Assembly (NCBI GenBank): GCA_002189035.1
Contig: NEEC01000002.1
Coordinates: 124,001 to 188,000 of the forward strand
DNA length: 64,000 nucleotides
Reading direction: 5' to 3'
DNA from: Utricularia gibba
Lineage: Eukaryota > Plantae > Magnoliophyta
Within the stretch, counting starts at the first letter, position 1, and each line of letters starts with the position of its first letter. The position numbers and the translations under genes are program-made. Of the stretch, positions 1 to 64,000 are shown one piece after another. Under the pieces are notes generated by a model. That model saw only the letters and a list, made by a program, of their open reading frames with translations. It was not told the origin of the DNA and made no database searches.

Positions 1-49
1 ATCAACAAATCTAGGCGGCTGGTGTCTCTCTTTCTCCTGCGTCTCCCAC

Positions 50-510
50 CAAAATGTGTAAGAAATACACCTCCGGGGTGTGGAAATTTATAGAAGAGGT
101 GCTGCCTTTGCCTTTGCCTTGTGTGGGGAGAATACTTATCAATGCCCATGCTTCCTTGTGCGGACTTTACGACCACCCCCTTTGAACATTCAAACCAATG
201 CATTTTTCTTGTTGACTGCTTGAATTGTATGTACGGAGAATCTTCTAGAGAATTTTGGTCGATTTTGTCACCAACACCAACAATGATTAATTTATTTGAG
301 TCTTAAAAGTTGTTCCCTAAAATATAGGAAAAATAAGGCAAATACTTTAATTTTTTATTTGATTTGGCGTTTAACTTAGTTATAGCAAAAATTTATAAAT
401 TATCGAAAAATAAGTTATTCTTTACATTTTATCTTATTTTTATATTTTTTTCGTTTTTTATGTTATTAATAATATTTTTTGGATTTAAAATTTAGGGATT
501 CAATTTTAAA
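50..510 (-). repeat. Copy A of a diverged ~450-bp direct duplication (promoter region; partner ~1123-1560)
   Basis: Shared blocks such as aaatacacctccggg (63 and 1134, offset 1071), tgaacattcaaaccaatgcatttt, aattttggtcgattttg, aaaataagttattcttt and ggatttaaaatttaggg occur in the same order in both copies. Confidence 0.9.
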
Positions 511-759
511 GTTTAATATTTAGTATTTATAACTTGGGAATATTATATATCAAGTTTTCGTAATTTATGGTTGGATGTTGATCAAACGCATGTTATTGTT
601 GCAAACTCAGAAGCTGAATATATTATTATTAAGGATAAGGAAAGCAAGGAGAGGCACCAGACGGCTCTCTGCTTTCTTTCAGTAGAAGACGCCAATGCGA
701 ATCCCCGACAGAGGAACTTTATTGTAATCGACTCGACGGGGGAGAGTTGTTGTTCAGGA

Positions 760-1115
760 TCAGGGGTGGCCGACTGGTGGCCATGGGAACGGCGTCCCGT
801 AGGGAGTTGGGTGGATCTCAATCACACGCTTCGATTCTCCCACCGGCCCCGAAATCTTCCTGTTGCTGTAGGGCGATGATGCTGCCGCAGCCGCACCTTC
901 AAAAAAGACAACCACCACCACCACCACCAATATATTTCTCAGTGATCTACGGCTAAACGAAAAGAAAAGAAAAGATCCATCTATCTATCTATCTATCAAC
1001 TGGCATATTGATCTGATTAACAGAGACGAGAAACAAAAGTGAGCTCACCTTGGGGGATCAGCGCCGCCATGATGAAGAGCAAGATTGCGAAAACAACTGC
1101 AGCTGTCTTGGCCAT
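760..1115 (-). CDS. Putative small secreted proline-rich peptide precursor (67 aa, 2 exons: 1115-1049, 896-760)
   Basis: Manual splice with donor CAAG|gtgag and acceptor ttttgaag|GT gives MAKTAAVVFAILLFIMAALIPQGAAAAASSPYSNRKISGPVGESKRVIEIHPTPYGTPFPWPPVGHP*. Hydrophobic N-terminus resembles a signal peptide; TATAAAT lies about 42 nt upstream of the ATG. No family recognised. Confidence 0.7.
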
Positions 1116-1122
1116 GGAGATC

Positions 1123-1560
1123 AAATATGTATGAAATACACCTCCGGGTTGTGGAAATTTATACAAGAGGAGCTACCTGCCTTGCCTTGTGTGGGGAGAA
1201 TCCTAATCAATGCCCCTGATTGCTTCCCCTTCTTGTGCGGATTTTACGATCACCCCCATTTGAACATTCAAACCAATGCATTTTTCCTGTTCACTGCTTC
1301 AATCATATGTACGGAGAGAATCTTTTAAATAATTTTGGTCGATTTTGCCACCAAGACCAGTAATTTTTTTGAATCTTAAACGTTGTTCCCTAAAATATAC
1401 AGGGAAAATAAGGCAAGTACCTTAATTGCTTGATTTGATTTGATTTGATATTTACCTTAATTATACCAAAGATTTGTAAACTACCCAAAATAAGTTATTC
1501 TTTGCATTTTTATTCGGTTTTTATGTTATTAATAATAATTTTGGATTTAAAATTTAGGGG
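1123..1560 (-). promoter_or_regulatory. Copy B of the duplication = promoter of the peptide gene, TATA box at 1157-1163 (minus strand)
   Basis: Minus strand reads cttgTATAAATttccac; copy A has ctcttcTATAAATttccac at 86-92. Confidence 0.7.
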
Positions 1561-1740
1561 TTCAAAAATGATTTAGGGTTTAGGGTTTCACAATTTTTTA
1601 CCGTTACTTATTTAGTGTTTAGGATTTCATGATTGGGATTTAGTTTTTTGGATTTTAAATTTAAATTTTAGAGTTTAAGATTTAAAATTTAGAATTTGAT
1701 ATTCAATTTTACGATTTAATATCCAAGAATTTAAGATTTA
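1553..1740. repeat. Short interstitial TTTAGGG (telo-box) motifs followed by an AT-rich degenerate TTTAGG/TTTAAG-like tract
   Basis: TTTAGGG at 1553-1559, 1572-1578 and 1579-1585, then repeated tttag/tttaa variants. Confidence 0.5.
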
Positions 1741-1819
1741 TCTAAACTGCCTGAAAACTGAACAGCAGACATTTCTGCCTTATCAATCATGAATAAGGCT
1801 ATGTCTGTATGTCTTCTTC

Positions 1820-2430
1820 ATTGGGCGATCTGCATCAGCTCTCCGCGGAAGCTGCCGTGAACAGATATTGCCGGCATGTATAGTACGAGTTCCTCGGATC
1901 GCCGGCTTGGCTTGGTATCTCATCTTAATAATCAATCTGTCATCTAACTTTTGTAATTATCACTCTGCCCCCCAGGCCTACGGTGCCGGCCAACTGGAAA
2001 TGCTCGGCGTTTAGCCGCAGAGGCCGCGGACCATCCTCCTCGTCATTGTGTGTCCGATGATGCTGTTACACCGTTTTTATTGGGAGTTGGGAAAAAGGAG
2101 AAATCTTCGAAAGCCCCGTAGGATTTATTTGATCTACGAGTAGTCATTGGTTCAGGACAAACATGCTAGGAGGAGGAATAGGATAGGATGGACCAGCACA
2201 ATCACCACCGGATTCAAGGCAGCAGTCAGATGAGCTTTCGCTAGCACGGCATTTTCACAATCACAATCACAATCACCCCGCAGGCGTAAATGCAATGCCG
2301 TAAATGCGGCGGCAGTTATTCTCATTATGAATGTGTGAAAAGAATCAGGAGCGCACCATCCGCGCACGGCGAAATTGTGGTGGGTTGTCGTGATGCTGAT
2401 CTCCGCCTCCGAAACGGGCTCTCGTCCCCC
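1820..2430 (+). pseudogene. Degenerate MATE transporter relic (tandem paralogue of the adjacent MATE gene)
   Basis: 1973-2014 reads QAYGAGQLEMLGV* then PQRPRTILL (intact gene: QAYGAGQVEMLGVYMQRSWVILL). 2183ff reads IGWTSTITTGFKAAVS (intact: LGWTVMVAIGFNAAIS). 2348ff reads GAHHPRTAKLWWVVV (intact: GASHPRTAKLSVLVVV). In-frame TAG and large deletions. Confidence 0.8.
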
Positions 2431-3997
2431 TCCTGACAACCTTTGATCCCCAAGGTCAACATTGTGTTGCTACGACGTTTCGGAGTCGGAGCTCCCCTGG
2501 GAATGGGATGGCTAAAATGGGCTGGGCTGGGCTGGGCTACGCACCCATGACCTCACATGGTGGACACCGCAAAATTGCGCCACGTCACATTCAAAACTAC
2601 ACACTTGGGACCATCAATCTTTTACTGTCGGGTGATATCTGATTCATTCACATGGCAACGAGTGGCATTCAAAAGAGAGCACACAGAAATCAATCACCCC
2701 CAACACCTTAAAATAGTGTTCTGAATATTGTTTTTACTTTTGAAAAATGGCAGAAATAAAAATATTTTTAAGAATTAAATGATAAAAATAAAAATGAGAA
2801 TTATAAATAGCTATTTTCTTATTTTTATTTATAACTCATTTTTTTAGCTACAGTAATAATTAAAAAATAAAAATAGGGAGTGCTTTGTGCAAAGCATCCC
2901 AAAATTTTTACCAGCATAGATTAAGTGCAAAACGAAATAATGGATAATTGCCTTCTTTTTGGTCTACCAGTCCGTGAGTGGAAGGGGTTTTTGGCAAATG
3001 AAAAAGCGGCGGCGCCCCAGGGACGGGGGCCTGTCTGCCAAAAAGCATCGCACTATTTATTACAAATACAAATATAGCCCTCGATGCCCACGTTTGCGTG
3101 TACCTCGTACGCAAGAAACCAAAGTGGTACTTGTGTCAATGGAAGCCTGGGAACCTAACTTCCGCCGATCACGTGATCCGGGCCCACCCACTCCCTCCCT
3201 GCCTCCCTCCATCATTGATTTCCCAACCAAGAAACCAAGAACTCAAAAGATTACCGCTCCCACCCCCCAACAACGGAATGGAGGGGAGGAAGACGGGTTC
3301 AATGCTTCTCTGATAAACTGCGGTTGCATCCATGCAAGCTGCTAAGCTTTGAGTGTTACCCCCACCCCACCAAAAGAGCCCTTTTGGGTTCTGCAATTCC
3401 AGTTCCATCCACCCTTTTGGAAGACGGTACGGAAGAAGAAACAAAACAAGTCATTCATACAGGCTACAGCCGCAAGTCAACAAACGGAGCATCGGAAGAG
3501 CGACCCCATCAGCGGTCGGAGCCATTAGAAGAAGAGCGACCCAAAATGCCTCTCAGCAGAAGCAGCCCAACGTCGCCACCTTTACAGCTGCACCCATTCA
3601 TTTCTCCGGTGCGACATGTCGCTATTCCATTCCACGTTATTCAATTATTTCCCTCCTAACTCTTATCGATGGTGCCGCTTCTCGCATCTCCTCATCCATG
3701 ATGACATAGATAGTGTTTCCAGTTTTGAACCCCTCCCTCTGCGTTAACTTCCATGGAGGCGAGGAGGCGAAAACCGAAATGACTTGTGTAGGGGAAGACC
3801 ATTTTCGACGGTGTCTGCTCCTCCGCCACGTCACTATAATGCATTTTTTAAAAGTATTTAATATATAATTATTATTAATCCAACCAGCCAGCCTTCCGCC
3901 TCCGCCTACTCCCTGACTTCGAAATAAAAGACCACGTCTCCTCTCTCTCCTTCAACACCATCGTGGTTTCCGCACACCACCCAACCAGGGGAAAAAA

Positions 3998-6412
3998 ATG
4001 GCGGAATCTCCCCGGCTTCCTCTTCTTCCGCCGGTCACCGCTGACGACGACTACCAGGAGCCAGAGCTTTCGATACAGGAGTATTTACACCTCCGCAACT
4101 CCAACCAGTCCTTCACCATCACTTCCTTCGTCGACGAAGGCGGCGACATCCCTCCCATCGCCAAGTCCAAAGACTTCTTCAAGGCATTCAACCACGAGGG
4201 GAAGAAGCTCTGGTACTTGGCCGGCCCTGCGATTTTCACATCGATTTGTCAGTACTCCCTCGGCGCCATCACGCAGACCTTCGCCGGTCACGTCGGAACC
4301 CTAGATTTAGCCGCCTTCTCGATTGAAAACTCCGTAATCGCTGGATTGTCGTTCGGCGTCATGGTACGTTGTGTCAGATTTGCCCCTAATTTTCGCTTAA
4401 GTGTTTGCGCTAATCTTGAGATTTGTTTTTGGAGTACGTAGCTGGGAATGGGAAGCGCGTTGGAAACGCTTTGCGGGCAGGCATACGGCGCCGGTCAGGT
4501 GGAAATGCTGGGCGTTTATATGCAGAGATCTTGGGTTATTCTCTTAATCACCGCCTTCGCGTTGATGTTTCTGTACATCTTCGCGGGGCCGTTCTTGCTG
4601 CTGATCGGCCAGGATAAAGAGATATCACGAGTCGCCGGAACTTTTGCACTGTGGATGATACCACAGCTGTACGCGTACGCGCTCAATTTCCCGATCGCCA
4701 AGTTTCTGCAAGCGCAGAGCAAGATCTCGGCGATGGCGTGGATTTCGGGCGTAGGGCTGGTGTTACACGTTTTTCTTAGCTGGTTCTTCATGCTTAAACT
4801 CGGTTGGGGCATGGCCGGCGGCGCGGCAGTTCTGAACTTCTCGTGGTGGTTCATCGTTGTGGCACAGTTGGTTTACATATTTTCCGGTACCTGCGGCCGC
4901 GCGTGGGATGGGTTTTCAGTGAAGGCGTTTCGCAATCTATGGGGCTTCGTTCGGTTATCCCTGGCTTCCGCGGTCATGCTCTGGTATTCTTGTTGTGTTC
5001 TCGAGTGCTCTATTATTTATTATTATCGTCACTTTTTTTGAATTCTGCACATAAAGGGAATTGAATTATTAGGAGTGTTTTTGTTCGTATATTTATTGGC
5101 ATACGGAGCTGATAATGATATTATGATGTGTGATTGATTTCATTCCATTGATTAATTGGACCCAGACTCCAGACCCCAGACCCCCAGTTGTGATGCTACC
5201 AGAAGCTCCTCAGAAATTAATTAATGACCGTCCTGATTATGTCTTCCTTCCCACGTGTTCCCACATTCATTGTTTGTGGAGTTGGTAGTTATCTTTTTAT
5301 GTTCTCGTTTTCTGGAGCAGCTTGGAGACGTGGTACTTTATGGCTCTCATCCTGTTCGCTGGCTACTTGAAGAACGCGGAAGTCGCCGTGGATGCCTTGT
5401 CTATATGGTACGCAGGCTTTGCAGCTTGCCGGTTCTCTCTTTCTTGGGTTGGGAATTGGGATGTGGAGGTCATGACTTGTGGTTTGGTGCAGCACCAACA
5501 TACTGGGCTGGACGGTAATGGTGGCAATCGGCTTCAATGCTGCAATAAGGTAGGCAGGTGGGCGTAAGTCACGGCCCGGCCTGGCCCCCCATTGTGTTTT
5601 CTTTTATTGTGTGTTGAGTAAGAAGGAAGGATGCAACGACACGTGGTGGTGGTGGTGCTGCAGTGTGCGCGTGTCGAACGAGCTGGGAGCCTCGCACCCC
5701 CGGACGGCCAAGTTGTCGGTGTTGGTGGTGGTGGCGTGGTCGTTCCTCCTGGGCCTCATCATCTCCATCGCCCTCCTCGTCTTCTACAAGCAGTATCCCT
5801 ACCTGTTCTCCAGCAGCAGCCAGGTGATTCAAGTGGTGTATCAGCTCACTCCCCTTCTCGCCTTCTGCATCGTCGTCAACAACATCCAGCCAGCTCTCTC
5901 CGGTACCCGCACCCACCCACCTTTTTCTGATTTCTTTTATCTTGCGTTCGTTCCCAATCCGTCGGGTGGTGCAGGAGTGGCCATTGGAGCCGGATGGCAA
6001 GCCCTGGTAGCGTACGTCAACATCGCCTGCTACTATCTCTTCGGCATCCCCTTGGGCCTCATCCTGGGGTACGCCCTCGATTTAGGCGTCAATGTAAGTT
6101 CAAAAGTGAAGAACAAAGTGCGAGTAGAGTAGCCGTAGTAGCGTCAAGTGATGCATGCATTGTGTGGTTTGATGGTGGGTGTTGTTGCAGGGAATATGGT
6201 ACGGGATGGTGTCGGGAACCCTGCTACAAACTCTGATTCTCTTTGTGATCGTTGAGAGAACCAACTGGGAGAAAGAGGTGAGTGAGTGAGTGAGTGAGTG
6301 AACCATTTCATTGCCAACTGACGACGGAGCACGATGGGTGTAGGCTTCCGCGGCGGCTCAGAGGATCAAGGCCTGGGGAGGCGAAGACGACCTGAAGCCT
6401 AATGGATGCTAA
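3998..6412 (+). CDS. MATE/DTX efflux transporter (TT12/DTX29-32-like), 8 exons, intact
   Basis: Motifs SIENSVIAG.SFG.MLGMGSALETLCGQAYGAG, FLQAQS, RVSNELGA.HPRTAK, QP.LSGVAIGAGWQ. All GT-AG junctions keep frame to the stop at 6410-6412 (...WGGEDDLKPNGC*). Confidence 0.95.
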
Positions 6413-7025
6413 ACTGGAGAAGCCCTTTCTTTTTTCTAGCGTGTGCCACAGCTGCTGCTTTTCTGCTGAATCAGCTTCAAAGGAACAACAAACGCGCCGG
6501 ATAACCGGAAAATAAATGCTCCTACTTTCTTCAAATTTAGAAAACAAACTTGTATCTATTATTTAGTATTGAGTCCAAGTTTAATCTGGGCCTGCGGGCT
6601 GCGACGGGCTCGGCCCAACACTGTTTCATTACTCAAATTGTGGACGGAGCATACCTCCGACAAAAGAAAATAACATTGTACTGTCCGGTTACTGTTCAAG
6701 AACATCTACAGTGAAGGATTATTTGAAAGTTCCTGAGCAGCACAAAAATTTACAACATTGGTCAGAAAAAGGTACGATTTTTCGAGAAAGAGGAATATTT
6801 GTGGATCGCGGGGGCGGAAGGTAAAAGGCTGTTGTCTTGGAGGGTAGACGTCTAGCCGGCAAGCGGGCAAATTTCCGGTGGGAAATAAAAACAAATAACG
6901 TTGAGGTGACGCGTATGCTGTGCGTCGCATCCTTGAAGCAGGAAGAGTTAAAATTATGAAGCATTTTGGGCCAGAGATGCAGAGAGCTACTACTTTTACT
7001 TGAACTGATGCTCGTTCAATCATTC

Positions 7026-10000
7026 ATGGCTTTCTCCTCGTGCAACATCCGACCCCTCGCCGCGTTTCGGTTCCAAAAGGAGAATTTCCCTTCAAGAATC
7101 CGTTCGTCTAGTAACCACTGCAGTGAAGGAAGAACCCCGTTTCCGGTTTTCAATTCTGCTAAAAGATTGCCGTATCTCCTCCCATTTAAAGCGGTCTCAG
7201 TTAATGGGTACCCTTTACGCAAAGAAGACGAGGATTCTGTTGGGGAAATACAAGCAATCGACAAACTGAATAGATGGATTGAGTTCTTGAGGGAAATCTT
7301 TCCCGGTGGCGAGTGGTGGAGGCTTTCGCCGGAGGGCGGTGGCGATGTGTATTCAGCAAAACCCGTCACTGTTCTGCGAGCGCTACGAAAAATGTGGGAA
7401 CTTGTGGCTGATGATGGATGGCTTATCTTCGCGGCTTTTGTGACGCTCATTGTGACAGCGGTATGTCCCATTAGTCTTGTCCATTTTTCTGTCTCTTCAT
7501 GACTGAAGTTTAGCGCTTTGATTAGTGCGTATTATTTTTTATTTGTTTCTATTGAGATGGATGGCGAAACTAAGCTGTTGGAGCAAGTCATTTGGTAGTC
7601 GTCTGTTCTTCAGTTCGGAACTGATTTTTCCTCAGGGTTTCATTTTTTGGCATTTTATGCGGTTCATATACATGACAAAATAAAAAAGTCTGAGAGTAGA
7701 TCTCATCAGCCCTTTTTTGTTCAGTATCTAGCAATTCGCGATTTCCTTGCTACATCTTATTGTTGTTATCTGTTTAATCCTTCAGTCGTTTGTTTTCTCT
7801 GACTTCAGAGTTCAACTGTTGTGCACTAGGTTTCAGAAATATCAATACCACACTATCTTACAGCCTCAATCTTTTCTGCTCAAAGTAGTACAACCGCCCT
7901 ATTTCATCGCAACATTCGCCTTCTGGTTATTCTTTGTATATCTGCAGCAATATGCAGGTTAAAATCTTGTATGACTGTCCTTATCTCTTTTTCCTTCTAC
8001 CCATTATTTTAGTTAACCCTGTTTTCATTATTAGATATCTATATTAAGGTTAACATTTTGTTTTCTGTCCTGAATCTTTCAGTGGTTTTCGAGGTTGCCT
8101 ATTCAGCGTTGCAAATATGGTCTTGGTAATGCTTCTGTCATGTGCTGTAGTTTTTCAAACACGATCATTCGGGTTATACATTGAATGGTGCTGTTCAGGT
8201 TAAGCGACTCAGGGAGAGATTATATTCAACTCTTCTTCTTCAGGTATGCTGCCTGTCATGTGTTGCAGATGGCTTCATGATCTCTTAAATGATACTGCAT
8301 ATCCAACCTTTTGTAGGATATCTCTTTTTTTGATGCTGAGACGGTAGGTGACTTGACGAGTAGGCTTGGCTCGGATTGTCAGCAAGTTTCACGCGTCATT
8401 GGAAATGACCTTAACCTCATATCCCGAAACGTTCTTCAGGTGGGAAGTTTTCCGTGTGAAATTTGGACAACCTGTTTATGGGCTTAAGCACCTTGATTTG
8501 TCATCTGTGAAGGGTATAGGTGCTTTGGTTTACTTGTTGATTCTTTCATTGCCCCTCGGACTTTGTGTTTTTGGAATTTGCATATCTCTGTCAACCATTA
8601 TGATGATATATGGCCAGTAAGATCCAGAATTATTTTTTATTATTGTTTTATCGTGCTGATCAACCAGACTTATCATCCCTCATTTCCCTTGCATAGATAC
8701 CAAAAGAAATCTGCGAAGTTAATTCAAGAGTGTAATGCTTCTGCAAATCAAGTAAATTTTTGATTACCATATCTAGTTATAGTTGCTACTGCCATTTTCC
8801 TTTGTAAGCAAAAATTCTTCCTTTGTGTAGGTTGCTCAGGAGACTTTCTCCTTAATTAGAACTGTCCGCGTCTATGGTACTGAGCATGCAGAACTTGGAA
8901 GGTGGAACATTCTCATTTCATCAATTGATTGCTAACAGTTATTTGGAGTTGCACCTCAATGGAAGTGTAGAAAGATAACTGTGGTAATGTAATGTCTTGA
9001 TTTAGAAACCTTCTGGCTTGCAGATATGAACATTGGCTAGATAAATTAGCTGGTATAAGTCTTCGACAAGGTGCTGCTTATGGAGTTTGGAACTTCAGCT
9101 TTAACTCCTTATATCACTCATCTCAGGTTAAGCCATTTAAGATATAACATTGGGGCTGATTTAATTTGCGTTTTCTAAGTTTCTGAAACGTGAATCGTTA
9201 TGGTTTGTTTCAATCCAGTGCCATGGTGGTGCGTTTCTGCTTAGATACATCTTCATTTGCCAGTGCAATATGCAAAGTCTAAATTACTTTACTTTGTTGG
9301 TTTTATGATTCATACTTATATCTGGTTTGTGCCTTTGTGCTTGGTCTTCTCCATTAGTATGTCATGTTCATCATGTGGATTGCTCTGATCATTTGAAGTG
9401 ATGGTAACTTTACTTTGTCAAGGGCCACGCATTGATTTTTCTCTTGAATATTCATGCTTTAGGTGATTGCTGTAATTTTTGGAGGAGCGTCCATTCTGAA
9501 TGGCTATTTAACAGCAGAGCAGCTTACCAAGTTCATTTTGTACAGCGAATGGCTAATTTATTCGACTTGGTGGATTGGCGATAATGTGTCATCATTGATG
9601 CAGTCCATCGGAGCAAGTGAAAAAGTTTTCCATCTGATAGATCTTCCCTCTAGTGATCAGTTCACCACAAAAGGTGAGGCCTTTACTGCTTTCTTAATTA
9701 CCCAGACGTGTGCTGAGCTGCTACATGACATCATAATCACATTGATTCGAAGGGATGTATGCTCTGAAACGTGACAGGAACGGAATTGCCAAACCTGGCT
9801 GGACAAGTTGAATTCGTTGATGTTTCCTTTCGGTATCCTTCCCGAGCCGAGGTGACCATATAATCATTGACACTTGCTGGTCGGTCATATCGGTGATTGA
9901 GATTGGGCTCTTGAACTCGAAACTTTTGGTACTAATATCTGGCTTCTTTTTTTTTCTTTTTCAAAAAATGGGGTGACTAGGTGCCTGTGCTCCAGAATTT

Positions 10001-11108
10001 CAGCTTAGCCGTTCATCCTGGAGAAGTTGTGGCCATTGTAAGTATCTGGTAACTTCCTTTTACGTATGAAGAAGAGACACCTGATGGTACGAGATATTCA
10101 GGTGGGGCTTAGCGGCAGTGGAAAGAGCTCATTAGTGAACCTTCTGCTGCGGCTTTATGAGCCGACTGATGGTGAGGTAAGTCACGACGAATATAGATGA
10201 AAGGTCTGCTGTGCTGTGGGTGTTCACCGCTGTAATTTCAGATACTGATAGATGGGCACCCCATGAAGAAACTCAACATCAAGTGGTTAAGGGAGAAGAT
10301 TGGATACGTGGGGCAGGTACGCTGCTTTCGCTTCACTTGAAACATGGATTGGGGCGGGAAACACTTCTGTGATTGATTGCTTGGTTGATGCGAGTTAGGA
10401 GCCGCGGCTATTTCGAATGGATATCAGCTCAAATATACGATACGGATGCCCTCGGGATGTCAGCCAGTCTGATGTGGAGTTGGCAGCCAAGCAAGCCTTC
10501 GCCCATGATTTCATATCTTCACTGCCTCAGGGATACCAAACATTAGTCGATGATGATTTGCTGAGCGGCGGACAAAAGCAACGAATAGCCATAGCTAGAG
10601 CCATACTCAGAGACCCCTGCATTCTGATTCTCGATGAAGCCACCAGTGCCCTTGACGCTGAGAGTGAGCACAATGTCAAGGTAGAAGAAAGCGGACATTT
10701 TGGATACCCAAACCATGTGCCTTTTCCTCACCTGGGTTTGTGTAGGGTATTCTCCGTGCCGCACAAGGTGAGCGGAAAACAAAAAGGACAGTGTTTGTGA
10801 TCGCGCACAGGTAAGCGAATGCACATCATTTGACCCGCAGTGTCAGGTACCGTAACCGGAATCCACTCCTGTGCTCCTTCGTTCGGCAGGCTCTCAACAG
10901 TCCAATCTGCAGACAGAATCATAGTCATGGATGGCGGCCAAATCGTGGAGGTATGTCATCCCATCGGTCAGTAGTTTAAAAATCATGAATGAATGACATG
11001 GCGGTGATGTGAATGTCCGTCCAGGCAGGGAGCCACTCCGAGCTTCTGAGGAGGGAGGGCGGGTTGTATGCACACCTGGTCAGACGGCAGGCCGATGTGG
11101 TCGCCTGA
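7026..11108 (+). CDS. ABCB26: Half-size ABC transporter subfamily B, plastid TAP1/ABCB26-like, 18 exons, intact
   Basis: Ser/Arg-rich transit-peptide-like N-terminus, TM domain ([19 protein letters not shown]), Walker A GLSGSGKS, signature [14 protein letters not shown], Walker [14 protein letters not shown]-loop IAHRLST. An alternative in-frame ATG lies at 7008. Confidence 0.93.
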
Positions 11109-12524
11109 TGGGAAAAAAATTTTGGGCCTGCGGGGGATGGATGGATGGATAGATATGGGCGCGCATGCATGCAGAAGAGCAAATTGAAGATCCAGATTCC
11201 AGCGTGGACGATGGAAAGAGAAGGGAGGGTAATAAAAGAAATTATCTGGGTGATGTGATGTGGAGTGAGGGGGGCCCACCGGCTTGCTTAGTCAACATTA
11301 ATACTTCATTAATTGGGAGTTATACTAATAACAACCACTCACTCCCTCCCCTGCCCTGCCCAACACGTCAAATCATTTCGTCTCCTCGAAAATAATAACA
11401 CCCTCTCCCTCCTCAGTATTAATTATTATTATTCCCCCTTTAACAGTCAACGTTAAGGAAAACTAAACAACCAACCCCCCTCCCCCCCAAAAAAAAAAAG
11501 GGGGGTGGGTACCTTAACCTTACCACCTTATAGGGAGGAGGGGATGTTCGTTCTGTTACCAAGAAGAGTGCTTGTTTCTTTCACCAGGGTTGGGTGCTTC
11601 TCTTGGTGGTGGTCATTGTAAGGCGGGTTAGTTGTGTGTTATTGGGATATCATCATCGTATTGGTGTGTTAATCGAGCACATGCATGGGGTTTGGAATTT
11701 GGATGAGATGGGCAGGTCAAACACAGCGAATTATTGACTCCAAAAGTCAGTTTGAGGATCGAGGTGTGGATCGGGTCCGATTATTACAACGCCCAAGTTG
11801 TCGTTGCAAGACCAAAGGGCTGCATTTAACCCAATTAATGACCCCAAAGTCAATTTGAAGATCCAACCCCCCTGATTCACTTGCGTAGCCCCTGGAGGAG
11901 CCTAACGTGATTGATTGATTGTTGGAAACACCCAACGTACGTACTACTAGTCGTATGTGCCAATTCCTCCAATCACACCCCACCCCCCACCCCACCCTTA
12001 ATTAACAACATATTACTCACTGACTTTTTTTTTCTTTTTCATTCTTTCAATCAATCACCCACAAGTGTGTGTGTACAACGTTATGCAGCCAGGTTAACCT
12101 CCTCTGCGCAGTCAAATGCCTCCTTTTTTTTCCCTTTTGACATTAGATGAAACCCAGTGGGGCGGGGGCTTGCTAAGTAAGTAGTGTATTTGCAGTAGCA
12201 TTTTCATTGCGGTTAGTGAGCCTAATCGCGGATTAGCCTCGTTTCGGTTTGACTTTCTATCAAGAAAAAATCACCCCAAGAGGTGGGGGGGGGGGGGGGG
12301 GTTTACTTTCTAGTATTAAACAAAGGGTGTAGAGGGATGATTATGGAAAATGTCATGGCATGATAATGCCCACTCTGGGGTCCCAAAACTACACAACGTG
12401 ACCAAATGTCGTAATGTGATTGATGGGCTTCATTGAAAATTTACCCTTTGTTTTCTATAAACTATACGGCTTACCGTCGACAAAAGCTCACAGTCACCGC
12501 CGATGACGCACAGCTGGGCTCTCA

Positions 12525-12540
12525 TGTCTCTCTATAAATA
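12525..12540 (+). promoter_or_regulatory. AuxRE (TGTCTC 12525-12530) adjacent to the TATA box (TATAAATA 12533-12540) of the AP2/ERF gene
   Basis: Sequence atgtctctctataaata, about 85-100 nt upstream of ATG 12625. Confidence 0.55.
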
Positions 12541-22456: not shown

Positions 22457-25194
22457 ATGGCGGCCTCAAGGTCGATTCCTTGCATCTGCTCTCTTGTCTT
22501 CGTTTCGGTTATCACTGGGGCATATTCTCAACCACCTTACCAGCAGAACAGTCAAGCACTCTACCCCTTCCTTCATCGGCCACCTCCACCGACAGTGCCT
22601 CCGCCGCCCCCGACAGCGCTTCCGCCGCCCCGACAGTGCCTCCGCCGCCCCCGAGAGTGATTGTGGCTGTCGCGGTGACATCTGCTTCCACTTTGGTTTT
22701 ATCTGGGGCTCTGTTCCTTTTGTTTCTGCGGTTCTGCAGATTCGAGCGACAGAGGGTTGCTAGTTTACCTTCAGATGAAGAGGGGAAAAGGGTGTTGCCT
22801 CTGAATGATGTTTTTGTTCGTAAGAACTGGGATTTGAAGGGGGTGATTGTGGATGAGAATGGAGTGAATATGGTGTATTGGAGGATTTTGGAAAACGGTG
22901 GAAGTGGGCTAAGCTTCAAGAAACAGATTTATAGAAGCTCAGAGGAAGACCAGAGAACAACGGCGACTAGCCCAGAATCAACACCGTCGAATCAAGAACA
23001 CCCTCTTCTCCGGAGCATGTCTTCTACTTCTGAAGCTAAGGTGTTTCCCGAAACAGAAACGTCTGAAAATGTTTCGCGACATACACCGCCGACACCCATC
23101 AAACGACCTGTTCCACTGCCGTTTCCATTTTCATCGCAGTCTTCGCTGGCTGCAGCCGCTCCTCCTCCACCGCCACCACCCATCAAACGTCCTTCTGCTC
23201 CGCCATTTCCATCATTATTGGACTCTTCGCTGGCTGCAGCCGCTACTCCTCCACCGCCAACACCCATCAGACGTCCTTCTGCTCCGCCATTTCCATCATT
23301 ATTGAACTCTTCGCTGGCTGCAGCCGCTCCTCCTCCACCGCCAACACCCATCAGATGTCCTTCTGCTCCGCCATTTCCATCATTATTGAACTCTTCGCTG
23401 GCTGCAGCCGCTCCTCCTCCACCGCCAACACCCATCAGACGTCCTTCTGCTCCGCCATTTCCATCATTATTGGACTCTTCGCTGGCTGCAGCCGCTCCAC
23501 CTCCACCTCCCATCAAACATCCTTCTGCACCGCCGTCTTCATCATTATCGCGCTCTTCGCTGGCTGCAGTTGCTCCTCCTCCTCCACCACCACCACCCAT
23601 CAAACGTCCTGCTCCAACGCCATCTCCATCATCATTGCACTCTTCGCTGATCGCAGCGGCTCCACCTCCACCGCCATTACCCGTCAAACGTCCTGCTCCA
23701 CCGCCCCCACGGCCAACTCAATCTTCACTGGCTGCAGGGGCTCCTCCCCTACCGTTGCCGCCCAGCAGACGCCCTGTTCCACCGATGGCCCCTCAGCCAA
23801 AAGTTAATGCTTCAGCGTCATCTTCTTCTCCCGGAGAATCGACGCCGACAAACAGACCTGGGGAAATCAAACTGAAGCCTCTGCACTGGGAAAAGGTGAA
23901 TCCAAATCCTGATCACTCCATGGTGTGGGATAATGTTGTCAAGGGCTCTTTCAGGTATTCACCCATTCTAGATACAATCCTTTCTTCAGTGTTGGACTTC
24001 TACATGGTTTCATTTGCTGTTTCATTTCTCTGCAGTTTCGATGGTGATCTAATGGAATTGCTGTTCGGATACACAGCCACAAACACCATGAGCAATGACT
24101 TGACATCAACACCCAGACAAGCAAAAACAGAGCCATCTCAGATCTTCATCCTTGATCCTCGTAAATCTCAGAACACAGCTATTGTGCTGAAATCTCTTGG
24201 TGCCACATGTGATGAAATCATGGATTCACTCATTGAAGGGCAAGGCCTGCATGCTGACATCATTGAAAAACTTGCAAAAATCGCTCCAACCCAAGAAGAA
24301 ACATCTAAACTTCTTGCATTTGATGGAGATCCCACTAAACTTGCTGATGCTGAATCATTCCTGTACCAGCTCCTGAAAGCAGTACCCTCCGCCTTTATCC
24401 GTTCCAAGGCTATGCTCTTCAGGGCATCATATGATGCCGAGGTTTCTCATGCCAGAGAATCTTTGGAGTCTCTTGAGTCTGCCTGCAAGGAACTTAGAAC
24501 TCGTGGATTGTTCTTGAAGCTTCTCGAAGCTGTTCTCAAGACAGGAAACAGATTGAACGCGGGTACATGGAGAGGAAATGCGGAGGCCTTTAACCTCAAT
24601 GCTCTGAAAAAACTAGCTGATGTAAAAAGTTCTGATGGAAAGACCACACTCCTGCAGTTTGTTGTCCAAGAAGTAGTTCGTACAGAGGGAAAACGCTGCC
24701 TGATGAACAGAACACAGAGCTTGCAGAAGGGAGACGCAGAAAGAGAATATATGATCCATGGCTTGCCCATTGTCGGTGGTTTGAGTTCAGAATTCTCAAA
24801 CGTGAAAAAGGCAGCACCTTTGGACAGGGATTCTCTTCTCAAAACGATATCATCCTTGGAAACCCAGATTTCTGAATTTAGAAAAAGGGTGGAGAAATGC
24901 GGAACCCAGGGAGGATTTGCGAACAGAATGAAGCGTTTTCTTGAAACTGCGGAATTGGAGATGCAGGCGGTTAAAGAAGAGCAAACTCGAGTAATGGAGC
25001 TGGTGAAGAAAACAACGAATTACTATCACGCTGGATCACAGAGACATGATGAGACGAATCCATTTCAGTTGTTTGTGATCATAAGAGATTTCTTGGTGAT
25101 GGTAGATCGGGTATGCATTGAAATTACCCGAAGCGTGCAGAGACGAAGGACGGTAGCTCATTTCCTCCCGGAAGACGGTCGCCGAGGATCTTAG
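22457..25194 (+). CDS. Class I formin (signal peptide, TM, FH1, FH2; AtFH4/FH8-like); intron 23955-24035; apparent frameshift at ~22570
   Basis: FH2 start KLKPLHWEKVNPNPDHSMVWD.....GSF.FDGDLME.LFGY, KTGNRLNAGT.RGNA.AF.L..L.KL.DVKSSDGKTTLL. TM segment VIVAVAVTSASTLVLSGALFLLF. Signal-peptide-like MAASRSIPCICSLVFVSVITGAYSQ is in a neighbouring frame. Confidence 0.93.
23085..23790 (+). repeat. Coding minisatellite: about 9 copies of an ~84-bp (27-29 aa) unit forming the formin FH1 domain
   Basis: ccaacacccatcag recurs at 23257, 23341 and 23425; unit AAAAPPPPPTPIRRPSAPPFPSLLDSSL. Confidence 0.95.
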
Positions 25195-26333
25195 GAGGAG
25201 TCCCAATCCTCGGAGAGCAGTTTCCGTGTCTCATACTCAGAGTTCATAATGTAAAGACGGGGAAAGCCGGCAGGGTCGAATTGATGCGGATCAATGCCTG
25301 CCTTTGTACAGATCTTATAGGCAAACAAGAATTGCAAACATGTAGTGAGGAATAAGAACATTCATTTGCTCACAGGCGAAACACGATCAGAAATACATCT
25401 TGTTTTTTCGATAAGAGAGGCAACTGTGGAGCTTTTTTATAAAGTTCACACAAGCATCACCTGAGAATAGGGCGATGGGCCAAGGTGATCGATCAGGTTC
25501 TTGTCTACGCAAAAACTAGTCCACCCTCATTCTGGTATCCTACCAAGGAAGTCCCAGCTTTGCCGCCAAAAACCTGCAACTCTGGAGCTTTTTTATAAAA
25601 AATCTTTACCTGTTCCATAGCGGTTGGCCTAGTTTCAGCCCAGGAATTGGATTTATTTCAACAAAATTTTCCAGCACAGAAAGATCGCAAGAAAAAGAAA
25701 TGATGACATTTCAGAAAGCTGTACCCTTTCGTAACATAACTATCGAGAATGCGAAAGAATAATGAAATTAGGTCAAAGAAGATGAGATGCAACCCGCAGA
25801 AGAAACCATCGGTAATAAGAAGCCCATACCATACCTTTCCTTCCCTTGTACTATAGCAGGGATATATGGATTGCGGGGGTCGATGGAGGTCCGCAGCCAT
25901 CAGAGGCTTCGCCAGATGGGATCGCCGGAACCACGATCCTACCGTGAACGGAGGTGAAGGTGGGCCCGTGCCGGAACCAATATGGACCCCATTATAAAGC
26001 TCCTTTTTAAAAAATAATAATAATGAGATGGATACATTAATTTTTTCATTGGTAAAAAGATATTCAGACATCCTGCAAAAAAGTCGTGCTGGCGAGCGAG
26101 ATCAATAATATATATATTATTATTCAGGGATAGCTCTAATATATTATTACTATAATTATTATATTATATTGATTACCGACTGGATAGCTGCTGCCTCCCA
26201 TTAAATAATAATAAATGCAAAATCAGATGAAATTCAGGAGTCCGTGGAATTTGATTTACAGCGCGGCATAAATCAAAGAATGCAGTAAAAAAGAACAAAA
26301 CAAAACAAAAGACGGAGCCCCGTGATCCTGCGC

Positions 26334-27445
26334 TTACCATAGGTAAAACCCGGAGGCTGTGACGTGCTGTTGTACTCTTCGCTGGAAGGCTTGTACGCTG
26401 CTCTCCTGCCCCTTGAACAAATCGTAGGGCTCCCAGAGGTGATCTAAGGGGCACGGCCGCCGCTCGTCCAGCCTCACCCAGGGCTTCCCCTTCCCGCTCC
26501 AGTGCATCAGGCTCACCGGACCGGGATGCAGCGGCCTACACGACCCCGCCACGTTGTCCCCTCCCAGCCCGTGCTGATTCCACCGGTGATCTATCGGCTC
26601 CACGTTGCCTCCGAAGACCAGGAGGAATGGCGGCAGGGAACCCAGTTCGTAGATGCGGTTCTTTCTCTGAAGCTCCATCCACCTCTCCAGATCGTCCCGG
26701 AAATTCCCCTCCCTCCATCGCCTCAGATCCATCACCATCACCCCTGTGTTGAAGTAGCAGGGTTTGCGAGATCCGAACGACAGGTGTAATTCCGGGTCGG
26801 ACCAGAATCTCGCCGTGAAGTATTTGGTGAAATTGGCGTGACAGTATTCCGGAGCTCCGATCACTCTCCCCGACTGCAGCTTCACCTCCCAGAGCTTGGC
26901 GATGTCGTCGACCAACACCAGATCCGAATCCAGATAAATGACCCGGTCAACGCAGGGGTCGAGGATGTCGCCGAGGTAATTCCGTGCGTAGTTCAACGGA
27001 TTCTCCAAGGCGACCGGATGGAGGAGGAGATGAGGTTTATGACACGGTCCTCGCGGAAAATGTAGACCTTGAAGCTGAGGGATGGGAAAACGGATCTCAC
27101 CAGTTGGGTGAGGACACGCGGACTCTCCGGGTTGAACTCCGCCGCGATGAAGTGAAAGAAAACGCGTTCGGGGCAGGAGGCGTGGCGCAGGACGGAGTGG
27201 ACCGCCGCGACGGAGCCGCGCAGGTACTCGGAATCCAGCGTCATGGCGACGTGAACCGTCGCCGGGTCACACGACGTAACCGGGGCGTTGCTTGGAATCC
27301 TGGGACATCCGACGCCGTCCCGGTACTCGGGCGCCTCTGTGAAGCCCGAGTAGCCCCGGGCATCCCCCGGAAAAGAGCGAATGGCGTGACCGCAGGCTAC
27401 AAGAAGCAGAAGAAGAAGCAGAGAAGCAAACGCGAAAGGGCCCAT
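26334..27445 (-). CDS. GATL: Galacturonosyltransferase-like protein (GT8, GATL8/9-like), intronless; apparent frameshift at ~27010
   Basis: [41 protein letters not shown], DxD motif [28 protein letters not shown]. The two track ORFs join as IRS[A]LENP. Confidence 0.93.
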
Positions 27446-28261
27446 GACGCTATCGGAACCACCAATGGGCCCTCCTCCCTTCCGCCGCCCTCACTCCTCA
27501 CATACGACGGATTCCTTGTTACAGGTAGCTGTAAAAGCGGAGGAGAGAGCCGGTGGAGCACTGCATTCGGACAAGCACTCATCTCGCGGAGCTGCTATTT
27601 ATGTTTCCACGCGCAGATGCAGACAGAAGGAAGCATTGTTTACAGACGCGTGAAAGCTGGGATTTTGTTTGAATGAGTTTCTTTTTCATTTAATGAACAA
27701 AATAATTAATTACATTCACAGTCCCGACCCGCCCCGCCCCGCCCCGGCCCACTTCCTCCCATTAAAAAAACCCTCTGCTTCCTATTTATTTATTGTCGGT
27801 TTTGTATTAATTATTACATGGTACGATGTACTTGTCCGCATTGCAACCCACTGCAAAGGGAAAATTTTTCTTTTTGTATTCAAAATTTGATTTTCTTTTT
27901 TCGTGTGTATAATATAATCCGAATTAGGGCAATCCCAATTTATTTTTTAGTAACAAAACGACAAGGGAAAAGAGTTGTACAGCTGGAGGCCAACAATGGC
28001 AGACGGAAGCCCGAGGAGAGGAGGAGGCCGGCAGGCATAATTATGGCGGCCCCGGCCCCGTCCAGATCAGCGGTCAGTTTTTAATATTGACGGCTCCCTG
28101 CAACCGTCACCATCCGGCCACGTGGCCCTCTCTTTCTTCTTCCGCTGCCCCTACGGCCAATAATGAAAAATTACTATGATACGGCCGCCGGGAGAGTGGA
28201 GTTTCCGGTCGCTGTTATCGATCAATGATCGGTGTAATGCTACCCTCAAGATTCGTAACTG

Positions 28262-30730
28262 TCACCAATAATCGCCGCAGGAGCATGAGCCCTGGCGAAA
28301 GAGATGAAACCTGTTTGAATCCCTCACGATGATCTCCCTTCCTGTGTATTCTGATATCAGCTTTGTCAACGAATGACAGTCTCCACAAATGCGCAGATTC
28401 TTGTAGATCCGGATGGTCGTTTTCGAGGGACTGTTCAGGATTCCGTACATGATCGCTAGCCTCTCGCTGTGGCTCGTGAGTATGCTCTCTTTCTCGTCGT
28501 CCTCCACGTCCTGCAGGACGAAGCTGTGGTCCGGTGTGTACCCCAGAGACTTGAGCTTCGCGGTTAGACCAGCCAGCTCCTTGTATATCACTTCACTCTG
28601 GGGATGACTCTGGTTGCCGGTGTAGAAAACTTCAACCCTGTTGTTCATTTCAACTGAACTCCAGCCGGGAGTCTTGGACAAGCCCCTCTCTCTGGCTAAA
28701 GATCTCACCTCATCTGAACCATCCCACCGCCGGAAGTTGGCGTAGAGATTCGAGAGCAGAACATAATATCCGACATTCTCTGGATCAAGACTGAAAAGGG
28801 TAGCCGAGGCCTTTCTTCCCAGTTCTACATTTCCATGGATTCTACACGCACCAAGAAGAGCACCCCACACGGTGGCATCTGGCTTCAGGGGCATCCTGAT
28901 GATAAAATCATATGCAGTTTCGAGTTGCCCGGCTCGACCAAACAAGTCCACCATGCAGCCATAGTGCTTCACTGTAGGCCTGATTCCGAAGTCTTTTTCC
29001 ATCATCTGGAAATATGCTCTTCCCTGATCAACCAAACCAGAATGACTGCAAGCAGTTAACAACGACAGAAAGGTTACTTGGTCTGGAACCACTTCTTCAT
29101 TCAACATATCGTTGAAAAGCTGAATTGACGTCTCTCCGAGGCCATGGAGTCCATGGCACGATATGATGGCATTCCATGGAACAGAGGTATCCCTAGGTAC
29201 CTCAGAGAACAATAACAATGCCTCATCAAGTCTCCCACATTTCCCGTACAGATCAATAAGGCAAGTGCCTACAAACACATCCAGGTCCAAGCACTCTTTG
29301 AGAGCTTGACAGTGAATCCTTGTGCCATCTCTCAGGTCACCCAGATGGGCACAGGCGGGCAAAACTGAGACCCAAGTTCCCTGGTTACGTGCAACGCCAC
29401 CGACATCCATCATTTTGTTGTATAGTTCTACAGCCTGGGCAGCAAAGCCATTTTGAGCATGCCCGCTAATGATCGTGTTCCAGGAGATGACATCCTTGTG
29501 AGCAAGTTCATCAAAAACCTTCTTAGCAGAGTCAATCATGCATAATTTAGCATACATGTCAACCACTGCATTTCCAATGACAGGGTCGTCGTCCATAACC
29601 CAATGCCTTCTGGTAATGAATCCATGAGCAGATTTGGCTGAGAGAATATCCTTCGTCTGAGCAAAACTACTACATAAACTAACCAGAGTCAGAGAATCTG
29701 GTTGAATTCTGTGGGATTGCATCAGAGTGAAAAGCTCCTGCACATCATACGGACGGTTGTTTTGCTCAAAAGCTGCAAGTATCGAATTCCATGACACTAA
29801 ATCTCTATGATCCATGCTGTTAAACACGTTTAGTGCACATTCTAATTCTCCAATCTTGGCATACATGTTGATCAAAGCATTTGAAACAAATACATTGAAT
29901 TCCAAACCACGCTTAATTGCATACAAGTGGATCAGTAATCCGAGCAGCATATAATTCATTTGGGCACATACAGAAAGGATGGTGGAAACAGTCATGGAAT
30001 CCATGTCTACGCCCTCCATTTTCATATATTCCAAAATGTGCAACGCCTCCTTTCCACTACCATTAAGGCAAAATCCAGAAATCACAGCATTCCAACATCC
30101 CATATCACGGCATGGCATGTCCTTAAAAATTATAAAAGCTCTATCAGCATGGCCTAACCGGCAATACATGTGCACCAAAGAAGCAGCAACATACACATCC
30201 CACTGAAATCCTAATTTCAAAATCCAACCATGGAACCTTGATCCATCTTGCAAAGATCTACTCGCTTTTAAAACTGTGGGAAACGTATGAAGATCGGGTC
30301 TCACATCCGACATAGCGAGCATTTCAAGTACACACTTTACTGCCTTACGAAATTGTCTATTCCGAACATAAGCTGATACCATGGAGTTCCATGTATATGC
30401 ATCTTTCCCTGAAATTTGATAGAAAGTTATTTGAGACGTGGTAAGATCACCAAGATGGGCGTACAAGTTGACAAGCCTCGTGCAAATAAACCTGCTCTGC
30501 GCCGTCCCTGTAACTATAAGAAGAGTGTGAACACGTTTCACACTCTCCGGTGTAGTGCACGCGTTGAATAAAACCTCGATGTCGATCACACTGGTACCTC
30601 CATAGGAACCAGTCGACAAATCGCTGATGAACTTCCCACTGTTCGAGCGTAAGCAACCTCTTGAGATAAGCACAGACATGCGAAAGGGCCCATCTTTGTA
30701 GATGGGCAGCAATCTACATATGGGAAACAT
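28262..30730 (-). CDS. PLS-class pentatricopeptide repeat protein with E/DYW domain (At4g33990/EMB2758-like), intronless
   Basis: 822-aa ORF with PLS repeats, PGWS E-box, HSERLA, CGDCH zinc motif and terminal CSCGDYW. Confidence 0.95.
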   Translation of the reverse strand: MFPICRLLPIYKDGPFRMSVLISRGCLRSNSGKFISDLSTGSYGGTSVIDIEVLFNACTTPESVKRVHTLLIVTGTAQSRFICTRLVNLYAHLGDLTTSQITFYQISGKDAYTWNSMVSAYVRNRQFRKAVKCVLEMLAMSDVRPDLHTFPTVLKASRSLQDGSRFHGWILKLGFQWDVYVAASLVHMYCRLGHADRAFIIFKDMPCRDMGCWNAVISGFCLNGSGKEALHILEYMKMEGVDMDSMTVSTILSVCAQMNYMLLGLLIHLYAIKRGLEFNVFVSNALINMYAKIGELECALNVFNSMDHRDLVSWNSILAAFEQNNRPYDVQELFTLMQSHRIQPDSLTLVSLCSSFAQTKDILSAKSAHGFITRRHWVMDDDPVIGNAVVDMYAKLCMIDSAKKVFDELAHKDVISWNTIISGHAQNGFAAQAVELYNKMMDVGGVARNQGTWVSVLPACAHLGDLRDGTRIHCQALKECLDLDVFVGTCLIDLYGKCGRLDEALLLFSEVPRDTSVPWNAIISCHGLHGLGETSIQLFNDMLNEEVVPDQVTFLSLLTACSHSGLVDQGRAYFQMMEKDFGIRPTVKHYGCMVDLFGRAGQLETAYDFIIRMPLKPDATVWGALLGACRIHGNVELGRKASATLFSLDPENVGYYVLLSNLYANFRRWDGSDEVRSLARERGLSKTPGWSSVEMNNRVEVFYTGNQSHPQSEVIYKELAGLTAKLKSLGYTPDHSFVLQDVEDDEKESILTSHSERLAIMYGILNSPSKTTIRIYKNLRICGDCHSLTKLISEYTGREIIVRDSNRFHLFRQGSCSCGDYW

Positions 30731-31458
30731 GGGACATCAAGAGTTGCAGATACATTTCCATAACACATAAAGAGGCAGCGGAAAGGGGATTACCTTAACA
30801 TTCATGAACGATGAAATGCAATACAATCGGAAGTGAAGTTCGTACTGATGAACCGCCGCGCAGTGACAAGAGTCCCACTTTCGCTCCCCAGAAACGATAC
30901 GGTGCAGACGTCTAAACCCTCGCAACCTAAGTAATCCAACACTCCTTTCGGTGATTAGAGCGGCCCGATTTCAACAGAATTTCACACAGAGCGAGGTGTG
31001 GTTGTCGGGTTTGTTTCCGCAGGCAACCCACATCAAATCGAGAGTTTCAATTGTTCCGACACGCTTTGCGATTTCGCCGACTGTAATAAGTATCGTGGTT
31101 TCACACCCAGATTGGAATTGGCCCTTTTGTCATTAGTCAGAGGGCGGGAATTTGGTCTCCCGAGTAGGCTGCGCAGAAACACAATACCAATAGAATACAA
31201 ATAATATGCATTTGCTGCCCAAAAATCCGGCATCTCCAGCTCTTCCAACGCTGAGGAGAACATGCAAGATCTCTGTTTTCACTCCACTAGAACGGGCTCT
31301 TCTTCTACAGCTCGCTCTAGTCTAACTAACAATCCACATTGTGCCTACGCATTATCCCCCCGAGAACCCACATTTCCTTCCTCGTATGAATCACTGGTAT
31401 CTTGGTTGCTGATGGCTGCGCCGAAAAAAAAAAATGAAATCCTTGCTGTGGGGAAGGA

Positions 31459-34400
31459 TCAAGGCGCGCCCAAAGGCAACTTTATTCGTTTGAGCTGCTT
31501 GGTTGAACTCAAGCAGCGATTCTCATGACCCCTCTTCCTTTTTTCTATTCGACATAGAATGTCTGCAGTGTCTGGTGCATACGAGATCTGTGAATTCACG
31601 TCAACAAGAGCTTTTTGAGAACATTCAAGCACTCGGCAACAGTACACGGTTTTTGAAAGTTACCTTCTTTTCGATGCAGTTGATCTTCATCTCGAGGTTG
31701 TTCATGATGACAAGACCCTCCATGGCCTCCATCTCATCTCCACGGAAAAGCCTTCTTTTGAGCCTGCACGACGAATTTCGTTCTGAACAAACTACTCGAA
31801 CTGAAAATTTTTCAAAATGCACATGTAGTTAGTTACACCGCACCTTTTCATGTACATCCCGGTTTTCTCATCTCTGTTGGGTGCAACAGAGAGCAGGTCA
31901 TTGCTTAAATAAGATGCGAAGGCTGGATCCATGGACACAGCAGATGGTTCGATTTTGCCATGCTCATTCCTCATAAGATGTATGGTCATGCGCTTCGCAC
32001 AGGGGAACTGGAGGCAAGTTGAAATTCCAAAATCAAGAGAACACCATTTAAGAAAGAAAAAAACACATCAAGGATAAACAAGAAATCATACGTATTCTAG
32101 TCGATACAAATTATCATCTGGAACAAGAAACCGAGCATTCTCATGGTAAACAGCATCAGTAAATGTTTCAGAATTTCGTGACAATTCATAGTTGTATAGT
32201 TGGAGAAGCTTCATATCGATTTCCTCAGCAGAAATCTTTTGAATCTGCACATCGATATGGAAAAATATTGTCACAACTAGAAAAAATAAGTCTGTGCTAT
32301 AGAAAACAGACCGATAAATTCCAAAATAAATGCTACAATAACCTGTTTGATGAGTTTGTGTATCAGCTTGTCTAAAGTGAAAAGAACATACGACTGAGAA
32401 CCAATGATAGCACGGCAGTTTTCCTCATATTTTACACTATCCAAAGAACCATCCAGAAAACTATGCAGAGCTTCTTTAAATCTGTGATGTCAAGTTCATC
32501 AGCAAAGCCCAAACGAACATATCGCAAGGTTAAAAAAAAATACACCTGGCATATGGATCTTCTGGATGTGTATCACTCAAAACTTTCCATTTATTTCCAG
32601 GAGATGATGAATGCAGCTTGGCAATTAACATCCTCTCATATAACATCTGTGGCAAAAGGGAATCAGGGTGAAAAAGAAATGAAGTGAATGATCTTACAAT
32701 CTACCCGGCTGGTCAGAGTACAAGACTATTTCTGTATTAATATTCAGTATTTAGAATCAAACATGTGTTTTGGTATTTAGCTAGTATCAAACCTACCCTA
32801 TCTACGTTACCTGGTGAAGTCTGAAAAGGAGATAAAATGAATCATTTCCGTAGAAGATTAAACTCTTTTTTTCCATGCGGTCAAATACCCTGGGGCCAGC
32901 CAAGACTATAGGCTTGACAGTTCGTAAGAACTGACCAGGTAACTGTGTAGAACTTTCGGTTTCATGGACATCAATGACACTATCCGCCTCAACTTCAGTC
33001 TCAGCCTTGCTGTTATTTTCATCATCAAGATCATCAGGAGAGCACTCTGCTCCATTCGCAGATTCACTTGCTGAAATATCAGCATTTTCCAAAGCATTGT
33101 CGCTACCAGATGAGCCCTGAGCACTTTCCTCAACATCATCATCGGGATTAGCATCAGTTTCTTCTCCTTCGTTTTCTCCAGAGCTTCGGCCACTCCTGAG
33201 AGGAGTCTGCTCCAATTTTCTATAAATATTCTCTACATTCCTATCCAGAGAAGATTCACCACTTCCCCCTTCACATTTAGAACCAGGCTTTCTTTCTTCC
33301 TGTTTCTGAGCCTTGAGGTCTTTCACCACCATAGCAATCGAGAATGAAATTAGTTTCTGAAACATATACATGAATAGCATTGCAGGGAAAGTTATAAAAT
33401 ACACCTGTTGGTGAGGCTGAAGCAGCACCCCCTATTGTGCTCTCTTCACAAGCAGTACTAGCAATACCTCCACCTACGGTACCAGTCCATTCTCCATGCA
33501 AGAACTTCGTATTCATCATCTTTGAACCACCATTTTGATGTGGAATGCACAAAATATCGCATGCTTCAGGGAGATTACCTGCACCAAGAGAATGACCACC
33601 AATAACCCCATTGTCACTGCATTGAACCACACAAATTCAAGAGGAAAGGACATGCCCATTAAAAAAATTCATCACCTTCATTTCCGGATTTCTCTGATAT
33701 TTTCAAACATGCCGTCTCACCAGTATCATCATCATCATTTTTATGGCCAGAAGAACACACACTTCGAGGCATGCAACTCTTCACTGTTTCATCAACATCG
33801 TTTTCCTCCCCACATGGGGGACGAACATGAAGACCTAGCATTGGCTCAAGGAACAATCGCCAGATAATCATAACTTTGTCACGCTGCTCAGGCGTACACA
33901 CTTTCCTGTAAGTGTGTTTTATGAGCTGATAAAGATCCTCTTGGATGTCTTGATCAGAATACTCAAACTCCAATTCAGGTGTTTTTGGTTGCTTAATCCC
34001 GGCATGCATAAAGAGGGCCATCTCATCTTTATTCAGGTTCTTTTCATTCATTTCTTTGATCTCAGCCAGCAGAGCTAATACGAATAGCATGCATTTGTCA
34101 AGAAGATTTAATTTTCAATGAAAGTAACAGACTGCAAACACGTTTCTATTCCATTAAGTTGAAAATCAGCGGTGACTATCAATACGGTCAGTGAAATGAC
34201 GGAATGCCTAAAGAAGTAGGGGCCTTAAAAGCTTTAAAGGGAGAAAAGTAACTCCACGACGCTGTATCAATGTGAAACAAGAGACAAGTGAATGGACTTA
34301 CAAACATGGCAGCTTTCAAGAATACTGAGCCTGCACAAGCATGCAGTCTCTTTCTAGCCTTTAGCATAAAGAATGCCAAATTTTTCATGCAATTTTATTT

Positions 34401-37400
34401 TCGGTTACCCAACATTAACTTACGATGACGACATACATGAAGACGTTAGTTCAGAGAGGAAACGAAATTTAAGACAAATTACCCTTGGCACTCAAATTCT
34501 TGGTATCCTGCTGCTTGAAATAAAAGCTCCGGTGATCAAGTGACTTGTGGTAATTCTTGGAATATATTTCCGCCCAAACTTTATTGAAATCTACACGACA
34601 CCTAGCCCATTCTTCCTGTTTCTGCTTCAAACGAGTTAATATGACTGGCAAGGCAAGATGAACATTCTTTTTCAAGACATCAACTACATCAAGACCATGG
34701 TCACCATATAAACGTTCAATGCAGCGAAGGTGAAGAGCTAGAGAGAGAGAAAACAGCGAGAAATTAATACAATATACATCATTACAATGGCAAACTTGGT
34801 ATTTAGACTTCATACCTGACAAATGCTCTTCAATGAAAAATGAACTGTTGTTCGTTGTATTTGAAACATTCATGCGATTAACTAGCCCTTCAACACACTT
34901 AACAGTCGCATTCACTGACTCCAGTAACATGTCAAGTTCAAACCTGCAAGATCACCAGTTATAAGCCAATCACTGCATGATCTGTATGTTATGAAGCAAG
35001 CGGTAGGATGGGGCATCGGAAGAAACATTTCAATTGACTGTCACTGTCTAAAGCTTGCGAAGATTGTTTCACTTGAAGCTATACAAAATACCATTTATAT
35101 ATATGGTAATTGAAAAACTAACACCACACAGAATGAACTCAAGTCACAAGATGATACCTATCATCCTCACATTTAAACAAACTTTCTTCATACTGGTTTT
35201 TGCGCATATGCTTAAATGAGTAATCCTCACTTCCTGAAGTTACAGAAACCCAGCGATCATTCAGCACATCATTACCAACCTCTGTCCGTTGGCTTGCCAA
35301 TGGTAAATGGTACTACTTCACAGAAATACCGCATGATGAGAAAAGCATAATTTTTTTTATAAAAATTAAATGAATGAACATACATTATCTGGAAGACGTC
35401 GATAACTTGGAGTGCAGCTCTCACAGTTAGAAAGATCAAGATCTTGAATGGACTTTGCTATGAACTTCTCCTTGCCTCCATATGCAGACATTTTTTGTTC
35501 ATGGATCCCATTGCTAGGAAAGACAACATCTACCTCATGTCTGTACCTGTCTTTGTTATCTACAACTCCGTCTTCACATTTACTGTCCTTGTAATAACCT
35601 TCAGCATCTCCAATAATCTTAAGAGCTAGGTTACTGTGCCATGAACCTCCTGAAATACGAAAATAAAAAATTATTGATATCCATCTCCTAAAAAGGCCTT
35701 GCAACAACCCTTAAGAATTTTTTTTTTTTCCTATTGCAAATATAATGCAGATGAAAGGAAAAGCAAGTCCGTAGGCAACCAAAATCAGATATGTTTACCA
35801 GTCTTCTCAATGTGAGTAATAAAGTCTTCACATGCCACCATAAGATCTGGATGCCTTTCTGCAATACTTGCAACCTGACATGAAAGAAAATTGAATGCAG
35901 CTTAACTGATTGTGGACTAAAGTTGGCAATAAATATTCACGTATTCATTCAGAAATGCGATAGATTGAAAATTCTATAATCAAATCCTTGAAAAATATGT
36001 GATTCGGTAATGATACAGTAGTATAAGCAAGAGATCGTAGGAGAGTATTAAAAGGGAAATCACAAGTTTTCGAAACTGGGAAGCAGCGCAAATTTTGCTT
36101 CTGTATGAACGTATGCAATCCAAAATCTTCTCATACTTTTCTGCACCCTGCAACACTTCTTTCACCTTCTGACAGAAAGCTGACTCAGGATCATGGGCTG
36201 CTGATCAGGGACAATAGTTGTTAAGTACATATTCCCATGCAACATTCTGATAAGTTGATGCTGTGTTGCAGCAGTGACATAAGTCAAAGAGACTCTCTTG
36301 TATATTTCACATCCCTATATGCATATTCTCGCAGGGATTTGCTTTTTGAAAAAAAAAAGAAAAAAAGAAAACCTTGGAATTTCAAATATGCAAACCATTA
36401 AAATAACTTAAGAGAAATGAACAAACCATCAATCTTACTCCATGTCCATTTAGAAGATAATAATCAACGCAGAAAAGATGGGAAATAAACATTAAAATTT
36501 GCATATTGGCATTAAAAAAACAACCCAAAAAATTCTCTACCTTGATGATATTGAATCTCAAACTCATTTTTCCCTATTTCCTCTTTACACACTTGTTTTT
36601 CAGCATTATACAACTGCTCCTTATCAGAGGAACTTGTGTCCTGGCCACAGAGAAATGAAACCTCGGGCTTCTGCAACAAGGAAGTGAGAGCATTAAGCCT
36701 TCAAAATTATGAAGCATTAGCATGGCATCAAAAAAGAGAAACTACCTTTTCAACTGCAGTAGGCGTCCTTATGCTTGTTACATGGAGTCGAGAGTGGTTA
36801 GATGCATCACCAGAGATATCAGGTAAAAAGTGTACGAAATCTACAAGAAGATCATTGTGACCATCAAACAGTAGAGAGACCTGAAAAAAAAACATCAATG
36901 AATCAAAATTCTTGACTTCTGTAACTCCTAGAAGTTTTAATAAACATCTGGCATGAATATGAACTATATCATACCTCGTGAAAAATATCAGTCAGGGACA
37001 TTTCTTTTCCACGCATGCTCTTCAAAATGTCAAGGAAAGCTGTTGGCACCTTATCCTTGCCTTGAAATCTTTCCTAAGATTACATCAACATGGCTTAATC
37101 GATAAGACTGTTCAAATAATGTCAAGAAGGGAGAGGCATAAACTTTCATCTCTCTCACCCTGATATTGGTCAAAAAGCTCAATGCTTTATCGAGGAGGGC
37201 AGCCTTCTTTTTCTGAAGCAGTTCCCCATCTGAAGGGAGGGTGATTTTATATTCCCTTGGCAGAAAGTTATTGAAACCCAAAACCAAGTCCTCATTTCCT
37301 TTAAGAAGTTCCTTTACTTTTGATATAACGCCAAATGAACTAACTCTACAAAACAAGGCAAAATAAGATTTAGAAATGACGGCAATGCGGCAAGCACAAC

Positions 37401-37587
37401 TTTCACAAGGTTTGAATTTCATAAGCTTCCACCTCTGAGCCTTGAAATCTTTCAAAACTGTCATAAACTCATCATACTTATCCTCCCGGTCTTTAAAACT
37501 TTCCTTCACAGTTCTAAGGTATGTCAATGCATCATTCATTGTGAACTTCGTTGCACCATTGGGTGTCAGCATATTTGCGGCCCCCAT
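31459..37587 (-). CDS. SIN3-like (SNL) corepressor: PAH1-3, HDAC-interaction domain, Sin3 C-terminal domain; multi-exon, diverged
   Basis: PAH1 [35 protein letters not shown]; [57 protein letters not shown]; C-domain [22 protein letters not shown]. Start codon and some junctions uncertain. Confidence 0.9.
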
Positions 37588-39698
37588 CCTTTATTTCCAA
37601 TAAAATGTGTTAAAATAAAATCATATATCAGTTGCGAAAGTGCTACTGACGGTTGCTATCAGCGAATGACTCAAATAGTACTCTCTACGAATCCAATTGA
37701 TTGAGACTCTCCAACATAAACAAGAAACATAACTAGGCTGAATCAGTCTGCTGAAGAAAAAGGCTATCTAAAGATCAACAAAACATGAAACTTACTGCTA
37801 TGGAAAGATAACCTCTGGGCGCCAGGCCTGACAACCATGAGATCACCACCCTCTGCAGACCATTTTCATACCGCGCTATCCCCTCCTCAAAAAAAAAAAA
37901 AAAAAAGAAAAGAAAAAAAAAAGAAATTCTTGATCCTGCCAAAGACGCAAAACCAACCCAAAAAACCAAATCAGATACCAGGTAACTAAAGTTATATCTA
38001 TGAAGCGTCATACATGAGTAAAACGGTAGATAGATCAAACTCGATCCCCACCCACCACCAGATCACACCATCTATTTAGTAAAAGAGTCAATACAGAACC
38101 CAATGAATGAGCGCTACTTTAAACATGCGGAACTGAAGCAACCTCACAGTTTCCACCCCGGGGAGTCCTCGGGTAAATACTTCCTTCCAACTCTCCGCGA
38201 AGCAACTTGCGTATACAAAGCAAAAATCGCTCGTATTGTATATGAACCGAGGGTATACCTATCCACACCCTCGTTGGATTTGTATGAAAGAACCGGCGAC
38301 GCGGTATATGTTACTGGCCAGCACCACGGTAAAAAGGTGTAGAAAAAAAAAAAAAACTCTCTTCCTTTTTTCTAAAAAAACATAAAGTATTTTATAATTA
38401 CATAAACTAACTTTAATTATTGTAATATCTTGCGGTTGTTATAAATAAATTATTCGATTCATATTTCATACCCACCCATTTCTGTGAATGGGATGGATCC
38501 ATACCTATTTTGACGATTTAAAAAATTCGAAAACATACCTCATAATTCACTCTATTGGCCTCTTTATTTTTAGAAAGTAATGTATGCTTTTAGGTTGCTG
38601 CTAGAAATTCCCTTTATGAAGCATCAATTTTGGAAAGTGGGCACTGGATCGTCCATCAAATGGGCCCACGCTCCACCATATGGGCCTAGAGCTGTAAGCA
38701 GTCCATTAGAATGGGCCCAACCCAACAACACAGCCTTATACAAGAGTTCCTCAAAGTGGGTAGGCTAGCCCACAGTTACATGCCTCCTCATATCATATAA
38801 ATCGAACTTATTGGCTTAAATTCGAATCGTTTTAAAATAGAAAAAATAAATTATGATTCAATTATAATTCATAAAAATGATTAAATTAAAATTTAATTTT
38901 GATAGTTTTCATTTTACAAAAACTGAACGATTAAAATCATGATTTGAACCACATTTAAATTTTTAGAATCGTACAAACGATTCATATTTTTTTTTTTGAC
39001 GATTTAAAACAATGTTCGTACCAATTGAGCCTTTATTTTCTCTTTTTATCCCGAAGGAGTGATGCACTGAACTTGCAAAAAAACCACAAGGATTGGACAT
39101 CACTCATCTCCAATCCACAAAAAAAAAAAGAAAAAAAAAGAAAATCTTTAAGAATCCGAAAAGGGCAGGAGATGACGATGGCTTATCCTGAGAGGCCGCA
39201 GCCACAACTAGAGGCTATGGAGGGAGAGGATATGCCTCGGAATATTCCATTCCAATGGCTCTAAGGCCTTCACCACTACCACCGTTACTTGATATGTTTC
39301 GATTGATTACACGCGCCCCTTTTGTTTCTCGAATCTTCTTTCCAAACCAAAGAATAAACTGTGTTTGAGGATTAGAATTATTATTAAATGGGAAAAATGA
39401 ATTTTAAAAGCGGGCGCGTGGCGTGCCGTTAATTAATTTGTTTTTTGTTTTCGGAAATGAATCAATTATCGGTGACCGTTAAATTGTGGAGTCTGGGTGG
39501 CGACATAGAACAGCACCGGATATTTTCCATTTCGCCCAATCTGACCGACAACGATATCAGAATTTGGACGGTGGACAGCAAACGGACAAAAATCCGAGGG
39601 GCTTCCTTTCGTTTCGTGGTGGTGTTCGCCTCCATTCTTGAAGAGACATCTATCTTCCCTTTTTCCTTATCTGCGCTTTCTTCGACTTCTGTGAAGTC

Positions 39699-40713
39699 AT
39701 GGCGGATGTCGAAGGTAAATGCTCCGAGGACGACGGGGAGAAGGGATTTATGTTGTTCGGCGTCAAGGTGTTGACGGAAGGATCGTTTAGGAAGAGCGCG
39801 AGTATGAACAATCTGGCTCAATTCGATTCGCAGCCGCGCGATTCCAACACCGATGATGCCGCCGGATATGACTCCGACGACTTAGTGTACCCCTCCGCTG
39901 GGAATCGCGAGCGGAAAAGAGGTGTGTTGAATTAATTTCTTCCACATCTGATTCGTCTTTTTTATATGGTTTCGTATTGGAAATCAGGGGTGCCGTGGAG
40001 TGAGGAGGAGCACAGACTCTTCTTGTTGGGGTTGCATAAGGTAGGAAAAGGCGATTGGAGAGGGATTTCGAGGAATTACGTGAAAACAAGAACGCCTACT
40101 CAGGTTGCTAGCCACGCTCAGAAGTATTTCCTCCGCCGGAACAACCATACCCGGCGCCGCCGGAGGTCTAGTCTCTTTGACATAACAACCGATTCGGTAA
40201 CTATCCTTTTGTTGCGGGTTTACGAATCACGATATCCTTCATTCGGATTTCATCCCAAATTGCGGGTTTTGCCGTGATCAGGTTACAGTTGAAGAACCAA
40301 TGCTGGAAGATACTCCAAACTCAGATCAGAACACAACGAGCACCTTTGCGAATCCTCCAATACCTTCTTTTCCGGTGGTAATCAATCCTGTTCCTGTTCC
40401 TGTTCCTGTTCCATCAAACCTGGCATTCCCCCAACTCAATCAACTCAGCAATTCCCCTAAGCCCATTAGGCCAATTCCTATACTCCCCCCATCCTCCAAT
40501 CTCGCAAATCTGAGCCTAAACAGGACCACAACCATACTCCCTACATCGTCTCTGCCTCTCAGTACGAATGTTCCATCCCCACAGTCGAATCAGGAACAAC
40601 AACAGCAACCTTCGAGTCAGCAAGCATCTCCTGCTCGACGTGCATCAGCCTTCCAAGCGATCCCAGGTACCTTTACGGAGAGTGGCGGCGACGGCATCAT
40701 AAGCGTTGCTTGA
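39699..40713 (+). CDS. MYB-related (1R, SHAQKYF class) transcription factor with an LFGV repression motif, 3 exons
   Basis: FMLFGVKV...[10 protein letters not shown]; RERKRG|[46 protein letters not shown]; [10 protein letters not shown]; C-terminus GGDGIISVA*. Confidence 0.93.
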
Positions 40714-41154
40714 TAGGGAGCTTGTTTGTCATCACTCATAAAGTGATAGATCCCTGAGATGGGAATTGAAGGTGTTGGTTCTAAGTATCTGTATCACAAT
40801 TGTGATTATTGTATCCTGTTGTACGGACTAAGAATTCAGGGGATCCAGCTATGGCTTCTTCCCTGCTTCAGTTCTCTGTAAAGTCAATGGTATCTGATTC
40901 ATAGGAAGACAGAAGAAGAAGAAGCTTTCAAAGTGAATCGTCCAGCAGGCATTGAATCGTAATATATTAAAATAATAAATAAAAAATAATAGTAGTGTAA
41001 CACGTGGAGTGGTCAAAGCAGGGGTAGTAGTGAAAAGTAGTAGAGATTTTAGGGACTGGGTTGTAAATTGAGGGAAGTAAGTGGGAGATCTGTGAATTAC
41101 TGTAAATGCTGGATCTATGAGGAACCAAGAAGAGAGCCAACTACAGAGGCGAAA

Positions 41155-42561
41155 ATGGTGCAGTTGAGAAGGACACCGTTGATCCCACCTTTTGTCTTCC
41201 TCGTAGTTTTAGTTGTTTGTGTGACGGGCTTGTACGTTTGAAACATTTCTTCTTTGTTCGAAGATTGGATTGTTTACCTGGTGGAATTCCATGATTTTTG
41301 TTTGGTGAGTTAGGATCTATTGAATGAATTGCTTCTATAATGGCAGGGAAGCGGGATTTGTTGCTGGAAGAAGCCTCAAGAGTTTCAAGGAGATACCCGT
41401 TGGAGGAAACGTCACATTCGAATGCTCACCTTCGGGTCCCTGTGTGCCGTGCTCTCGCGCTGAAAAGGTCATACATTTACTCTTCTTATCACTTCAAGTT
41501 TTTGATGCAGTGTGTAATTTGTAGCTTCTGCACCTTCCCGTAATGAATACAATGACTTTGACTTTGGTTATCATATTTTTTTTCTGTGCAATCATCCCAT
41601 GGTGGTTCTTCTATCTGTCTTGGGCGTCCTGAACGATAAGCTAATTGAGGCCTAAATTTACTCCATTTATGGTTGATTTGAAGAAATTGTCTTTTTGTGC
41701 AACTTTAGGTCTTCATGGGTAGATTTGAAGTCAGGCATTAGTCTGCTTTCATTATAATTTTTTCATGGTAGATGTGTGGTGTCCTGCAATGAAGTCTTTG
41801 AGGCGCCCCTTCGTTTTGTCTAAAATTTTTGATCCCCTCGATCAGCGTGAGGTGAAGTATCGGTGTGGAGAAACTGGATATCGTATCCGTTTGAAATGTT
41901 TACCCTCATCACCTGAGTCCAAGGATGCTGAGGACACAAAAGCCAAAGGCAGACGTTTTACTCTTGAGAGAGCAGATATGGGAAATAATCAGCATGATAT
42001 TAAGATCTCTACAAGGGGAATAAGAAGATTGCAAGATGATACATCGGAGTCAGGTGGATCTAGGGGTTATGCCACTTACAGAAGTTGTATTCCTATTGTT
42101 GATGCAGAAAGAATTTCTGTACTCACCTTTGAGGTTAGTTCACGTATCCACCCCTCTCCTGCAGAATAAGTAGATGGCTTCTTCTTGTTAAACCAAATAT
42201 ACTGTGCAGCAGCTTTAATTGTGACTATCAATGGCGAATGAAATGCTAGTATTCTTTTTCAAGGATTTTAGTGAAAATTAGTGGTGCTTTTGCTGGTTGG
42301 ACATAGGCCTATAATTTCAGTATAAGCTGTATAACGCAAAATAAAACCATGTGCTTTGTTGGTTCAACTAGATTTCATCTTTGGTTTCCTGCATGCTGGA
42401 TGCAAATCATCTGATTTATTGTAGCCCCTACGTTTCTTTTCATTCTAAGTTTCTTTCTTCAGGTATTCATGCTGGCGTTGCTAGTGAGCAGTGGCTCGTT
42501 TATCTACTTCAGACGAAATCGTGGTGCACAAATGAGGATGCCAACAAATCCTAGATTTTAA
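41155..42561 (+). CDS. Single-pass membrane protein of unknown function with a Cys-rich ectodomain, 4 exons
   Basis: MVQLRRTPLIPPFVFLVVLVVCVTGL|EAG...NVTFECSPSGPCVPCSRAEK|REVKYRCGETGYRIRLKC...YRSCIP....ISVLTFE|VFMLALLVSSGSFIYFRRNRG...PRF*. All GT-AG junctions keep frame. Confidence 0.8.
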
Positions 42562-43140
42562 GGAAAGACCATTGCATCTTTATACAAATTCAGGCTGTAG
42601 GTAGCTTTTTAAAGTTAAACTCAAGCCATTCTCTTCATGTCAAGAACAGCCTTTTTTTTTTTCCCTGGGCGACCCCTCAAGTCAAATTGCATCCCAAATA
42701 CCATTACTTCAGGTGCAGAAGTTGGAATTTAGTGCAGGTAATTCTTGAAAGTTTCATATACCCAAGCCTCACTCATTTAATTGCTGTCCTTATATTTGGT
42801 GAGCTTTTCTTGTAAGAGTGATATCATGTTTTGCTTGTTGGATATTGTATGAAATATGAAAATAAGATGGAAAGATTTTGCCTTCTGTTACTTCTTTTTC
42901 TTCTACCTAAACAGGAAGTACTTACTGTTCTAATCCTGCGATGGGCTATAAACAGATTTCGAAAGTAGATTCTGGGAAAGCGTTCTGCTAATGAAGCATC
43001 GAGCACAACAGATATATGAGAACCCAACGGAGTACAGGTCAAACTACTAGATGCCCACAAGCAATGGACGCGAAAACTTTACACTAAAAGAATAATGCTG
43101 ATACTCAAACCAGATGCAAACCTTTGGTGTTGCTATTACT

Positions 43141-43439
43141 CGTGTCAGGCCCAATTTGTCAAGGGGCCGGATTGAACTGGAGAATTCTTGTCCTACAGGT
43201 TGGGAAAAACATTAGTATACTGCGAATGTAGTTCAATAAAATTCTCTGATGGACTGACCTGACACCAGTTGTAAGCCTCCATGACCAACTGGTGTGCCCT
43301 TGATATAAAGGTGAAGCCATTGATGTGATCGAACTGTGCAGCTATGTCCTGTCCGAAGGTATAGCCATAGCCAGCCCATCGATCATCTGGGTCGGACCAC
43401 AAGTGATAGGAGATCGCACATTGGTCCTTCGTGTGGAAC
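43141..43439 (-). pseudogene. Relic of a protein phosphatase 2A catalytic subunit gene (C-terminal exons)
   Basis: [10 protein letters not shown][7-bp insertion]LWSDPDDR[deletion]..[36 protein letters not shown]|gtcag, then ag|DKN fused to LQFNPAP*QIGPDT. Confidence 0.88.
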
Positions 43440-43791
43440 ACAGATGCATAGACATGGCCTATACTTCTGGAAATTGAAAATCCAATCTTTTTCATCAGAA
43501 GTACTGCGCACACTAGCCTAGAAAAAGCTGGTACTCCTAAATGAACCCACTAACCTTATGTGCGTTCGAATCCAGCCCATAAGTTTGAAGCGGAACAATT
43601 TGTTCTGCGCCAATTTAAAGGAAATTCGAAAAAATCATGTTTTCCTATTTAAAACGCATTGTTTTTTGTTTCACCTACGAATAAACAAATATGTACTCGC
43701 TCGGGCTGAAACACAGCCCATTAAATCTTTTTGTTGTATGGCCCAATTAAGCAGAAAAGGTCCATCAGGTATAAACTCATGAACCTCATCC

Positions 43792-46428
43792 TTAGGGGCG
43801 TGGAGAAGATGCAGACCTCGCCGACGGTGACTGCGTTGGGCTACCGCCGTCGAAGTTTGATTGGCCCAACAGGATTTTCATGGCGACTTGGGCGGCTTCA
43901 GCGAACCATTCATCCTCAGGAAGAACGCTACAAGAAAAACAAAAAAAAAAAAAAAAAAAAAAACATTGAATGATATTATAGACAACCGAGCGAAGCTATC
44001 GGAATCATGAGCAATTTCGAGAAGCCGAACCTGTATGGATCGATTCCATGTGCTTTGCTGACTGCGTCCATGGCTCTTTGGATGATGTTCTTCATCACTT
44101 GATGAAGGTTCCGGGACAAGTATCTTCCTTGAGAAGCGAAGAGGATCACGAACTCCATGTCTAAGTAGAACTGCAAGAATTAACGGAGGTATTACCGCGA
44201 ATTGTTCGATGAAATGCTTGAGACTGGAGCCAAATGAGTTTTAACCTGTTGGAGCCCAAGAGGGCCTAATGGCCTGTGCCCAGATTCTATCTCGTCCCAG
44301 AAGTTGTGGTCATCGGAGAACCAGAGGATAACTGTTTCTGTTAGTCTCATTAGTAGAACTGTGGCGAATCTCTCTCGTCCAACGAAAATGTCGGATGCAA
44401 TCGCCGCCAACCGAGTTAACTTCACGAATAGCTCCTTCAGCGATTTGGAGTTCAATCAGTTAGTGCAGTGAGATAGAAATTTTCCAACTGGGGAGTAACC
44501 TTGTCACCTGATAAATCTGTGATGGAAACCATTCAGGTTCTTCTTTTGCTTCATCCATGGAGATGTACATTTCAGCGCTGAGACGAACCCCTCCGTCGTC
44601 TGTGAAAATGAGTTCGAGGGCATGTTCACGGCAGAAGCTATCTCTCAGCTGGTCAACAAGCCGTTGAAGTCGCCGTTTCAGTTCTCTTTGTTCCGGTGCG
44701 CGTTTCTCTGAAGCCCGACGTTGCTGGTCATCGTTCCTATAACCAGGGGAGAGTTTCAGGGTGGCGCGTGGGAGAAGCTCATCTGCTAATATCAAAGCGT
44801 TGGCAAGCAATGAAATCTGTTGTGATTCTGTCTCCGCTGCCTTGACAATTCTCCTTCCTGGTCCGTCAATGTTCTCCGTCTCTACGGAACCTGGAAATGC
44901 AGTTATCATCATGTTAACATAGGAGTTGAACGATTGCATCACTCCCTCCAAAGCTTGCTCCGATAGCTGCAGAATTTCAAGGGATCCAATATCTTCACAG
45001 AGCTCCTGAACCATGGTGTTGAATCTGTGGCCACTGCTCAACAGCTTCTGCAATGAGCTTCCTCCAAGAATCCCACTGCCCCAAGAACGCCCGGAGACCG
45101 GCGTATGGACGAGGGACCAGTCATCAGAAGCAGCAATTGCCGCGGTACTGAGATCGATTCGCTTCAAGTTGGCCGTCAGAGCTTGGTCCAGTATAGGCCT
45201 GAATATTCTGAGTAGAGTAGGGCAAAGAGCCAGCCCACGGTCTTCTAACAACGCGCAGTGTCCTAAGCAGATGTGGGCACTCTCAGCAACGATTCTCAGA
45301 CACCCTGAAGCTGCCGGAATCGCAATCACATTCTTCTTGATCAACTTGGCGAAAGCCTCAGTTTGATTAACGGCCCATGAAACTAGCTCCGATGTGAAAG
45401 CGGGCTCATCGTCAAATACAGCAAGGGAATCATTTGCAGCCTGAGCAAGCGCTGAGAAAACCAAATGGGAAAGCGCGGTGACGTAGGCTGTTCCCTGAGA
45501 ATTCGTCGTGGGATTTAATCTCTGGATATTACGGTGGAGCTTCTGCTCATGTGATTTGAGAAGCAGAGTATGTGCTCTTGGCCCGTCGCCTAGTTTTTTC
45601 ATCACCTGAACCGACGCCCGGAGCTCGAATCCGTTTGTGGATGTTTGAAACGTCGCTTCCGCCAGCTTCTGCCGGTTCTCAAGTATCAACTTCTGCAGAG
45701 ATAGCAACACTGCCGTGGTTAGTGATCGGTTCTCTCTAGCCTCCGTCAAGGTTTTCTCGGCTTCGTCCAGCGCTGACAATGCTTCATCAAACCTTCTCTC
45801 TGCCAGAAGAACATCGATCTCCTCCGTAAACTGCGACAACCATTTCTCGAATTTCCCCGGCTGTCGTTCCACGAAATCCACGTCTGCGGCGTCTGAATCA
45901 TCCTCCCCGTCGCGCAGTGACTCCACACGTACACCGTCGGCGATTCCGTGAATCATATTGGCGCGTGAGGACAGGAGATTCTTCAACAAAACGAGCTCCC
46001 CCTCCAGGTCAGAAATCTCCTTTGATGTCCTCCAACACACAAAGAAAACGATATCAACTCCCATGGATCAAAATTTGCAGAACCGTAACATCATACCTGA
46101 TGAAGGAGGCGTAATTGGCGTACACACTTTTCCTCATTTCTTCCGCAGAAGCCTTCTTCAACCCGACTAGGTAAATGCACAGTCGCCTGATTTCCTTGAA
46201 TCAGCAATTCATACAAATTGTTTTCAGATCCAGGCTGAAACGCGTAGATCCTGGGAACGAAAAATGAGAAAGAACCTTCTCGGACATGCCGCCACAGTGA
46301 GTATTAACATAAGATTGCGGATCAAAGTTTGAGGATTTGAAAACTTTCAGCTTGTCGCTCAGCGTCACTTCTCTCTCGAAATCAGCCGAGTCCGATTCTT
46401 TGCTCGACGCGAATGATCCTCGTTCCAT
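43792..46428 (-). CDS. EXO84A: Exocyst complex component EXO84 (EXO84A-like), 6 exons
   Basis: LSDKLKVFKSSNFDP, LKKASAEEMRKSVYANY.SFIR|TSKEISDLEGEL, EIDVLLAERR, QLRDSFCR.HAL, LGPLGLQQ|FYLDM, SVLPEDEWFAEAAQVAMKIL. Confidence 0.9.
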
Positions 46429-46832
46429 CTTCCAAGAAACTCCTCTTCAGAAATCTCAAAATCCGGAGATCACGGTCGCCACTCTCGTCTCCGTTTCCGT
46501 CCGCTTCAAGGCAGAAACTTTGGTCCCTGGAAAGTTGGTTGCAGGAAATCAACAGACGCCCGTCCTCTCGGATCAATTCAAATTCCGGAAAATGGGCAAT
46601 AACGGTTTGCATTTTCTTATGCCAGGCCCAAAAAGATTGACCAGCCCAAGCCCAAAACGAGGGAATGCCTGTTTATTATATACTATTGAGTGAAGTCTCC
46701 CCGTCTGTACACAAACGCCAAACCAGGAACAAGGAACACACATGGCGACAGGTTATTGAGGCGAAACACAAGATGACTGATACAACAACTCACTGCCCCG
46801 CAGGCCTGTGGTAGCACAGGCTTCAGGATTGT

Positions 46833-48749
46833 TCACGAAGAGGATGCTGACGTACTGAACTTCATCGACCATGCCCTTACAGCAACCTTAACGGCTGCGA
46901 CAACATGGAGTTGTCCTGCCGCAGGCGTCAGCGCCTCCTCTGATCCTGGACTGCCACAATCTTCTACTTGAACACCCACGAAGAAAGCCACCTGCTTTTT
47001 AAATCATCAGCGCCTCCTACTCGGATAATGATTCCAAGTACTGAAAAGGATGCAGCTTTGAAAGGGGAAAAAGAAAGATCACCTTTCCTGAAGCGTCATT
47101 GATGGGAGAAATGTGGAGGAAATTCCAAAACGAAGTTCCATCTTTTCTGTAAGCAGGCAGGACTGTAGGTTAAGCTGGACAGGAGACAAGTTCAAACAAA
47201 TGACAAGACGGAATAAGTAGTAGTCTTGGATCAACCTGTAGTTCAAGATGCGCACGGTGCAAGCTTGTTGTGCTTGAATGCTCTCCTTTATCTGCAGAAT
47301 TTACAAGGGATTCACAATAGACGGTATGGTATGATCAGTCAGCAAGAGCTGAGGAAGAGCAGCGGCATACCTGATACTGGGTAGTTCTATCCGTACCAAC
47401 ACCACCCAGGAAGCTGCAATTTCGTCCGAGGACTTCACTCCTGGAATAGCCTACAAAAGATAACGGCAAAAAAATCGATTCTTGAATGAAAAATGAGAAA
47501 ACTGCGGCTTTACCACTGGCTCTTGAAATTCAGAGTACCTGTGAGTCTCAAGAATGGTTCACTAGCATAAAGTATCGGCATGCTCGGCAACAGTGCATCA
47601 GTTCTATGAAGAAAATGACAAGATGTCACACATCAGAGGCTGTTTGTTGGCTGGTGGAGTAGGTTCAAGTGAAAGAGGGGCATCTGAATATAGAAAAACT
47701 CACAATACAAAGCTTTGTTTGATTCTACCAAGAGAGATATTTAAGGCGGCTGGCAATTGCTTGTTTGTAGCTGCGCAGCACCTCTTTCTGCATACCAGCC
47801 TTCCGGTATATTCACTGTACCGGGTGAGCATAGACAAAATGTTACTGATTGCAGCACTGGCTTTTGCCTTCTCTGCTTCACTTGCCTCACAAGGGCCAGT
47901 GGTCTGGATTTCTGCAATGAAACATGTTTCAGAGAAGAGGCCCGAATTTATTCTAGATAATGACAATTCGATCGACAGAGATAATCAATGACAAAATGAA
48001 ACACTCAGAAGGATAAGCAGTTGCACCAATGAATTAGAATACAAACTGATATCTTCAGGCTGCAAATACGTGAGAAACTACCTATTATACCACCATTCTA
48101 ATGAAATCGAGTATTAGAAGATGATGATAATGACATGGCAGAATGAAGGATTATACCCAAAGCAAGGAAAGCTTGTAACATAAAACATGGAATCATTGCT
48201 ACCTGATACTGACTCAAAGGGAAATGAGCACCCCTGTTCCACAATCGAACTCTGGCAGACTTCCCTCCGACAACACTTGAAAAGACTCTCAGAAAACCCG
48301 GTATGATCTCTGAACGAATTCCCATTCTTCCTCCATCTCCCCTTCCTCAGAATAGGAACTTGCACACTTACAAAGTTGATCACCCTGCCATCATCCTTAC
48401 TGAAAACAGGGCACATTTTGAAGAACATCCAAAATGCCTTCCCATCTTTCCTGTAATTCAGAAGACTAATTTCTACACCTTTCTCATCCTTTATCGCCTC
48501 CCGAATTTCCATCACCGCCCTCCTCTCCGTATCCGGTCCCTGGAACATCCTTCCATTCTTCCCAATCACCTCATCCATTGAATAGCCAACCATTTTCAGA
48601 AACCCCCTCGAAGCAAAAACAATAGGGTGCCCACATACACATGGATCTGTAATCGTAAAGCAATCGGGCAACCCGTCCAGTGCTTCCCTCACATGCTCCG
48701 AGTACCTAAATGCAAATGAATCTCCAATCGATTCCAGTTGTGGTTCCAT
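46833..48749 (-). CDS. PLP: PAS/LOV protein (PLP/LLP), two LOV-type domains, multi-exon
   Basis: Domain 1 FTITDP...HPIVFASRGFL...GKNGRMFQG...NYRKDG; linker CEASEAEK..A..AISNILS.LT.YSE.TGRLVC; domain 2 GRNCSFLGG, NYRKDGTSFWNFLHISP; C-terminus AAVKVAVRA. Confidence 0.92.
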
Positions 48750-50791
48750 ATGGCTAAAAAGTACCCCTCAATTATTGAACCTTTGTGAACACAGAGCAAT
48801 CCCAATCCCATGTGTGCACTTCAGCCCTCGGTTTCAAAGCCGCAGATTCAACCTATGGGAAACGACCATGAAATATACATGGGAGCCACCCTGAAAATTC
48901 CCTAAATGATGAAACAGAAGTCTACGAAGGGTCGTGAACGAAACTGCACACAAATGCTAGGAAAAAACACAGCTGAACGGCTTACAGCTTTGATCCAGCC
49001 CTGTTTTTTTGTCTTCCTTCAAATAAAGCAAAATAATCAGACGATCAAAACTGCATCTTTCTTAAGGTTCAAAGACGGGTGGAAACAATGAAACCGACAG
49101 ATAAAATATCAGCAGCTCAGTGAACAACTGGTGGAGATGAAGCTAGCCGCTGCTGTCTGCCAAATCCCAATAAATCAGTGAAGTCGCTGAGTCAAAATCT
49201 CACCCGCAAGTGGAGCCCCTTGATCTCTATCCTCCACGCAATGGGAAAAAATTTTCGGCCTTTCGCCTAAACCAGCTTGCGGTGTTTAAATGAGTATGTT
49301 CGAGATGGATAAGAGCAACAAAACTTCCGGAGGAGCACGAGTACCCAATGGGATACCGGGCTAAAAGAAACGAACACGGCGCTCTATCTTATTCCTGAAA
49401 TTTATACTGTTAAAGTCTGATCCGCTTCCCTAAATGGAAACGCTTCTGAATTCATCATCTTTTTCTTTTGTTATTAACTTTCAGAATGACAACACTAATC
49501 ATTTGGGGTTCTGGGAATATGGGATCGGCACACATGATTCACCGATTAGCTTAACGCACCAACCTCAAGGAACCCTCATCCCTAATCGCACAAGAACACT
49601 TGTCCCCACTTTGAGCCAATGATTATTTCCTTATTTAGTACAGTGATGATAACGAAGCCCTCTCTCCGGATTCCGTCTTCTGTGTGCTGGCCCTTGGGTT
49701 TCATTTTCTTTTCCGGGTGGATTTCCGCACGTTGCCGAGTGTCGAACACACGTGGCGCCACGTCTGAACTTTTAAAATAAGGGGAACGGAAAGTAAAATG
49801 CTGGGCTTCCAAGTTCGCTGCGAAGGGAGATTTGGGCCAAGGCCCAACATTTTCTCTGTTACGTTTTTCTCCCCGGACATTGGCATGATACGCGGTCGCC
49901 TGGGATCTGGATTGGCTACAAACAAGATCCCTGGTTCATTTTGTGGCGTGTCTATGGCCCTGTTTTGTGTTTTTCTGTGTAATTGTGCTCGCATAGAGAA
50001 GATTGCGGGCGAATTATTGACAAGGTGGTGGAGAAGAGCAGATGAGGTTTGAATGACGTTATCCTGGAGTGCGCAACTGAGGATGATGATGGTTTCGCAA
50101 CGACTATCTGTATGAACACTGAAAATCTGAGATAAATGATGCGATACTTCGATTGCAGAAGCCGCTGTTGCCATCAAGAGGGCGATCCATGCTCTCACAT
50201 CTTTTCTTTTCCAACCAGCAGCCTGTTAAAGGCAGTTTCCTGATCATCGACTGCAAGTCTTGGTTGTACCAATGCCGCACAGGTTTTCTCAACTCTCCGC
50301 TATTGTAAAGTCTGTGGAGAAGCTTGTTATAAAAGCAGACAGTTTTGCGTACGTTCTAGTAATTGAACCTAATTATTATCGGGTTTGATACGTGACAATG
50401 AAGTAGTGCGCATGCTCATCAAACTAAGCATTACAAAATGCTGTAATTGTTATGTAACTATGAGCTAAAACATTAATTTTACAGTTTAATTTGGCCATTG
50501 GTGATTGCAGTCGATAGTAGTAGTGTTGTGTAAACTAAAATCCAAACTGAAAGTTTTAGTCATGAAATTCATGTGCTTTATGTTTGGCTGATTTTGATTA
50601 CATGCCAATCCATCGTGCACTGACTTGAGCTACGCGCAGGTGTTAGCGGTGTACGAAATATGGAAGTTGAAGTTCTTAGACACGGGGACAATTTAGTGCA
50701 TATTATCCAGTGATATTGCTTCCAAACCTTAGTAAACGAGCCCCATATCAATGATTTGTGGTAACAGTTAGAGAGGAGTGATTACATGTCA

Positions 50792-53675
50792 TTAACTTCC
50801 ATTCAGCATCATTTTACTGAAGCTTCCACTCAGATTTCCGCTAATGTTTCCACTGAAGTTCCCGCTGAGGTTTCCACTACTGCCCCATCCTTCCTGAACC
50901 TGAACTGAATATTGCATGTGCCAAAGCACATCCTCCACTGTTGGTCGAGCGGCTGGATCTTTGCTTAAGCAGTTTACTGTTATCTGTGATACCGTTTTCA
51001 GGGATTCATAGGAGAATGTACCATGCAAAGATGGATCTATATGCTCTCGCAGTGTCGAGGGAGATTCTGCTAAGCTCCTCTCTAGCTGTGACAGCATTCA
51101 GAAAACAAGCATTAGGCTGATGAAGAGCATGTTAAAGGTGATGCCGCACCCCCAATCCCCCATCCCTCCAAGCAAGACACTGTGATCTACATTTCAAAAG
51201 TTGACGGAGCAGAACCTGAAAATGGAGGTCATCGATATCATGCTGAGAGGCTGCAGGCCTACCAGTGATAACTTCAACCAGGATCACTCCCAAGTTGTAT
51301 ATGTCTTCTTTTTCCGGATTTTGACTGTGAAAAAAAAAGGAGTTGAGGTGGCTTTGAGAAACCTGAGAGGCGCATGAAGGGTCTAGGAAAGTGAGAACTT
51401 TACTGGGGTGTCGAGATTTCTTTCGGGTTATTGAGAGGACCTTCAGCTCCAACCTATAAAGGAAATAACATATCGAGGATTTAATGGTATCCTAGTTTCA
51501 CGTCAACTTTTCCATCTGAAAGAACATGTGCATGATTCAAGAAGATTTTAGGAGTGAAGAAGCAGACATGTAGATGCTAAACAGCGGAAAGAAATGTCAC
51601 CGAAGGTGGTAAGCTTATATTGTAGCTGCTGATCTTTGGAGTGAGGCTCTCATCCAGCAGAATGCTGTCAATTTTCAAGTCGTTTCCAACGATTCCTCCT
51701 GAGTGCAAGTACTGGATGCCCCTCGCAATGCCCATGGCGATGGACATTCTCTGTGGCCACTTCAAAAGTTCTCTCTTTCTCCAGTCTGCATCACAAAAAA
51801 AAAAAAAAAAAAAAAGAGCAGCACTTGCTTAGATGTTGTTGGCTCATTTCTTCTTAGAATACAATTCTGAGGTACCATTGAGGTGATCTCTTAATGATCC
51901 ATTGGCCACATATTCTAGGACAATGAAGACATTGCCAGCTGCATTCTGATGGGCGATGCATTGTCCGAGAACACTAACCAGATTCCGGTGTCTCAGGTTT
52001 GAGACCACTTCTATATACTGATCCAGGGATTGAGAGGAATATTTTTGTTTGAGCTTCAAGCTTTTTACGAGGACTGCTGAACCATTATGGAGACGTCCCT
52101 TGAACACCTGAAGAATCCGGCCCGCAGGTAATACCAATTTTTTTTTTTTCATGATCATCATCATCACTCAGATACGCTGTGAATAATAAGCTGGCATACC
52201 TGACACTGTGGTCCTTCCTGCAGCAAGTAAGATTCTTCAAAGTTGTTTGTTGCCTCTTCGATTTCCTCTAGTGTGAAAATACTGTACGGTGGCAGTGTGG
52301 TAGATGTCATCCTCATAGATGGTGGCGCACGCCCTAGTGAAATTCAAAATGAGAACACATTAGCACAGTTTTTCGGAGCCTCGATAGCGAACTCCGCCAT
52401 TCAAGATTAAAAGGCCAAGTCTATGGACTAACTTCGGAAACGAGAGCTGGTAACCGGATTCTTCTTGATCACCATGCTATCATCTTGGGGAACATGTCCT
52501 CTTCTCCACAGAAACAGCATCAACAGTCCTAGTGATACTGAAATCACCACAATCCCACCCATGATGCTCAAAACAACACCAAGTTTCATGGTTGATGCTG
52601 GTAATTGACCATTCTGCCTTTTATCTGGAGGCTGAACTGCTATCGCTGCCGTCTCACATAAACTGCTGGATCTCTGATACCTCAAACTGGAATCCGACAG
52701 GCAATTCCACAGTGTGATGACTGTCATATTTCCCTTATTTGGTTCAAGACAAGAGGGTAACTTTCCCGTCAAAAGGTTGTTTGAAATGTCTACAAAGGTG
52801 AGATTTGCATTGCAAAAAGTGTTGGAATCGAGTGCTCCACTCAGCTGGTTTTCCCCGAGATTTACATATTGAACTGATGGCAGTGAAAACAAGAAACTTG
52901 GTATTGGACCAATCAGCTTGTTTGCCGAAAGATCAAGAACTTGCAGACTGTTCAGTTCCTTGAAAACTTGAGGTATATTGGATCTAAAGGAGTTGTTGCT
53001 CAGAGAAATTCTGACAACATTTTCTGGAAAAGAAGGAAATTCGGGCCCTAAACTGTTGCTTCTCAAGTCCAGCTCTTGGAGGTGTATCAAGTCGCTCAGA
53101 TCAGGAACAGATCCATTGAACAGATTATCACTCAGAACAAGGTTTCTCAAACTTGGATAAGTAGAAACCGACTCCGGTATTGCACCATATATGAAATTTG
53201 AGCTCATATTCAAGCTTTCAAGCGTTTTGAACCTGTTGATTTTCCAAGGCAAAGTTCCCCAGATGCCTAAAGACACCAATGACAGCCTCTGTAAACTCCA
53301 GAGCTTTGTTAAAACAGTGAAGAATGAATCAAGTGAGAATCTTTCAGACAGAGTGTTCTCAGAAACTGAAAAATTGGAAGCTAAAGCCCCATGAATCTTC
53401 GATGGGGAGCTTCTGTTCCCGACAATTGAAAGCTCAATGATATGGTGACCTGAACATATGATCGTTAGAGAAGGAGTTGTAGGAAGAGAACAGAAGTCTG
53501 TCCACTTGTTCCAAGACTGAAGATAAGATGGGTACTCGAGAAGCTGCCGGACTTGAAACATGATTCTGGCTTCTGCTGGCGCAAGCTGTGCATCAGAAAC
53601 AAATGCACAACAAACCAGCAGAAGCACAGATGAAAACAGGAAACTGAATCGAACCCATGAATCTTCTTCCTCCAT
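50792..53675 (-). CDS. LRR receptor-like kinase, LRR-VI type (At1g14390/At3g03770-like), predicted pseudokinase
   Basis: Signal peptide, LRRs (LxxLxLSxNxLxGxIP), TM GVVLSIMGGIVVISVSLGLLMLFL, kinase-like region with GNDLK in place of HRDLK and ISSY in place of DFG. Confidence 0.92.
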
Positions 53676-54093
53676 ATGTGCCTGAGATGACTCGGAAGAA
53701 GAAATTCCTGAGGTGTATTACTGGAGTGTCGGCGAGGAATATGAAGTTGAAGAGTAGGGTAGCTGGCACAAGATTGCCTGTGATCTCAATGAAGTGTTTG
53801 GACCAGCAATAATGAAACTGTCTGCAATGAAACAAGTGGCACTGAGGTTTGCTTAACATACGAGAACCACATTATTCTTGGAGAAGGAAAAAACAAATGA
53901 AAATGAATGAAAGGGATATGGGAAAATGATCTGTCAGGGGACAGTTAGATGCTGATGGGAAGAAATAAATGCAGATTGACTGACCAACAGCTAAGCTATT
54001 TCTGAAAGGGGAACTTTGCATCCTTGTTTTTCACTTTATTTTCATCTACAGATCTGCATGCTTTTTTTGGCCTCTGGGAACTCCTCCCTTCTC

Positions 54094-54123
54094 CCTCCTC
54101 CTCCTCCTCCTCCTCCTCCTCCT
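54094..54123. repeat. (CCT)10 microsatellite upstream of the LRR-RLK
   Basis: Direct reading; it accounts for the poly-Pro ORF 54016-54240. Confidence 0.9.
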
Positions 54124-54892
54124 ACCCCAGTCCCGGACCCACCACCTATAGACGACAGTTATCATTATGAACCCTTCAATTTCCACTTATACCCTCTCCA
54201 ATGGATAATGCCCGTGCGCATACGTGTTTACAATGAGTAAAAAAATCGTGAATAATTTTCGTACAAACGCCTTTCGTTTTGTACAAAAAATTTAATATTT
54301 TTATTATCAAAAAAATAAAATTATAATTAAAACTTAGTTGAACAGTGTTGAAATTGTAATGCCATGGTGTTTTATTTTTTTATATTGTAAAATATTTTAA
54401 ATTTAACTACTAATTATCAACTATTCACAATTTAATGATAATTGATTTAAAGTTTTTAAAACAACACGTGGAAGGGGTCCCATCGAGCAGTTGTTGCGCA
54501 TGATGGCGCCGAGCGTGGAGGAAAGAAACCGTTACAGTGGATGCTCCATTATGGGCTTTTCGACCCATTTGTCGACATAAAAAAGATATGATGAGAAGCC
54601 TTACGGACCAACAATCGAAGTGGCCCAAATGTTTACTCAGCCCATGAGTGACGACGCCTTCCGCCATCCGACGGCCGGCATTCAGCCTCGTTCTCCTTGG
54701 CCAATCACAGAAGGCGTGGAAACAGATAGATGAATCTAGAACCGTAGACGTGTTCCCTTTTCCACTCTGTATATATCGAAGGCTGTGAGACCCCTTATCG
54801 GAAACGTCCTTCATTCGTTTTGTTATTCCTCGTGGTTCCGGAGGGTTTTGCGATCTCTTCTTCTTGTCCCGCCGCTGTTGAATCCGTTCCAA

Positions 54893-57620
<2,728 letters not shown>

Positions 57621-58285
57621 GAAATGGAACACGGGATGGGTTCCTAAGTTGATTTTAAGACAATGCCTGGTGGTAGCTTAGAGATGGATGCAACAGAAAC
57701 GAGTATTATTTGAGATTTTTTGCTTATGGCTGAGTTTCAGATTCAGCAATATCTTAAAGTCAGTTGTTAGGTCTAAAGAGAAACCCAAAAACACAGCAGT
57801 TAGGGAAACAAGTACGTCGACCTTGTATGGTCACTGTCATCAAACCAGCCATACCCGTGAAACCTGGATGAATCCGGCAGTCGGAATGCCACAAAACAGC
57901 CCACGGTAGGTAATTACCATTGCTCAAAAGACAAAACGCAGCTTTTGGGAAGTAACACTCCCGGTCGAAGGGTGAAAAAAGGGGGCGGCGTACGGAAACT
58001 CCCGGTGGACCAAACTCTCCATGTTCCAACCCAATCAAAAGCGTAATCCCTGTAAATATTTGATCTGTGTAATAGATATGAGAAAACGCTGAAGTTGCAA
58101 AAAGAGCAAACTTGATTCGCTTCGAGTTGCCGGTACAGCAATGACATGAAATTATTCTTTGTTGATTTTATTACAGAAATACAATGAAAAAGACAGAATC
58201 TGGGTGACTAAAAATATGATAGATTACCATCGAGGCATTGGATCCCTTATCCGGTCTATCATTGCCGTTCGGAGGTGGAGGCGAA

Positions 58286-59194
58286 ATGAGCGGCCGGTAC
58301 CCGGACCCCATAGCAAGGACTCGGACCCGGATCGGATGGGTCGGTATCGGAGTGATGGGCGGCGCTATGGCTTCACGTCTGATCTCTGCGGGCTACGCCG
58401 TCTCTGTGTACGCTCGCTCTCCTTCAAAAGCCGCCTACCTAGTCTCCCTCGGTGCCGTCTTGGTTCCCACACTGGCGGAACTCGCTGCCACCAGCGACGT
58501 CGTATTCACGATGATCGGCCACCCCTCCGACGTCCAAAGCGTTGTCCTGGACTCGATTCTTCCGTCGCTGAAACCTAACGCGGTGATTGTCGATCACACT
58601 AGCAGCGACCCCGGCCTCGCGCGGAAAATCTACGATTGTGCTAAAGAGAAGCAATGCTATTCCATCGATGCCCCGGTTTCTGGCGGCGATATTGGGGCGA
58701 GAGACGGAAAACTGGCCATATTCGCAGGCGGGGATGGTGAAGTTGTGAAATGGTTGAAACCCTTGTTTGACGAACTGGGGAAAGCAACTCATATGGGCAG
58801 TGCAGGGAAGGGGCAGAGCTGCAAAATCGGGAATCAGATTGTGGTGGGTGGAAATCTTGTGGGGTTGAGTGAAGGGCTGGTTTTCGCGGCGGCAGCGGGA
58901 CTGGATAAGCGTGAGTTTCTGGAGGCGGTGAGGGGCGGCGCCGCCGGGTCGATGGCGATGGAGCTTTTCGGCAAGAGGATGATTGAGAGGGATTTTAGGC
59001 CTGGTGGGTTTGCAGAGTATATGGTCAAGGATTTGGGACTAGTGGAAGCACAGGAGGGTGGGGATGTGGTGGTTTTGCCAGGGGCTGCGCTGACGAAGCA
59101 GCTGTATTCCAGTATGGTGGCTAACGGCGATGGAAAGGCCGGCGGCCAGGGTATCATAACCGTCATTGAAAGGATCAACGGGATGAATGGTTAA
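58286..59194 (+). CDS. 3-hydroxyisobutyrate dehydrogenase-like / 6-phosphogluconate dehydrogenase NAD-binding family protein, intronless
   Basis: IGWVGIGVMGGAM Rossmann motif, DAPVSGGDIGARDG, CKIGNQI, FRPGGFAEYMVKDLG. Confidence 0.92.
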   Translation: MSGRYPDPIARTRTRIGWVGIGVMGGAMASRLISAGYAVSVYARSPSKAAYLVSLGAVLVPTLAELAATSDVVFTMIGHPSDVQSVVLDSILPSLKPNAVIVDHTSSDPGLARKIYDCAKEKQCYSIDAPVSGGDIGARDGKLAIFAGGDGEVVKWLKPLFDELGKATHMGSAGKGQSCKIGNQIVVGGNLVGLSEGLVFAAAAGLDKREFLEAVRGGAAGSMAMELFGKRMIERDFRPGGFAEYMVKDLGLVEAQEGGDVVVLPGAALTKQLYSSMVANGDGKAGGQGIITVIERINGMNG

Positions 59195-59508
59195 TTTCTG
59201 TGCATTAAAAAAAAAGTGTACTTTGTCATCGATCCTTGTGATCCTTTCGCATTCGTGTTTCCGGTGACAATCCTCCGACCTCCGGTGCCAAAATCTCGTA
59301 CCTCACGAGTGACCGTTGTTCACTTCATTGGGCCCAATTCGAAAATATATAGGCCCAAAAGTAGTAGGGGCCGGGGAGTGAAAATTGAACTGAATTTCTG
59401 AATCCGGGCGGGAAAGATCTTCGATCTCATTTTCCGATCGCCACAGCTACCGCCGAGAGCAAGGGCATTCGGTCGTAAAAATTCCGGTGAAAACTGTAGC
59501 CGAGAGAA

Positions 59509-62132
59509 ATGTCGAAGTTCGATTATCCCTGGCTTACTCGTCAAGATATCGTGGGGTTGCTGGCGGAGTACCAAATTGCGGCCATTTCAGAGGCCGACCT
59601 TATTCGCCCAGACCCAGACTTTATTTGCAACCTCTACACCCATGTTTATCTCCACATGGGGACTCACCAGCTAGGAAGCTACTGTAGTTGTCTTTGCGAG
59701 TACTTAATCGCAGCTGATTTCTCAGGGTAATTTGTTAAAATTTTCAGGGATGAAGAATTGCAGATTGAGTTTGAAGCGCTGGAGCTGCTTGAAAACCCAG
59801 ACAACCACGCCCACTCAATTCAGGTCGTTGATTTGTATAGCAAAATTAAGCAACTGGTCAAAGCTGTTAAGTGTCCCAAGACGTTTACTCTCAAAGACTT
59901 GATAAAGCCGGACCCTGAACGCACAGTACTGTTCCTCGGTGCGCTTCTCAATTTCTTGATACACAGGTGAAATTTCTTTGTTTCATGGAATTCTTACATT
60001 TGAAACACTATGACTGCGGAAAGTTCATCTCCATTAAATTTTACTGATCATCTAATTTGTGCATTGGTGGGAACTAACCAACAGAGGCTATACGTTTTTT
60101 CATTAGATTTTCAAAAAGAAGCCTATTGAAAGAGCACAATGATGCGCTGACCCAATTGGCAGATCAGGAGCAAGCTGCCAAAGAAAGAATATCTCAGGTA
60201 GTTTAGATTGTAATTCTAATTTTATGCTTATGTTCAGTGCCCAATGTTCGTTGCTTGGAGTTAAAAGAGTTTCTTTGCCTTAGTTGGAGGCAGAAATAGC
60301 AGAATGTGAGCAGTCCAGAGAAAAGGAGTTGCCGCTTATTCAGGACATAAATTCCCAGATTAAGGAACTGCAGCAAAATGTTTCTGGACTTAACCAACAG
60401 CAAATGACGCTGCGAACTTCAATTAAACAATTGAAGGAGAAATCCAAGGAAATGGATGAAAAGGTTCTTCCTTTACCTCCAGTTAAACTGTAGTTTTAAC
60501 TTCTTGACCTGTGAGCTGTAAGAATTCCATAGTCATGCTTCACCCAGAAAGGGATAGTATTGCTGCAATCAGCATTACCTTGAACCCCTAGTTCTCATAA
60601 TTCATACATAATTAATCAGATATCTGAAGCAGAGTCTGCCTTAGCACAAACTGTTCAAGAGAATGCACACTTGCGTTCAAGAATCGTTCAATCTCCTGAT
60701 AAACTTCAGGTATTTTTCGTTTAGGTTCATAAAAGGAGTTGGCCGATGCCTGGCTGTCCCAACGCTTCGTCATTTTGTTTTTTTTTCCTTTATCCTTGTG
60801 ATGTATTAATTTTTTTAACATGCAGAGGGCTCTAGAGGAGAAAAAGCAGGTTCAAATTGAAGTGAAAAATTCTGAAAGGATTGCTTCACAAAAATTCCAG
60901 GATAAGACTACCCTACTTGAGGCTCACGCCAAGGTGTGGTGTTATGTATGGATTTGTTGATATAATCCATTTCCTTTGGATGATCGTAGCATGTTCATTC
61001 TCCAGGCTTGTAAGAAAATTACGAAGCACTTACAGAAGATGCAAATCCTACAAGAGCAGGTATGTTGATGCAAAGCTAGTGTGCTATCATCTTGCTTAAG
61101 CAAGGGTGTTTCTTACATTATTTTATTTGGTTTTCAATATGATTTTCGTCCTTTCTTCGTGCTTGTTCTTGTTACTCTCCTTCGCACTGGTTTGCGCCTA
61201 AATTGGACCTATTGATTAAATATGATTACCAAAGCTTATCTGCTGCACGGCTGTAAATTATCATTTTCTTTGAGAAGGTTCTAGCTTGTAACGAAGGCCA
61301 TCACAACATCCGGTATATGAGCATTCCTGCTGATAGTAAATTTTGATTCTGCATTTGCCTTACCAACTGGGCAGGCCAATTCTGCAAAGTCAGTCGATAA
61401 AGATGTTAAGGCCCTGAAAAGCAAGCTTAGTGAAGAAGAAGTTGCAATCAAGTCACTTGAAGCCAAATCTCTGGAACTGCAGTCTAGAGGTATTCGTGGT
61501 GTAATCATTCACTTTGAACTTGTGTTTTATCCTAAAAGTGAAAAATACTATTCAGGGGATCAGTTAAAGGAGCAAAAAAAGCAGCTTGATCTTGAGAATA
61601 CTCTCAAGAAGGAACAGATTGACAAGGATTACAAAATTGTGGAGTTAGAAGTTGAAGCGAAGCGTCAAGCATTAGAAATCAGGCAAAGAGAGCTGGAGTC
61701 ACTGGTGGCAGAGGTAATGTTGACCATGAAACTAAATCATTTCTCCTTGTTTTGTATGTTGCTCTTTGAAGAACCTGGATAAGCATGAGTAATACTTTTT
61801 GCAATTTTCGCTTCTAAGTTCTTACTATGAGTAGGATGCATTTGCAGCGACGTCTGTGTAGTTGCTTATTCTAACTTATAAGCACTGCGACCTGACCATA
61901 CATGCATAATGTGTTTCAGGCAGAAGCTATGTCTTCAAAGAAAGAAGCTGTCAGGCAAGAAGGGGAAGCTAAGATGCAACTGTTGGGATCAAAATGTGAA
62001 GAAATTCTGGCAGAGGTACGTACACGTAGTGCTCTTTTTCACTGTGTGAGAGGATAGACTACATCTATCAGCTTTCTCGTGCAGTTCAATAAGTATTCAG
62101 ACTCCATGAAGCAACTCATTGAGCGGCAGTGA
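59509..62132 (+). CDS. NUF2: Kinetochore protein NUF2, 11 exons
   Basis: MSKFDYPWL..., LELLENPDNHAHS, LKDLIKPDPERT.LFLGALLNF, coiled coil with IVQSPDKLQRALEEKK. The exon chain keeps frame if intron 1 uses a GC donor. Confidence 0.9.
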
Positions 62133-62661
62133 GTGCCACTGGGCGGCAAATGCTTTTTGCTGATGGAATGAGCAGAAAAAAGTGTTGATAATGTATGTAT
62201 TGCGCCTTCTAGGTGTTTGTTTCACTCTTCAGTCAAGCTTCGATCTCTTTGATTCAGTTTGCAACTGAACCAAATTCTCCTGCAGCATATCCGTTCTAGA
62301 AAGATTAGGAAACATGGATGTGGAACAGAAGTGATGACAATGCGGGATAAAGCTTCTCTTCTCTCACGCTGAGTGTATCCGTCTATTTTCATAATTATCA
62401 ATTTTTCTTATTATAAGGTTCTTTTCAACTTGGGCCTAATAATAAAATTTCCAAGTATCGTAGACCTGGGCAGAGCAGATACCCAATTACTGAAGCCCAT
62501 GTCTGATTCTCCACAGTCGCACAAATTGAAATCAACGGACAGGATTGAGTTGGCCCTGGATATATATAAGTATATATATTATATTCCTTGTGACTTGACG
62601 GCTTTGTCACGTATTCTATCTGCAACCGATCTGCAAGGAAGCAATAGCGATTTCAGTGAAC

Positions 62662-64000
62662 ATGTCTGAGGTATGACGAGCTTCTTCTTCCGTTTTTGGC
62701 GAATGCTTTAGTACTTTTGAATGGTTCATTTGGCTTCCAAGCGGTTTTGGAGCAAGTTTGAGGTTGTGGTTTGTTTTCGGAATTCGATAATTTGATAATG
62801 TCTGTAGGTTCTGAGAAGTTGGAGTCAACATAATCAGGTTTCTTAGGATGCTTGTATACTGATATTTTTTTTTATTGCGTGGGTTTCTGCAGGCACGAAA
62901 GAGTCCTCCCGTCAATGAGGAAGGTAGGTATCTTCTCATGAGTTCTTTCTTAGAGAAACAATTTTGTAAAATATGGATTTGGTTGAATGTTCATAATCTT
63001 TAGATGTCTTTGGTTGGTTAGGTAGGATTCATTATATTTGTTATAATCTGGGATTTTTGGTGCTATCAATGTAGCTTAGTTAGTTCAAAGCATTTTTTTG
63101 GTTGTCAGAAAAAAAGCCTGGTGCGGGTGGAAGTAAGACGTCTGCTGCAGTGCCAGCATCGACACAGGAATTACCAAACCCGTTTGATCTCTCAGCCATG
63201 AAGGGATTACTTAATGTGAGCTCGTTTCTCCTTTACATTTTGGTTATTTAGTAAGTTATTTGTACATGTTCTGCATTGTCATGGCAAGAAAAGATGTTAA
63301 TGTTTTGTGTGTGTGTCTTCCGCTGATTTTAGATAATTAGGTTAAAAAAAGATATTTTTTTTCGTTTGTTTTATCCACAGGACCCAAGCATCAAAGAGTT
63401 AGCAGAGCAGATTGCCAAGGATCCTGCTTTTAATCAGATGGCTCAACAGCTGCAAAGTACCTTTCAAGGGCTGCAGTTGAAGATGCCATTCCCAGCTTCG
63501 ACTCCCAACAATATTTTTCTACCATGCAACAAGTCATGCAAAATCCACAATTTATGACCATGGCCGAAAAGCTTGGAAATGCCTTAATGCAGGTTTTTAT
63601 TGCTTGAGGTTCATTTTTCCCATAAGATTATTACATAGCCTTGTTACCGTGTTGGTTAGATCATTGTTTTATCATCATTTGGGTAGGATCCAGCCATGTC
63701 TGGCATGCTTGAGAATTTGACAAATCCGTCAAATAGAGAACAATATGAAGAACGCATGGCACGTATTAAGGAAGATCCTTCTCTAAAACCTATTTTGGAA
63801 GAGATTGAGAAAGGGGGGCCTGCCTCAATGATGAAGTAGGTGTATTTCTCTCTTTCCCACTCATTCTTCAGTTTTCGAAACTTCTCATCCTTTGTTTGGG
63901 TTATTTGATACTATCTAGATATTGGAATGATAAAGAGGTTCTCCAGAAGTTGGGTCAGGCTATGGGATTCGCGGCTGGAGCAGAAACTGGTACATCTGGC
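62662..64000 (+). CDS. AKR2: Ankyrin repeat protein 2 (AKR2A/B-like), 5' part only; apparent frameshift at 63468-63470
   Basis: [14 protein letters not shown]|[25 protein letters not shown]...[25 protein letters not shown]|DPAMS...[19 protein letters not shown]|.[14 protein letters not shown]. The gene runs off the window. Confidence 0.92.

Follow-up and report, generated by a model that had tools for sequence, protein, structure and literature searches.

The question raised by this locus is whether positions 760-1115 of the window, by which we mean the whole stretch of 64,000 nt analysed here, contain a genuine spliced gene for a small secreted Pro-rich protein and, if so, whether its product can be placed in one of the described families of plant peptide signals. 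We address the gene and its transcripts, the predicted precursor and its likeness to known families, the repeated unit to which the gene belongs and, finally, the functions that can be proposed for its product.

A spliced gene on the minus strand

Translation of the sequence gives a 67-aa protein from a spliced CDS of 204 nt, carried by two exons on the minus strand with a 152-nt GT-AG intron between them. The parts of the gene, in the order of transcription, are the following:

1116..1232, minus strand: 5' leader, to the extent that the spliced contig X3 record 6 spans it; an upstream ATG is lacking, and the motif TATAAAT lies within it
1049..1115, minus strand: coding part of exon 1, with the ATG at 1115-1113, residues 1-22 and the first base of codon 23; found in the RNA contigs X3 record 6 and X2 record 4
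897..1048, minus strand: intron of 152 nt, phase 1, starting with GTGAGC and ending with TTGAAG; missing from X3 record 6
760..896, minus strand: coding part of exon 2, with residues 23-67 and the stop codon TGA (762-760); covered over 760-876 by RNA contigs of X1, X2, X3 and X10
596..759, minus strand: 3' UTR of ~164 nt; X1 record 1 (596-876) stops at 596, near AATAAT-type motifs

The 67 coding nt of exon 1 encode MAKTAAVVFAILLFIMAALIPQ, corresponding to the n- and h-regions of a signal-peptide-like N-terminus. The intron falls inside codon 23, and exon 2 provides the Ala-rich c-region, the spacer SSPYSNRKISGPVGES, a dibasic KR (residues 45-46, nt 831-826) and the Pro-rich C-terminal tail of 21 aa, VIEIHPTPYGTPFPWPPVGHP (nt 825-763). 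A two-exon gene with GT-AG splicing had been proposed in a sequence-only reading of this DNA, and exons 1115-1049 and 896-760 do translate to the 67 aa that it quoted; the hydrophobic signal-like N-terminus of ~26 aa, the spacer, the KR and the 21-aa tail ending at the stop, which it had described, are all read in the spliced translation. Its remark that the protein was missing from the list of open reading frames is also borne out, and the gene can be called hidden because that list carries its exons only as two separate ORFs, of 49 and 56 aa. No further copy of the 67-aa protein was found inside the 64-kb window by tblastn, and the exon-2 region is open in several frames. As for the intron, it contains three microsatellites, given here on the plus strand: (ACC)6 at 911-929, (AAAAG)4 at 955-975 and (ATCT)6 at 975-997.

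Transcription was followed in 12 listed RNA-type runs; words of 600-1300 occur in nine runs of one organism and in one run of a second label, and the RNA contigs of four runs were compared with 400-1600. At least seven RNA runs, which come from three studies, show expression. The decisive molecule is X3 record 6, a contig of 481 nt in which letters 1-255 lie on 623-876 and letters 273-459 on 1046-1232, with 17 letters in between. These 17 letters are the 20 nt of 877-896 minus a 3-nt ambiguity, the triplet CAC being identical at 894-896 and 1046-1048, and since they are thus fully accounted for, the contig agrees precisely with the 896/1049 junction. This placement follows from the arithmetic of the contig; the junction is not listed as a joint, because 877-1005 was repeat-masked in read mapping on account of the intron microsatellites. 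The sense strand is the minus strand, since only this placement of the intron gives canonical GT-AG ends. The gene is therefore transcribed from the minus strand and its intron is removed at 1049/896; RNA across this junction was among the checks that the sequence-only reading had proposed for its model, and X3 record 6 is spliced there to the base. Over exon 2 and the 3' UTR, the contigs of X1 (596-876) and X10 (665-876) are identical to the window.

One contig counts against our preferred explanation of the locus. X2 record 4, the sole X2 contig across the intron, has 122 letters vs 158 in the genome between 876 and 1035, followed by the intron bases 1035-1048; it keeps the intron in a form 36 nt shorter. 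It represents pre-mRNA, an intron-retaining isoform or DNA present in the library, and the product of such an isoform would stop after 32 aa. The shortfall of 36 nt is plausibly a difference in microsatellite length, and this contig suggests that the length of the intron is polymorphic between accessions.

In the mRNA model 1232..596 the 67-aa ORF starts at the first AUG and is the longest sense ORF, the next being of 21 aa, and no uORF precedes it. The comparison of X3 with the window gives 10 substitutions and one indel, all of them in 254 nt of UTR, and none in the 184 nt of CDS checked; the differences listed are at 657, 660, 662, 695, 720, 723, 1176 and 1194, with the indel at 702/703, every one in the UTRs. 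Under a uniform rate, the probability of finding changes only in the UTRs is 0.004 with 10 events, and 0.02-0.04 when clustered changes are merged to 6-7 events. That the X3 differences are confined to the UTRs speaks, modestly but genuinely, for constraint on the coding part.

The predicted precursor and the known peptide families

The presence of a signal peptide was judged from hydropathy and from the -3/-1 pattern over residues 1-29. K3 is the single Lys in residues 1-3 and is followed by a hydrophobic core of 17 residues (4-20), in which the Kyte-Doolittle means of 9-mers are 2.6-3.6; after the core come P21-Q22-G23 and then an AAAAA c-region, where small residues at -3 and -1 permit cleavage after residues 25-30. 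On these grounds the N-terminus looks like a signal peptide of classical shape. The predicted product after its removal has ~39 aa, with 23% Pro and no Cys, and its charged residues are 4 K/R vs 2 E; N-glycosylation sequons were looked for in this mature part and none was found. A spacer of 18 residues lies between the signal-like region and the tail, the last 21 aa, in which Pro makes up 33% and Lys, Arg and Cys are all missing. The features of secreted peptide precursors seen in this protein are thus a length below ~120 aa, a signal-like N-terminus, the lack of Cys and the Pro content of the tail.

Among the known families, the nearest resemblance is to the CEPs. Their precursors consist of a secretion signal, a region that varies, a domain of 15 aa and a short extension at the C-terminus, positions 7-15 of the domain are most commonly [PS]GHSPG[VI]GH, and all of the 162 CEPs known in 2014 were encoded by a single exon (PMC4197245). 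The protein described here is short as well, and in it a signal-like N-terminus is followed by a variable spacer and by a Pro-rich C-terminus free of Cys, which closes with ..VGH and a short extension; when PFPWPPVGH is anchored on its GH, P7, P11, V13, G14 and H15 of the domain can be matched, that is 5/9 positions, a score reached by 9% of composition-preserving shuffles of the mature region (p = 0.09). The differences are that positions 8, 9, 10 and 12 (G, H, S and G) are unmatched, that the N-terminal xFRPT of the domain cannot be aligned without an insertion and that the gene has a 152-nt intron, in contrast with the single-exon CEP genes (PMC4197245). The sequence-only reading had spoken of a loose echo of CEP falling short of a true match, and the 5/9 positions, the shuffle test and the intron agree with that description.

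A second group of families is formed by the sulfated peptides. In PSY, RGF and CIF peptides an Asp-Tyr pair opens the mature peptide and is the site sulfated by TPST, and several of the PSY, RGF(GLV) and CIF families have two exons, with the intron directly after the signal peptide. Like the present protein, they have a precursor of the secreted type whose mature region is C-terminal, rich in Pro and includes Tyr, His and Pro, whereas the Asp-Tyr motif is missing here, both Tyr residues following a Pro; as had been claimed from the sequence, the sulfation motif is lacking, the only Tyr contexts being P-Y-S and P-Y-G with no acidic neighbour. The Pfam models of GLV1-2 and RGF3 gave no match. 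With PIP/PIPL, IDA/IDL and CLE precursors the protein shares architecture and size, and a His at or next to the end of its Pro/Gly-rich C-terminus is reminiscent of their ..GH and ..HN ends, whereas the cores SGPS..G.GH, PIPPSxPSKRHN and RxVPxGPNPLHN are all missing. The C-terminal core of PIP/PIPL is SGPS..G.GH; here a single SGPV (residues 38-41) is present, which is too far from the terminal GH (24 residues) to form a contiguous PIP core.

Searches for relatives were equally blank. A word-indexed search with the mature region and with the signal-peptide exon returned no candidate among 5.8 billion protein clusters, and phmmer with the 44-aa exon-2 product found no true relative among 1.84 billion representatives, a size at which a query of 44 aa can reach only close relatives. 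Three phmmer matches were rejected: all are long and repetitive (WD40 arrays and an artefactual 11-fold repeat), and their scores build up from one repeat to the next. One metagenome match sharing GPVGESKR was set aside as a chance resemblance, a stop codon preceding it. With hmmscan against Pfam-A, neither the exon-2 product nor the 56-aa ORF matched any family at E <= 10. The ESM Atlas, whose output shows that Pfam models exist for IDL5, GLV1-2, RGF3 and CLE_plant (PF21529, PF27951, PF27884, PF27922), returned small secreted peptides of Streptophyta as neighbours, with unnamed clusters at 0.79-0.82 and IDL5, GLV and CLE clusters at 0.74; these scores lie below the level counted as evidence, and the neighbourhood is used as a lead only. 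A full-text search for the tail motifs and for secreted peptides of Utricularia brought up no relevant literature.

The blank protein searches are to be read as the sign of an unannotated family, not of a unique one, because the genome's own proteins are missing from those sets: even the intronless 822-aa PPR-DYW gene and two MATE exons of the window have no record in the gene-position collection. The claim that the protein matches no described family stands, with Pfam and both large protein searches blank, the CEP match at the level of chance and Asp-Tyr absent, and we file the gene under none of the CEP, PSY, RGF, CIF and PIP families.

The repeated unit, its 5' end and its genomic setting

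The region upstream of the gene occurs twice in the window:

1123..1565, minus strand: upstream/promoter block belonging to copy A; within a tandem unit of ~1071 nt, this is the part that is repeated
1..503, minus strand: upstream block of copy B (52-503) and a distinct 5' leader (1-51); the coding region of this copy starts just past the left edge of the window

Blocks 1123-1565 and 52-503 are 81% identical overall and 84-90% identical in sub-blocks of 100 columns, and since the block recurs at an offset of 1071 nt, we have a tandem array, with the gene as one of its units. RNA points to an expressed paralogue. X2 record 5, a contig of 105 nt, aligns with the signal-peptide exon over 56 positions, 5 of which differ, and its loose end matches the leader of copy B (window 1-25) over ACACCAGCCGCCTAGATTTG. 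In X2 the word depth is 841 for this paralogue contig vs ~48 for the copy A gene, a difference of ~17-fold, from which it follows that a paralogue with a copy-B-like leader is expressed much more strongly. Membership of the gene in a tandem family is thus supported. Upstream of the 20-25 nt that they share, the leader of X2 record 5 departs from copy B of the window; the source of this contig may be a third copy, another allele or a spliced leader.

Regarding the 5' end, the sequence-only reading had placed a TATA box 42 nt upstream of the coding sequence. The motif is there: TATAAAT occupies 1163-1157, 42 nt ahead of the ATG, and it is also kept in the tandem copy. Its role as the sole promoter is ruled out, as RNA contigs run past it, X2 record 4 up to 1214 and X3 record 6 up to 1232 plus 22 unmatched letters, and at least some transcripts therefore start upstream of TATAAAT; the transcripts include the motif, which cannot mark the only start of transcription. 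In transcript sense, the 22 unmatched X3 letters beyond 1232 end in ...GATATACGGGG directly before the match, and they could stem from an upstream exon, from a difference between accessions or from an adapter or template switch that marks a 5' end.

Farther upstream, a telomere-type repeat, TTTAGGG x2.4, telo-box-like on the strand of the gene, lies at 1572-1588, and degenerate AT-rich arrays of 7, 14 and 21 nt lie at 1610-1740; these elements sit ~460-620 nt ahead of the ATG, where the repeated unit has its distal end. They are followed at 1800-2650 by a GC-rich block (49-58% GC) flanked by AT-rich stretches, in which there is no convincing ORF (the longest, on the minus strand at 2152-2439, has 95 aa) and no Rfam match; indeed, positions 1-4000 contain no Rfam family. 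This block may represent a gene, small or non-coding, that has escaped annotation just upstream of the peptide gene; it could be the source of transcripts reading into the latter.

The 64-kb window is gene-dense, with MATE, ABC-B, AP2, GT17, formin, PPR-DYW, Exo84 and LRR genes, and its GC content is 50-58% in genic and ~20% in intergenic sequence. The best relatives of the GT17 ORF are 77-81% identical and come from across the Lamiales families, those of Genlisea aurea are 71-73% identical, and its own protein is not in the database. At 16853-17905, and over the whole window, conserved neighbour genes are 77-81% identical to their best Lamiales relatives. The setting points to a long-branch, compact and fast-evolving Lamiales genome, unannotated in the public sets used and probably that of a bladderwort (Lentibulariaceae).

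Possible functions of the product

We tentatively favour the explanation, which we rate as a serious possibility falling somewhat short of probable, that the locus is a real protein-coding gene for a secreted, Pro-rich and Cys-free pre-pro-peptide of 67 aa from which an apoplastic ligand is set free, the gene belonging, as one of several copies, to a tandem family restricted to its lineage, in a Lamiales genome that is gene-dense and unannotated. The N-terminal 25-29 residues would direct co-translational entry into the ER and would then be cleaved off; prolines of the tail would undergo hydroxylation and perhaps arabinosylation; near K45-R46, a cut of the subtilase type would release a C-terminal peptide of ~17-21 aa, (VIEI)HPTPYGTPFPWPPVGHP; and this peptide would act as an apoplastic ligand, most plausibly of an LRR receptor kinase, by analogy with peptides of the CEP, PIP and CLE type. 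We infer the processing and ligand steps from a layout common to the precursors of these types. To our knowledge, a dibasic KR is not a defined processing motif in plants, and this counts against the proposed cut. In a more far-reaching version, which we regard as rather unlikely, the family would be an unrecognised one of Hyp-type peptide hormones with a ..PWPPV-x-HP C-terminus, confined to fast-evolving minimal-genome Lamiales (probably Lentibulariaceae), arranged in tandem, strongly expressed and perceived by an LRR receptor kinase of its own.

The signal-like N-terminus and the Pro-rich Cys-free product fit equally well a secreted protein with no signalling role, namely a small Hyp-rich component of wall, mucilage or secretory fluid, or else a defence peptide, the 39-aa product being used whole, and the paralogue depth of 841 vs 48 in X2 together with the tandem amplification is commoner for bulk or defence products than for hormones. 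We consider this doubtful, although conceivable: the mature part is weakly charged, with no K/R in the tail, unlike cationic Pro-rich antimicrobial peptides; neither extensin (SPPPP) nor AGP-type repeats nor a GPI signal occur in it; and 39 aa is short for a structural protein. It can be proposed, alternatively, that the locus is a transcribed ORF of recent, lineage-specific origin whose function is slight or nil, its secretion-like N-terminus and Pro-rich tail being tolerated and not selected. The blank searches of 5.8 billion clusters and 1.84 billion representatives, the several open frames of the exon-2 region and the intron-retaining contig, with its truncated product of 32 aa, speak in this direction; however, those blanks mostly reflect an unannotated genome, in which even the 822-aa PPR lacks a record, and the 0 differences in the checked CDS vs 10 in the UTRs, the use of the first AUG, the retention of several tandem copies with a conserved upstream block and the expression in at least seven runs of three studies make this explanation unlikely.

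A very divergent CEP (or PIP), with ...P.P.VGH taken as a CEP domain that has degenerated and is extended by one residue at the C-terminus, is very improbable in our judgement. The layout is indeed that of a CEP, from the signal through the variable region to the C-terminal domain with its short extension, and PFPWPPVGH matches five of the nine best-conserved positions, 7-15 (PMC4197245); such a score or a better one is, however, reached in 9% of shuffles, the xFRPT half of the domain needs an insertion to be aligned, the PIP core SGPS..G.GH is missing and an intron is present here, while the CEPs of the 2014 survey all had a single exon (PMC4197245).

On balance, the pre-pro-peptide explanation describes a gene that appears to be new at the level of the family, of a kind, the small secreted Pro-rich peptide precursor, that is well known, and with a putative role in signalling. 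Orphan precursors of this kind are numerous in plant genomes, and for most of them function is unproven. Whichever explanation holds, the locus shows that real, spliced and constrained small genes can be absent from gene sets, with no similar protein in billions of predictions. If the tail is a bioactive ligand, it would add a lineage-specific family of peptide hormones, and the locus would offer a compact, tandemly amplified test case for the origin of new secreted signals.
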